A DNA stretch of 64,000 nt from Lepidodermella squamata (taxonomy: Eukaryota; Animalia; Gastrotricha), in contig JBLDXI010000029.1 in the NCBI GenBank assembly GCA_047495785.1, positions 3,782,001 through 3,846,000 of the forward strand, written 5' to 3'. Shown here one piece after another: positions 1 to 64,000 of this stretch. The notes below the pieces were generated by a model. That model was not told the DNA's origin, made no database searches, and saw nothing but the letters and a program-made list of their open reading frames with translations. The first letter of the stretch is position 1, and the number at the start of each line of letters is the position of its first letter. Made by a program: the position numbers and the translations under genes.

Positions 1-780
1 GCACGGGGAGTTCCATCGTTGTTTACAGCTGCTATTCTGTATGGTAAGGTTGTGCCGGCTTGTTGAATACACGCCAATACAGGCGGGGTGCCAGGAACCA
101 TCTCGTATAACACACTATCAGCCCCTTTCACGGCATTACAGCATTCCGCAAATGACGGAAAAGTATTAATCGCGGCGGCTGATGGCTGAAAGGAATACAA
201 TTAGGAAACTGCAATTTCACAATTCGCATAAATGTATACAGCCGTTTGAGTTTTAAGGACTGAGTTGCATGCCCCGCCATTCGCTGTGCAGAATGGAACA
301 TTAAATTTCGCAAAATTTGTTGCATCGCCTTGTGTCTGTGTTATTTCACACAGCTTGTATGTAGTCTGGTATTTATACATTCAAAACTCAGTGAAATGCA
401 TGTTTGAACGTTGTTCAACCAACCGGGCTTGCGCAAGCTTGGTCAACCGGGCATTGAGTTGCTGATTTGCCGACACAATTATTCGAACCAGTGTCGCAAA
501 TGTTGGCAGGTGGTGTGCAGGTGCACGAAGGGGCCGGGGACCCGCCTTTCGCCACGCAGCTGTTCGTAGTGGCGTCACATACATTAGCCGATGTCACACA
601 GGATGATCCAGAGTTGCAAGGGTTGGATGTCGTATAACAAGCCTTGCCGTTAGGGCAAGTCGCAACAGTAGGGGTTTCGATGACACCTGTTGACCTCGGG
701 CATGGTGTTGTGGAAGCTGCAGGGCAAGCAACAGTAACCGCAAGCCCAGCTGCGAGAATTGCAAGGATAAAACACTCCAT
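1..780 (-). CDS. Cys-rich secreted protein, paralog A (multi-exon, runs off the left edge)
   Basis: Exon 1 is nearly identical to 2360-2728 (signal peptide MECFILAILAAGLAVTVA) apart from a 12-nt indel. Diverged copies of exons 2-3 lie at about 370-240 and 185-1. Confidence 0.7.
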
Positions 781-879
781 GGAAAGATTTCAATATCTAA
801 TTTGGGAAAAAGGGTATTTTATGACAACATGTTATGGTTTAAAAAAGGATTATTCAAAAGCTGAAAGGAGGTTTCCCTA

Positions 880-1310
880 AAAAGACATAGAAACGAAACA
901 ATGGTATCTAAGAGCTACACAGGTGGTTGTAAGTGCAATTAAACCGCTAAACGTAGCAGTAAAAGAAAAGCACATACAATAAGGACGGGAAGTTCCATAG
1001 TTGACTTGAGCTGCTAATCTGTATGGACGGACCTGTTGAACACAGGCCTAATCAAGTGGGGTGCCGGGAAAGACCTCTTATATGTTGTAAGACTCTGTTA
1101 CACGGCATTACAGCAATCTGCACAGGTCGGAAAGGTAGTAACTGGGGCGGTAGCCGGCTGAAAGGAAAACAGTTTGAAAATTGCAGTGTCACAATCTGCT
1201 TGGAAGCATGCAAGTGTTGAACTTTTAAGGACAGAGTTGCATCTCGACCAGGTTGCATTCGAAGTGCAAAATGGGACATTGGTTTTGCGTAATTCTGCGT
1301 AAGTTTTGCG
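880..1310 (-). pseudogene. Decayed paralog fragment (exons 2-3) of the Cys-rich family
   Basis: NVPFCTSNA...CNSVLKSS and PATAPVTTFPTCADCCNAV followed by an in-frame stop; exon 1 is absent. Confidence 0.65.
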
Positions 1311-1689
1311 CTCCAGAACGTGCCCATTTACTGTAAATTTAACAAATGTTAACGAATTCCGCTTTTCGCGGTCCAGCCGAGTTGTCGTTTCGAGCACGCC
1401 CGGGAACAAGATGGGAGCCATGGTTCGAAAACGAAAATTATTATTTCACAAATCTTTTTTCGGCAAATCTAGACATCAAATATTTTTTGAATAAATAACC
1501 GAACAAGACATATTTGTATATGTCCTTTCCTCGATTGTTCGCATTTAAGAAGATGAAGCATTAAACAAGCAGAATAGCAAGAATCCGATACACACTGAAT
1601 TTTCCCAACTGCAAGCGGTTATAAGTTAAGCATAGACAACTGATTATTATTATCCATCGAGGGCTCATCTATTAGCCACATGAGGCCAT

Positions 1690-2728
1690 CTATTTACGGC
1701 AGAACTCAAAATCAGCACCATAGGCTTCGACGGTGCCCAATGAGATAGTGAACGGCGATAGCAGCAAGCAGCAACCTTGGAAAGTTGAAGCCCCGAAAGC
1801 GCCGCCTTTAGTAGCCTGAATGCGAAAAGGCAAACTTAAATGAATGAAAAATGTTATCATTCTGAAAGCTACCAGTGTGTTCCTAACTTCAACGAAGTTA
1901 TAGTCATATGCAGTATAAGGGAAGCGCACACATGCAGCAGTGGGAGATCCATTGTAGTTGAAGGATGATAATCTGTAAGGTAAAGTTGTGCCGGCTTGTT
2001 GAACACACGCCAATACAGGCGGGGTGCCAGGAACCATCTCGTATAACACACTTTCAGCCCCTTTCACGGCATTACAGCAGTCCGCGAATGACGGAAAAGA
2101 AGTTGTCGCGGCAGTAGATGGCTGTAAAGAATAACTTTTGGAAATTGCAACGACACAATTCGCCTAAAGGTTTACAGCTGTTCTACTTTTAAGGACAGAG
2201 TCGCATGCCCCAGCATTCGCTGTGCAGAATGGAACATTGGCTTTCGCGTAACTTCCTGAATCGCCTTTGGTCAGCGTTATCACACACAACTTGTAGGAAA
2301 TCTGGAGACATTCAAAATTCAGCATGAAATAAAAACTAATCGGAAATTGTTCTACCAACCGTGCTTGCGCAAGCTTGGTCAACCGGGCATTGAGTTGCTG
2401 ATTTGCCGATACAATTATTCGAACCAGGGTCGCAAATGTTGGCAGGTGGTGTGCAGGCTTGACTTCCTGAGCACGAAGGGGCCGGGGACCCGCCTTTCGC
2501 CACGCAGCTGTTCGTAGTGGCGTCACATACATTAGCCGATGTCACACAGGATGATCCAGAGTTGCAAGGGTTGGATGTCGTATAACAAGCCTTGCCGTTA
2601 GGGCAAGTCGCAACAGTAGGGGTTTCGATGACACCTGTTGACCTCGGGCATGGTGTTGTGGAAGCTGCAGGGCAAGCAACAGTAACCGCAAGCCCAGCTG
2701 CGAGAATTGCAAGGATAAAACACTCCAT
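1690..2728 (-). CDS. Cys-rich secreted protein, 4 exons, 284 aa, function unknown
   Basis: Exons 2728-2360, 2301-2176, 2121-1888 and 1815-1690 are joined by three phase-0 GT-AG introns (58, 54, 72 nt) into one open frame. Signal peptide present; repeats CVTSANVCDATTNSC and CTPPANICDPGSNNC. Confidence 0.8.
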
Positions 2729-3570
2729 GGAAAGATTTCAATATCTAATTTGGGAAAAAGGGTATTTTATGACAACATGTTATGGTTTAAAAAAGGATTA
2801 TTCAAAAGCTGAAAGGAGGTTTCCCCTCCTGTTTCCAGATCTTAGAAAAAGTTCCCTATTGCTGCCTTCACATAGCCGAGAACTATTGACTGCAACTAAG
2901 ATTCATCTTATCCGCTATTTCTGATATGCAGTTCCATGCACTCGGGTTCATGTGGGTTTGTGACTTTCTTCCAGCCTCCTGCCGCTGTGTGCATACTTGG
3001 TCGCATTTTCACACGATTCGACGTCAAGAATCAAGAAAATTATACAACCCCGCGACCTAATGATCATCAAACGTGAACGCTTCGCCATAGCGCCACACTG
3101 GTGCCAGTATATTATTTTAATACGCTTATTTTGTACGATCACACATAATTTGTACACGTTATGTCATTATCCTTAATTACCAACTGGGGAAAGTATCACT
3201 GTGGTAAAATTTCTTTTTTTCTCATTAATGCGCTGGTCCCAAAGTTCAGTGCTGAAGATTTCTCTCTGCTTTCGCGTATTTGTTATACTTTTGCTCGCTT
3301 CAGGACGGCCTTTACGTTTGGCGAACATCAGGCCTGTGTAGTTTTTTGCCGCTCGCCGTCGAATCGTCCGGAGGGCGTAAATTTGAAGTTGGGTATAATA
3401 TATGCCACATGTATATTGTGATATATATGGCACTTGTATTATACACAGCTAGTCATCACAGTCCTCGCTAGTATCACTGCCGTGGCGCAATTTGATTCAT
3501 GTAATTGGTTGACGTCGTTAAGGGTGAATTTGGCATTGTCAAAAAATTACCCACTGATTTAATTGCATAT

Positions 3571-3740
3571 TGTTTAATAACTCGGATTTAGGCTTGTTTA
3601 CATCCATTTCAAGGTCTCAGGCGATGAGTAAAAAGCGACCTTTTTAACGTGAATGAAGAGGCAAAAACAAGAGACATTTTTCTTGTCGCCTATCACCTTG
3701 AAATTGATGTAAACAAGCCTAAATCCGAATTATTCAAACG
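3571..3740. repeat. Imperfect inverted repeat with arms of about 70 bp, probably part of a non-autonomous element
   Basis: AATAACTCGGATTTAGGCTTGTTTACATC pairs with GATGTAAACAAGCCTAAATCCGAATTATT; a diverged arm recurs at about 6451-6540. Confidence 0.7.
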
Positions 3741-3938
3741 ACGCCAACGATATCTAAAACCCCTCGGGCTTGCCGGGCTTGCCGGGCTCGCCTCGGGTTT
3801 TCAGATTGGGGATTATATCTTTAGCGACGCGCCAAAACAACCACTTTACTATTCATGGCTTTTTCTACAAATCTTTCTACAAATTTCATCCACGGCGAAT
3901 TGGTGTTGTAATAATATAATAATATAGTGACAGCTGTA

Positions 3939-4689
3939 CACTTGAAAAAAATAACCCCTGATCAGCCCCCTGATCAGGGGTCATAGCTCCTAGTCATTAC
4001 TATAGCTGATCAGGGGGTAATATGCACCCTGATCAGGGGTTATATTGAAATGAACCCTAATCAGCTCACCCTGATGAGGGGTCATTTTGGTTCTAATATT
4101 TGCTGATAATAATCACTTTTAGCGCCCCTGATAAGCTGCTGATCAGCAAATTTAGTATAATTTCAAAAGTTTTAGAAAATTGGCAGCCCTTTTTCATTTT
4201 TATTTTTATATTATTTTGTTGAGTAGCCGGTTGATCAAGATCCGCCAACCCTGGTGCCATCTAGGTAATGCCGGTAGGCTCGGTGGTATGGTATACCACC
4301 GGACACGGCAACTACCTAAGCATGGCTCTAGGTCTCATCTGCTCCTGCAGGGTCTCATGATGGCACTTGGTAGAGCCATTTGTAAGAAAAAGAAGGAAAA
4401 AGAGGGTGAAGTAATAGAGTTCGCGTGTGAAATAATATGCTTTTTTGAAAATATGGACCTTCCGACGCAAGCCTGAATTGAACATGCAGTCTAATTTGCA
4501 TATGCACGCTTGGTTAATTAGCGAATGCACACTTTTGACCCCTGATCAGCAAAGTCATGCTGATCAGCATGAAATGACATGGATTATCAGCTGGCGACTG
4601 CTGATTATCAGGGGTTGTCCCTTTTTCGTCCTGATCAGCAAAAGGGTTTAAACAGCTGACCCCTGATCAGGGGTTAATTTTTTCTAGTG
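3939..4689. mobile_element. Non-autonomous CACTA/EnSpm-like DNA transposon, 751 bp
   Basis: TIRs CACTTGAAAAAAATAACCCCTGATCAG and CTGATCAGGGGTTAATTTTTTCTAGTG, TA on both sides, many subterminal (CCCC)TGATCA(GGGG) motifs. Confidence 0.75.
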
Positions 4690-4786
4690 TAAGGGTAAGG
4701 CGCTAGCTCGGCCTTTACGTTTGATAGTGTTCATTAGCTGGTATGGCTGTAAATTGTTCTTGATGCTTTTGCCGTCGAATCGGTTG

Positions 4787-5502
4787 AAAATCAGCAACTC
4801 AATGCCCGGTTGACCAAGCTTGCGCAAGCACGGTTGGTTGAACAATTTCCGATTAGTTTTTATTTCATGCTGAATTTTGAATGTCTCCAGATTTCCTACA
4901 AGTTGTGTGTGATAACGCTGACCAAAGGCGATTCAGGAAGTTACGCGAAAGCCAATGTTCCATTCTGCACAGCGAATGCTGGGGCATGCGACTCTGTCCT
5001 TAAAAGTAGAACAGCTGTAAACCTTTAGGCGAATTGTGTCGTTGCAATTTCCAAAAGTTATTCTTTACAGCCATCTACTGCCGCGACAACTTCTTTTCCG
5101 TCATTCGCGGACTGCTGTAATGCCGTGAAAGGGGCTGAAAGTGTGTTATACGAGATGGTTCCTGGCACCCCGCCTGTATTGGCGTGTGTTCAACAAGCCG
5201 GCACAACTTTACCTTACAGATTATCATCCTTCAACTACAATGGATCTCCCACTGCTGCATGTGTGCGCTTCCCTTATACTGCATATGACTATAACTTCGT
5301 TGAAGTTAGGAACACACTGGTAGCTTTCAGAATGATAACATTTTTCATTCATTTAAGTTTGCCTTTTCGCATTCAGGCTACTAAAGGCGGCGCTTTCGGG
5401 GCTTCAACTTTCCAAGGTTGCTGCTTGCTGCTATCGCCGTTCACTATCTCATTGGGCACCGTCGAAGCCTATGGTGCTGATTTTGAGTTCTGCCGTAAAT
5501 AG
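4787..5502 (+). pseudogene. Inverted, 5'-truncated copy of the 1690-2728 gene
   Basis: Near-identical reverse complement of about 2403-1690 (ORF 5125-5502 equals ORF 1690-2067). Start codon and signal peptide are missing. Confidence 0.8.
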
Positions 5503-5684
5503 ATGGCCTCATGTGGCTAATAGATGAGCCCTCGATGGATAATAATAATCAGTTGTCTATGCTTAACTTATAACCGCTTGCAGTTGGGAAAATTCAGTGT
5601 GTATCGGATTCTTGCTATTCTGCTTGTTTAATGCTTCATCTTCTTAAATGCGAACAATCGAGGAAAGGACATATACAAATATGT

Positions 5685-6162
5685 ATAAATAAGGCCCTAG
5701 GGAAGGCTAGTTTCGAGGAAAAACTCACATAATAAGGCGAGGCGAAGCCGAGTCTTATTATGCGATTTTTCCGAGGAACTAGCCGTACCGTGGGCCTTAT
5801 TAGACATATTACTCAAGGCGAAGCGTTCACCGTTCCCGATAAAACTGCAATTTAAATGGAAAAATGTGACATAATAAGTGATTTTCTGGTGTGAAATGCG
5901 ACTTTAAAAAATTAAACTTTAAAAACCTTAAAACTGTTCGATGAAAACGGCCTTTTTGAACGAATTTCATGCTGAAACAAGAAAAGTGATCTCGCTTCGC
6001 TCGATGAAATCAGCGTCCCCGAGACGTGCGCTCGCGTTTCACGGCGGGGCAAGGTTTTCGCACCTTCGGTGCTCACTGTAAAAATTAAAAAATCCCCCTT
6101 AAATAAGCGGCTTCTTAATATGTTATTATGTTATTATGTAAGCTTCGCCTAGAGTAATATGT
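5685..6162. mobile_element. 478-bp hairpin-rich insertion, absent from the sister copy
   Basis: The empty site at about 1503-1530 has AATATGT once; here AATATGT flanks both ends (5678-5684 and 6156-6162). Long hairpin at 5689-5801 around GAGGCGAAGCCGAG; inverted repeat 5802-5824 with 6142-6164. Confidence 0.75.
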
Positions 6163-6539
6163 CTTGTTCGGTTATTTATTCAAAAAATATTTGATGTCTA
6201 GATTTGCCGAAAAAAGATTTGTGAAATAATAATTTTCGTTTTCGAACCATGGCTCCCATCTTGTTCCCGGGCGTGCTCGAAACGACAACTCGGCTGGACC
6301 GCGAAAAGCGGAATTCGTTAACATTTGTTAAATTTACAGTAAATGGGCACGTTCTGGAGCGGGCTGAGCGCAGAGTGGTTAAGCGCCGTTAACCGACAGG
6401 CCGAAATCAGACTCGTGCCGCAACATGGTAATTTGCTATGATATCATTAGCGACGTTGAATAACTCGGATTTAGGCTTTCTTACGTCTTACATCCGTTTC
6501 CTTGTCACAGGTGACAAGTAAAAGCGGCTTTTTATTTCA

Positions 6540-7030
6540 CGAAATCAGCAACTCAATGCCTAGTTGGACAGGCTTGCGCAAGCATGGTCAGTTGAAAAAT
6601 GTTCGAATATGTAGCTTTCGAAAACACTGCAATTTTCAAACTGTTTTCCTTTCAGCCGGCTACCGCCCCAGTTACTACCTTTCCGACCTGTGCAGATTGC
6701 TGTAATGCCGTGTAACAGTGTCTTACGAGGTCTTTCCCGGCACCCCACTTGATTAGGCCTGTGTTCAACAGGTCCGTCCATACAGATTAGCAGCTCAAGT
6801 CAACTATGGAACTTCCCGTCCTTATTGTATGTGCTTTTCTTTTACTGCTACGTTTAGCGGTTTAATTGCACTTACAACCACCTGTGTAGCTCTTAGATAC
6901 CATTGTTTCGTTTCTATGTTTTTCGCATTCAGGGTACTTCAGGCGCTACAACCTTCCAAGCTTGCTGCTTGCTTCTACCGCCGTTCACTTTCACATTAAA
7001 GCACCGTCAATAAATTTGAGATCTGCTATA
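6540..7030 (+). pseudogene. Second inverted, decayed fragment of the Cys-rich family
   Basis: Reverse complement of about 1183-890, plus remnants of the exon 1 end and exon 4. Confidence 0.65.
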
Positions 7031-7699
7031 TAAAGGTTACTCTCTTGCAATTGGAATAAACCTTTGCAAATGGGAAATAACAAGAGTCGGATTCATTAAC
7101 GTCGCCATTGTCTATTTTGCGGTCATGTTTATTCTTTTTGCTTTCATGGCTTTTGTAAAGAATTGAAGAAAAGACAAATAAAAGGGTCATTCCTTATCGT
7201 TCCGTTATTAGGAAACTATGCGAACTACTCTCGGACGTTGTCAAGTTTTTGCAGTAAACCATTTTCACGCATATTACCTGTGTAAAAACTAAAAAGTTAG
7301 CAACCACAATTCAAGGCAGAAGCTTGAGGAGATTAGTATTTAGGCCATTTTTAGGAGGATCCCAAAATTTGCTCAAATCAGTTGGTTCAAACTCACCACA
7401 TCGCTAGCGTTTCGGTCATACTATCCCTTTGACTCCACTCGAAGAGGAATAACTCGCAAAATATCCCTGAATTTCCGACTTCAAAGTGCTGGATCTGATA
7501 TTGAAGATTGTCGAAGATAATGAGCAATCATGATATTTTTCGTTTGATCTAAACTCTCAAGACCTATTTCCTACAAGGATTAAATGCATGTTACAATCAC
7601 AATCAGTATCGAGACCTTGGAATTTTATTATTCATGATTGACTTCAAATTCACAATTTCGGAATATCAAGAGGTTAATTAACTTTCTCGCCAAATGTCC

Positions 7700-8449
7700 T
7701 CAGTTTTTAGCTGAAACCTCACTCCAGAACTGGGTCAAAAACACCTTCATAAAATCGTGACGCTGCTGAGCCAGTTGGCGCGCAGATTCCGTCTTCATCA
7801 TAGCCGACAAATGCAGCAGCTTCTCATAGACATGCCCAATCGCATCACCGCCTTTTGGCTTAACAGCCGACGCGTTGTACTGCTCAGCCGTTGGTTTCTC
7901 AGCCACGTAATTCTCCGGCTCAGTAAACTGCGAAATCACGCCTCCAGTCGCCCCAGCATAGGCGAAACACCTAGCCAAACCCGCGGCGCCGATCGCGTCT
8001 AAACGATCAGCGTCCTGGACAATCATGAATTCAATCGTCGAGCAAATCGCTGGTTTCGACTGATTCGCCTCCAACTCTTTACGGAACGACATGTTAGCGA
8101 CAATTTGGAGGCACGAGTCTTTTTCGTCGTGCGAAAGGCCTGGAATTTTGTCGAGAATCGCCAGGATGTGCTGGCGTTGAACTTCGACGCTTTTCGTGTA
8201 CTTGAAATCGCCGACATCGTGGATGAGCGCGGTGATTGCGACGACTTTTTCGTTGATTTTCAAGCTGCTATCACGGACCTGTTCCATAGCGACTAGACGT
8301 AGGGCGTTTGATTTAACGCGTTCGATGTGGCTGTAATCGTGGGAGGCGTCTTGCTTGTTGTCTTCCAGGTAGATTTTGACTAGCTGCTCGGTTGTTCGAA
8401 GCATTTCAGAACTCAGTAAGTTATCAGTCGCTGAACAAGCATTAACCAT
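7700..8449 (-). CDS. HD-domain metal-dependent phosphohydrolase (YpgQ-like), intronless
   Basis: Motifs DASHDYSHIERV, ALIHDVGDFKY, IVQDADRLDAIGAAGLARCFAY, HVYEKLLHL and RHDFMKVFL. Confidence 0.9.
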   Translation of the reverse strand: MVNACSATDNLLSSEMLRTTEQLVKIYLEDNKQDASHDYSHIERVKSNALRLVAMEQVRDSSLKINEKVVAITALIHDVGDFKYTKSVEVQRQHILAILDKIPGLSHDEKDSCLQIVANMSFRKELEANQSKPAICSTIEFMIVQDADRLDAIGAAGLARCFAYAGATGGVISQFTEPENYVAEKPTAEQYNASAVKPKGGDAIGHVYEKLLHLSAMMKTESARQLAQQRHDFMKVFLTQFWSEVSAKN

Positions 8450-9406
8450 CTTTCGGCGTCTAAATACTCCTACAAGTTAGTGGAAAAATAATTAAACTTG
8501 AACAATAAGGTAAATTTAGCTGAATAATTATTAAAAAAATGACCTATAGCAAGAGCTGTCATTGATAGAAACAGCATACTATAGCGAGTACTGTATCAAT
8601 TTTATTGTATGTGAAAAAGTCAAGATAACAAAAAAGTCACAACGCATAATATATAATATGGCAACACATTTTACACACGTGCGAGAGAAAAAACAGTGCG
8701 ATGTGTATATGAGTGTGTTAGTACAATTTTTCATTCATAAAATAATGATAGTGGTCGTGATGATTCATACGCCGCCATACCGTAGCGCAGGATAAGTTTG
8801 AACACTTCGGCTTTGCAGGTGAATAGGTTTGTAACGCCGTATGATAAAAATACAAGGTTTGTTGCATAAAATTCCCCGTCTCATGCGCTGTCGAATGGCG
8901 TGAGTCCCAGGGCGATTGGAGAAAAAACTTGATTTTTGATCCTCGAACAGTGTGGAATAAGGTGGTGGGGCCGGTGGATATACGGTACCGCCGAGTTGGC
9001 CCTGTAGTTTAGCAAAAATGTCCCTCGACCAAAGGGTCCTCCTTGTGCTTTTATTATAATTTTCCCAGCTCATCCTCACCAGTTGGAAGATCCTATATTC
9101 CACCCCGAATGGTTTAGTCAAAAATTGCAGGTATAACACTTTTTTTTTATTTTTAATTTCTAACCAAGAAAAAAAATTTTTTCATGACAGCATCGTGGCC
9201 TTATCGAATTTCGATCCCAGCATTGCCCAAATTAAAGTCTTGAGCTTGAGATGAAATATCAAATATCAGGTTTTTTCAAAGAGTACAACAGTCTGGTATC
9301 GGATTTAAAGAATTCAGCATGTCGAATGTCTTCAAATGCTTTTATTTGAACTTGATAATAAAACGAAGGGTTTACGTTACGGAAATGTCAATGAAATGTC
9401 CCTGAA

Positions 9407-9825
9407 TTATTTCCTAGCCATTGCAAACAGTGACAGTCTGCCGTTTTTGCAGACAGTATCGACGATTTGCTTGCAAAACGGAGAAATCTGACAGATGCCT
9501 GTTAGCAACTGCTCTCGGCAAGACAGTCCCGGTTTGGCTTGGTCGTGAGATACCGTTTCCTTCTTATCCAAAATCCGCAATTCGTCATTCATGTCGGACA
9601 ATCCAGGAAAATCCTCTATTTCCTTCTCGACGCCAGCTGAAACAATGGAGAAAATTCAATATTAGGCAATGTCTAAGAATATGTAAAATAAAACTTGCAT
9701 TGTTCTGGTTCGTTAGCCTCAGGTATCGCATTGATGTACAAGAAATTTTGGGCCAGGCCTTCCGTCACGAGTAGAGCGAAATATACTGAAAACAGCATGA
9801 GAACGAGAGAAAATTGGGACGTCAT
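9407..9825 (-). CDS. Secreted prepropeptide, 118 aa, 2 exons with a GC-AG intron
   Basis: Exon 1 (9825-9699) encodes the signal peptide MTSQFSLVLMLFSVYFALLVTEGLA. A 62-nt intron GCAAGT...TTTCAG (phase 1) joins in frame to exon 2 (9636-9407): acidic pro-region, KK site, 4-Cys peptide. Confidence 0.7.
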
Positions 9826-10567
9826 TTTGGTTTATATAATCAAGCCATTTCACCAAATTCTAAGTTACAGAAAAATAACATTAAAATATGAGCTTTTTTG
9901 TCATTCCTTGTCTCTTGAGGCCTTCGAGGTCATTTGGTATTTTCTTGCGCTAGTAAAGAATTTCATTTCGCTAATTAAAACTGGAACACATGGGATTCCA
10001 GAATTTCTGGACTCGTTGGGGATTGGTATCTTACAGAAGCTGAAATATCGTAAAAAGCGAAAATTGGAACTGAAATGTGAACCGAGGAAATGACATGAAT
10101 AGTTGCGCAGACATTGCCAGGGATTAATTGCCCATGATTTTCCGTTCAATGACGCTCAATATTCATCTAACGGCCCCCAGCTCATAGAAATTAGGTTGCC
10201 CATAAATAGCGCCAGTGGGAGTCTCACGTGGTCAACATTGCATTCTCAAGAACTTAATTTTCCCCTACTCGAGTTTTTTTTACGGCTCTCTCCACTCAAG
10301 TGTTAAGCCCTCGAAAGACAGCGTAGCTTTTAGGCGAAACCATAATCAGCGTTACTTCATAGTTCTGCATACAGTTTCTCAACTTACTGCGGTAATTCCC
10401 ACGCTCATTTGCATATGAAATCACTAATTATGAGAGCATCAGCTGTTTTAATATATTCATAAAATTAAATATTTCTGAGTATTCGTAAACCATGTTCATT
10501 TTGTTTCACTTTGACGAACCGAATAAAACAGAAGGAAGAATCCATAAAAACTACAAATTTTTCCAAA

Positions 10568-11548
10568 TCAGAGCTGCTTAACATCGCACGAAGTTGTAAT
10601 TACAACAGCTGATTCAGATTTTTTAATCAGTGGTTCGTTGTTATTTCCCGAAGAAATCTCCTCATTGGAGCTCTCGCCAGATTTAGCAGCATTCCTCGCC
10701 GGTGATAGTTGATTCGCCACTTTACGAAAATGGATGCACCTGAAAATCGCAAAAACAAGAGCACCAGCGCTGAGAAGCAACAGTACGGCCAATACACCTA
10801 AGGTCACTGATAACGGCTGGATTCTCAATTGATTCCCAGGTCCATTTTCCGCCGGGCCATTTCGCGTTGGCTCAACTTTAACAGGAGTTATTTGGGCAGA
10901 TCGAGTTTCAGGCTTGATGTGGCAGTAGTACTGAAGCACCTTTTCCTGGCCATTGTTCGCCGACCGGCCAGCCCCGTACCATTTCGCCTGGTAACCAGGT
11001 GGGCAGGTAAAATCGCCAGTCACAGGGTTAGGAACATCATCGGATATTGAATTGCCTTCCCGTTGAATCTGGTAGAAACCGCCCAGCTCAGATCCGTTGA
11101 AGAACACGAAGCAAATCGATTGTTTACACGTAACGGGCCGAATGTAGCGATCCTCACTGTCGAGAAAACTCGGCGATAATAGGTTGAAAACGATGGTCTC
11201 ATAGCCAAGCGGGCATGTGAAGGCGTTTGTGACTGGGTTCATCGCTTCAATGGTCGGTAGCTTGCCGTATTTCTCATCGCATTTGAAGAACATCCCGCCA
11301 AACGGGTCGAAGCCTCGTGTCTTAGCGAGGCATAAATGCGTCTCTAAGATTTCTTCCTGGTAGTCCGAAACAGGACTCGCGACCAGGAAATCGGTGGCGT
11401 TATCTGGGCAGTAGGCGTTTTTGTCGTCAAACGTGTTGGCGATCAAAGCGCCGCGGCGATACGAGTACAAGCCGCGGAAGCTTGTTGCCTCGCTGCCTGG
11501 CAGAACTAAGCACCATAATAAAAGAAATGCCGGACGTAGGGGTGTCAT
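10568..11548 (-). CDS. Type I membrane protein with an MPEG1 P2-like ectodomain and short tail (kinase-less paralog of the RTK at 31918-34097)
   Basis: Likely ATG 11548 (signal peptide MTPLRPAFLLLWCLVLPGSEA). Repeats FGGMFF..NPVTNAFTCPLGY and LGGFYQ..NPVTGDFTCPPGY; TM LSVTLGVLAVLLLLSAGALVFAIF; cytoplasmic tail of about 57 aa. Confidence 0.8.
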   Translation of the reverse strand: MTPLRPAFLLLWCLVLPGSEATSFRGLYSYRRGALIANTFDDKNAYCPDNATDFLVASPVSDYQEEILETHLCLAKTRGFDPFGGMFFKCDEKYGKLPTIEAMNPVTNAFTCPLGYETIVFNLLSPSFLDSEDRYIRPVTCKQSICFVFFNGSELGGFYQIQREGNSISDDVPNPVTGDFTCPPGYQAKWYGAGRSANNGQEKVLQYYCHIKPETRSAQITPVKVEPTRNGPAENGPGNQLRIQPLSVTLGVLAVLLLLSAGALVFAIFRCIHFRKVANQLSPARNAAKSGESSNEEISSGNNNEPLIKKSESAVVITTSCDVKQL

Positions 11549-12497
11549 TGTTCCGTAACCATTGCAGCTCCTGAGTCTTGCATTAACTTGGCGCCGTATT
11601 ATACTTAGAGCCTGAATGCTTGTTGTCAAGTATCTGGCTTATTCACTATGGTCAGCAAGCGTATCGCGTCAACAGCCTCGTAAATTAGACCTATTAGTGA
11701 AGGGCAAAATAATCTTTCAAGGCATAAAACAATCAAATTCAGCCTGGTTTTTTTGAATATACCTCTGGGAAAAATTATTATAAAAACAAGGCTTGAGCGT
11801 TTTATTGAAGAGCAGAATCATTTCTAACCACAATCTTAAAATAGGATTAATTGAATGGAATTAGGGAGAGACACGGCGTTTCCCTGAGACTCAATGTGAA
11901 AGACCTCTGATTTTTCTCTGATGGAACCAGACATGATTGAAAATGAAATAAAATTGATTGTTTTTGACCTTGTTGAACACAATAATTGTTTCAAGTATCG
12001 TAGTTAAATCCCATTTATCGATTTCATGTCACTGCGTCTATTATCAAGCTTTTGATAGGTAAAGTAGCACCAAGTACTGGCCGTGCCGTTTTTTATTCTA
12101 AAAATTGAATGAATATGTGGGCGTGCTTTGATTTTCGAGTATCACGAAATATCAATTAACCATTTTTTATTGACCATCTCAGTGCAAATATCGATCGGAT
12201 ATAACCAAAAAAAGGCTCGAACTCCGAAATTTCATTTTTTCGAATTCACTACTCCTCTTTGCCAAAAAAAGAATTCGATAACAAAACAATTGCTTTGTCC
12301 GATAAAAAAAAATTCCAGCTTAAAACGTTTGTATTGTGAACCTTGTTCTTTGCTTGTTTTGCCGAGAAGTACACGGGATACAGTAGTTTTTATGCCGCGC
12401 TCGGTTAAGCACGAATGTATTACACAAGCTACGGTGAGCATTAAGTGATAAAAAAAAGTGAAAGCCAGAGCAACAAAATTACGCATATAATGAAAAT

Positions 12498-14692
12498 ATG
12501 TTACAAAAGCTAAAGCATGTAGCTAAAGCAAGATTTCGTTTGCTTGTTCTACTATTCGTAAGCCTCGCACTTCTCGTCATCATTCTAGCTGTAATAAACA
12601 CTTTCTACATCGAGTATGTTGGAGCTCTTTATCGCAAAATCACCAGCGGTTCTGACTCGCAATCTACGGCAGTTATTTGCCATGACCAGAACGCTCTGAA
12701 CGAGCAAAGGCGAAAATTTACCTATCAAGGATGTGGCTCAATTGATAGATGGTTTGACAGCAGGGTCCAAACAAGGGAAAAGGACGTGGAAAATGCCAGC
12801 CGACTAATTGAAAAGACTCATCTACCGCGAATCGTTCATTTCTACAGAAACTCACGACCATTCCCGGATAAATTCACCTTTAAGGTAGACTTTTCACAAT
12901 GTCCCACATTTTCTTAAACATAGTGTTTCTAGAATTTCATCAGCATTCTGAGCGCTTACAGATTTTTGGAGCCTGATAAGATTATCTTGCATTTATCTGC
13001 GATTCCGGACCCTGATGCTGGGCTGTATCATCACTGGTGGCAGGAAGTTCTAGATTCCTTACCTTTTCTTGAGGTGAGATACATCGGGAAATTTGCGACT
13101 CATTTTGACGAATTGAGTGTAACCCAACGAGAAATTCGGTTGCTAGCCGAGGGTGGTATCATTGTGCCTCTCGAAGGCATCATTTTCAATGGCGGCGCCT
13201 GGCCTGCTGGGGATTACTCGAAAAAACTAATGGCGGACGAAGTCGAAATGCTCAAAAATTCAAGCAAGGTTTACATAATGAACGGTCTAGACACTGCAGC
13301 GATTTCATGCGAAGACTACCAACCGATTGAGAAGAGAAATGCCACTAACGGAAGTCTGTATGGTGAGAACAGGAATGATGGTCCGATCGATTCGCCATGT
13401 TATTCAGTCCCCAGTGGCGTTGAGTTTTACCCGGTGGATATCATGACAGGCGATGAAGACTTTGCTCAATTAGTTCGATATATTTTCTACTCGAATCGAA
13501 GAGAGATGTTACCTCGACCGGCCGAGCATACTAAGAATCTCACGGTACCATTGATATGCCATTATGTCTGGATTTATGGCTCACAACTCGAATTTGACGC
13601 TTATCTCAGCATGCTGAGTTGTCTTTACATCGCCAAGTAAGCTTTGAACCCTTATTTCCATCAAAATCATGAAAAATGTGCTCAGGGCGGATGTTTATGT
13701 TCACGGATCAATGCCCCCATCTGGCATAAGATGGGAGAGACTTAAGGAGAAAGCCGGGTCGAGATTGAAATTTATCAAAACCTACCTGCCTAATCAAGCT
13801 TATGGAAATATGGTAAATCATCCAGCTCATATAAGCGACGTTTGGCGAGTTGAAGCGTTGTTGCGGTACGGCGGCATTTACATCGACTGGGACGCGATTT
13901 TTCTCAAGCCATTAGATGAAGACATGTTGAAACGCGATGCTGTAGTCAATTTCGACATCGTTTCATACCCTGACTATCCAGATGTGATCAGTAACGCAGT
14001 TTTGCTGGCGAAACCGGGCTCGCGATACTTTCAACAAGTTCAGGTTAGAAAACGCCTAATTTTTTACTTTTTAGGGAATTTTGGCCTTGGGATAATTTTC
14101 GAGAGGGAGGAGAATAAGAATAAGGCTAATTTTATTTCAATTCTTCTATAATTAATTTTCAAATTTTATTTATTTTTTTTTAATTTTTTAATTTCAAATT
14201 TTTAATTAATGTTGAATTAATTCCAAGATTCATTTTTTTTAAATTTTTAATGTTACTTTATGTCAATTTCAGAAATCGATGAAAAATTTCAACACCTTCC
14301 AGCCAACTGACAATAGATTGTTGGGCCATTTCTACAATTCGCTGTTCATGTATTACAAAGTTTACGAATGTTACCCAGAGGACGTTTACATCGACCCTCG
14401 GCTGCAGGTCATATGCTGCTGCGATCGGCGGTGCCATCCTTCATGGAAGCCGAATTACAAATTGGGCCGACCTGATGCAAATTGGAATTTCGATGTTGAT
14501 AAAGAACATGCTTACGTCATGCACAACACTTATCCGACGCCGGAGGAGTTCCGATCTGAAGAGTCGCTGCTGAAATACCCTGATAATTCGACCATGTATT
14601 ACCGGATCGCGATGAAAGTGCTTTCGCATGCAAATATTGATATTCTAACTTTGGTTATACCATCGAATACGTCCACGACCATAAAGCCCTAA
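12498..14692 (+). CDS. GT32-family (DXD, alpha-1,4-GlcNAc/Gal transferase-like) type II membrane glycosyltransferase, 4 exons
   Basis: N-terminal TM; VPLICHYVW and ISDVWRVEALLRYGGIYIDWDAIFLKP. Exons about 12498-12884, 12933-13636, 13686-14043 and 14273-14692 with GT-AG borders. Confidence 0.85.
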
Positions 14693-14718
14693 AATCTATA
14701 TTAAAGATTAAATCAAAC

Positions 14719-15876
14719 ATGAAATTTCACTGGTTAGCCATTTTTCTAGCTGAATATGCAGCTGCGAAAGTTCTGACGAGAGCTGACGAATTCTTTGAAG
14801 CATGCCCTAATGTGAGGCAAGAAGTTTATAGCCCTGGTTGTTCGATTGGGCAGGTGGAGAGCGCGGCATCAGGCCGTAATACGGCAATCTGTGACCAGAC
14901 ACCAATTGCAGCAAAATTTTATGCCAGCCGTTTTCACAGAATCGACGAGCCAGCTGAAACGTTCACTGTAGCTGGGTCTCTGAGACTTGAATGGCCTTTA
15001 ACCTGCAGAGATTTCAACAACACTGGAATAGATGAATATTCCCTCAAGTTGAATGAAGACCGATTTTGGACGCCTGGCGTCTACCACAGTAACACGATTG
15101 ACAACTTCGGGATGAGTGGGGATACATTCACGAGCCGCTTTATGGCCTTCTTCAACCTGAATACCTCTGATTTTCGAATTCTTTGGCAAAAATATGGAAT
15201 TTTTTCTTCGTCATGCTCTATGGACTTTGAGAATTTCCCATTTGATGAGCAATCGTGCAGTATCGAATTTTGCCTTCAGGAGAACCGAAATGCAGCAACG
15301 CTTGTTATAGGGGACGGAATACAGATCCTTGGCGGTTTCATGTCACCCAGCAGCAACTGGCAGGTTGTCAATTCCTCGACCCGCACTGATGCTGTGACTT
15401 TCAGTGGAGACAGGGGAAATATTGTATTTTCTATCAAATTCCGGCGTAGACCGGACTTTTACGTTGTTGCGCTTATTCTGCCATGCTTTTTCCTATCAAC
15501 TCTAGAAATCGGTTCAGTCATGATGGAGCCAAAAATGGCTGATCGGCCTGTTTTTGCTGTCACCCTCCTCCTAGCGTTTGTGTTCCTGCAAAGTGAAATT
15601 TTGCAATGGATACCGCCTAAACCTGATCGCTGCTTCCTCAGGACATATACGAACCTTTGCGCTTTGTTCGCTTGGATGAACACGGTGTACACTCTGGTTA
15701 CATTATGCATCGCCCGTTCGAGCATAACCATTGCAAAGTCGACTTATCAAGTATTTTCGCTATCGATAAGCGCCTTACGGATCGTCGATATAGTCGCAGT
15801 AACTCTGGGAAGTCTCTTCCTCATTTCTATAAATTCTATCGCGATCGACACCGCTAAAAAGAGCGAGTATCTGTAA
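14719..15876 (+). CDS. Intronless atypical Cys-loop ligand-gated ion channel subunit, copy 1
   Basis: Signal peptide, FWTPG (loop A), Cys-loop CSMDFENFPFDEQSC, pre-M1 RRRPDFYVVALILPC, four TM segments, very short M3-M4 loop. Confidence 0.9.
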   Translation: MKFHWLAIFLAEYAAAKVLTRADEFFEACPNVRQEVYSPGCSIGQVESAASGRNTAICDQTPIAAKFYASRFHRIDEPAETFTVAGSLRLEWPLTCRDFNNTGIDEYSLKLNEDRFWTPGVYHSNTIDNFGMSGDTFTSRFMAFFNLNTSDFRILWQKYGIFSSSCSMDFENFPFDEQSCSIEFCLQENRNAATLVIGDGIQILGGFMSPSSNWQVVNSSTRTDAVTFSGDRGNIVFSIKFRRRPDFYVVALILPCFFLSTLEIGSVMMEPKMADRPVFAVTLLLAFVFLQSEILQWIPPKPDRCFLRTYTNLCALFAWMNTVYTLVTLCIARSSITIAKSTYQVFSLSISALRIVDIVAVTLGSLFLISINSIAIDTAKKSEYL

Positions 15877-16398
15877 GAATTCGCCTGAATTGTATTCTAA
15901 ACAGACTACATTACAAATTAAAAAAACGTGTATATATTTTCAAATAATCCTAAGAAGTTTATGGTTAATAATAATTTTGCTTTGGTTGTTTTGACTCCCG
16001 TTATTCACTGAGACTTCTTTAACTTTCAGGATTTGAATTGGTTAAAATTGCCACTAAGCGGCCTTTGAGGCATGAAGGTGAAAATGATTCCTATGTCTCG
16101 TTCTAAGATTACGTTTTAGCCTACGACATCTCGTGGGCCTTTGCCGTCAACCTGGCATGTCAACTTGTCTACTGGTATGCCACCTGCCTCCGTTCTTGGC
16201 GATAATTCTTGGCGACACTGTTTCTGGGTAACGAAGAACTAAGTGAGCCTCAGGGGAGCCTTTTGAGATCGAATCGCGTCTGTTTTCGATCGAAAAGTGA
16301 TGGTACTAAAGGGCGTCTCAAGCTAACCCTACTGAGTGCGCGTGTCATATTGCTAATCTTTCAACCTATATCAAGGCATACAGTGCATGATTTTTTAA

Positions 16399-17706
16399 TT
16401 AACGATATAGCAAGCTAATCAAAATAAGGACATAAAATGCCACATGGCTAATTAACTGTCCTTCTGCACTATTTGGAGTCGTATTCGCTTGAGTAGTCTT
16501 AGGAGGTGGCGTTGTACCCTCATAGCTAGTACCAAACGCATAGACATAACCATCAGAACCCTGCGCATAGAACACTCCAGCCGAAAATGCCCATTTGTTA
16601 CTAAAGGAAACAGAGTCATCGCCAACTGCGATATTCGCAGCCAAACTACCATCAACTTTATCGTAAATCGCAAACCCGGTATAACCCTGCGCGATAATAT
16701 AATCGTCCAGGACAATAGGGTTACAATCAGGTGGTGCATCGGAAAGCGGTATCCTGAAAGTAGTAACTGAATCCCCGGTTTTAATGTCATGCTTTGCTAT
16801 AACGACATGGTCGGCCGGTTTACATTTCCGGTAGACGAATTCATTGTCTGTAACAGCTACCAAAAAGTCATCGCTGCTAGTCGATGCGGTCCATTTAACA
16901 GTTTTACTGTCGATATCAACAGCAACCATTTGAGTATTTTTCCTGGTTATTGCGACATTACCAGAAATCATAGGCCCGTGATTGAGGTCGGCGTTTTCTA
17001 GTGGGAAATCGATATTCCACCATCTGTTACCATTCTTCGTCGCATCAAACTCGGCGATCGCTTCGGTTGTAGTGCTCATCGTCAACCCGATCAATCGATT
17101 ATCATTTGAGAGGGAAAGGTAATAAGGAATGTCCAGGGAATTGACTCCATATGAAGATCTCGTCTCCCCAGTTAGGAAGTCTAGGGCGACAAGCTGGCCA
17201 TTATTCTCGTCAGTTGAAAACCCAACAACAAGGTCTTTCAGCCCAGTAATTGGGATAATGTCGTAGAGATCACCGGCCAGTTTCCGTGACCAAAGAATAG
17301 TCTCCTTCCCGACCTCGAGGCTAATCCCGAAAACCTGTCCGTCGCCATTTGCAAGGAACATAAGTTTGTTCTGCGGCTCCATCACCTGTTTCGAGGCTGA
17401 GAAATCCGTTAGGATTGTGAAATTTTTGATCAGTTGGCCAGTTTTTGCGTCGATAATTGCTAGATTTCCATCGCCTGTGTTGACGTACAATTTCTGGTTG
17501 AAGACAAGAATTCCACTCAAGCTTTTGCGTGTAGTTTCTAGTTGCGTTTTCCAAAGGATATCGATTTTGTTGACGTAACCCAGTGAGTAGGGCTTGTAAC
17601 CAGTGTGGCTGTAGTCGCCCCCATCAGCTATCCAATCATCCACAGATGCACTAGCATGTAGCACTGAAGCTACTAAGAAAATGGCGGAAACAAGAATTTG
17701 TCTCAT
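16399..17706 (-). CDS. Secreted PQQ/BamB-like beta-propeller with a probable GPI signal, intronless
   Basis: Signal peptide, WIADGGDYSHTGY, repeated A-(L/I)-D-x-x-T-G..W propeller motifs, terminal DGYVYAFG, Thr/Pro stalk and hydrophobic C-terminus after NSA. Confidence 0.75.
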   Translation of the reverse strand: MRQILVSAIFLVASVLHASASVDDWIADGGDYSHTGYKPYSLGYVNKIDILWKTQLETTRKSLSGILVFNQKLYVNTGDGNLAIIDAKTGQLIKNFTILTDFSASKQVMEPQNKLMFLANGDGQVFGISLEVGKETILWSRKLAGDLYDIIPITGLKDLVVGFSTDENNGQLVALDFLTGETRSSYGVNSLDIPYYLSLSNDNRLIGLTMSTTTEAIAEFDATKNGNRWWNIDFPLENADLNHGPMISGNVAITRKNTQMVAVDIDSKTVKWTASTSSDDFLVAVTDNEFVYRKCKPADHVVIAKHDIKTGDSVTTFRIPLSDAPPDCNPIVLDDYIIAQGYTGFAIYDKVDGSLAANIAVGDDSVSFSNKWAFSAGVFYAQGSDGYVYAFGTSYEGTTPPPKTTQANTTPNSAEGQLISHVAFYVLILISLLYR

Positions 17707-17901
17707 TTTTGGTGAAAATGCTCTTTATTGCAATTACTTATATACAGGAAAATAATCGCTTTTGGCGCAATGCTATCAAATCTTATCTCGATTAAGATAG
17801 CGGAAATGCTACGCATTAAAATAACGAATGCTCTAGATACGGTCACTTTTTTTGAAGAATTTACCAACTCTTGTACGCGAATTTATTCATGAATTTCATT
17901 A

Positions 17902-17999
17902 CCGTAAATAGTATTCGAATTCAAGCCCAGGCGGCATCTCTTTGCCGGCTCTTTGATGTTCTTTTATTGCCCCTTGGGCTTGAATTTCGGAATTTACGG
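17902..17999. mobile_element. Short Tc1/pogo-like MITE
   Basis: CCGTAAAT..GAATTCAAGCCC and GGGCTTGAATT..ATTTACGG termini, TA on both sides. Confidence 0.55.
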
Positions 18000-19060
18000 T
18001 AATTGTTTAATAATTCAAGTGGTAAATGCTCTTTTTTGGGACAGAGTTCAGAGCAAGCTAAATTTCCATACTGAACACTGAACACATATATTTAGATTTT
18101 AGATCAGAATAAGACGTGCAATTTTAATTTCTTTAAATAACCCCCTTCGTAGTCACTGTCCAAAGGATTCTAGTCCCAAATCGAGTATTCAGTAATCACT
18201 TTGCTTGGATCACATACTATCAGGTAAAAAGTAAACCACAGTCCGGAATAGTTCCGAATATTTACGACCAGGGACAAAGCTCCAAATTGGTAGCGTGTGA
18301 AGAGACTCTGTGCTCAAAGTTCAAAGCGCGTTGTACCCGGCGACAGGCGATCCTACTTTTAGGTCATGAGGCACAACATGGTTTAATGGTTTATGGTCCC
18401 TGGGCCATTCAACAGGTCACACAAAACAGAGAGCTGGTTTTGCATGCGGGTAGAGGCATTTGAGGACTCTAAGCCATAATCGCGGCATGCGACACCAAGC
18501 GATGCTCAAATCCAGTGTACGAAGTAGGATCCTCGATCCTCGAGGGGTACTTTATCTGGTAATTTATCTGACCCCTGTGGTTTTTGGGGGTTTTCTTACC
18601 TGGACCTCACAAGGTGGTGGGTACCGTACCCTCCGGTACTTCGCACCACTGCTCAAATCCGATAAGGATTTGGCTAGTAAGGTCTCGTGTTGGCTTGTAG
18701 ACTAGTAATGGGCACTAAAATTATGAGTGCCGGCGAGTTGCGCTTTTCTTTTTTCCTTGATTTTAAGGATTGCAGTGAGAATTTGAGGTGATTTCAGTTC
18801 CCTTTTTTCGATTCATTGTTCAGGATTAAAATATGTTCACGACCGTTTGTTGCAAAAAAAGATGAAATGTGCCATTAAAAATGAACGATTGAGAATGAAG
18901 TTCTATTTTACACACCAGTCTGTGACCCACCCTTGAATCTTAATGATTCCATTTTGTTTGCAGAATTGATGTAAAATTGCATACTGCTCTCTCCCCATCT
19001 GAAAATACATTGCTTGTGCCATTTCCAAAATTTCGCTTCCCATGTCTTTTCCCCTCTGCC

Positions 19061-19450
19061 GCAGGTAAGCTTCGATCGACGGTGCCATCCTTCCTGAAAA
19101 AGCCCAATTAAAAGCTGGGCCAAACTTCTGCTAATTGGTTGTTTGAGGTGGACAAATAACAAGCTAACGTTATGCACTTAGCCACACTGGAAGAGTTGCG
19201 GTGCAATTGCTTTTGCACGCAGATATTGATAATCGAACACAGAGCTGGAAAACCAGCAGAAATGACGGCCCAGGTGCGTGGAACATTTTGGCTTAGGAAG
19301 CAGTCGAAAATTGAAGGAAATGGTTGTTTAGTAGGAAATTGCAAAATCGGTGCGTAGGAAATCCTGCAAAAGTTATCCAACTCTGATCGAACATTTGTTT
19401 TGGCATCATGGCATCGTTCATGAACTGCTACGAAATATCTATCAGAGGAT
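19061..19450 (+). pseudogene. Decayed copy of the GT32 last exon ahead of channel copy 2
   Basis: GCAGGT..CGATCGACGGTGCCATCCTTC..GCTAATTGG..GCTAACGTTATGCAC matches about 14403-14525, with stops and an internal insertion. Confidence 0.6.
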
Positions 19451-19460
19451 CAAATCAAAA

Positions 19461-20615
19461 ATGAAGCTTTGCTGGTTCGCGGTTTATCTGGTTAAATTCG
19501 TTGCTTCCGAAGTTCGAACGAAAGCTGACGAATTCTTTGAAGCATGCCCTAATGTGAGGCAAGAAGTTTATAGTCCTGGTTGTTCGATTCGGCAGGTGGA
19601 GGATGCGAAAGCAGGCCACATTACGACAATATGTAATCAGACAAGAATCGCAGCGAAATTTTTCCCCAGCCGTTTTCACAGAATCGACGAGCCAGCCGAA
19701 ACGTTCACTATAGCTGGGTCTCTGAGGCTTCAATGGCATATCAATTGCACAGATTTCAAACCTGGGTCGGATGATTATTCCTTCAAGATAAATGAGGACC
19801 AATTTTGGACGCCTGGCATCTACCACAGTAATACGATTGACAACTTCGGGATGAGTGGGGATACATTCACGAGTCGTTTCATGGCTTTATACTTACCTAA
19901 TACTTCTGAGTTCGAATTTGTCTGGCAAAAATACGGGATTTATTCTTCGTCCTGCTCTATGGACTTTGAGAAGTTCCCTTTCGATGAGCAATCTTGTAGC
20001 ATCGAGTTTTGCCTTCAGGAGAACCGAATGGCAGCAACGCTTGCTATTATGGATGGAATCCAGATCCTCGGAGGTTTTATGTCACCTAGCAGCAACTGGC
20101 AGGTCAAAAACTCTTCGACTAGCACCGATGCGATAACTTTCAATGGAGACAGGGGAAATATTGTATTTTCTATCAAATTCCGGCGTAGACCGGACTTTTA
20201 CGTTGTTGCGCTTATTCTACCCTGCTTTTTCCTCTCGACTCTGGAAATCGGTGCAGTGATGATGGAGCCGAAAATGCCAGACAGGCCTGTTTTTGCTGTC
20301 ACCATTCTACTCGCGTTTATATTTCTGCAAAGCGAAATTTTGCATTGGATACCGGCCAAACCTGATGGATGCTTCCTTAGGACATATACCGATCTTTGCG
20401 CTTTATTCTCTTGGTTGATCACCGTTTACACTCTGGTCACAACATGCATCGCCCGCTCGAGCATAACCATTGCAAAGTCGAATTTTAAAGTCTATTCGTT
20501 ATCGATTAGCGCCTTACGGATCGTCGATATAGTCGCAGTAACTCTGGGGAGCCTCTTCCTCATTGCTTTAAATTCTATTGCGATCGACACCGCTAAAAAG
20601 AACGAGTATCTGTGA
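19461..20615 (+). CDS. Intronless atypical Cys-loop channel subunit, copy 2
   Basis: ATG 19461 (MKLCWFAV) by alignment to copy 1; CSMDFEKFPFDEQSC; four TM segments. Confidence 0.9.
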   Translation: MKLCWFAVYLVKFVASEVRTKADEFFEACPNVRQEVYSPGCSIRQVEDAKAGHITTICNQTRIAAKFFPSRFHRIDEPAETFTIAGSLRLQWHINCTDFKPGSDDYSFKINEDQFWTPGIYHSNTIDNFGMSGDTFTSRFMALYLPNTSEFEFVWQKYGIYSSSCSMDFEKFPFDEQSCSIEFCLQENRMAATLAIMDGIQILGGFMSPSSNWQVKNSSTSTDAITFNGDRGNIVFSIKFRRRPDFYVVALILPCFFLSTLEIGAVMMEPKMPDRPVFAVTILLAFIFLQSEILHWIPAKPDGCFLRTYTDLCALFSWLITVYTLVTTCIARSSITIAKSNFKVYSLSISALRIVDIVAVTLGSLFLIALNSIAIDTAKKNEYL

Positions 20616-21123
20616 TCTGTGACCAGCCTAAATTTTATTCTGAACAGGCTACATCAAAAAAGCGTCTAATAATTCTAATTGTTTTCGAATAATCCTATAA
20701 AGTTTATGTTTACTAATCATTCGGCAATGGTTGTTTTACTCTCGCAGTGAGATCCGGGAGCAGAGGTGTTTTCTAGCATCCAGCCGAAGAAACGGAAGTA
20801 ACCAGTTTTATTTTCAAGAATTCAAAAAGTCTAGATTATTTCGCGAGTAATTTCGTAACCGTGCCGTTACGAAATTACGTTACGAAAGAGTTCAGCATAC
20901 CCTTCACCTAATCATGAATTACGGCATTTGTTAGGCAGGTTTCATGACAAGCCACTCATTAGAAATTGAAATCATATTCAGAAGTGTTACAGAGGGATTC
21001 GCAAAGGACTAAGTTGTAGCGCTCGATTGCGACGGATAAGAAAAGAAATGACCATGGAAAATTCTTGTAGAATTGTTGAAGTTGTATTAAAGATTAAAGT
21101 ATAGAAATGCGTCCTTAATGAAT

Positions 21124-22976
21124 TCAGCAACCTTCCGCAGGGCAAGCTGTACAATAAAACAATTCAACATTTTTAGCCGCGGTCACATTATCGCGGTCAC
21201 ATACTGTTGTCGATTTCTGAAAGAAAACATAAGAATACTTGATATTCTCGAGTTGCTTTGAACTAACTTAGAAAGCAGTCAGGTCCAGTATAGCCTTTGT
21301 CGCACAAGCAGGTGTTTGGGGCGATGCAAGTGCCGCGTTGAAAGCATTTTTTCGGACAAGAAGCTAGGAAATGTATTTAAGCATGGATATTAGCGTGGCT
21401 CTCTATTCTCCATGGTTAGGATAAGCGTAATCGAGGCTTACGTGATTGACAGTCTGGAGCTAGCCAGTCAGATGTGCAACTGCATCGATTGGGCCGCACG
21501 CAAGTTCCGCCATTCGCGCAACCAGATGGGCAGATGGCTACGGTAAATTTAATTCTAGCTAAATCCTGACAAAGTGATTACGAGTGATTACGTGTATCGC
21601 AAAGCGAGCCAGTCCATCCAGGTCCACATGTGCAGATGTTGGAAGATTTACAAGAACCGCCTATCCCACAACTCGGAGTGCATGTGGCTTCAATAAAAGT
21701 AATGGCAAAATAAAACTACTGAATCAGTGTAAACACTGTTACATAAGAAAGTGCTCTTCTCAGTTGCTGTTTTTTTCTAGCATAACGAAATCTTCGACTT
21801 ACGTTTATCACATTTCCAGCCCGTCCAACCAGCCAGGCATGTGCATTGATAACCACCGATTTTGTTTAGGTCACCTGTACAGGTACCAGGAGCACAATTC
21901 GCCGGGCAGCTGATCTCTGAAAAGCCATTATAAGAATTTATTTAATAGCAGGCATTTGAAAATTGGAAATTGAAATCGAAAGATATCGGGTGAAAGTCAA
22001 TGTCAACCAATGTTTTTAGCCAGGGTGCGAAGTAGAAGGGTCATGAGATGTTGCGACACCTCTCTTCGTGGTGAAATCCTCCGGAAAGCTGAAAAAACCC
22101 TATAGTTTCTCCGGCTGGGCTCCAAAACACACGTCAGCTCCAGAACTCTACTTCGAACACTGTTTTTAGCTGTAAAAAGCAATTTACGGTTAATAAGCTG
22201 GCATTGCTGGCGGATAGTTGAAAGATGAGCAGCCGTCAGGGCTGCTTTGTAAAACGCGAGGCAAGCGTACTTGCTGTTGAACGAACCTGCGTAAGAATTG
22301 CCTGGACGCCTGCACAAAAAACCTTGCAAATAGCCAACGCCAGGAAAAAATCCTACCTGTAAGCGAGCGTGAGCGTCTGCGCTGTTACAACATTTGATAT
22401 TATTGGGACTGAACTGCTCAAGGACATGTTGCACATCACGTAATAACTCGACGCACTTGCATCATAGACATAAGCGACGAATTGCCACTTTGAAAAGTCG
22501 CATGGAATGTAATTATATGCTCTGTTATATGAATCGTCCCCAAATATCATGTTTGGTTGCATGTTGCTCCCGCTATTAGGGTTAAAGTTCCACAGCTTAG
22601 CTGTCATAGACGTTCCTGAGTAGAATTCATAAATTGCTGCACGATTCGGCACGTAGACGAAACCGGTGAATGTGAACGAGGACCCGCCAAAGTTGACAGC
22701 AGAGTTGTTAACTACTAACCAACTCGTTGTATCGGCCTTGTTCGTTTCATATGCAGTGTTCGGCAGGCCATCAGGGCCTTGGGTCAGCGATCCATTCGTT
22801 GAAGCAAACGTAGCGTGGACGTTGTTACCTGAAACATCCCTCAGTCCAAATAGGGCATTCAACGGCCAGTAAGCCACTGGGTTGGGCAAATTAGCTTGAT
22901 TATTCTTAAACTGTGCCACATACAACTGCGGAAGCACAGATGGCGTTGAACAAAGGACGAAAAACAACGTCAGCAT
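21124..22976 (-). CDS. Secreted LamG/pentraxin-like domain plus 4 EGF-like repeats, multi-exon, paralog A
   Basis: Signal peptide; [36 protein letters not shown]. One EGF per exon ([10 protein letters not shown].., [11 protein letters not shown].., [11 protein letters not shown].., [11 protein letters not shown]..); ends ..CPAEGC-stop. Confidence 0.8.
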
Positions 22977-23778
22977 AATTTTTCCGATCTAGGATTTATA
23001 TTTTCCCAGTGGCAAAATTCAGCAAAAATTCATCGATTGAGGCTTTGGTTATGCAGGCCCTGCCGCCTACATTTTCTAAAGTTTCGATTCGACTGGATGC
23101 CAGTCATTTACTTATATTTAGCCTCACTGACGAAGCTACTGTATACAGCCCAATTTTGATCGTAGCCCGAATTTTCGTTCAGGTATGAGAAGAAGGACAA
23201 AAAGAACCCAAGCGCGCATTTTTCACACTTCCTTCACACAGTATGTGATCTCCGTTCACTGCTTTCATCAGCTATAACTCACAGAAATCACGCACATGCG
23301 GGTGACGCAAATAAACGAATGTGCAAATTTGCAGCAGTTGTACGTGATTTCGATTGAGTCATTGATCGATAATGCCCGCATCTACCTATATTTCCTAGAG
23401 TTTGGATCCAACTTGGCGCCAATCGTTTATATTGAGCTTGACTTATTGAGGTACTAAATACAGTATATTGTTACAATCCGCATCGAAAAAAACAAAGTAA
23501 AATTGCATGCCTTTTTGATATCGATAAGCGGTTACTCCATTAAGAAGCCTTATTCTAATTGCCGTTAAATCGATAGGATTTAAAACCACTGAAAATAGCG
23601 CGATTCTCCAAGTTGTTTATTGGCTAACCATACGTCCAATTGTTTAAAGCTATCGTATCACGTTTCTGTTCAACAATGTTTTGCGTATTTTGACTGTCCG
23701 ATTCTGAAATATTCCAATCTCGGAGGATCATAACTAAGCTAGAAAATGAAGGCCGTAGATCAAGGTCACGGTTCCAGC
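22610..23778. repeat. Segmental duplication block (other copies at about 29446-30128 and 30897-32072)
   Basis: Colinear high identity over LamG exon 1, its upstream region and the RTK last exon (23630-23778 matches 31925-32072). Confidence 0.85.
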
Positions 23779-24199
23779 GAGAGATGGCTCCAAGAGCTGG
23801 GCCATGTAGTCGAGCATGAAGAACATCAGTCAGCAGAAGCGGTGAGAATGAAAGGCTAACACAAGATGAGATGAGTAGTGAGCCTTATCAAAGATTGATA
23901 TAAATAAAGACTAATCGCTCCAATTTGCATTGGCGTTGTTTGAGGGTGATTGGTATAATGGTACCACCTGCTCACAAGCGGGAGACGGGAGTGAAGCGCA
24001 TCTAAGGACGCGTGGAATTCCACAGCCCCGTTTTCGCCGCGCGGAATCCAAATTGTAGCATCGCCGAGGAAGTTTTCCCCGACGGCGGCATAACGTATCG
24101 CAGCTTCCAAGACGAGAATATTACTTTTGTCGCTCTTGGTAAGGATAGTACCCCCGGGTAGTCCAAGTGGGGGGTCGCCACCCATATGGCGTAGCAAAC

Positions 24200-24890
24200 G
24201 TACCACGTCCCGCTTCAAATTCACACCGCCTGGGGACATTGTCGCATATTGGCCAACCTGTCGTTGCAGCGAAGCGAATGGCCTTCATTGGCCTGGCCTG
24301 TGGGTCCTTCTTGTGGAGGAATGAGTGGGCATCGTGAACAATGAGATCGACGACCTTTCGGTCGAGGCCGGAGAGGAGGTGGCGGACTCGGTCAAGTGCC
24401 GTGTAGGCATTCAAGACCTGCAGCTGGTCCTAAGCACTCAGCAACTCATCGAACGTCGAGCGGGCGACGGTCGCCAGATGACAACGGAGCCTCGCCGGCA
24501 CCTGGAAAGTCTTGACTAGCTCCAGGAGGCGACCTTCTTCTTTCGGAGAAGGGCGGCCAAGAGCATCCGTTGGCCGCAGTGACGTACGGCGGACAAAAAG
24601 AAGCCCAACCGCTTCTGGGCCTCGCCGTGGTCCGGAGCTGGGGGAGCCACCACCGCGGTGTTGGCGGCTCGATAAAGCGCAAGAACCCCTTGAAGCTATA
24701 TTTGGAGATCGAGGAAAGGCGTCATTTCGGTCCATTTTGCTGGAGCTAAACAGCCTCTATTTGCACGCGCGAAGAATTTCAATCAGCATCGCCTCAATTC
24801 CATGCTGATCTTTTGATTGCCGCTGTTTAAACCAGACTGTAATTCCTCCACGCTCTTGAATTCCGTCTTGCGACAACCAACGAATTTAAT
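24200..24890 (-). mobile_element. GC-rich decayed coding remnant, possibly retroelement gag-like
   Basis: Broken frames (QKRLGFFLSAVRHC..; STFDELLSA*DQLQVLNAY..) with stops and frameshifts; no diagnostic motif. Confidence 0.25.
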
Positions 24891-25365
24891 CTATACCGTA
24901 CGAATGGAGAAGAGCAATAGGTGGCATGAATTCATTTCGTGATAATTACATTTGCTGGAGCATCCGGCTAATTACCCGATGGCGTTTATATTTCTATTTG
25001 CCTCTATCTTTCACATTGCACTCATGATATATAATTCAAACATAAAAGGGGATCAGAACATTTTCCTACATCGCCTTTGTTCGCATAACACAACAAAGTT
25101 CCCCGGCTATAGCGCATGTTGCATCAGCTGCGATGTTTTTTTACTGAAGATCGGGGGAGGAAGGGGAGGGGAGGGGGTAGAACACGTGGGAAAGTAGTCA
25201 CCCAGTAAAATCCACTGAAATTGGCGGAACTTTCCGATATTTTCCCTAAAGCGGTAAACATGTTTTGTCACGTACCGCCCAGCTCTCATTGCTTCAGCTG
25301 CACCACGCATGTTTTCTGTTTTCTCTGTCCTTAGTTAGTACAAGAGTTTTCGTACGAGAAACGCC

Positions 25366-25371
25366 TATAAA
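25366..25371 (+). promoter_or_regulatory. Candidate TATA box of the PAN/apple gene
   Basis: TATAAA about 70 nt upstream of ATG 25439. Confidence 0.4.
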
Positions 25372-25438
25372 TTACTGCGTAATTGTTCGATAAAACATTC
25401 TTCAAATTTGATATTCGTTTTCGTCATAAACTCAAGCT

Positions 25439-25848
25439 ATGTCTAACAAGCTCGCAGTCGTCTTAGCTCTGACGTTCGTGGCTGGCATTTGCTCAGCAGG
25501 TGAGCTATTTTTCATCGGGAAATATGGCCATGTTATTCAATGCGATTCTTGATTCGTGAAGGTTTCTCGGCTGTGACTGGCGATTGTCGATCACGTATGA
25601 ACAACACGAACATAGACATAAATCCACCCAATCTAATCGAGCTTATGACCCGCCCAGCTACTCTGATGGATGAGGAAGCCTGCAGAACCTTCTGCGTATT
25701 AAAATCAAAATGTAATGCCGTCACGTTCGCGACTTCCGTCGGCACAACCGATCGCAGGTGCTACCTGCTAACAGGGTGCTATTATGGTGGTATCGGGCCC
25801 GCGACGAATGGCACCAAGAACTGGATCCTACCATTCCGAGCCGTGTGA
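25439..25848 (+). CDS. Small secreted PAN/apple-domain protein, 2 exons
   Basis: Exon 1 (25439-25499) encodes MSNKLAVVLALTFVAGICSA; 62-nt intron; EEACRTFCVLKSKCNAVTF...RCYL PAN pattern; AATAAA at 25916. Confidence 0.75.
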
Positions 25849-26859
25849 GCGGTGAGAATGAAGGGCTAATGCCGTAAGATGAGATGAGTACTGAGCCTTA
25901 TCAGAGTTTGATTTAAATAAAGATTAATAGGTCCAATGGCGTTGGCGTTATTTAGACTAAATTAGTCCCATTTTCGCATGTCAAAGGGAAGAGTCATGCC
26001 AAGAAAAAGTAAACACTTGCGGGGTGAAACCCTGATAGCCCATAGGAGACTCATAGGTTCTGTTGGCAACAGGTAGGGTACTTCGGATCCACTCCGAACT
26101 TGTGAGCTGTGGAAGACGGGCCGGACCGTGAAGGGACAGTTCTACCGGGAGAGCAATATAACTGCTTTCTCAAAATCACACAGCGCAACCGACTGCATTA
26201 GCTTCAGAAAAAATCAGGATAACTTGGAGCTAGTATCGCTCTATTACTAGCGGGGCCTTTCGCTAGGGAGCTGACTTGGAATGGTGCCAGGAACAACGCC
26301 GCGCATACCAGATAAAAGATAAACCATTCCCGGCTTCTCTGGCTTCAGTGTTTTGACTCGGTTTACCTTCTTGGGTAACCTGTTTGGAACACTGCCAAGC
26401 TTTAGTGTAGCCGTTGATACACTCATTTTGAACCAGTTCCCGCATCCCGCTATTGAAAAATGCAGATAATAGCAAAGCCGTGATCAAAGGGGCGCCTAAT
26501 CAAAATCGGTCCTGCAACAAAAAGTCTGCGGTTAGAGCTTTCTTTATCGCTTCTTGGTCGAAAAATTACATTCTTCACTCTGAATTCATACTAATTTAAG
26601 GTACGCCCCTGCCTAATGTTAAAACGATAACTTACGGTTACTCAAGTCAATAGCTTCGTCGAAAATGAGATAGGACTCTGTTCCAGAAGCGGCTCTATGC
26701 CTAAAGATATCAATGTTCAACTTCTTAAAACCTGCTTTTGAAGTTGTGATATATTCGTAACCCAATATTCATGATCAGAATAAAAAGGAGTCCGTGTAGA
26801 CCACTTGTTATTTAGGAGCTCGAATCTGACTGTTTCACTCTCGTAAAATAAAAGTCGTA

Positions 26860-27092
26860 CCGTAGAGCGGTACAATTTTGAACAGGGTACAACTTTGAAC
26901 ATTTTTTCAAAAGTACAATTTTGAACGAACGTTTGCATTGAAAATTTCGTTAATGTTCAAAATTGTACTTCACACTCACGAAAGTACAATTTTGAACACT
27001 TTCATTTTTTTCAATGCAAACGTTCGTTCAAAATTGTACTTTTGAAAAAATGTTCAAAGTTGTACCCTGTTCAAAATTGTACCGCTCTACGG
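26860..27092. mobile_element. Palindromic Tc1/pogo-like MITE, 233 bp
   Basis: Perfect TIRs of about 85 bp starting CCGTAGAGCGGTACAATTTTGAAC, TA on both sides, internal GTACAATTTTGAAC repeats. Confidence 0.85.
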
Positions 27093-27979
27093 TATAGCAA
27101 AATCAATCGAAACTTTATTAATTCGAAAGAAGATATTCCATGTGTATATGGATGTATAAGGATCTTCGGTTATTTCATCTCAACTAGGCGCATTATAGCA
27201 TAATTATCTCCATTTAGTATATTGTTTTGTTCAAAACCAGTGATAATTCGCGCACTAATCTGGTTTCCGAAACCATTTCGTAGTCGGAAGCTTCAAAATC
27301 CCATCAATGATTTGGTTTGCGGTTGTTATAAGTGCCCCGTGCTTCAGTTTTTAATCTCGATTCGGTACTAAATACCGGCAATGACGTGACAAAGTACCGG
27401 CATTTTCTAACCGCAAAAATGTCGGTACAAAATAACGAAACTTAGTGTCGATACGAAATACCGACACTTAGTTACGACCGCAACGGTACTTTTGCCGTAA
27501 TTTGGGCAGTTAAAGTGTTAATATGCTTTGTCTGGCAAAGACACACGATAGGTCGCAGGCTTGAAACGATACATCGGCGTCTTTTTTACCTTCATGCTGG
27601 AAACATGACCTCTAAGACCGTCATTTTCCGACTTTGGGCTATTTCAGAACCCTAATGTCAAAGAAATGTAAGCTAATTTATACAGACTATTTTGCTGAGT
27701 AATGTTTGAACACCACCATATAAACGTCAAACTGAAACATTAAAATCACAAAATGCACACAATAGAAATTACTGTCAAAAATAGCGAAAAGAAACAATAT
27801 CCGATTCTGTTCCGCACTAGTGCGGAATGGGTGCGGAACATGGCACCGGATAATTTGCGAATGAAATTGAAACAACCAATGCCACATGTATAGGACATCA
27901 ACGAGATGATCACTTTGTATACCTAATTGGTCTTAATTTTAAGCGTAGGCTGTTCCAGATAAAATTCGGGCTAGTTACC

Positions 27980-29128
27980 TTAGATACTCCTTTTAGCGGT
28001 GTCGATCGCTATCGAATTTATAGCAATTAGGAATAGGCTTCCAATAGCGATTGCAAGTATATCGACGAAGCGTAGGGCGCTTATCGATACAGAGAAGATC
28101 CGATAACTTGACTTTGCAATCGTTTCGTTCCAGCGGGCGATGCAGATTGTGACCAGAGTGTAAACGGTGTTCAACCAAGCGAATAAAGCGCAAAGATTGG
28201 TATAGGTCCTCAGGAAGCATCGATCAGGCTTGGGCGGTATCCATTGCAAAATTTCACTTTGCAGGAAAACGAATGCGAGGAGTAGGGTGACAGCAAAAAC
28301 TGGCCGGTCCGGCATTTTCGGCTCCATCATAATTGAGCCGATTTCTAGAGTCGATAGGAAAAAGCATGGCAGAATAAGCGCAACAACGTAAAAGTCCGGT
28401 CTACGCCGGAATTTGATGGAAAATACGGCATTGCCCCGGTCTCCACTGCAAGTGACCGCGTCAGTGTACGTCGAAGAGTTTGTAATCAGCCAATTGCTAC
28501 TTGGTGACATGAAGCCTCTAAGTATCTGTATTCCGTCCCTGATAACAAGCGTTGCTGCATTTCGGTTCTCCTGGAGGCAAAATTCGATACTGCAAGATTG
28601 CTCATCAAAAGGGAATTTCTCAAAGTCCATAGAGCAGGACGAAGAAAAAATGCCGTATTTTTGCCAACGAATTTGGAAAACCGAGGTGTTCATGTGGTAA
28701 AAAGCCAAAAAACGACTCGTAAATGTATCACCAGTCATCCCAAAATGGTCAATCGTGTTACTGTGGTAGATGCCAGGCGTCCAAAATTGATCTTCAGCTA
28801 ATTTGAGGGAATAATCGTCCAAACCAGGGTTGAAATCCCTGCAATTAATACGCCATTCGAGCATCAGAGACCCAGCTATAGTAAAAATTTCAGCTGGTTC
28901 ATCGATTCTGTGAAAACGGCTGGCGAAAAATTTTGCCGCGATTTGTGTCTGATCACAGATTCCCGTAATGTGGCCTGCTCTCGCACTTTCCACCTGTCCA
29001 TTCAAACAATCAGAGCTATAAACGTATTGCCTTACTGTAGGGCATGTTTCAAAAAATTTCTCAGCTGTCGAAAGATCCTTAGAAGCAGCAAATTTAACTA
29101 GAAAAATGATATACCAGTAAAATTCCAT
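27980..29128 (-). CDS. Intronless atypical Cys-loop channel subunit, copy 3 (inverted)
   Basis: 382-aa paralog of copies 1 and 2 with the same Cys-loop and four TM segments. Confidence 0.9.
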   Translation of the reverse strand: MEFYWYIIFLVKFAASKDLSTAEKFFETCPTVRQYVYSSDCLNGQVESARAGHITGICDQTQIAAKFFASRFHRIDEPAEIFTIAGSLMLEWRINCRDFNPGLDDYSLKLAEDQFWTPGIYHSNTIDHFGMTGDTFTSRFLAFYHMNTSVFQIRWQKYGIFSSSCSMDFEKFPFDEQSCSIEFCLQENRNAATLVIRDGIQILRGFMSPSSNWLITNSSTYTDAVTCSGDRGNAVFSIKFRRRPDFYVVALILPCFFLSTLEIGSIMMEPKMPDRPVFAVTLLLAFVFLQSEILQWIPPKPDRCFLRTYTNLCALFAWLNTVYTLVTICIARWNETIAKSSYRIFSVSISALRFVDILAIAIGSLFLIAINSIAIDTAKRSI

Positions 29129-29159
29129 TTTTGTGTTTAATCGTCAAGCTTTTAGAGCT

Positions 29160-29442
29160 TTATGGTTGTGACTCATTTGATGGTACAACTAAAGTTAGAA
29201 TATCAATATTTGCATGCGAAAGCACTTTCATCGCGATCCGGTAATACATGGTCGAATTATCAGGGTATTTCAACAACGATTCTTCAGAACGGAACTCCTC
29301 CGGCGTTGGATAAGTGTTGTGCATGACGTAAGCATGTTCTTTATCGACATCGAATTCCCAATTCACATCAGGTCGGCCGAGTTTGTATTCCTGCTTCCAC
29401 GAAGGATGACACCGCCGATCACAGCAGCATATGACCTGCAGC
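29160..29442 (-). pseudogene. Orphan copy of the 3' part of the GT32 last exon, frame still open
   Basis: RLQVICCCDRRCHPSWK...DILTLVVPSN is nearly identical to 14399-14692 and is joined to LamG 5' sequence at about 29445. Confidence 0.75.
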
Positions 29443-30128
29443 CTATTGAACAAAGGATGAAAACAACGGCAGCATAATTTCTCCAATATGTATCGATTTT
29501 GTATTTTCCCAGTGGCGAAAGTCAGCAAAAAAATGATTGATTGAGGCTTTGGTTATGCAGGCCCTGCCGCCTACATTTTCCAGAGATTCGATCTGACTAG
29601 ACGCCAATCATTTACTTATACTTAGCCTCACTGACGAAGGCACTGTGTGGAGCCTAATTTTCATTGTAGCCCAAATTTTCGTTCAGAGGTATGAGAGGAA
29701 GAACAAAAAGAACCCAAGCGCGCATTTTTCACACTTCCTTCACACAGTGTGTGATCTCCGTTCACTGCTTTCATTAGCTATAACTCACAGAGATCACGCA
29801 CATGCGGGTGACGCAAATAAACGTATGTGCAGATTTGCAGCAGTTGTACGTGATTTCGATTGAGCCAATGATCGATAATGCCCGCATCTACCTATGTTTC
29901 CTGGAGTTTCGATCCAACTTGGCGCCCATCTTTTATATTGAGCTGGACTTATTGAAGTACTAAATACAGTATAATTGTCACAATCCGCATCGAAAAAATC
30001 AAAGTAAAATTGCATGCCTTTTTGATATCGATAAGCGGTTACTCCATTAAGAAGCCTTATTCTAATTGCCGCTAAATCGATACGATTTAAAACCACTGAA
30101 AATAGCGATTCTCCAGGTTGTTTATTTG

Positions 30129-30895
30129 CAGTGTATTCGGTTTAAACTCAAACCAGTTTATACCGGTTTACACCGGTACCGGTTTTTCTTCAAACATGCA
30201 CATTCAAGGACTAGATGGTAAAAAAGCATAGAAAATGTGTCGTCCTAGCTCAAAGTGTTGACACCAGATGTAGTCACGAGATCAGGTATAGCATTATTTA
30301 TCATAGTCATCGCTAATTCTTGTTGTGAAGGGTCATTTGTCATGCAAGATTTTCAGGTATTCAAAAAAATTTAATTTTCAGAAAATTCAAAATCAATAAT
30401 TCATCATAAAATCGATAATCGATAATCCCAGTGAAGAAACTGATGCGCTCAGCGTGTTCAGCGCCTCAGATTACCCATGAAACCCAAATTTCTCTGCGAA
30501 ATTCGTTAAACTAAAGAAAATATCGCAAAATCAGGAGGGGTAAAGTTTGCACGGGGAATTCAATCCCTTTTTCAGAATTTTCATAGCTATCCTAGATCTG
30601 GAGATAATTACCATTTTTTTTAATTTTTATTGCTTTATTGCATCCAATAAATTTTGGATATTTTTTTCTTAATAATAGTCGAGTAAAACATAAAACTATG
30701 CAGTTTTTCGCGTGGATTAACGTGGTGCAGTCGAAATGTTGATGTGAGCTAAGGAATTTGAGCTGTTGGACTCTCTACTTGGCCAAATCCTATGTTTAGT
30801 AAAATTAATAAAAACCGGTGTTTTTTACCGGTATAAACTGGTTTAAACTGGTGGTCGGTTTTTTCAGAATAAAAACCGGTTGGTATAATACACTG
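30129..30895. mobile_element. Non-autonomous TIR element with hAT-like ends, 767 bp
   Basis: CAGTGTATT...AATACACTG termini with subterminal ACCGGT/AAACCAG motifs; no matching TSD. Confidence 0.7.
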
Positions 30896-30896
30896 G

Positions 30897-31267
30897 TCGT
30901 GCCTGAAGTAGAATTCATAAATCGGCGCTCAATTTGGCACATAGACGAAACCGGTGAATGTGAATGAGGACCCGCCAAAGTTTACTGCCGTCAACTACTA
31001 ACCAACTCGTCGTATCGGCCTTGTTCGTTTCATATGCAGTGTTCGCCAGGCCATCAGGGCCTTGGGTTATAGGGTTAGAACCCCAGCTGTTGAAGCGAAC
31101 GAAGCGTGAACGTCGTTCCCTGAAACATCCCTCAGTCCAAACAATGCATTCAACGGCCAGTAAGCCACTGGGCTGGGCAAATTAGCTTGATTATTCTTAA
31201 ACTGTGCCACATCAAACTGCGGAAGCACAGATGGCGTTGAACAAAGGATGAAAAATAGCGGCAGCAT
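30897..31267 (-). pseudogene. Truncated, frameshifted LamG-EGF exon 1 copy
   Basis: [29 protein letters not shown], then a frameshift and stop; cut off by the TIR element. Confidence 0.75.
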
Positions 31268-31917
31268 AATTTTTCCGATATGTATCGGATTTGTATTTTC
31301 CCAGTGGTAAAATTCAGCAAAAACTCCATCGATTGAGGCTGAGGTTATGCAGGCACCTGCCGCCTACATTTTCTGAAGTTTCGATTCGACTAGGCGCCAA
31401 TCATTTACTTATATTTAGCCTCACTGACGAAGCTACTGTATACAGCCTAATTTTGATCGTAGCCCAAATTTTCGTTCAGGTATGAGACAAAGAACAAAAA
31501 GAACCTAAGCGCGCATTTTCACACTTCCTTCACACATTTATGTGATCTCCGTTTACTTTCATCAGTTATAACCCACAGAGATCACGCACATGCGGGTGAC
31601 GCAAATAAACGAATGTGCAGGTTTGCAGCAGTTGTACGTGATATCGATCGAGGCGTTGATCGATAATGCCTGCTTCTGGAGTTTCGATCCGACTTGGCGC
31701 CAATCGTTTATATTAAGCTGGACCTATCGATGTACTAAAAACAGTCTAGTCACAATCCGCATCAAAATAAAACAAAGAAAATTTGCAGGCCTTTTTGATA
31801 TCGATAAGCGCCACGCGGGTTTGCGGTTATACTCTATCAAGAAGCCTTATTCTAATTGCTGCTAAATCGATATGATTTGAAACCACTGAAAATAGCGATT
31901 TCCAGGTTTTCTATTGG

Positions 31918-34097
31918 TTACTTGTACGTCCAATTGTTTAAAGCTATCGTATCACGTTTCTGTTCAACAATGTTTTGCGTATGTTGACAGTCCGATTCTG
32001 AAATATTCCAATCTCGGATAATCATAACTAAGCTAGAAAATGAAGGCCGTAGATCAAGGTCACGGTTCCAGCATGCTGAAATCACCTCATCGAACCTTAA
32101 AATAAAACACAATTATCTCCATGAATGTCATGACTTACAGTTCAAGGAACTTACAGTTTTGCAGGGCATCTATCAGGTTTAGCCAAGCGACCTTCAGCTT
32201 GCAAAAGGTTCACGATTTCAGTAGGCGACATCCCAGCGTAAGGTTTGACACCACCAGCAAAAATTTCCCACATCACCACTCCGAATGACCAGACGTCACT
32301 CTTCTCCTCAAAAACGCCTTTTAGCAAGGATTCAAGAGGATGCCAGGCGATGGGCAACGGTCTGTCGTAGTTAGCTGGTCTGTAGTAGTCGCAAGATACT
32401 AAATGCCGTGACATCCCAAAATCGGCGATTTTAAGCAATCCTTTCTCGTCCATCAAAACATTTCTAGCTGCTAAATCACGATGTATGAACTTATTTTCGG
32501 ACATATAGGCCATTCCATTTGCAATCTGGATGCAGTAGTTGAGCATATCTTGGTTAGTTAGATCTAAAAACTTGCTGCGAAGGTAATCCCTAAGATTCCC
32601 ATTCGCCATAAAAGGTACAACTAGATGAGGTTGGTCGAATAATAGCGAGATTCCTAGCAGTTCGATTACATTTGGATGATGAAATGTTTGCATGACATTA
32701 GCTTCTTTCAAAAGGTCCAACAAGTCCTCACGATCCCTGGATTTGTGAACTTTCACAGCTACCTTAATTTCGTGAGAATCAGGACCTGATTTCTCCGGGC
32801 GCCAGGTTGGCTGGAGCAAACGCATTGTAGCACTGTAAACAAAGCCGAAATTACCATCGCCGATCAATTTACCGAAAATTAATTGATCGTTTTGAACAAG
32901 AAAAGCCTCAGCCATTCGAGCGATATCTTCACTGCCACCTAGGTCGTTTACAACTTTTCGAACTCGCCCTTTCTCAGCTTCGTCGATTTCAGGCTTGGAA
33001 GTTTGAGTTGGAACCAAGTAAACCTCCCGTGTCCCTGATACAATCGAATCCATCTTGTCTTGATCGGCGAGTAACAAGCTTCGTAATTTAGCTCGATCGT
33101 TGGGGTTCACGCTCTTGAGGTTTTCAAATTCAGGCTTGACGTAGTATGTCCCAGTTGTTGACGTGGCTTGCGATGAACCGGGCTGTAACTTATTTTCCTG
33201 CTCATCCTTGTGGATTATTAAAAGTTTTTGCCTGTAAAATTGGCATTTTCTCGTGTATTTGAATAGACAACATAAGGAAATCGCGAGACACGACGCCAAA
33301 GTTGCTATAATTGGTAGGGTGATGACTGGTTTCAAGATGACTTCATCCTTCGACTCCACCCCCTTTAGATCTTCGACTCTAATTTGTCTGGTGAAGTTCG
33401 CCGTCTCGTTAAAATCAGTCTGAGTCGCTGTTGTAGTGAATTTGACCGTTGTAACTGATTTCAAACAGTAGAATTGCATAATTCTCGCGTGGTCGTCATT
33501 CGGAGCCCGTCCAGCGCCATACCAAACTGCATTATAATCAGCAGGGCAGTCATACTTGTTAGTAACTGGGTTTGAAACAGAATCAACACTCGCAGCACCA
33601 TCGCCTCTTTTCTGGAAAAACCCCCCTAGAGCCGAACCATATCGATAGTTGAAGCAAATCGTTTGAACACATCGAGACTGTACAGTTTCATTCCTTGCTG
33701 AACTGAAATATTTAGGGGACGCGACTGGTAGTGAAATTTTTCCCATCCCACCAGGGCAGGTCAACGCGTTTGTCATCGGGTTGACGGCATTGAACTTTTT
33801 CGCCTCGTTTTCGCAGGTAAAAAACATCCCGCCCAGGCTGTTTTGCGAGTCGCAAAGATTTTCCTTGGATAGACATAGGTGAACTTGCAACGTGTCGTCA
33901 TTAACATCTGAACCAGCATTTCCTACAAGGTAATCTTCAGCGTCCTTCGGGCAGTAACTAGAGTCGAATCCGGAATTGGCGATGATAATACCCGGGCGGT
34001 GTGAATAGATTCCTCGAAAATTTGATTGAGATACTTGACTTGAGATTGGATTGGCGAAAATTGAAATAGCAAAAAGGCTTATCACTAGTATGTTCAT
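31918..34097 (-). CDS. Receptor tyrosine kinase (MET/RON/RYK-like catalytic domain) with an MPEG1 P2-like ectodomain, about 706 aa, 2 exons
   Basis: Likely ATG 34097 (signal peptide MNILVISLFAISIFANPISS); TM VITLPIIATLASCLAISLCCLF; GDGNFG, VAVK, HRDLAARN, DFGMSR..DYY, SDVWSFG. A 59-nt intron (32154-32096) supplies subdomain XI, CWNRDLDLRPSF. Confidence 0.9.
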
Positions 34098-34676
34098 TTG
34101 CAGTTGTGAATGCGTTTTTTGTTTCAGACGAAAAGCATCGTCGAATGTGAGCAGCATGTTGTAGAATGAGTCAGTATTGTATCCATTTCCGGTAGCAAAT
34201 TTGCATAGCCAATTAGTTGTTTTCAACTGTCAGGAAATTAAAACCATACGTACGTAGAGAAATTCCGATCTTCATCGAGCACTCAATATGCTATTTCTAA
34301 GGGTTTATTTTATGATGTTGTTTACTTTGATCATGACTCATTTTTCATTGTAATAACAGGTTGACCCTCTTTTCGAGTGTTTATACTCATTTTACCAGCT
34401 AAATTTTCCAGTATGTTTGGAATCTTCATCCTGCCGAATAGTTGATGTTATTTCATCCATTTTTTGTCCGGAGAATTTCCTTTGGTTGGTGGGTCAAAAA
34501 GTCAAAAAAGAAAGATTAAGCAAATGAATCACAATCGCGTGCGGTTTTGGTGAATGAAAAAATGCCACGTGTAAACAATCCTCTCTCCTTATCACAGCTG
34601 GCCAGTATAAAGTCCAAGCTTACAAAGCCAGAATCCATTATACCGGCATTCAATTCAAAACAACTCGATTCATAGA

Positions 34677-35692
34677 ATGGCTAGTGACTGGAGTATCAAA
34701 GGCAAGGTTGCTATCATAACCGGGGCTAACACTGGCCTAGGCCGAGAGACTGCTCTCGACCTAGTAAGAAAAGGAGCCGGCCGTGTAATTCTTGCATGCC
34801 GAAATCTCGAAACTGGCGAGGCAGCAGTCAAATACATCCGCGAAAAGGCCGGAATTACCGACGAAGCTGAGGCAAATCGTCGATTGGCGCTCCGGAAACT
34901 GGACCTCGCCTCGCTTGAGTCGATCCGAGACTTCGCGAAGACAATCTATAAAGAAGAGAAGGAATTGCATGTCCTCATCAACAATGCCGGTCTCTACGCG
35001 CCACGGGTCAAACAATTGACTGCTGATGGCTTCGAACTGACCTTCGGAACTAACCACCTTGGCCACTTCCTGCTGACAAATCTTCTTCTTGATCTATTGA
35101 AAAAGTATTTGAGCCTTTTTTGTGGAGCAAATGTGAATTTCGATTATTTTTAGGTCTAAACCGAGCCGTGTTGTAGTTCTTTCTTCAATGGCCTACCAAT
35201 TCGTCGCCCCATTCGGTTTTCACATTGATGATCCCAACTACGAGAAAAGTTGGTACGAAGCTTGGTTGGCCTATTGCCACTCTAAACTGGCCAATATTCT
35301 GTTCGCCCGAGAACTTCACAAGCGGCTCAACAGCAGCAGCGATTCAGGGGTGACAGTTTACAGCCTTCATCCAGGTGTTGTTAACACTGAGTTTATGCGG
35401 CATCGTCACTGGCTGATTCAAGCGGTGATCCAGCCTTTTGTGCCGTTTTTCTACTCGACGATTGAGCAAGGTATCCAAACAACGATTCACTGCGCTACGC
35501 AACCAGGCATTGAAAAGTATTCTGGTCAATACTTTACGTGAGTTCTTCGATTTATTTGAGAAATAGATATAGATTCATCATGTTTCAAATTTCAGAAATA
35601 GCCGTGTTACTGATACTTGGGGCTGCGCGAAGGACGAGGTTGTCGCTGCTAGATTGTGGCAGATCAGTGAAGAAATGACCAAGGAAAAATAG
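34677..35692 (+). CDS. Retinol dehydrogenase 11-14-like short-chain dehydrogenase, 3 exons
   Basis: TGANTGLG, NNAG, GTNHLGHFLLT, YCHSK, LHPGVVNT, RLWQISEEM. Exons 34677-35104, 35154-35537 and 35596-35692; TATAAA near 34607. Confidence 0.92.
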
Positions 35693-35779
35693 CATTTTCA
35701 AGCGATAGGTACATATTCGAATGTTAAGAAGTAAAATGATTATTGAGAATACGTCTTTTCAAATTCTCCCGTAATGCAT

Positions 35780-38664
35780 TCAGCAACCTTCGGCAGGGCA
35801 ACCTGCGAAGAGCAAGATTTAAACTTTTTTGCCACAAAATTGCCGTCACATACTGTTTACGATTTCTAAAAAAAAACAGAATAATACATATTTTTCCGCT
35901 CTGTCAATAAACAAACTTTGAAAGCAGTCTGGGCCAGTGTAGCCGTCATCGCACAAGCAGGTGTTCGGGGCGATGCAAGTGCCGCGCAGAAAGCATTTTT
36001 TAGGGCACGAAGCTTTCGAAAAAACAATTGCAGTGATAAATCAGGGCATGTGAGAATAGAGTGATTTTTTCTTAAATTGTGTGATAAATCATTCTGACCA
36101 CCACCAATTTACCTATCACCGATTTACAAATCCGTCGACTTCAGACTCCAAATTTCGTGCTAAGGCCCGATCTGGCCAGAATTAGAAAGCTATAGTCAGC
36201 ATTGCTCAAAAAATTACCTAATTCTTTAGTTTACAGATTGTATATAATAGTTATTCTCAGTGGTTGAAACTTCGCTTTGGTGAATTCAAACGGTTGATGA
36301 AATTTAGCGCTAACAGTTTATTTCCGAGGTTTCGATTTCTAACAGAAATCATCTTCAGGGAGATGAAGTTGAATAGTTTAGGCGTAAAATCATAATTAAA
36401 ATCTTAAGGCGGATATTTTCATTGATGATTCATCAGACGAGTCAAGAAATAATTGCTTGATGAAACTTCAAGACTTACGTGATTGACAACCTGGAGCTAG
36501 CCAGTCCGATGTGCAGACACATCGATTCGGCCGCACGCAAGTTCCTCCATTCGCACAACCAGATGGGCAAATTGCTGTTAAATGAATAGATCGTGCAACG
36601 CATTTGCGAATACATTGCCGTTCATTACGTGTATCACAAAGCAAGCCAGTCCATCCCGGTCCACATGTGCAGCTGTTGAGAGATTTACAAACACCGCCTA
36701 TCCCACAATTCGGTGTACAAGTAGCTAAATGCGATGAAAGAATGGGTGAAAATCGGAGAGGGTAAAGGAAATGAGCGCATTTTCGCGGTATGGTACCTCC
36801 TAAAACATTATAACTGGAACCTCAATTTAGGGCTCAATTCCGGACCCCGCTTAGTTTCGTGCAGGTAAAAGTTTAAAAATTCCGCCTTTTCCCTCATTTT
36901 CTTCACGCAAGTTCAATAATTTTATTAAATTCTCTCTAAAAATATTTAATTAAATACAATTTAAAATTATTTAAAATATTTTCCATGGTAACGCATTTAT
37001 GGGGGGAATTTTGAAATTTTGCCAAGTCGGGTCGTCGCGTCGCCTGGCCTCCTCTATGTTGTAGCGCGAAAACTATGATAGATAGAGCACTTCTGTAAAT
37101 TGTGCTGAACTCAGCATGATCGAATTACTTAGAAACCGTTGAAAAAACAATAGGTCAGGAAAATCGACTTTTTTGTCCCTCCGGCGCTGGAGTACCCCCT
37201 TAGGGGAGATCTTGGGTCATCTTAGTCATCTCTCTGGATCTCTAACCGTAACACCTGGAAGCTTCTAATATTGATTTTCTTACTCCCCGGACTTGATTTA
37301 GTATTGAAAAGATCTTTTTGAGAGATCATAACCGCCCAAAGTCATTTGACAAGCTTGCATGGCAAGTTAGGGTGATCACCTGAGTCATCCTGTCCTAAGA
37401 CGGGGAAGAAGATCTTTTGAGACCACCAGTGTGAAGTTGTTCTTTCAAAAAGATCTTTTCAATACTAAATCAAGTCCGGGGAGTAAGAAAATCAATATTA
37501 GAAGCTTCCAAAATTATTGAACTTGCGTGAAGAAAATGAGGGAAAAGGCGGAATTTTTAAACTTTTACCTGCACGAAACTAAGCGGGGTCCGGAATTGAG
37601 CCAATTTAGGCATGGCACAGTTTTAAGCACACTCATTAAGCTCTCAATCCGAAACACTCCAACACTCTAAACTAAAGCAGGTAAGAGGCTGCTCCACTTA
37701 CGTCTATCGCATTTGAGCCCGGTCCAGCCAGCCTGACATGTGCATTGATAGCCTCCGATCTTGTTCAAATTACCGATGCACGTGCTGGGTACGCAGTTGG
37801 CAGGACAGGTTATCTCTTCAGAGTAAACTTGATATGATGAATCTCGTTATATCACGAAATAACTTACGATTTATCAACTGGCACTGCTGGCGTAACAAAG
37901 TCAGCTGTGATACGGTGAAAACTGATTTGTACAATGATAAGCATGCGTATCTGTTATTGTAGGCTAAATTTCCGAGATATCTGTAAAAATCGGCATTTGA
38001 TGTCCCGTTAAGGATTTCTTAATTCAAGCATATACCTATAACCGAGAGTCAAATACTGTCCGGTTGATGGCGTGTTTGTGGCTACAAGTTGACTCACAGT
38101 GAGATCGCAAAAAACGTAGTGCGTCCCATTCGAGTTGTAGACCAATGAAATAAATTGCCAACCGGTCATATTACAACTAAAATTAGAAACATGTTGTGAT
38201 CCAGAGTTGACAGTGTTGGCGAACAGCAGGTTAGAGTTGATTATGTTATCATTAGTGGGATGCAGGTGCCATAGGTGCGTATTGAAAGCTCCCGCTGATC
38301 CATTCCACCATTCAAAAATCGAGCCACGTGCCGGTGCGTAAACATAAGATGAAAGTGTGAATGACGAAACACCAGGGTTGACCCTCGAATCTAAGATTTC
38401 AATCCAACTGTTACTGTTACCTTTATTGGTCTCATACGCCGTGTTGTTAGCACCAAATGGCCCTTGGGTTAGTGGACCACCCACTGTCTTGTAAGAAGCA
38501 TGCATTGCGTTGCCTGAGATGTCCTGCAGGCCGAAGAGAGCATTCAGCGGCCAATAACCAGAAGCCGGAGGTAAATTTGCTTGGTTCATTAAGAACTGAG
38601 CCAGATATATCTGGCAGTTGATAAGCGGCAGTGAAGCCACGATTAGGTACGAAAGTATGTTCAT
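35780..38664 (-). CDS. LamG-like plus 4 EGF secreted protein, paralog B
   Basis: ATG 38664 (MNILSYLIVASLPLINC), YWPLNALFG, same exon series as 21124-22976, ends CPAEGC-stop. Confidence 0.8.
36832..37601. mobile_element. Intronic MULE/Mutator-like non-autonomous element, 770 bp
   Basis: TIRs of about 90 bp (GCTCAATTCCGGACCCC...), 9-bp TSD CAATTTAGG at 36823-36831 and 37602-37610, inner inverted repeat 37256-37321 with 37445-37510. Confidence 0.85.
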
Positions 38665-39207
38665 TTTTCGCAAACTTCTTCTTCTGCTTCCCGTCTGCAA
38701 TGGAAAATTCTTTAATAATCTGTTGGTCGTTCGGAACGGACTTGCTCTAAACCGGAGGTTGTTCCCTGTTGCTATGCTAGCCCGTATAGAATTTTTACTG
38801 CAACCTGTAATCTCGGCATTTAGATGATTGACAGGCATTCTATAAATGCCTGTGAGTAAAACTTTCCCCTAGTTTCATCATGCACGAACACCTAAGATCG
38901 ATGCAAACCATGACTGAAAAGGCGGAGACTTCTCGCTTCTCGCAATACTATTTAACCTATGTTCGTGGTAAGCAGAGAAAAATTACCTATATGAATGAAA
39001 AATTCATTTTGAAAAATTCTGAACTTATTCTGAAAAATTCAAAGTCTTGCGCGGTGGAAGATTTAGTGCGCACTTGCACCCAAAATGTGGGCTGATCGGT
39101 GATGCGCGTGATAATGTCCCTGTTTAGTTTTCACTCGGGAATTCATTCCGCTGGGCTGAGGCCGCTCCTCAATCGTAAAGGAAAGAGTTTCTGTACTTTG
39201 TGCCAAT

Positions 39208-40160
39208 GGGTGTATTTTTGTATTCAGCCCGGCCTGCCCGAACGCAAAAAAAGCCGGGCACTGCCCATGTACATTTTTTTATTCTGCCCGCACAGCCCGA
39301 CTCGCCCGTATCGTCCGCAGAGCATTCAGCAATTTTCTCTGGTTTCCCGCACTTCCCGGCCAGCCCGTAACGCCCGGCCTTTTGAGACTGGGCGAAGCCG
39401 GGCGATGAGGCAAAAAATTGACTGCCACGCGATTTCACAGCAAAAAGTTGGCAAAACGTCATACGAATGACTCAGTTCAACATGGATAACTTTATACAAG
39501 ATGAATCATCTGAACCCAAGCTACCTATTTGTGATCACTTTATACCGATTTTCCAAATACGGAGGAGATTTTCGAATTTCAACGCGGCGGATGACCTGGA
39601 CGAGCGCGAATGAGATCATCCTTTCCATTTACAGTTTTCAAAATGGAAAGGATGATCTCATTCGCGCTCGTCCAGGTCATCTGAAAGCTGTAAGAAACAA
39701 ACGATTTCAAATTATGGAATACGTATTTGACAGAGCTAATTAGTGCCAACTTGGACAATTCGCATTATCAGAAGTCGAGAGAATAAAGCATCAAAATGTC
39801 ATCTTTTCAAATTTAATATAGATTTCCTGATTAGCATGAGTCACGCACAACGCCAAAAACGCGCTCAGGCGAAGTTATTTTCCGGATCTGCCCGTTAACA
39901 TTCAATAATTATTCCGCGTTTCCCCGCTTTCCCGCGGGAGAGTTGGGCTGTATTGCTGAATGCATTTGGGCGCCCGCGCTTCCCGGATTTTTTTTATTGC
40001 TTTGTTCCCGCGATTCCCAGAAAATCCTAGCTCATCCGCAAAAAAACACGGGCTAATAAAAAAATGTGCTCATTGCCCGCCCAGCCCGGATTTTTTTATT
40101 GTTTTCCCGTGAAATCCGGCGGGCTGCCCCGGGCGAGGCGGGGAATATAAAAATACACCC
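39208..40160. mobile_element. PIF/Harbinger-like non-autonomous element, 953 bp
   Basis: TIRs GGGTGTATTTTTGTATTC and GAATATAAAAATACACCC, 3-bp TSD AAT, GCCCG-rich subtermini, perfect 40-bp-arm hairpin at 39591-39680. Confidence 0.75.
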
Positions 40161-40549
40161 AATCAAGATTGCACAAGTCTATGGTGTGATCTTTTCTCAA
40201 AACGCTTGTAGCAGATGCTAGAGCAAATAATTTCAACAGCCTCCTCAACGCGATCAATGAATTAAAAGAAGTCCGTAACTCCTCTGATTGAAGGCAATAA
40301 AGTTCAATACATGAAGTATGAACCTTCGAAGTCTTTCATTAGTTTTCGAGAACTACGCATGATCTTCTTCCATTTACAATATTTTACGTTAATATTTACA
40401 TTCTCCAGCACACACGCTCTCCATTCATGAAAAAGCTTGTAAAAAGTTGTTAGCCATGCATCGTAGAACTTTTTCAAGCATATTATTATAACTTGTATGA
40501 TTACTCTAGGCCTTATTCCTTATTCTTATATCAGACTGCGTTTTGAAAA

Positions 40550-42276
40550 ATGAGTTGTTGTTCAAAGAGCTATTTAAAAGCTAAAATTGCCGATTTTAGA
40601 CAACGAGAAAGCTCCAAGCGGACCAATCTCTTAAAATCGATCGGCGATAAATCCGACCGGTCAGTTACAAATCTTTCAGCAAGTGAAATTGTTTCGGCAA
40701 CGAAAGAAGGCCGCCTAAAACCAAGCGATGTTATGCTAGCCTTTCAAACAGCAGCACTTCGAACAACTGGCGATCTCTATGCTGTTACAGAATTCATCGA
40801 AGATGCTTATCAAGCTGCTTTGAAATTGGACGAGATACCTCAAAACAATCGCGGCCCTCTCCATGGCGTCCCTCTGAGTGTAAAAGAATGCTTCTTCATC
40901 AAAGTGACCGAGACAACCTGTGGCTACAGCCAGTTCCTGGGAAAATGCGTTGATTACCCAACCGCTCCTATCATCGAATTTCTGAAGCATTTGGGCTGTG
41001 TTCCTTTTGTTAAGACCAACATCCCACAGGGCATGTTTTCGATCGATTCGGTCAACCCGATCCACGGCCAGACGAAGAACCCTCATGACAAGACTCGTTC
41101 ACCTGGAGGTTCGTCAAGTGGCGAAGGAGCTTTGATAGCTTCAAAGTCTTCCCTACTCGGTCTTGCGACCGATGCTGGCGGCAGCTTACGAGTCCCGGTA
41201 AGTTACTTCTAAAATCATTGGATTTGTGTTAGATTCAGTTTTTAGGCCACTTGGTGTGGTTCCTACAGTTTGAAGCCAAGTTCAAATCGAATCATCCAAG
41301 GCGGTGATTTTAACGTCGAATTCCAAGCTCGAATCATTGCGAACGATTACTATTCCCCTGGATTTCTATCGGCAGATGTCGATTTGTTGGTTACTGTTTT
41401 CCGCAATCTCTACTCGAAATCGACCTTCGAAAAGTTTCCGAACAGCTCTCTGCCTCCGATTGAATTTCGCGATGAGCTCTTTTCTTCGAAGAAGAAGCTG
41501 AGAATCGGATACTGCGAGTTCGATGGAATCGTAAATTTGCTTCCAGGACCCAAACGAGTTTCACGTGAAGCTAGGGAAAAGTTGGAAAAGCTTGGCCATG
41601 AAGTTGTAGAGTGGCCTGATATGGACATGCTGAGGAATGGCTATATGGTCTACTGCAGCACCTAGCCATCGATGGCTTGGTTGACGTTATGAAAGACATG
41701 GAAAATGACATTGAAATCAGCTATCCTAACAAAATGACTCATTTACTGTTCAAACTACCGAATTGCGCCAAGTGGCTGTTTGAAAAGTTCGCGAGATTGA
41801 CCATGGGCCAACTAACGGCTGATATGGTTAGGAATATGCGAACTGGATCTCGGCCGCATGATATGAACTTGGTCTACCGGAAAATCTTGAAATTCCGCCA
41901 GGATTTTGCGAAAATCTACCGCGAACAGGGCTTTGATGCTCTGCTTTGGCCAGCAATGCCGTGCCAGGCACTGCCGTTGAATGCGCCGAGAGAGATAGCC
42001 CCGGCTCTGAGTTACTTTGTCCTGTTCAATTTTCTCAACTGGCCGGCTGGAACCTGCCCGTTCGGTCATGTGACCAGTCAAGACGAGGCTGAACTTGAGG
42101 CGAATAGTGACGCGCCGAATGGAGATTTCTACTACGACCAAATTCGAAACTTCCTGAGATCCCCGCCCCAGACGAGTTCGGTTGGCCTTCCTCTTGCTGT
42201 TCAAGTCGCTGCGCCTCAGTTTCAGGAGGAAACAGTGCTTCGACTGCTTAAAGAACTATCTCCTCATATGGCGTGA
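40550..42276 (+). pseudogene. FAAH-like amidase copy 1, disrupted by a 1-nt frameshift near 41660
   Basis: Amidase signature (GVPLSVKE, GGSSSGE, TDAGGSLRVP); intron 41198-41245; one base missing relative to copy 2, giving TAG at 41663. Confidence 0.7.
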
Positions 42277-42584
42277 TGACCTATATTAGACTAGCATGAT
42301 GATTAGAATAGTGAATAAAAGTGAGACAGGATAGAGATTTTGAATTGCGGACGGTGATGTCAAAGGGCTACTTTCGAAAGATTTGGATTACTGGTTTTGA
42401 TACGAAAATATCCCGATATTTATTTCTCTTGAATTCAAAATGCGAAATAATCGTAAAAACGGTAAGCTTCGAGGGTAGCAGAGTCAGCTTCAGGGTTATC
42501 AATAATTGCCACGCAGATAATATGCCAGTTCTGAAATCGCACCTTGCTGAAAGTCGATAAACGTCAATTCCAAGCCAGCGACGG

Positions 42585-43855
42585 TCAACGGGGCCCTGGG
42601 TAGCGGATTATCCTTCGCTCAAACACGCTCGCGCGCACGCTTTCGCTACCAAATTCGATACCCATGCCCACACCTTTTACAAAACCGGACCTCATTTCGC
42701 GCGGCTTGGCTCGATTACTAGCAGCTCGGGCCTTGAACTCGCCACGTAAAGATCGCCCGCTGTTCTTGTCATTATTTAGTCCATGTGCATGCGCTTTCCA
42801 ATCGCCCTCACGCACTGGTGTCAATTCATCCATCACAGTCGTGCCACTACAATTTTTTGTTTTGCTTGCTCACCCGGCCTTCCTTCGGCTCAATCGGAAC
42901 CATGGTTTTGTGGATGTAGCAAGAGCGCCAGGTTTTTTCACCCGTTTTTTGCGATCGCGTTTTCTTCGATATTCGTAGCTGCGAACGAGATGATCCACGC
43001 CCAAGTTGCTGGTTATGATCGTCGGCGTATCCAAATCAACAACAACACGACCTGGGGCCAAAGCAGCCAACTCAGCCAGCAACGAGACAACGAGACAAAC
43101 ACATTTTGACCTGGCTTGACAACTGTATGCGGGATACGCTTTTCCTTCGTGAATACCGATGCTTCTTCTACAACCGGAAGTGGGCCGGGGTCGAATGAAG
43201 CTATCTGGTCAAAATTAGGTGACGGCGAGGGAACAGCATCTTGGAATGAAGGCGGCGGCGGTGGAATAGTGAGTGTTGTTAGCAGAACGATCTCATTTTC
43301 GTTCCCGAATTCAACATAACCAACAGGTGTTGAAACTCGCATCGCACCTGGGGCATTAGGGGATATAATTTTAATTTATATCGCGACACGCTGTTTCCAT
43401 CTTTGCGCTGATCCGTCGCTGTTATGACGCCGTGCCGTATCTACGGCGAAATATCCGAAATATCCAAAATGAATCATGTATTATCCTGACGAAATACGGC
43501 ATTCTTACTAATCAACTGCGCATGATTTCGATGAAGGGTTTCTACACTCAGCTTTCGGCGACCTCCCGTCGGTTACAGTCTCAAAAATTGCGGTATCGAT
43601 ATCTAAAATTTAGCGTTAGCTGTCGAGCGACATTGCTACGACCCGCCCAATGTGCCGACGAACATTTTCGCCTGTGCCAAGAACATGGTATCTACGCGTC
43701 AATCGGGTAACAGGATGCGTAATCTCTACACCCGGCTTCCCTTCATTTTGAGCGTTGCTCAAGAATAAAAAGATTGAAAAAAGAATACCTAAGAATAAGA
43801 AGAAAAAAAGATTGAAGTGAAGCCGGGTCGAATCACCCCTTAGCCGAAGCAGCAA
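42585..43855 (-). CDS. Possible multi-exon secreted protein of unknown function
   Basis: Hydrophobic leader (LFFFLFLGILFSIFLFLSNAQ) and several coding-like blocks bounded by ..CAG and GT sites; full model and start codon not resolved. Confidence 0.3.
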
Positions 43856-44305
43856 GTCGACTAAGGTCTTCTCAGTTATTTATCTCGTTCAGTGAGATCT
43901 TCTGAGGTTCGACTCCGAGTCCATCGGGTTCCAAATTTTATGATAATCTTTCATTTTTCCCAGTTTTTTCGTACAACGACGAATAAACGACAAAGTGACG
44001 AACTAAACGTGGAATTTGATCCTGCAAAGCCGGACAATAGTAAAGATGCTTTTGAAAAAAGTTCACGGGGTCGCTCGCATGCCAGCCTGCGGTTTCATTC
44101 ACGTGAACACTACGTGATTATGTGCATGTATCTGGCCATATCAATCTAACACTTCTTCTCTCATGCACATGGCACACGCTCTCTCTTCATTCATGAAAAA
44201 GCTGGTTAAAAAATTGTTATTGACCTTATTTTATACGTCGTATGATTGCTACATATACCTAAGCTTTATTCTTTACTGTTAATTTAGACTATTTTTGCTT
44301 AAAAA

Positions 44306-46021
44306 ATGAGCTGGTTTTCAAAAGACCATCTAAAAGCTAAAATTAGCGACTTCAGACAACGAGAAAGGTCAAAGCGTAACAATCTCTTAAAATCGATCGG
44401 CGATGAATCCGTCAGGTCAGTTACAAACCTGTCAGCAAGTGAAATTGTTGCGGCAACAAAAGAAGGTCGCTTAAAACCAAGCGATGTTCTGCTGGCCTTT
44501 CAAACCTCGGCACTCAGAACAACTGAAGATCTCTATGCTGTTACAGAATTCATCGAAGATGCTTATCAAACTGCTCTGAAGTTGGACGAGATACCTCAAA
44601 ACAATCGCGGCCCTCTCCATGGCGTCCCTCTGAGTGTAAAAGAATGCTTCTTCATCAAAGTGACCGAGACAACCTGTGGCTACAGCCAGTTCCTGGGAAA
44701 ATGCGTTGATTACCCAACCGCGCCGATCGTCGAATTCCTGAAGCATTTGGGCTGTGTTCCTTTTGTTAAGACCAACATCCCACAGGGCATGTTCTCTATC
44801 GACTCCGTAAACCCGATCCATGGCCAGACGAAGAACCCTCATGACAAGACTCGTTCACCTGGAGGTTCGTCAAGTGGCGAGGGAGCTTTGATAGCTTCAA
44901 AATCTTCCGTACTCGGCCTTGCGACCGATGCTGGTGGTAGCTTACGAGTTCCGGTAAGATTCCTCTAAAATCTCTAGATTTTTACTGAACAATTGTTTCA
45001 GGCATCATGGTGTGGTTGCTACAGTTTGAAGCCAAGTTCAAACCGAATAATCCAAGGCGGGGATTTCAACCTCGAATTCCAAGCTCGAATCATTGCCAAC
45101 GATTACTATTCCCCTGGATTTCTATCGGCAGATGTCGATTTGTTGGTTACTGTTTTCCGCAATCTTTACTCGAAATCGACCTTCGAAAAGTTTCCGAACA
45201 GCTCTCTGCCTCCGATTGAATTTCGCGATGAGCTCTTTTCTTCGAAGAAGAAGCTGAGAATTGGTTATTGCGAATTCGATGGACTCGTCAATTTGCTTCC
45301 AGGACCCAAGCGAGTTTTACGAGAAGCTAGGGAAAAGTTGGAAAAACTGGGCCATGAAGTCGTTGAATGGCCTGATATCGAATTGTTGAGAAATGGCTAT
45401 ATGGTCTGTTGCAGCACGTTCACAATCGATGGCTTAGTTGAAGTAATTGAATACATGGATAATGACGTTGAAATCAGCTACCCTAACAAAATGACTCATT
45501 TGCTGTTCAAATTACCGAATTGGGTCAAGTGGCTGTTCGAAAAGTTCGCCGGCTTGACCATGGGTCAACTAACGGCTGAAATGATTGGGAACATGCGAAC
45601 TGGATCTCGGCCGCATGATATGAATTTGGTCTACAGGAAAATCTTGAAATTCCGCCAGGATTTCGCGAAAATCTACCGGGAACAGGGCTTTGATGCTCTG
45701 CTTTGGCCTGCAGTTCCCTGCCAAGCACTGCCGTTGAATGCTGCGAGGGAGATTGCTCCGGCCTTGAGTTACGTTGTCCTGTTCAATCAACTCAACTGGC
45801 CGGCTGGAACTTGCCCGTTCGGTCAAGTGACCAGTCAAGATGAGGCCGAGCTTGAAGCTAACGATGCGCCAAATGGAGATTTCTATTACGCCCAAATTCG
45901 AAATTTTCTGAGATCCCCGCCCCAGACGAGTTCGGTGGGCCTTCCTCTTGCTGTTCAAGTGGCTGCGCCTCAGTTCCAGGAAGAAACAGTGCTTCGATTA
46001 CTAAAAGAACTTTCTTCTTGA
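44306..46021 (+). CDS. Fatty acid amide hydrolase-like amidase, copy 2 (intact), 2 exons
   Basis: Lys-Ser-Ser triad motifs SVKE, GGSSSGE and GGSLR; 48-nt intron 44954-45001; C-terminal GLPLAVQV..EETVLRL. Confidence 0.9.
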
Positions 46022-46495
46022 ATGTCATGGTGACTTATAGACTCAATTGCGGGTCTGGTTTAGAAGTGAATAAAAATGGGACATGTGAGAGATGTTTGCA
46101 TTGCGGACGACGATGTCATAGGGCTACTTTCGAAAAGTGTGGCGGTTTTGATACAAAATTAAAAATCGGAAAACTCTCTGTCGATTGAGAATGGAAAAAT
46201 TAGAAAATATTTAGCTAAAATTACAAAAAAAAATTGGAAAATTTTACGACTGACTGCGGCGCGAATTATTCATTTTGGTATCAAAATACTTCGAAAGTTG
46301 TCCTTTGACCTCATTGCACGCCGTCGAAAGTCCTTAAAATCAGCATTTTTCATTTTTCAAGTGGGGAAAGAGTGATTTTTCGTGCAAATAAAATCAGCAA
46401 TAATTGATAATAAATTTATTAATCTAAAATCGCACCATTTGAGCGCTATTGCTAAAAATCTAGGCTAAAACATTCAGATGAAAATTCAGAATAAT

Positions 46496-47355
46496 TCATT
46501 TTGTGGCACCCTGCAAGATCGCCGTGATTTCCGAGCTGTTTTTAGCCGCAGTCTTAGCAATTTCAACCAAATTTTGGCCGCTGTTATTCGTCGCATTGAT
46601 ATCGGCTCCTTTCGATACCAGGTACTCCACAGCCTCCACATTTCCAGCTCTCACCGCTCTCATTAAAGCCGTCCAGCCTTCATTGTTTTTCGACTCAATT
46701 TCAACAAGAATTTCGCCGGAATTTGTCGTAAATTCGCAGATTTTCTTCAGAGTATTCAACGCGTTGTATTCAGCCGCAATGTGAAGAGCCGTATTGCCGT
46801 TCGAATTGCGGTGATTTATCAATTTTTTCAGCGATTGATACGCCTGTTGCTTCGAATAGCCGTCCTCGTGAATTTCAAGGTTCAATTTGACCTCGAAAAT
46901 TCGCTCGACGAATAAATCGCGGTTGTAGGCCGCGCATGGGAATAGACAAGTATCGCCAGTTGTTACCTGCCAGCCGCCTAATTCAGATCCATGGCGATGG
47001 GGGTGGTAGTAGGCACTGATTATGGATAGGCTGTCACAGTGTGAACAGCTCAGGAACATTTCAAACCGCTCACGATCGCCCTCGACCAAGGCGTTAAAAA
47101 ATTTCTGAAAAATTGAAAAAAATTGAAATTCACAAAAAAATTAAAATAAGTGACCTAGTTACGGACACAAAATGAAATGATGAAATTATTTTGGAAATTT
47201 TGCTGAATTTTCAATTTAGAATTTAAATTTTAAAATTTCAAAGACTTCAAATTTTGCATTAAAAATAGCTCTTGCGTATATTTTAGAATCCATACCTTTT
47301 CATCGTCTATTGTTGGAACGCGGTGAAGCTTTGACGAACCATTTTCCAGATCCAT
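46496..47355 (-). CDS. Ankyrin-repeat protein, 2 exons
   Basis: GNTALHIAA and GWTALMRAV..GADINATNNSGQ. Exon 1 (47355-47296) splices in phase 0 to 47104. Confidence 0.8.
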
Positions 47356-49185
47356 ATTAAAATGAATATAGGAAACCTAAAAACAATTCTGACACATCGT
47401 ATTCAAGTAATTTGATCCTTTTTTTAGACAATTTATGACTATAGGAATAAATCGGATTAATTCCTTATAGTAGGGAATCCGAGCCCTATCTAATCGAATA
47501 TTCATCATTTCCGCCGCATCCCTATATAGCGCTGAAAATTAACTAGAAAAATAAGACGTTGTTGTGATGGTTATCATCGGATTTTGACGTTTTTTCACAC
47601 ACATGTATAAAGCTTGTGCGTATATTTGAAGCCTGGAAACTAAAAACTCGCTGCTTTAGTGCGTAAATTTTTTTGCGTGCGAGAGTGAGATGTTGTGTGT
47701 TATGGCTAATATAAAAAGGTAAAATAACTCATCGCCAGACCTGAAATTGGTTGTAATATAATGCCAATGGAGCGTGCTTAATGCTAAATCATATGCGCGA
47801 AAAAGCCTCACCTCATTTCGGACACGTTATAGAAAGGTCAGTAAGATTCTAAAGTGAAATAAAATTAGGCAACCTGAGATGTTAGACAGCGATAAATTAG
47901 CTCCTTGGAACTGATATTAGAGTACGAATATAAATTACTAAAAATAAGTATAAAGTTATTATATCTATTGGGATCGACAACTAAAAGAACTAGGAGAACA
48001 CACTTTTGTTTCGAAAAAAATGGATAGCAAATAAATCCTGTGTTTGCCGAATGACGGCGGCGCACAAGAGTCGAGGACTAAGATAACTACCTATTGATTT
48101 CTGATAGATAGTATACGTAATAATACTGAACCGGTGAATGTAAGCTACTTGTTCTATCACATCGCCGTGTGCAAAATTAAGGGAATAGGAATTTGTTGAA
48201 AAAAAAATAATCAAATCCTATCAGAGCTAAATCTCGTAACGCCAAATACCTAAGCAGTTAGAAAATGAGAGAAAAAAAATGACAAATAAATTTCATAAAA
48301 TAATAAAAATAATCTTATTTTGGGTCTTACTCCGCACTTTAGTTGAACCAAATTTCAGGTAAATAATTAGTCGAAAATTTTACTAATTTTCCATTTGCTA
48401 CGCGATAGAACAGTAATTGCCCCCGGGCCTAGTACTTGAAGCAATAATAACCAGATTTTTCAGGTCAAACCTTGAAACCTATAGACAAGTAAACCTCAAT
48501 CGAATAGGGAATAAGCAATGTGATTTCGTTCTCAAATTGGAAATTTTCCAAAAATGACCTAATTTTGTACAGCTGGTAATTTTGGGCGCTCATTTGCATA
48601 TGCAATGGCCTTGTGATTTCCACTTGAGAGAAAATATTTGGAGACATTTTTTTCTGTTGTGGTAAAAAAATACTAATTATTTGCTAATGTTCTTATTTTT
48701 TGCTCAATTTTTACTATTTATTATTTTATTGAATTTGCTTTTTTGTCGTTTCGCTGCTATCCAGTCGTCGATCTTTTTCCGTTTTTCGCATCTAGGGTTT
48801 CTACCTATCCTCATTTGATTCGTCATGATTTTCACTTTCTTTTTTGGCACCGGACGATGAACTGAAACAGAAAGCATGGTTGTTATAATATAACGCGACT
48901 CCTCGTTATTTCATTCGGTAACACTTGTCGCAATGAGGCGCTATACCGAAACTATGTTCAAGTTGCTATATGTTTAGCGTACATCTCAGAGGCGGAAGGA
49001 AGTGGCAAAACCACTCTACGTAGCACTGCTTTTCATAGCATAGGTAGCATCAAGTGAGAAATCCAAACTGCTGGCTATATGGTCTATGGTACTTATTGGT
49101 ATAAGGGAGAGAGAACCGTACTACGTATAAGCGTAACACCGTTCATTATACCAGCCGCAGTACTGATGACAAATAACTCGAAAAA

Positions 49186-50790
49186 ATGGTCAAAATTCTG
49201 CGATTACAGGTATGGGAAAATTATTAAAAATTCTTTAAAAATTCTGATTCATTCCATTTTTCCAGAGCCTCCTTTTGCTTATTTTTATTGCGGCACTAGA
49301 GCTATTTAGCATCGGAAAAGGTCAGTATGGGCGGGTACAGATTAGCCTATCAATAAGTAAGGATTTTCTAATTTGTTCTTAATGTTTTTTTTTAATTTGA
49401 TTTTTTTAGACTGTTCATCGCCGCAAGCAAAGTGCGCTGACAACGAATACTGCGAGTCGTTTTCAAAAATTGTTTTCAATTTTATTCAGTAAAATATTTT
49501 TTTTGAATTAACGATAATTTTCTTTTACAGGATCCGCCTTGTAAATCGAAAGCTTGCATGTGCAATGGCTGTTCTTGGAGAAGCGGCAAAATTTGCAAAC
49601 AAGGTAAAACATTTTCGCAGCCATTTTCCTAATCAAAGATTTAATGAATATCCATTTTGTGAAATTTTTTAAAAAATATTTAAAATTTATTCAGTTTAAG
49701 AAAATTAATTCCAATTTTTCGAAACTGAAGCCAGCGATATCGGAGCTGGATGTGACTCGGATACAATTACAACAGTTTTATGATTTTCAATTTTTTGAAA
49801 TTTCATTGAAAAAATTGAAAATTTTTGAAATTTATGAAATTCGTATTATTTTCAAGAACTTTTTCAATGAAAATTTAATTTCTCAATCAATTTATTTTGT
49901 TTAAAATAAAGCCAAATTTGCCAACGATATCGGATATGGATGCGACTCGGATACAATTATCACAGTGCCCGGCGCAATTTGTTCGAACAACCGCGTCAAT
50001 TGTTCCATAGGCGAGTCCGCAAATGGTTGCAGCATCGGCAACTGCACCGAACCAGCCGACGGCTTCAAATGCCACGAATCCACCTTAATCTGCGAAAATG
50101 ACTGGGAACTTTTCGACGAAGCCCTGCGAATTTGCCGGCCGCGTAAAATTGGCGAGCCGTGCCGTAGCGATTCTGATTGTTCAAAGCCAAACAGCCATTT
50201 GCTGATTTGTTCTTCGGATGCTAAATTATGCTCATGCGACGTGACGCAGGGTGTCCGGACTTGGTTGATGGTTCTTAATGAATTCAACCAATTCGCGCTG
50301 GTTGATCAATGCGTGGCAAAGGGAGCGGTTGTTAACATTGCGAAGGGCGGCGAGTGTAATACGGAAGAAGGGGCTGAAAAATTTCTGACCTCAATTACGG
50401 CGAAATTTTGCGATCAGAATACGTTCTGCATGAAATGCCCAGGCGAAAGAACAGCACTTTGCCGTAAGTTAACAAATCCCCTGCAATAATCTGTAAATTT
50501 TCAAAATTAAAATTTTCGATTTATAAATTTTCAAAATTTTCGAAAATATTTTTTTCGATAGTGAATAAATTTTTTAGCTTTTAAAAAATTAAGCAAATTA
50601 CGAAAAAGTGCTTTTATTGCTGTCAACAATTGAGATGACGCATTTTTCTATTTCCGCAATTTTTTTTCGTGCAATTATTTCATTTTTTTTCTATTTCAGG
50701 GTCAATATCACCGGAATTTCTCAAACCGGCCGTGCTTTGTGGTCGCAAGCAGTTTCGCTATTCATCAGCAATAAGGCTATCAAACTTTAA
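49186..50790 (+). CDS. Cys-rich secreted protein (EB-module-like), paralog A, multi-exon
   Basis: Split signal peptide MVKILRLQ/SLLLLIFIAALELFS; exons CSSPQAKCADNEYC and DPPCKSKACMC; large exon about 49912-50464 (KIGEPCRSDSDC). Confidence 0.65.
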
Positions 50791-50846
50791 TTCCAACTTC
50801 GCAACTTCATTTTTTCTTTATTTTTTTCATCCACTCTTTTTAAAAT

Positions 50847-53552
50847 GAAATGAAATGAAATGAAATGATTTATTTGTTTCTCTTCCCCGCGACTAGACGT
50901 CTGTACCCTTTCGGGTTTTGAGGAAGGCGAAGGCAAGGCAAACCAAAAAGAAAAATTTTAGTCACCCTCCCCCACAACCGAGAAAATCTTACTTTTGTTA
51001 TAAAATTCAAAATCTTCCAGAGACTCAACTATTTTTCGCCATTCAACTCGATCTAATGCCGTTGTTTCGGTAAATGTCCAGTCAACAGTTTTTTCGGAAA
51101 TTTCGGTTACATTACTACCATCTTTACGAGGTCTGCCACGGGACCCGTCGGTTTTTTTTCTTATTATATTTTCTGTTGTAAGTCCTACTTTACTTAAACT
51201 TCTTTCAACCGTATCTAGCCATCTAGTTCGAGGTTTCCCCACCGGTCTCTTCCATTCCTTAGGCGCAACCCACCTATAAAGGTCGTAGACTGGCCCCGGT
51301 GGTATCGGTTCACCTTTGTCGTCGACATAGGTCTCCATCCTTATTATATGACCTAGGTAATTAAGTCGTTGTTTTTCAATTAATCTACCGACTTCAATTA
51401 TTCCGCCACACATTGATAGTCTGATATCTATGTTGGGAATATAGTCCATTACTGTAATTCCTAAAATGCATCGCAGCCACTTATATTCTTGGGTATTTAG
51501 CGTACTTTCGTCGTCTTCCGTAATATTCCATGACTCGCAGGCATACATCATAGCTGGAATAATAACGCATTTTAATATTTTTAATTTTACCGCCAAAGAG
51601 ACATGTTTTCGGTTGCACATAAATTTACTTATCGCGCCAAAGCAACTACCTGCTTTCGCAATGCGCGCTTTAAGTTCCTCGCCGATTTTGCCATCATCAG
51701 TTATAAAGCTACCTAGATACTTGAACGTGCTTACTTTTTCAAGATTGCGACCCTCTAATTGTAAATTATATTTTTCATTTTTCTTTGGGTCACCACCTAT
51801 AATCATATATTGAGTCTTCGCCGCGTTAATTTTGAGACCCAATTCTTTACAAGCCGCGTCGAAAATTCCTAATAACAACTTAATTTCTTTGTGATTCATG
51901 CCTAACAGCGTTCCATCATCGGCGAAAGCCAAAATATTCAGAAAATTTTTTCCCAACGGAAAGCCGACCTTTTCATTAGCGACTTTTTCACAGATTTTAT
52001 TGAAGGTAGTAATAAAAAGAAGAGGAGATAAGGGGCATCCCTGCCTGAGGCCTCTATTCACGTAGAAAAATTCTGATAACTTCCCATCGATTTTAACTGC
52101 CACCTCATTTTTCACGTATAGACTCTTAATGGCTGCTATTAATTCAGGGTTTACTTTCATTTCTTCGAGAGTTTCCCATACTTTTTTTCGGTCGACCAAG
52201 TCGTACGCCTTTTCTAAATCAATAAAAACTAGATGTAATTCCTGATGAAATTCTATAATTTTCTCAATGACTCGTCGTAACACAAATATGCAATCTCTGG
52301 TTCCTTTAAGAGGCTGAAAACCAAATTGAAATTTGGAAATGTTCCTACCCAACGAGGCGCGCAATTTTCTCTCCAGAATAATTGCATACAGTTTACTAAT
52401 TACACTTAACAGAGTTATACCTCGGTAATTTTTACATTGCGACTTCTCCCCTTTGTTTTTATAAAGTGGGGTTATAATTGCTGAGCACCAGTCATCCGGA
52501 ATTTTCTTTTCCCTCCAAATTCGATTCATTAAATTTAAAAGCCATTCCTTGTTTTCCTCATCTAAAGCCTTAATCATTTCGGGTCGAATTTCGTCTATTC
52601 CTGGGGCTTTACCGTTTTTCATATGGTCAATGGCACTCCTAATTTCCTCGATAGATATTCCTTTTATATCAGAGTTCGAAGCCATATTTAGGGGCTCATC
52701 TGGGGTCTCCTGGAATAGGTCAGTGCCCTCTAAGAGCTCTTTAAAATAGTCCTTCATGGTGTCTAGAATTTCCTCAAGTTCGTCTACAAAAGATCCTTGC
52801 TCAGTTTCTAAGGTTTTTGGGCCTTTGCTAGACTTATTCGTTCCCCTAAGCTTTTTTACTTTGGCCCAGAATTTTTTGAGGTCTTCCCATTCCGAAGATT
52901 TTTCCCCAAGAGAATTCAATTCACTAAAAATTTCAATTTCCTGATTTTTTTGAAGTCGCTTAACCATTTTATTTCGAATATTGCGCATCTTCACGTATTC
53001 TTCCTTCGGTATGAGGCCTTTCTGGTATTTTGAGAAAGTTTCTTTCGTCTTTTTACAAATATCATAGGCCTCAGGGTGCCACCATGGTGGTTTTTCTCTC
53101 CCTCTGCCCACTTTTCTTTCCCCACAGGCTTCTCTTGCGGCGTCTAAGATCGCCGTTTTGGTTTTAAGCCAATTTTCCTCGGTCTCTATCGCTTCATCAG
53201 AGTTATCTGACCTTCTTACTTTAATTTTTTCGTTATAATCGAGTTTAATTTCCTCTTCTCTCAGGCTCTGGTGTTTAATAACTTTCTTGGCAGGTTCAGC
53301 GGGTTTACCTAGAGGTTTTATATAAATTTCGCCGATGATCAAGCGATGGTCGGACTCGAAGATAGGATCTTCCAGCACTAAACAGTTGTTAAACAAATTT
53401 TTAATCGATTTATCTATTAAAATATAATCTATGAATGACTTATTTTTCCCCCTTTTCCATGTGTAGCCACAATTTGGGAAGAACGTATTAACGAAGCATA
53501 AATTATTCGAGCTCGCAAAGTCATGCCATTTCAACCCCTTGTCGTTCCGAAA
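50847..53552 (-). mobile_element. 5'-truncated RTE-clade-like LINE with an uninterrupted EN(partial)-RT ORF (50958-53534)
   Basis: NTFF, IDYIL, SDH, NYRGITL, FIDLEKAYD, GLRQGCPLSP, AFADD, YLGH..RM, GKPRTRW. 3' tail (TTTCA)n; 12-bp TSD TCTTTTTAAAAT at 50835-50846 and 53553-53564. Confidence 0.92.
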
Positions 53553-53897
53553 TCTTTTTAAAATAAAATTATGAAAATAAATTTTTAAGAAAAAATGAGA
53601 AATTGCTAAGAAATTGTCCCCTTGGCAATGTCAAATTCTCTTGATATCTGACGCGATCGATCAAGAAATCGAAACATAATTGCGCGGTGAATTTTACGCC
53701 TCGGCTCAATGACGTCTTGGAGATGTTTTCAGTAGAAATTAATCCAGGTAAAAAATAATCGATAATACAAGCTTGACACACTTGACAAAATGCCGTGATT
53801 GCTACCCATTAGTCAGGCTATATGCGACGGAAGAAGCTGGAAAAGAAACACGTCCGTTTATTCTAGAAACGACAAAACCGAATTTCGATCTGGGAAA

Positions 53898-56107
53898 ATG
53901 CGATATTTCGAATTTTTCGCAATTTTTCTAATCTTCATTGAATTTGCCGACTCGCAGTCATTGATTCCAACCCCGCCGCCTCCAACGCCCTGTCCGGGTC
54001 AAATTTCGGCCGTTTCGGAGCAAGATGTTGCTAATAAATATTTTAAACCCTACGGAAAATGGCAGAGGCCGAAGCGAAACGGCAGCGAAACTGTCAAAGT
54101 CTTCATGGCATTTGTTTTCTCATCAATCGCCGACATAGTAATTCCGGAAAATTTCATAATTCATCGAAAAATTATTCAAAATTTTTCAGCATGAAAAGGA
54201 GAGAAAATTGGAAATTTCTGGATATTTAAGCATCGTAAGTCTTTATTTAAATTATTTCCTTATTTAAATTTTCCTCAACAGAGATGGATGGATGAGTTTA
54301 GGGTGTGGAAAAATGATACACCCTATAATTGCATCGACTACGTCGGTAAGACTTTTCGCGGTTTTTTCCCATTTCTTTCGAATATTTTCTCGATTAGTTT
54401 TGCCTGCGAATGAAGTTTGGCTGCCTGATATAGCTGTTATGAATTCGGACGATCGTTATACATTGATGAGTAAGGAAAGCGAAAAGGTTCGCGTCTACTC
54501 GAATGGCTACTCGGTCTACAGTCCGGGTGGCAAAATTGCACTCTACTGCGAATATGACCTCACTTTGTAAGAAATAACTCAAAATTTCAAAATAATCCAT
54601 AACAAAATTTTCCAACAGGTTCCCATTGGATACCCAAGTATGCGCTTTGGAACTCGAAAGGTGACTAAAATTCCTATTTTCGAAGTAATTTATCCTAGTT
54701 TGAAATTTGAAAATTTAAATCTTCTCCTAAATTTAAATTTCAAATTTCAAAATTTTTGAATTTTTTAAATTCCAGAATATTTTCATATTTTAATTGAATT
54801 TTCTAATATTTTAGCTGGCGATATACTCGGCAATATATGAGCTTCTACTTTTTCGCTAATATTACGCGAAAATATTTCAAAGAAAACGAACAATGGGAAC
54901 TGGTCGATTTTTCGCAAGCTAAGATCGATGTTACCTACTTGGACCCTGCCAATTCATTCGACCACATCGAATTCTACTTCACCATGCGGCGAAAAGTCAT
55001 GTACTACATGTAAGAAAATTCCGAAATATTGATGGAAAAATTTGATATTTTTTTGCAAATAGGATGAATGTGTTGATTCCTAGTCTTTTAATCGCCCTGG
55101 CTCATTTGGCTGTTTTCGCGGTGCCGATAGGCGAACCTGAGAAAATTCACATCTCGTTCACTTGTCTCCTCGCCTATTCAGTATTTCAGGTCATGGTTAT
55201 CGAAGACATGCCAAGGTTTAATTAGGATCACAGCCGATTAATTTTCAAATTATGGATTTGCCTTTCCAGATCAAGCGATCACATTCCGATAATTTCTATC
55301 TATATCGATCTGCAAATGGCCTACATTTCAGTATCAATGGTGAGAAATTATATCCGAATTTTGTTGTTTGAAAATTTTGAAAAATATAAATTTCACCAAA
55401 ATTCTTTGGATTTTTTTTAATTCTTCGGAAGCTTGAAATTTTTAATAAATTAAAATTCAAAATCAAAAATTCAGATTTTAAAATTGAATTTTCCCTGATT
55501 TTAAATTTGAATTTTAGTGTAAAATTTCGGAATTTTAAACATTATTGAAATCTCAATTTTGTAAAATTTCCCTTGTTTTGCGCAGCTTGGAGAGGGCCTT
55601 GCTATGTACGCTCTTCACATAGGCGCCCACAAGGGTGTCCGATCCGATTGTTACGTCCCACGATGGCTACTCAGCATAACAAAAATCATCGCTAAACTGC
55701 TACTTCTCGACTATAATCTACCTGAAAAATCGACAAAACCGTCGCAAAAAACTGTCGGTAATCAGGTCATATTGAGCCATATCGATTATAAGGGCGAAAT
55801 GTGGCACGAATCTCCCGTGCCATCAACCACCTGTTGCTGCGAGCGGAAAAGAAGGAAAAGCCGTTCGGATTCTAAAAAAATTCGAAGCGTCGACGATTAT
55901 GAGCCTAATAATCAGGCTAATATTGAGGATGAAAACATTTCAAGAAACACTACGTCATCTCAGCTGGAGATTCGCGAGCTTGAATGGCAGCTGGTTGCTT
56001 TCACCCTGGAAAGACTTGTCGGTGTTATGTACCTGTTAGCGATCATTTTAACGCCCATTGTCATTTTTCTCGTCTATCCTAATACTTTACCAAAACTGCA
56101 TAAATAA
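53898..56107 (+). CDS. Nicotinic acetylcholine receptor-like non-alpha subunit, about 10 exons
   Basis: Signal peptide, VWLPDIAVMNS, Cys-loop CEYDLTL/FPLDTQVC, ESWRY, MRRKVMYY, EKIHISFTCLLAYSVF, EWQLVAFTLERL; no vicinal Cys in loop C. Confidence 0.85.
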
Positions 56108-56202
56108 TTTTAATCCAATTTTCGAATTATTTTCTGAAAATTTTTAATAATTTAAAAAATACGACATTTTTTGAAAGCCGTAATAAAATGAACCAGTTAA
56201 AG

Positions 56203-57358
56203 CTATTTATTCGAGAAAAAAATTTGGCTAAATAATACTAGCAAGTAAGTTAAAAGTATGGATGCTGTTGCAGATCGTTTAGCTCCGGATGAGTCGTAGT
56301 AGTTGCATCGGGTTCGAACTGTTTCAGTTCTGTTCTTGGAAGATTTGTTTGAAATCGTACAACACTCCATGGTCGATCGCAACCGGTCAGCAATCACCTG
56401 CTCGCTGCCACATTTCCACGATACGTCAAAGGTATCCTTGTCTGGCACTTCATTGTCTAATTTGAAAAAAATTCAAATTCAATGCAAGCAGTACTAAATT
56501 TTATAATTTAAAAACAAAATTAACATTTTATTAAATTTAAATGTTTAATCTTAAATTAAATTTTAATTTTAAATTTCAAAATTTCAAGAAATTCCAAAAT
56601 AAAATTTGAAAGAATATCGAAAATAAAAGTTAAAGTTGTAAAATGTCGATTTTCGAATTCTGTTCAGGCTTTCAACTCAATTTTTCAGCTTAAACTGGAG
56701 GAATTACCTGCTAAGGGGTTCACAAATGTGCAATCTTCACGGCGTTTAAGCTGGCTGCAACAAGCGGTCGTAAAATTCAGCGATCTGTAAAATCGATCAA
56801 ATTGAGCCGTCCAAGACTTGACGCAAATTTCATCGCTCGACGTCGTTCGGTTTAACTCTCGAATAACGTTCAAAATCGACCCTGAACATAATTTTATTAT
56901 AATTTTTTGAATTTATGAAATTTTGAATCCTATACCATCTCGAGGTTCGAACCGTTGCAAGGTGCAAGTCGGTGGTTGATTTGGGCAACAGTCGAGCCAT
57001 ACTTTGATCTTCCCGCCTGCTATCTCTTGATAAATCTGAAGGCATCTACCTCTAACTGAATTAGCTAGAATTGGCGAGCCTAGAGCCATGAGAGAAGAAT
57101 TTGAAAAAATCGATTGAAATTTCGGGATGAGAAAAATGTTACTCTCAGAATTCGCGATTTGGCAATTGAAAGTTGTATAGGTCGAGCAGCATCTCACTGG
57201 AGGTAAAAGCAGGCCAATATTCAGGTCAATACAGTCGTCATTTCGTCCCAAAACACCTGTAAAATTCGCTTTAAAGATATTCAAGATGATTCAATGAAAG
57301 TTAAACCTGAAAACAGGAATACAGAGAGCGTCAGTAATACGCTGCTGTGCGGCTGCAT
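56203..57358 (-). CDS. Probable GPI-anchored protein with four exon-encoded C-CC-C modules
   Basis: Exon 1 (57358-57307) encodes MQPHSSVLLTLSVFLFS; four further exons each carry C-x13-20-CC-x6-17-C; ends CNYYDSSGA plus a hydrophobic tail. Confidence 0.7.
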
Positions 57359-57651
57359 TGGTAGCAAGCCAATTCTTGGATGAAAACTGAGTGCTGAGCG
57401 TTTTTTGCTCTGTCATCTGTGTGTACTGCGTGTGTAAGCAGTATTTCTTCGTGAGAGGAAAAAAAACAGCAAAAACTCGAGGCCATAATACATCCTAGCG
57501 TGTGGTTTTTTTGAGCAGTTTTTATGAGTCACCGCATGAAAAAACACAGAAATACCCGGTTGGTGAATAATCAACCTTTCAATTCAATTCATCCACCTTT
57601 AGTTTCTAAACTCAAATAACCCAAAAGGGCACGGTTAGAAAGCACTGAACA

Positions 57652-57871
57652 GCAAAAGCGACAAAACAGCAAATTTCCCATTTCGCGACAAAACAGCAAA
57701 AGTGATGAAACAGCAAATTTCACGTTTGGCGGCAAAACAGCAACAAAACAATGCTTTTGTCGCTTTCGCTGTTTTGTCGCTTTTGCTGATTCGTCGCTTT
57801 TGCCTTACAGCGCTTTTGCTGTTTTGTCGCGAAATGGGGAAAATAGGAAATTTGTTGTTTTGTCGCTTTTG
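57652..57871. repeat. Foldback repeat built from (GCGAC)AAAACAGCAAA units
   Basis: Left-half units are mirrored by TTTGCTGTTTTGTCGC units in the right half. Confidence 0.7.
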
Positions 57872-58449
57872 GTCAACTGGCTTTGAGGCATCAGAGGCTT
57901 CAAATACTCTTTCACTAATTGTTCAAGCGAAAACCCATATTCAGCCGAATTGATGAAGACCGATCTTCAAAACAGCTTCGAATTCTCAACACTGATGACG
58001 TTTTATCATCCTATATGCCCCAATTTCACGATTTTTTAGTAAACAGCTTTCCCTTTCGGTTTCGACTTTTTGAGAAATCAGAACTTCAGGCCCGAAAACC
58101 TCTTTTATAAACAGCTATTAAAATGTAATTATTCATTGCCGCGGCAATAAACACGCAATGTTGGCCTGGCGCCGCCGCTGGTTATCGATCGATTGTTGGC
58201 GCGCCGACCAGTGAAATATTTCCGTGCTGGGATTTCCTGTGCCTGCAATAGTTACATTCAAGAGTGAAAAAACTAACTCAAATCACTCGATCAGTCATGC
58301 AAAAATGGAACTGACGCAACCGCGTCCTGGACTTGAATCCATAAAAAAATTGCACTGAAAAATAATTTCAATTAACATCAGGTAAATAACTGCGATTTAC
58401 CATTGCATTTCGTTATCCACTTGATAAAGGCGTTTTTCGAGGAAATAAA

Positions 58450-59829
58450 ATGCGGAATAACCTAAGATTTGTGCGTCTTATACACCCAGTTTGTATTCAA
58501 CCCTATTTCCTATGAATTTTGTTACAAAAGTTTTATAATTTAGGCTCTGCTTTTGCTGCTGATCTGCCACTTCGCAATTGCTGATTTGTTCTCAACAAGT
58601 AATATCAGATTTTGTTGTTCCAAGGTTTGTTTTATTTGCAATATTATAGCCTGCTCCAATCCAAGCGACAAATGTGGCGATAACGAAAGATGCGAAGCTT
58701 TTGCTGGCTTAGTAAATTTCACGAACCAAGCTTTCCTCAAGAACCTTTTGTTCATTTTCATGCCAGGACCCACCCTGCAAAACGAAAGCTTGCATTTGCA
58801 ACGACTGTGCTAATCGAAACACATATGGAAAATGCATTCCAAGTAAGATTTCCTTAGCTAAGAGATGTTTAAAACGGATATTTTAGCTCGAATTCTAGTT
58901 CAAAACTTGCACCGCCAAGATTGAGTTCCCAGAACTAAATTATTCCGATTCCCCACGATTTCGACATTATTTGCTTTACTTGATAGATTCTGGCCCGATA
59001 GATGAGCCTGGGATTAAGGGACCTACATCTGAGAAGAGATATTGTTCACTGTAACTTCTGAAAGGAATCGGAAAGAACTTGGAATCGATTTACGATTGAT
59101 GCTTGCGATTGATGGCTTGGCCTTAGATTTTGGGAAAAAATGAAGTTTCTTCTCCATATTTTTTTCAAATTAGAGAGCCTAACTTTAGGGTATCCAGACA
59201 CTCCTTCTCAATGCTATTAAACGTCCTATTTTTCAGCTAAATACATCTATAACCTCGACGACCCTTGTACACAAAATTCAGCGAACGAGGTGATAATTAT
59301 TCCGAGGTCTTACTGCAAGGAGAACAACAAGGTCGCCTGTCTACTGGACCCTGAGGGCTTCAATGGCTGTTCAGCTGGTACCAATTGCACGGCGGCAAAC
59401 CCGATGTGCGCTGGCTTCAATCGCGAATGCCAAAACGGGTTGTGCTTATGCACGGGCCAGAACGAGCGTTTCGAATACGACAAGGGTGGATGTCGCGAGC
59501 GGAAGTTAGGTGACAAATGCGAAATTCAAAATGACTGCGCTTCTCCAGATGGCAGCAACATGATGACCTGCACGAGTGGGAAGTGCGCATGTGATACGGC
59601 GAGAGCAAATGAAGTTCAAGTCATGGCGTGGAACGATGATACGGACATTTTTGAGACCAAGTCGATTTGTTTGAATAAGAAGGCAACGGCGAATGTTAAG
59701 CAGGGCCAACCGTGTACTGTTGCGATTGTTCAGAATAACTTTGCCGAGGATTCGTTGGCTTGCGACAAATCGCTCGTCTGTTTCGCATGTCCAGAAGACA
59801 ATTCAAAGGGATTATGCCGTAAGTTTTGA
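58450..59829 (+). CDS. Cys-rich secreted protein (EB-module-like), paralog B; last exon not resolved
   Basis: Same exon series as 49186-50790 (MRNNLRF/ALLLLICHFAIA, CSNPSDKCGDNERC, DPPCKTKACIC, KLGDKCEIQNDC..CPEDNSKGLC); GTAAGT donor at 59819. Confidence 0.7.
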
Positions 59830-62800
59830 AGTTTGAAGTATGATTCGGTCTGGGAAGAATTATGATCCAAAGTTAATACTTTTCTCTATAAGCATTTTTC
59901 CAGAGAAACTTTTCCCTATCTTGAAATTGTCCCTCTGCTTTGGGTAAGGTTACGTAAACCGAATTCTCTCGTTAACAATCACCGGGAAATTCCATAGTTT
60001 GACATTATTGGAAGTGTTTTGGAGGATTCCCAAACCTGGGGCCCTTGGGACCTTGGGAAATGCAGATTATGTCTTAGTGGTGATACTGAAGTTACTTTGT
60101 TTGGTTCCAGGAAAAGTTGTCCAGCCGTTCCAAAAAACCGCAGAACAATGTGGATGGCGAGCTTTTGTATTCAATGGTACTTCACGACCGCTGGATAACG
60201 CTCCGAGATACGTCCCGCCTGCAAAGGTGAAATCTGGGGCATTGAAACATCATGCCGGGGCCTTCATTACGCTATCGCTTACGAGTATTGGCTATTTATC
60301 ACAGACCACGAGCCTTTAAAGGGAATTTGTAAATTCAACTGCAAGAAACATTCATTTCTTTGTTGCTAAGCTGTTGACTGAAGATACGACATGACGTTTA
60401 CAGCTCTGGCTTTGTCATACACATTTTCTGTATTTACATCTGTCGACATTTCGTAACAATCCTCAATGTCACTTTTCCTTCAAGAGATGACTGTTGGCAG
60501 TAAATTAGTTCGATGATCTTGCTAAAACGATTTCGCATGCTTCTTTTGCATTTTCATTTTCGTGTCAGCAATGTTTATTTCGGTCATAAAAAGGTCGCAG
60601 GCTGTGACTGATACGATTACAATACCGGAAAGAAGTAGGATAATTGCTTGAAAATTCCAGAAACTGAGCAAATTCCCCGTAATTTTATGGTAATCCTCTT
60701 AAAAGGCTTTTTGCTGTTCCCGTTTCGTAAAATACAGTTTGGAACTCTACATTCTAAATGAAGCCATGAAATCAGAAGAAAAATGATCGCTAAATCGTAA
60801 ATTATCGATGAGATTTCTGAGCAATTGCCGTAATCTGAGCGTGGGCTAACGATTAAAAAATCGCAATCATGGTGATTCTGGCGAAAATTGTCACGGTTGA
60901 CTAGATCTGAAATAACTGGCGAAATAACAGCTAACCGCTCTAAAATCGCCTATCAAAACCTGCGAAAAATGCGACTCAGATAATCAAAATGGTTCAATTT
61001 TAAACATGATGGCCGCGCCCGTATGCGTCTGCTGAGAAGGCGAGTTTCTGCCTCATCGCATATTGCATTATCGCGGCGCGACCAGTACTTATATGAGCAT
61101 ATCAATTTTTGACAGGAAAGCCTGCATTGGCAAGGGAGTGCGCTACCGAAGGCCTTTTTCCATGTAACACCCAGAAAAAATTCATTCGCTCCAATTTATG
61201 ATTCTCATTAGTTAACTTTCTGCAGAATACCGGGCACCAACTGCAAAAAATCCCGGTTCTTATGCTAAAAAATCCTTTTTTTTATGCAAGATAAACGCTG
61301 TTACATTGCTCAATATAGAATTGTCCTCAAAAATATAGGTCGATTTGCTGTTTGCTGTGCCAATTCGATATTTTACGATATATAATATTCGTAGATCGTC
61401 GATACCTGAAATCGCCGTACTTGATTTATTCATCTCAAGTCGTCTTCGACTCGTTCCGATTCGTAAATCTCGGCCAGCTTCGTTCAGATATGAACTCTTT
61501 ACTCATGTTATAGCAGACAAAAATGGAACGCACATACAACGCACATACCGTTTTCATGCAGAAAACTTACTGATTGCTCGCATCTCATGCGAAATATTAG
61601 ACAATTCGTATGGGTAATGCTTCTGCTGCCCGAGAACAAGTTACGCCGCTCGCAAGCATATGAATTACTACGCGGCAGCGCTTATACATAGGATTTTTTT
61701 GAAAAGTTCCCTTCCTTCCACTTCTTCTAGCGCTTCCCATACTTCTTCACGATAACTAAAGTGGCAGTCTCCCAGTCCATAAAATGTAAAAAGTAATAAA
61801 CAATAATTGCTCAAAGACAACGCAATATTACCGTCGTCGTAAGTCGTCAGGCTGCCCAAATTATGTTGATCAGTTCACTCTGCCACTCTGCATATTCCTA
61901 TTTCCTCTATCGCCATTAGCATAGACAACTCTATACAGATCGGAAACTAACGATCTTCCTATAGTAAATAAATTCACACCAAAACGTGAACAAGTGGGCA
62001 CGCGACCTTCATTTTTATTCACTCATCGCCCTATCCGCCCATAGTAATTTTTCCGATTTTTAATTATTTTCTAAAATTCCCAGAGAAAATCTTTCATTTC
62101 CCAAAAATTTTAAACAAATTTACCGGAATAATAGAAGCGCTCCTCTATCGAATGAGTCCCGTCTCATGAGACGGTTTTTTCCTAAATTTATTAAAATTTT
62201 CTTAAAGTTTGTCACTTTTACGAAAAATTGCCATTTCAAGACTTTCAGGACGGTACAATTTTTCATTTTAAGCCGAAAAATTCCGAAAAAAATACTATGA
62301 TCTTATTTGATTTTTTCTCTACCCAACGATATAAAACTCGTAAATGTAATATTGGGCTTTCGCGTAAAAACCCCACGCTCGTGTCGATTCTTTTACGCCA
62401 GGAGTTGTTTCCCTGCTGAGATTTCCTTTCGATTTCTATGGTTAATTCAACGTCGTCTATCACCCCCATGAAATGCTACCCTTATCTCCCAGGTACTTTT
62501 CCAGTTTCCGTCAAAATTCGGAATAATGGATACATGATTGAAGCAGGAATTTCCGAACCAGGTTAAAGCTGTTTAAAAGGCTAAAGAATCTCTATTTTAC
62601 TGAGGTAGGACACTCCTACTGTTAATGCGTCGAAGATTTACAGGGCGCGTCTCTTTTAGTGGTAATAATCTATGCTAGAAATATCATTGTAATATTAGTA
62701 GCCAGAATTCGAAGACGTTGAAGAAATCGACACTGAAACAATTCTAGCTGAAAATCATTCTGCAGTACTATAGTCCATCTTCCATTGAGCTTACAAGCAG

Positions 62801-64000
62801 CATGCTATCGAGCATTATTCTGGTGAGATGTTTTGAAAAAGCAATTCATATTTGTTTTGTATATCGGCTCTGAAAAAACAGATGTTTTCTCTTGCATCGA
62901 GCGCAATTGGGCAACCCATGGGGAAAAGTAAGTCTCACGAGGTAGTGGAGAGTTTCTTTTTAGAAATGTCTTTTTGATTATTAATGGATTAATTGATAGA
63001 TTGCACGGATGCCTCGGTGCAATGCCCACAGCATCAAAGATGCGAATCCTTCTCGACTTTTGTAAGAAACACTGTGGAACCACTACATCGTTGAGTTTCA
63101 GCACGCGCGCTAATTGGTCAACGGTATTTGCATTTCGGCCAGTATGCGACTTTCAGGGGGGATGTGGGATCATCTCCCCCAGCTCAGCCGGGCCAGACAG
63201 CAAAATCAGAATTTATCCCACTGTTTTGTTAATTTTGGAAGGTTCTGGGGCGTGTTTTAGTGGAAAATTTCCAAAACTTTCTCGCTTCGCTCGGTTATTA
63301 GCCGAAATGACTCGTCGGCGTGCACGACCAAATAATTTTTTCCATCCCAGGGAGCTCGGGGATCGAAGATCGCACCCTGATTTTGGTCGCGCATTCGACC
63401 AATATGTTTAATGAGAAAATGACATTTCCAAACCACTTGCATAGTTTCAAATGACTACGGCAGTATGTTCGCAAACTCAGTTAAGTACCGGCAATTTTGG
63501 CGGCAGAAAATGTCCCTAACACTCTCGTCGTCTTAATCCAGCCGCACTGCCGGCTTATTTGTACATGTCATCGGCCAAATCAACTGATGTTCTTTGTAAA
63601 CATTGTCTCCTAATCAAGATTTCGACGAGAAAATTCAAAATTAATACCTATTTCCAATTTTCTACGGTGAATGATGCAGAACATTTCGCCGCATTGCGTT
63701 TGAAAGGAGCTAGGAGCTACTCAATCTTTATTATTCATAAGACATTCATCATGAACATATAACATAGTGGCTTCTTTCAAACGCAATGCGACGATTTTAT
63801 GAGACTACCCAAAAGGCACAATTGCAGTCTTGGAACCAGAATCAACTAATTCTAGACAATTGAAAACTGGTGACAATTGAGGGGAGTCATAGAAACGACC
63901 CATTGACCAATCAGCGTGGACTTTCTAGTGGTTTCTTAATGAAGGCTATGCAAAATGCCTGCTTTTCTAATTTACTGCTTATCTAGGATCCACCATGCAA

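Follow-up and report, generated by a model that had tools for sequence, protein, structure and literature searches.

The kinase-less gene and its transcript

The window, meaning the whole stretch of 64,000 nucleotides of Lepidodermella squamata DNA that was analysed, contains two related genes for membrane proteins on its minus strand. One is a kinase-less paralog gene (hereafter KL, window 10568-11548), and the other is a receptor tyrosine kinase gene (hereafter RTK, window 32151-34097). The open reading frame of KL occupies 10568..11629(-); from the in-frame ATG at 11548 to the stop codon at 10570-10568 it encodes 326 aa. The product is a type I membrane protein with a signal peptide, a Cys-rich ectodomain of 191 aa, a stalk, one transmembrane (TM) helix and a tail of 57 aa. 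The features of the two genes are as follows, with the evidence for each in brackets.

11691..11692 (-): AG acceptor for trans-splicing of KL (in cDNA run X2, the match of a contig breaks off at 11692)
11549..11690 (-): 5' UTR of KL (sequence; cDNA depth up to 11692, zero beyond)
10568..11548 (-): complete coding sequence of KL, a single exon (sequence; cDNA contigs; C46 copy of the same length and frame)
11486..11548 (-): signal peptide of KL, residues 1-21, probable from composition (hydrophobic core, ending ...GSEA)
10913..11485 (-): P2-type ectodomain of KL, residues 22-212 (sequence search, AF2 model, structure search)
11117..11200 (-): repeat-2 loop of KL, residues 117-144, short and acidic (positional equivalent of the lipid-binding hairpin of perforin-2)
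10814..10912 (-): stalk of KL, residues 213-245, rich in Pro, Thr and Gly (sequence)
10742..10813 (-): single TM helix of KL, residues ~246-269 (Kyte-Doolittle mean over 19 residues up to 2.74)
10571..10741 (-): cytoplasmic tail of KL, 57 aa, rich in Ser and acidic residues (sequence)
32151..34097 (-): first exon of RTK (ATG at 34097; P2 ectodomain at 33459-34025, then TM, and kinase to the exon end)

Transcription of KL can be seen in run X2. This run consists of cDNA, as indicated by SMART adapter and poly(T) at loose ends, zero intergenic depth and the skipping of a neighbouring intron. Its contigs at KL cover bins 10506-11674 only, with zero depth at 9838-10505 and beyond 11841, and the end of one of them, ~10569-10570, roughly coincides with the stop codon. 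Within the KL ORF, these contigs gave no reported splice joint. The depth of X2 is contig-based; therefore, the 3' end and poly(A) site of KL are left undefined by the cDNA. The stop at 10568, for which the sequence-only reading had asked for a check against transcripts, is thus borne out as far as contigs reaching about the stop and lacking a splice joint can do so, while the poly(A) site was not seen.

At the other end of the transcript, an X2 contig departs from the genome at 11692, exactly where an AG stands, and 21 foreign letters follow. This 21-letter leader occurs 34 times in the genome, compared to 0 occurrences of a reversed control; several of the copies lie in tandem arrays of ~680 bp, and each is followed by AG/GT (AG/GTATGT), i.e. 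a GT donor. The leader copies, each with a donor, are thus spliced-leader RNA genes, which implies that the KL mRNA is trans-spliced. The genome-encoded part of the mature mRNA begins at 11690, its 5' end. A literature search with the leader sequence matched no paper. Examples of the spliced-leader genes are found at these positions.

G000:C17:1137309-1142024: spliced-leader genes
C19:1472968-1476087: spliced-leader genes
C54:2837691-2839197: spliced-leader genes

A second copy of the region exists on C46, and both KL variants (window and C46) were found in one DNA run at similar depth; letters of the C46 type are present in the cDNA too. From these results, KL is a real, intact, transcribed and trans-spliced gene.

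Several smaller features surround KL. Its 5' UTR contains an upstream ORF of 12 codons, 11583-11545(-), whose TGA overlaps the main ATG (as ATGA), a layout that permits termination-reinitiation. A small two-exon gene lies at 9327-9850(-), with a TATA near 9836, an ATG at 9825, exon 1 ending at 9699, a GC-AG intron at 9698-9637 (the joint being taken from cDNA loose ends), an AATAAA near 9347 and poly(A) at 9327. Its product is a secreted protein of ~115 aa with 4 C-terminal Cys and without a Pfam match. The transcribed stretch 9327-9837 was considered as a 3' exon of KL and ruled out, having its own TATA, ATG, signal peptide, GC-AG intron and poly(A). In X2, cDNA depth is very high at the neighbouring HD-domain gene (7700-8449).

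Identity of the ectodomain

Both sequence and structure comparisons point to the P2 domain of perforin-2/MPEG1. When the KL ectodomain was searched with phmmer against all PDB chains, only perforin-2/MPEG1 was matched, at its P2 domain (E 1.7e-5, 6sb1). A profile of the five family members in the genome reached E 2e-6 to 6u2j, and only MPEG1 chains passed. The AF2 model of the ectodomain, based on an alignment of 31 sequences, has a pLDDT of 88.9 and a pTM of 0.87, and is all-beta with nine long strands. Comparison of this model with 48,161 PDB representatives, without a prefilter, gave as the best match 6sb1_A, the mouse P2 crystal structure (Z 9.8, rmsd 3.1 A over 114 residues, 24% identity). 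In all, 8 chains reach Z 2 and only 2 reach Z>=5, both of them MPEG1, the next non-MPEG1 chain being at Z 4.3. A first AF2 model from 5 sequences had a pLDDT of 71 and weak Foldseek matches, with 6sb1 still the best at Z 10.1. Foldseek also places P2 first for the KL ectodomain. Two other searches contributed little: a word-indexed protein search with the whole KL protein and with the RTK ectodomain, which depends on shared 5-mers and reaches proteins of a restricted length range only, gave no match, and the look-alikes of KL in the ESM Atlas, with a best score of 0.81, were uninformative. Pfam holds no model covering the P2 domain.

The ectodomain consists of three pseudo-repeats (ectodomain positions 1-59, 60-123 and 124-191) of the type GG-aromatic ... 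NPxTxxxxCPxGY ... C. Repeat 1 is degenerate in the KL clade of the 31-sequence alignment, and since the structural match covers repeats 2-3 only (ectodomain 60-191), repeat 1 was assigned by its sequence motif. The P2 domain of perforin-2 is a pseudo-threefold beta-prism (PMC6989145), and the three repeats of KL fit such a prism. The ectodomain contains 8 Cys (residues 47, 73, 90, 112, 141, 146, 182 and 209) and N-glycosylation sequons at N50 and N151. The 8 Cys, conserved throughout the KL family, would form the inter-strand disulfides typical of P2 domains.

In mammalian P2, a long basic beta-hairpin gives affinity for anionic lipids (PMC6989145). Between the first CPxGY and the GG motif that follows it, there are ~39 aa in KL; in MPEG1, the figure is ~61 for mouse and ~64 for human. 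The KL loop is acidic, and the pI of the ectodomain is 5.0. The KL ectodomain is a P2 domain that lacks the long basic lipid-binding hairpin, being ~22-25 aa shorter at that place.

Outside of the ectodomain, KL resembles little else. A Pfam scan of the protein returned no match at all, neither MACPF nor kinase, and there is no MACPF before its P2: the mature protein begins straight at the P2 repeats. The tail has no Tyr, no recognised domain (Pfam) and no recognised sorting or signalling motif. In a genome-wide search with stalk, TM and tail, only the C46 copy was similar, and the part beyond the last cysteine showed no similarity to the C-termini of the MACPF and P2 ORFs of the genome. The sequence-only reading had given KL a TM with a short tail and no MACPF domain. 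Both descriptions stand, with one hydrophobic stretch at ~246-269 followed by 57 aa, and with no MACPF found by Pfam.

Relationship of the two ectodomains

The RTK ORF, 32151-34226(-), encodes a tyrosine kinase domain (PK_Tyr, 3e-73, Pfam) after its own signal peptide, ectodomain and TM. The BLASTP alignment of KL with this ORF has 82 of 192 positions identical (43%) and 60% positives (E 5e-49), and is colinear with three small gaps. All 8 ectodomain Cys are invariant across five family members in the genome, KL and RTK included. The two statements from which the present analysis started, that the ectodomains align colinearly and that the aligned cysteines are kept, therefore hold, and every motif listed in their support is visible in the alignment. 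Beyond the last cysteine, KL and RTK are no longer homologous in stalk, TM or intracellular part: stalk, TM and tail of KL give a local score of 32 against RTK, compared to 26.9 +/- 4.1 for shuffles, of which 42/300 reach 32. Within the ectodomain, identity is lowest in the hairpin-equivalent loop, at 21%, compared to 43-55% elsewhere.

A distance of 21 kb separates the two genes, which share a strand, and the pair is kept in the collinear C46 block. In an arbitrarily rooted maximum likelihood (ML) tree of 35 P2 domains, whose bootstrap fell short of full convergence, the ectodomains of KL and RTK form one clade (100/100) with a long stem and ~0.8 changes/site per branch. The P2 domain of an ORF with ADP-ribosyltransferase-like (ART) and Sushi parts is sister to this clade (97/94), and all external sequences fall outside. 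The alignment and the tree suggest that the two ectodomains are the products of an old, lineage-specific duplication of one module. A complex prediction for the KL and RTK ectodomains scored 0.00 and was counted neither for nor against an interaction.

The second copy and selective constraint

The collinear second copy of the window region, G000:C46:415001-475000, has 87-94% DNA identity with it and a dS of about 0.2. The two copies could be divergent haplotypes or homeologues. Between the KL copies, changes are purely synonymous in 36 codons and alter the amino acid in 14. The dN/dS of KL against C46 (Nei-Gojobori) is 0.09 overall, 0.04 in the ectodomain and 0.25 in stalk, TM and tail; for RTK, by the same method, it is 0.11 overall, 0.03 in the kinase and 0.25 in the ectodomain. 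Purifying selection on KL, which had been read from the kept cysteines, can now be given as a measured value. The nonsynonymous to synonymous counts in the ectodomains are 5/30 for KL and 12/13 for RTK (Fisher p 0.008, with small counts). The KL ectodomain is thus more constrained than that of RTK, its ratio being about as low as that of the RTK kinase domain.

Rearrangements between the C46 block and the window were observed around window 20.7-31.4 kb. The KL coding sequence (94.4%) at one point seemed oddly more diverged from C46 than its flanks (96-98%), but this dissolved, as the whole block is at 92% over 8.7 kb.

The P2 family in this genome and elsewhere

The close P2 family of the genome is of three kinds: KL, RTK and one DUF7587-Sushi-P2 ORF. 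The last of these, at G000:C46:1797628-1801116(+), is an ORF of 596 aa in an open frame of 917 aa, with a DUF7587, a Sushi repeat and a C-terminal P2. Its DUF7587, which is ADP-ribosyltransferase-like, was matched at E 2.9e-5, slightly short of the Pfam cut-off; a single copy of the ORF was found. More distant P2-like domains follow MACPF on C14, where three stand in tandem, and on C30; further P2-like domains are found in ORFs of C73 and C10, with a fusion to collagen on C10. No TM was found after P2 in any of these distant ORFs (C14, C30, C73, C10). Matches to MACPF number at least 23 in the genome.

Outside of this genome, 1.84 billion representatives were searched with a profile, and 130 proteins were retrieved at E <= 1e-3. 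The best of them scores 142 bits, compared to 240-345 within the family, which indicates that no KL or RTK orthologue is present among the representatives. No match to the RTK kinase was present among the 130. MACPF is present in 18 of the 127 proteins scanned; the partners in others are PA14, trypsin, TIR, RCC1, astacin, dockerin and bacterial Ig, and many of the 130 are short secreted proteins with P2 only. A hydrophobic stretch after P2 was seen in 2/130, namely a poly-Phe run and a stretch in a 714-aa bacterial-Ig protein. With only those two stretches among the 130 proteins, the layout of signal peptide, P2, TM and short tail is without a counterpart there. As neither the KL nor the RTK architecture was seen in an outgroup, KL may be either the ancestral stand-alone receptor, as the sequence-only reading had suggested, or a derivative by kinase loss.

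The P2 domain has been called unique to MPEG1 in reviews (PMC10781884). The P2-like domains in 130 representatives, with their varied partners, indicate that it is not confined to MPEG1. A literature search found no paper combining P2 with a tyrosine kinase.

Comparison with known systems

The P2 domain of perforin-2/MPEG1 (6sb1, 6u23) shares with KL its fold, the GG-aromatic ... NPxTxxxxCPxGY repeats and the conserved Cys, and in both proteins it is directly followed by stalk, TM and short tail. Unlike MPEG1, KL has no MACPF before P2, no EGF-like linker and an unrelated tail. In sequence, canonical MPEG1 is not its nearest relative; secreted proteins lacking a TM, either MACPF-P2 or P2-only, are closer. 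From the class of receptor tyrosine kinases KL differs in that its transcript contains no cytoplasmic tyrosine-kinase domain. By architecture, then, KL is neither an MPEG1 nor an RTK, and its P2 fold lacks the hairpin hallmark.

Kinase-less relatives of receptor kinases exist in other systems. BAMBI is a kinase-less pseudoreceptor of the TGF-beta type I class, encoded by a separate gene, with a short non-catalytic tail, and it enters receptor complexes. KL is like it in being a separate gene, in having an ectodomain homologous to that of a receptor kinase and in its short non-catalytic tail; it differs in having a tyrosine kinase as its relative and an unrelated ectodomain fold. The likeness is one of architecture. 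The plant receptor-like proteins CLV2 and TMM have LRR ectodomains, stand beside Ser/Thr receptor-like kinases and signal through adaptor kinases; kinase-less paralogs of this sort are frequent where a genome has large, shuffled families of receptor kinases. With these, KL shares a kinase-less paralogous ectodomain, a TM, a short tail and a large, shuffled family of receptor kinases, but its ectodomain is a P2 and its relative a tyrosine kinase. TrkB.T1 and soluble VEGFR1 are kinase-less forms of receptor tyrosine kinases that modulate the full-length receptor; they are splice isoforms with identical ectodomains. In contrast, KL is a separate gene, is only 43% identical to RTK and has its own TM.

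In KL and RTK, P2 by itself makes up the entire ectodomain of a membrane protein, which in one case carries a tyrosine kinase and in the other does not. This recasts P2 as a portable recognition module and provides a natural pair for asking what a hairpin-less P2 binds. KL also illustrates how the large, shuffled receptor-kinase repertoire of a little-studied lineage yields kinase-less relatives. At this point, its value is that of a well-defined candidate rather than of a mechanism.

Possible roles of the kinase-less protein

It might be thought that KL only appears to be kinase-less, being spliced to a distant kinase exon or representing a decaying fragment of an RTK gene. RTK genes are abundant on C29, with a same-strand tandem array at C29:3732-3759 kb, which gives this view some footing. 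Against it, the last codons are covered by cDNA contigs as far as about the stop, with no splice joint reported in the ORF, and tblastn with the whole RTK found no other kinase-like stretch in the 64-kb window or in the preceding 20 kb. The nearest same-strand kinase exon (C29:3758268-3758882) is 33.7 kb downstream of KL and has its own TM end and juxtamembrane part behind its own ectodomain ORF of 417 aa, so that it belongs to another receptor; two independently transcribed genes (9327-9850 and 7700-8449) stand between. The earlier statement that no kinase exon follows KL is upheld by these results. Decay is excluded by the dN/dS of 0.09 with both copies intact, and the view as a whole is hardly credible.

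The remaining readings accept KL as a membrane protein without a kinase and differ in what it would bind and for whom. Our preferred reading, held tentatively and at a little below an even chance, is that KL may be a non-catalytic P2 recognition receptor acting independently of RTK. Its P2 prism would bind an extracellular target, such as a microbial or cell-surface component. Having no enzymatic output, it would rely on its short tail, rich in Ser and acidic residues, to serve as a tether or uptake receptor. It would work in parallel with RTK on a target that is related but probably not identical, and would not be a dedicated decoy. The same module is found on pore-formers, proteases, PA14, TIR, ART-like and collagen proteins and on a kinase, which argues that P2 is a portable target-binding domain. 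Independence is favoured by the acidic loop with its 21% identity, by a stalk, TM and tail that are unrelated to RTK and unique in the genome, and by the stronger constraint on the KL ectodomain than on that of RTK. The divergence of the loop is no proof of different ligands, and the fact that the two genes are kept as neighbours in both copies is also compatible with a working pair. Such a pair is what the sequence-only reading had in mind: KL would be a pseudoreceptor that binds the same ligand or surface as RTK and serves as decoy, dominant-negative or co-receptor. As sister paralogues (100/100, 43% identity) of the same topology, on one strand 21 kb apart and with the linkage kept in the C46 block, the two are suitable partners; KL is transcribed, lacks a catalytic domain and tail Tyr, and is constrained strongly enough in its ectodomain to imply that it binds something specific. 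What speaks against a pseudoreceptor is that there is no stalk or TM homology to drive heteromerisation. A decoy for the same ligand is also mildly disfavoured by the hairpin-equivalent loop being the most diverged part and differing in charge, and by the deep split of ~0.8 changes/site per branch. We regard the pseudoreceptor as possible but rather unlikely, and as the less probable of the two. More speculative, and improbable at present, is a scheme in which KL and RTK would be two arms of surface sensing derived from the targeting domain of a pore-former. Both would recognise one multivalent surface, microbial or membrane, with a hairpin-less P2 prism; RTK would signal by clustering on it, and KL would set the threshold by competition or by co-clustering. 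If it were true, the two would be an immune-type receptor/pseudoreceptor pair without a described counterpart. Very unlikely, finally, is a role of KL as a membrane dock for secreted MACPF proteins or other effectors, in which it would contribute the P2-TM half in trans to a machine like that of MPEG1 and keep a pore-former at the host membrane. The order of P2, stalk, TM and short tail does equal the C-terminal half of the MPEG1 layout (PMC10781884), and the genome has its at least 23 MACPF matches, with the MACPF-P2 genes found here ending without a TM. However, no MACPF gene adjoins KL, and its tail region has no similarity to any MACPF or P2 ORF of the genome. Moreover, the MPEG1 ring is held by MACPF-MACPF and CTT-hairpin contacts (PMC6989145), and KL has neither the hairpin nor a recognisable CTT.

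Other receptor genes and features of the window

Genome-wide, at least 71 tyrosine-kinase matches were found from 385 candidates. A tandem array of RTK genes with a different ectodomain is located at G000:C29:3732374-3758882(-) and C46:400326-421562(-), 34-60 kb from KL.

Within the window, three paralogous single-exon ORFs at 14719-15876(+), 19350-20615(+) and 27980-29128(-) encode proteins of ~385 aa with an extracellular N-terminal part and several hydrophobic helices towards the C-terminus, and look like relatives of Cys-loop ligand-gated channels. A family of signal-peptide ORFs, 40-70% identical and with no kinase nearby, is found at window 22353-22976(-), 30908-31267(-) and 38008-38838(-) and at L045 4393-5028. 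At 50958-53534(-), the window contains an intact ORF of 858 aa from a non-LTR retrotransposon, in which an endonuclease and a reverse transcriptase were identified by eye.

What the first reader, a model, noticed from the sequence alone, without database searches (positions are those of the whole stretch)
31918..34097. Receptor tyrosine kinase with a perforin-2/MPEG1 P2-like ectodomain
Seen: signal peptide, an ectodomain of about 190 aa with three pseudo-repeats (FRGIYS..YCP; LGGMFF..NPMTNALTCPGG; LGGFFQ..NPVTNKYDCPADY), a Thr-rich stalk, TM and a complete tyrosine kinase with MET-like segments (PHLVVPFMANGNLRDYLR, DYY activation loop, LPIAWHPLES). Known, from memory: the FGG.(Y/F)..NP.T...CP.GY repeat characterises the membrane-binding P2 beta-prism region of MPEG1/perforin-2, normally attached to a MACPF pore domain. 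I know of no RTK class with this ectodomain. Inference: a bactericidal targeting module has been shuffled onto a signalling kinase, giving a candidate microbial or lipid pattern-recognition RTK. Caveat: similar motifs also occur in some bacterial proteins.
Basis: partly seen in the sequence, partly recalled or inferred. Interest (0 to 1): 0.88.

Follow-up and report, generated by a model that had tools for sequence, protein, structure and literature searches.

The report
Tyrosine-kinase receptor with perforin-2-like ectodomain
An unidentified small invertebrate has an intact, transcribed cell-surface tyrosine-kinase receptor whose outer part is the "P2" domain otherwise known only as the accessory domain of perforin-type pore-forming proteins; I found this receptor design in no paper or database, and what it binds is unknown.

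Summary
The minus-strand gene has two exons (34097..32155 and 32095..31918, with a 59-nt GT..AG intron) and encodes 706 aa. The parts are a signal peptide, a three-repeat domain of about 190 aa, a Thr-rich stalk, one membrane helix and a tyrosine kinase with all catalytic motifs.

The ectodomain is homologous to the perforin-2/MPEG1 P2 domain.
- Its sequence relatives are C-terminal modules of MACPF proteins.
- A family profile hits only MPEG1 P2 in the PDB (E about 1e-9).
- A pLDDT-89 model matches mouse P2 at Z 9.8-9.9. Every other PDB match is also a MACPF accessory domain.

It is the short type of the domain. It lacks the long disulfide-stiffened lipid-binding hairpin of MPEG1, so lipid or microbe binding is not supported.

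The gene is a mosaic. Residues 25-212 match a neighbouring kinase-less membrane paralog. Residues 358 to the end match Venus-flytrap receptor kinases of the same genome. The kinase lies in a lineage-specific clade, not the MET family.

A second intact copy (contig C46, dS 0.17, dN/dS 0.15) and a spliced contig in a probable RNA run argue for function. The scan had already noted the C46 copy (s1-373951). I found no paper or database protein that joins P2 to a kinase.

Verdict: a new variant of a known kind, with unknown ligand.

The parts
32155..34097 (-). Coding exon 1 (residues 1-648): signal peptide, P2-like domain, stalk, membrane helix, juxtamembrane region and most of the kinase in one open frame
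   Evidence: Pfam
32096..32154 (-). 59-nt GT..AG intron
   Evidence: Sequence; in-frame join. One contig of run X1 skips exactly these 59 letters (table 5). The intron is conserved with substitutions in the C46 copy.
31918..32095 (-). Coding exon 2 (residues 649-706 plus the stop): end of the kinase C-lobe (CW..D..RPSF) and a short tail
34035..34097 (-). Signal peptide, residues 1-21
   Evidence: N-terminal hydrophobic segment; sequence
33462..34025 (-). P2-like three-repeat all-beta domain, residues 25-212 (repeats start at F27, L88 and L157)
33672..33716 (-). Short insert in repeat 2 (residues 128-142), at the position where MPEG1-type P2 domains carry the long Cys-rich hairpin. The model shows a mini-hairpin Y130-V139 with sequon N136-E-T at the tip.
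33330..33461 (-). Thr-rich stalk with two N-glycosylation sequons, residues 213-256
33258..33329 (-). Single membrane helix, residues about 257-280, followed by the basic stop-transfer KYTRK
   Evidence: hydropathy
32877..33257 (-). Juxtamembrane region, residues 281-407. From residue 358 (EVYLVP) onward it is homologous to the flytrap receptor kinase of contigs C16/C103.
31999..32876 (-). Tyrosine kinase domain, residues 408 to about 680 (this span includes the intron)
10568..11551 (-). Kinase-less paralog in the same window: signal peptide, P2-like domain (39% identical over residues 25-244), membrane helix and a Ser-rich tail of about 70 aa
23630..23780 (-). Relic copy of part of exon 2 plus the 3' flank (76% aa identity). 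Unrelated sequence precedes it, and there is no kinase upstream.
   Evidence: a loose end of run X2 matches its flank

Best explanation
This is a real, intact and probably expressed single-pass receptor tyrosine kinase. Its ligand-binding part is one copy of the three-repeat all-beta domain known as the P2 domain of perforin-2/MPEG1. The copy is the short form, without the lipid-binding hairpin.

Shown: the gene is a mosaic. The signal peptide and P2-like domain come from the lineage of a neighbouring kinase-less membrane protein. The distal juxtamembrane region and kinase come from a lineage-specific receptor kinase clade whose nearest members carry Venus-flytrap ectodomains.

Inferred mechanism: the P2-like domain binds an extracellular ligand. 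The ligand is most likely a surface-exposed glycan, lipid head group or protein, because the same domain family serves as the accessory module of pore-forming MACPF proteins and of a toxin-like protein in this genome. Binding clusters the receptors. The kinases then phosphorylate each other on the activation-loop tyrosines (Y571, Y572, Y577) and on juxtamembrane tyrosines (Y318, Y319 and Y360, the last in a YLVP motif), which recruit SH2 proteins. The ligand, and any role in immunity, are unknown.
For: Gene and protein anatomy.

P2 homology by sequence: the 14 phmmer hits include many MACPF C-terminal modules. An 18-sequence alignment has invariant G-G, N, C-P and Cys columns. Its profile hits only MPEG1 in the PDB, E 8e-10 to 7e-9.

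P2 homology by structure: the AlphaFold model has pLDDT 89.2 and pTM 0.85. Foldseek's first 14 hits are all MPEG1, probability up to 0.99. VIA-align gives Z 9.9, rmsd 3.6-4.0 A over 114-116 residues. A scan of 48,161 chains found 7 with Z >= 2, all MACPF accessory domains: P2 at 9.8, apicomplexan APC-beta at 3.8-4.1, Mpf2Ba1 and Plu-MACPF at 2.3-2.7. The top ESM Atlas row is the chordate MPEG1 cluster.

Mosaic origin: 39% identity to the paralog over residues 25-244, E 3e-49. 51-64% identity to the C16/C103 flytrap RTK from residue 358. In the kinase tree the gene groups with that RTK and an environmental ANF_receptor RTK at 98/99 support, inside a 98/97 clade of this genome's RTKs. That clade is separate from the MET/RON/TAM clade.

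Function retained: a second intact copy lies on contig C46. It differs at 37 of 706 aa, with dS 0.17 and dN/dS 0.15 overall (P2-like domain 0.24, kinase 0.09).

Transcription: run X1 covers 31600-33923 but not the 5' flank, and one of its contigs lacks exactly the 59-nt intron.
Against: No binding or kinase assay exists.

Foldseek's global TM-score to P2 is only 0.22-0.24. The good superposition covers repeats 2-3 only (model residues 66-198), repeat 1 is degenerate, and the register between pseudo-repeats is ambiguous.

The MPEG1 lipid-binding hairpin is absent, so function cannot be carried over from MPEG1.

The RNA evidence is thin. X1 is only guessed to be RNA. Its contigs are 108-160 nt long, and none spans ectodomain to kinase. 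The splice joint rests on one contig with a 21-letter side. The first 170 nt or so of the CDS are uncovered.

No ortholog with this architecture was found outside this genome and its near relative, so deeper conservation is unknown.
Confidence: 0.75

Rival explanations
1. One reading: the receptor is an innate-immune pattern-recognition RTK. Its P2-like domain binds microbial envelopes or anionic lipids as MPEG1 does. It shares its recognition module with the genome's MACPF-P2 and toxin-like P2 effectors.
For: The isolated MPEG1 P2 domain binds negatively charged lipids and is thought to start contact with bacterial membranes (PMC7937864, PMC7593815). The same genome has MACPF+P2 genes, a P2-only gene and a toxin-like+Sushi+P2 gene, so sensor and effectors could share a targeting module. 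All structural relatives are membrane-targeting domains of pore formers.
Against: In MPEG1, lipid binding depends on the extended hairpin, and deleting the hairpin abolished liposome binding (PMC7937864). In this protein the gap between the repeat-2 Cys and the next G-G is 44 residues. It is 77-78 residues with 7-10 extra Cys in this genome's MPEG1-type P2 domains, and 68 in mouse. The tip of the mini-hairpin carries an N-glycosylation sequon, and in the paralog it is acidic. The two copies differ under purifying selection (P2-like dN/dS 0.24), not diversifying selection. No expression data after infection exist.
Confidence: 0.2
2. The receptor senses an endogenous ligand, such as a secreted protein, a matrix or self-surface glycan, or the neighbouring kinase-less paralog acting as co-receptor or decoy. 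It then serves development, adhesion or physiology rather than immunity.
For: Most RTKs bind endogenous ligands (established knowledge). The kinase clade's nearest members have flytrap ectodomains typical of small-molecule or nutrient sensing. The P2-like domain is under purifying selection. A paralog with the same ectodomain and no kinase lies 22 kb away, and the pair is kept together in the C46 copy.
Against: No candidate ligand is known, and no interaction was tested. The domain family is otherwise attached to attack proteins.
Confidence: 0.3
3. The similarity to P2 is convergent or superficial: a generic Cys-containing beta-rich repeat unrelated to MPEG1.
For: Sequence identity to mouse P2 is only about 19%. 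The Foldseek TM-score is 0.22-0.24. Only two of the three repeats superpose. Pfam has no model for the domain.
Against: The profile search of 177,635 PDB sequences returned MPEG1 and nothing else. An exhaustive structural scan returned only MACPF accessory domains, with P2 far above the rest. The intermediate relatives physically follow MACPF domains.
Confidence: 0.05
4. The gene is an assembly chimera or a decaying pseudogene.
For: A relic of its last exon lies 8 kb away beside a GC-rich insert, so the locus has been rearranged. The RNA evidence is thin.
Against: The reading frame is uninterrupted across ectodomain, membrane helix and kinase within a single exon. The same structure is intact in a second copy at dS 0.17 with dN/dS 0.15. 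The stretch is present in two independent public runs. One contig is spliced.
Confidence: 0.03

Closest known systems
P2 domain (also called the divergent MABP beta-prism) of perforin-2/MPEG1; PDB 6SB1, 6SB4, 6SB3, 6U23
   Same: It has three pseudo-repeats with the (F/L)GG-x-(F/Y) ... NP-x-T ... CP-x-G(Y/F) ... C motif. It gives the only PDB profile hit (E about 1e-9) and the best structural match (Z 9.8-9.9). Like MPEG1, the protein is a type I membrane protein with the domain just outside the membrane.
   Different: No MACPF or EGF-like domain precedes it. It lacks the long disulfide-stiffened hairpin with a hydrophobic tip that binds lipid (44 residues versus 68-78). Repeat 1 is degenerate. 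A tyrosine kinase follows instead of a short trafficking tail.
Hairpin-less P2-like triple repeats at the C-terminus of protist and environmental MACPF proteins (for example Amoeba proteus and the foraminifer Bolivina argentea)
   Same: These are the closest sequence relatives (E 5.6e-11 to 8e-4, 29-40% identity). Their repeat lengths are the same, 38-45 residues between the Cys and the next G-G.
   Different: Most sit behind a MACPF pore-forming domain. None of the 10 scanned with Pfam carries a kinase.
Flytrap (ANF_receptor-type) receptor tyrosine kinases of the same genome (contigs C16/C103) and environmental protein P0017
   Same: These are the nearest kinase relatives: 51-64% identity from the distal juxtamembrane region onward, in one clade at 98/99 support.
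   Different: Their ectodomain is a Venus flytrap, not a P2-like domain. No similarity is detectable before residue 358.
MET/RON and TAM (TYRO3/AXL/MER) receptor tyrosine kinases
   Same: These are the best solved-structure matches of the kinase (E about 1e-50 to 1e-46). They share the W-x-x-L-E-S type P+1 segment and the double tyrosine in the activation loop.
   Different: About 40% identity only, tied with ROS and FGFR. In the tree the gene lies outside the MET/RON/TAM clade. It has no Sema/PSI/TIG or Ig/FN3 ectodomain.
APC-beta domain of apicomplexan perforin-like proteins (TgPLP1 5OUO/6D7A, PvPLP1 7PLN)
   Same: It is also a three-repeat beta-rich membrane-targeting accessory domain of a MACPF protein, and the second-best structural class (Z 3.8-4.1 over 129-149 residues).
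   Different: The Z-score is low, there is no sequence similarity, and the repeat motif differs.

Membership tests
Receptor tyrosine kinases (type I membrane protein with a PF07714 catalytic domain) | Tyrosine-kinase catalytic domain with intact catalytic motifs | tested here: met
   PF07714 at 2.8e-73. GDGNFG, VAVK, HRDLAARN, DFG, DYY, PIAWHPLES and SDVWSFG are present.
Receptor tyrosine kinases (type I membrane protein with a PF07714 catalytic domain) | Signal peptide, extracellular domain and a single membrane helix N-terminal to the kinase | tested here: met
   Hydropathy shows only two hydrophobic segments, residues 1-21 and about 253-280. No dedicated predictor was available.
Receptor tyrosine kinases (type I membrane protein with a PF07714 catalytic domain) | Ligand-dependent tyrosine autophosphorylation | not testable with these tools
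   Needs a biochemical assay.
P2-type accessory domain of MACPF proteins (domain-level family) | Three pseudo-repeats with the GG ... NP-x-T ... CP-x-G(Y/F) ... C motif, with significant profile similarity to MPEG1 P2 | tested here: met
   Alignment. The profile hits only MPEG1 P2 in the PDB, E 8.3e-10. Repeat 1 is degenerate (FRG, no NP-x-T).
P2-type accessory domain of MACPF proteins (domain-level family) | The P2 fold | tested here: met
   The model has pLDDT 89. Z is 9.8-9.9, rmsd 3.6-4.0 A over 114-116 residues. Only repeats 2-3 superpose, and the Foldseek TM-score is 0.23.
Perforin-2/MPEG1 (the whole protein family) | N-terminal MACPF pore-forming domain | tested here: not met
   No MACPF hit in Pfam. 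The signal peptide directly precedes the P2-like domain. The upstream neighbour is a divergently transcribed dehydrogenase gene.
Perforin-2/MPEG1 (the whole protein family) | Extended disulfide-stiffened beta-hairpin with a hydrophobic tip in the P2 domain (the lipid-binding element) | tested here: not met
   Repeat-2 spacing is 44 residues with 2 Cys. It is 77-78 with 7-10 extra Cys in this genome's MPEG1-type P2 domains and 68 in mouse. The mini-hairpin tip carries the NET sequon.
MET/RON receptor family | Sema, PSI and TIG/IPT ectodomain | tested here: not met
   None is found by Pfam.
MET/RON receptor family | Kinase domain grouping with MET/RON in a phylogeny | tested here: not met
   The gene falls in a lineage-specific clade (98/97) separate from the clade holding MET/RON and TAM (97/90). 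The tree has 37 rows and a midpoint root.
Flytrap receptor kinases of this genome | Kinase and distal juxtamembrane region of that clade | tested here: met
   51-64% identity from residue 358 on; clade support 98/99.
Flytrap receptor kinases of this genome | ANF_receptor/Venus-flytrap ectodomain | tested here: not met
   No PF01094 hit. The ectodomain is P2-like instead.

The most novel reading that the evidence does not exclude
The animal uses one recognition module, the P2-like domain, on both the sensing and the killing arms of a defence system. The module sits on a tyrosine-kinase receptor (with a kinase-less partner) that detects a microbial or damaged-membrane surface and signals. It also sits on MACPF pore formers and a toxin-like protein that attack the same surface. 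That would make this a direct, non-LRR, non-lectin pattern-recognition receptor tyrosine kinase, a class not known in animals.
Probability: 0.15. Interest if true: 0.85.

Novelty: new variant of a known kind. Interest (0 to 1): 0.6.

Why it matters
[quoted passage not shown] In this genome it occurs as an autonomous, portable module in several settings:
- on a receptor tyrosine kinase;
- on a kinase-less membrane protein;
- on a toxin-like protein;
- alone, as a P2-only gene.

This shows that the domain folds and presumably binds something without a MACPF partner. It also offers a small, hairpin-less version for working out what the core of the P2 domain recognises.

For receptor kinase evolution, the gene is a clean, datable example of ectodomain replacement inside a lineage-specific RTK expansion. 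Donor-like relatives of both halves are still present in the same genome. If the ligand proved to be microbial, it would be a new kind of animal pattern-recognition receptor.

Tried and rejected
Searches that found nothing:
- phmmer of the ectodomain alone against the PDB: no hit at E <= 10. A family profile was needed.
- Word-indexed search of 5.8 billion proteins with residues 1-260: 1164 candidates, none at E <= 0.01. So no close ortholog of 356-1134 aa is in that collection.
- ESM Atlas search by features: no usable hit.
- Scan of the 120 best kinase relatives with the P2-like HMM: no hit.
- JGI metagenome contigs: the 18-row alignment was too divergent to seed the scan. The 5-row alignment gave 371 pattern matches, none confirmed by tblastn.
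- Literature: no paper holds perforin-2, "P2 domain" and receptor tyrosine kinase together. MABP + tyrosine kinase + MPEG1 gave only irrelevant papers. The holozoan tyrosine kinome survey mentions neither MACPF nor perforin.

Readings rejected:
- MET-family membership, on the kinase tree.
- Canonical MABP (ESCRT MVB12) as the fold: no such chain reached Z 2 in the unbiased scan. I therefore claim only "P2-like".

Organism identity, not resolved:
- No COX1 gene is in the assembly.
- An EF-2 exon is only 61-70% identical to any database protein, and its named top hits are mostly protostomes.
- Earlier agents guessed gastrotrich, rotifer or nematode. I could not decide between these.
- The contig of the nearest environmental kinase relative comes from a metagenome with no taxon.

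Other points:
- The ADP-ribosyltransferase label for the toxin-like P2 protein was not confirmed. It has only a sub-threshold Pfam DUF7587 hit and a weak match to an Rhs-family protein chain (E 0.003).
- I did not run complex prediction, because the report claims no specific protein pair binds.
Full report
**1. The observation**

The longest ORF in the region lies on the minus strand, 34226..32151. The first ATG, at 34097, opens a typical signal peptide. The frame ends just after a GTAAGT donor. A 59-nt intron (32154..32096, ending TTTTAAG) joins it in frame to a last exon that stops at 31918. The product has 706 aa.

Hydropathy finds only two hydrophobic segments: residues 1-21, and about 253-280 followed by KYTRK. 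The ectodomain has nine cysteines and three N-glycosylation sequons. A TTTAT-containing stalk precedes the membrane helix.

The cytoplasmic part matches Pfam PF07714 at 2.8e-73. It carries every catalytic motif: GDGNFG, VAVK, HRDLAARN, DFG, a DYY activation loop, PIAWHPLES and SDVWSFG, with RPSF in exon 2.

**2. What the ectodomain is**

Pfam has nothing for it. Single-sequence searches of the PDB and of a word-indexed 5.8-billion-protein set were blank.

An exhaustive phmmer search of 1.84 billion cluster representatives gave 14 hits, the best at 5.6e-11. I scanned 10 of them with Pfam. Seven have a MACPF hit at E <= 0.01, five of these above Pfam's cut-off, with the matching region C-terminal to the MACPF domain. 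Two of the hits come from Amoeba proteus and the foraminifer Bolivina argentea.

I aligned 18 three-repeat modules. The alignment shows invariant G-G, N, C-P and Cys columns in each repeat. A profile built from it hits only MPEG1 among 177,635 PDB sequences, inside the P2 domain, at E 8e-10 to 7e-9.

With that alignment AlphaFold gives a confident all-beta model (pLDDT 89.2, pTM 0.85).
- Foldseek's first 14 PDB hits are all perforin-2/MPEG1, with probability up to 0.99. The global TM-score is only about 0.23.
- VIA-align gives Z 9.9, rmsd 3.6-4.0 A over 114-116 residues against the mouse P2 crystal structures. The match covers repeats 2-3.
- A scan of 48,161 representative chains that does not depend on Foldseek found only seven with Z >= 2. 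All seven are accessory domains of MACPF proteins: P2 at 9.8, the human MPEG1 entry 6U23 at 5.8, three apicomplexan APC-beta entries at 3.8-4.1, and Mpf2Ba1 and Plu-MACPF at 2.3-2.7.
- The top ESM Atlas row is the chordate MPEG1 cluster.

**3. How it differs from MPEG1's P2**

Reviews describe the P2 domain's most prominent feature as an extended, disulfide-stiffened hairpin with a hydrophobic tip. This hairpin binds negatively charged lipids, and deleting it abolishes liposome binding (PMC7937864, PMC7593815).

I measured the spacing from the repeat-2 motif Cys to the next G-G:

| Protein | Spacing (residues) | Extra Cys |
|---|---|---|
| This receptor | 44 | 2 |
| Kinase-less paralog | 44 | 2 |
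| Protist modules and the toxin-like fusion | 37-45 | 1-2 |
| This genome's long-hairpin P2 genes (MACPF-P2 genes L011, L012; P2-only gene L017) | 77-78 | 7-10 |
| Mouse MPEG1 | 68 | not counted |

In the model the short insert forms a mini-hairpin (Y130-V139) whose tip carries the sequon N136-E-T. In the paralog the tip is acidic. The receptor therefore has the hairpin-less form of the domain. The lipid-binding mechanism of MPEG1 cannot be carried over to it.

**4. Origin**

The genome (121 Mb, 151 contigs) holds several related genes:
- a kinase-less paralog 22 kb away in this window (10568..11551, minus strand; 39% identity over residues 25-244, E 3e-49);
- a second copy of both genes on contig C46;
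- a toxin-like + Sushi + P2-like gene;
- several MACPF + P2 genes and a P2-only gene.

The kinase has at least 55 relatives in the genome. The nearest are on C16 and C103. They encode receptors with an ANF_receptor/Venus-flytrap ectodomain and are 51-64% identical from residue 358 (EVYLVP) onward.

In a maximum-likelihood tree of 37 kinase domains, the gene groups with that receptor and an environmental ANF_receptor RTK (P0017) at 98/99 support. This group sits inside a 98/97 clade of RTKs from this genome. That clade is separate from the one holding MET/RON and TAM. The kinase is therefore not MET-family.

Residues 213-357 (stalk, membrane helix and proximal juxtamembrane region) resemble neither parent. 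The gene is thus a mosaic, and relatives of both halves are still present in the genome. The junction now lies inside a single exon.

**5. Is it functional?**

The C46 copy has the same structure and no lesion. It differs at 37 of 706 residues:

| Region | dN/dS |
|---|---|
| Whole CDS (dS 0.17) | 0.15 |
| P2-like domain | 0.24 |
| Kinase | 0.09 |

This is purifying selection on all parts, with no sign of diversifying selection on the ectodomain.

Two public runs hold the stretch. Run X1 (2015, guessed to be RNA) covers 31600-33923 but nothing in 34025-34500. One of its contigs skips exactly the 59 letters of the predicted intron. That is what a spliced mRNA would give.

The evidence is thin, though. 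The contigs are 108-160 nt, none bridges ectodomain and kinase, and the joint rests on a 21-letter side. The stronger argument that the two halves are read together is that they share one uninterrupted exon.

**6. Mechanism**

Shown: the architecture, the intact catalytic motifs, the P2 homology, the mosaic origin and the purifying selection.

Inferred: the P2-like domain binds an extracellular ligand. Clustering of receptors then leads to trans-phosphorylation of Y571, Y572 and Y577 and of juxtamembrane tyrosines. One of these is Y360 in a YLVP motif that is conserved in the flytrap relatives.

I rate a surface-type ligand (glycan, lipid head group or protein) as most likely, because every relative of the domain is the accessory module of an attack protein. 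I give the specifically microbial or lipid pattern-recognition reading about 0.2 and an endogenous ligand about 0.3. The remainder is undecided.

**7. Known or new?**

[quoted passage not shown] No paper combines perforin-2, "P2 domain" and receptor tyrosine kinase. The holozoan kinome survey mentions neither MACPF nor perforin. None of the 10 sequence relatives scanned with Pfam carries a kinase, and none of the 120 best kinase relatives carries the domain. Metagenome contigs gave nothing.

The sensitivity of these searches is limited. The single-sequence search did not even reach animal MPEG1, so distant P2-kinase fusions elsewhere cannot be excluded.

Ectodomain shuffling in RTKs is itself well known (PMC8662651). 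Earlier notes of this scan describe many exotic RTK ectodomains in this same genome. The scan's first stage also noted the C46 copy of this very gene (s1-373951).

I therefore class it as a new variant of a known kind. It is of real interest for the biology of the P2 domain and as a clean case of receptor evolution, but it has no functional data.

**8. Organism**

The organism is not identified. It is an intron-poor invertebrate genome with Cys-loop receptor genes. Its EF-2 is divergent, and the named best hits are mostly protostomes. Earlier agents guessed gastrotrich, rotifer or nematode.

Noticed in passing
window 10568-11551 (-): Kinase-less paralog: signal peptide, P2-like domain (39% identical to the receptor's), membrane helix and a Ser-rich tail of about 70 aa with no Pfam hit. 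Both genes are also found together on contig C46. It could be a co-receptor or decoy; this was not tested.
   Followed up: partly
window 23630-23780 (-), beside the GC-rich block at about 24000-26000: A relic copy of the receptor's last exon from WNRDLDLRPSF to the stop, plus the 3' flank (76% aa identity). Unrelated sequence precedes it and there is no kinase upstream. The receptor-to-paralog spacing is about 8.5 kb longer here than on C46, so an insertion or rearrangement probably occurred here.
   Followed up: partly
G000 contig C46:446887-448770 and 434084-434662 (L002, L004, L026): A second intact copy of both the receptor and the paralog (receptor 94% nt identity, dS 0.17). This is high for alleles, so it may be a homoeolog or segmental duplicate. 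The C16/C103 flytrap RTK is likewise present twice.
   Followed up: partly
L005:238-2028 (G000 contig C46, about 1.798 Mb): A 596-aa open frame with a toxin-like N-terminal domain (sub-threshold Pfam DUF7587, weak match to an Rhs-family protein chain), a Sushi repeat and a C-terminal P2-like domain 30% identical to the receptor's. An earlier first-stage note calls the N-terminal domain an ADP-ribosyltransferase; I could not confirm that.
   Followed up: partly
L011-L015, L017 (G000 contigs C14 and C24): Tandem MACPF + P2 genes whose P2 domain has a long insert with 10 extra cysteines (the MPEG1-type hairpin position). A P2-only secreted gene lies on the opposite strand in the C14 cluster.
   Followed up: partly
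window 14719-15876 (+), 19350-20615 (+), 27980-29128 (-): Three long single-exon ORFs with a neurotransmitter-gated ion-channel ligand-binding domain (PF02931, E about 1e-14 to 1e-15). They form a local Cys-loop receptor family.
   Followed up: no
window 34677-35541 (+): A two-exon short-chain dehydrogenase-like gene, judged by sequence inspection only. It is transcribed divergently from the receptor, with about 580 bp between the two start codons, which suggests a possible shared promoter region.
   Followed up: no
window 50958-53534 (-): An 858-aa ORF with a reverse transcriptase domain (PF00078, 2.6e-36) in an AT-rich, strand-skewed stretch. It is probably a retroelement.
   Followed up: no
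L022:1138-3231 (G000 contig C20): The EF-2 exon of this genome is only 61-70% identical to any EF-2 among 5.8 billion proteins. That is unusually divergent for an animal housekeeping gene, so this is either a fast-evolving lineage or a paralog.
   Followed up: no
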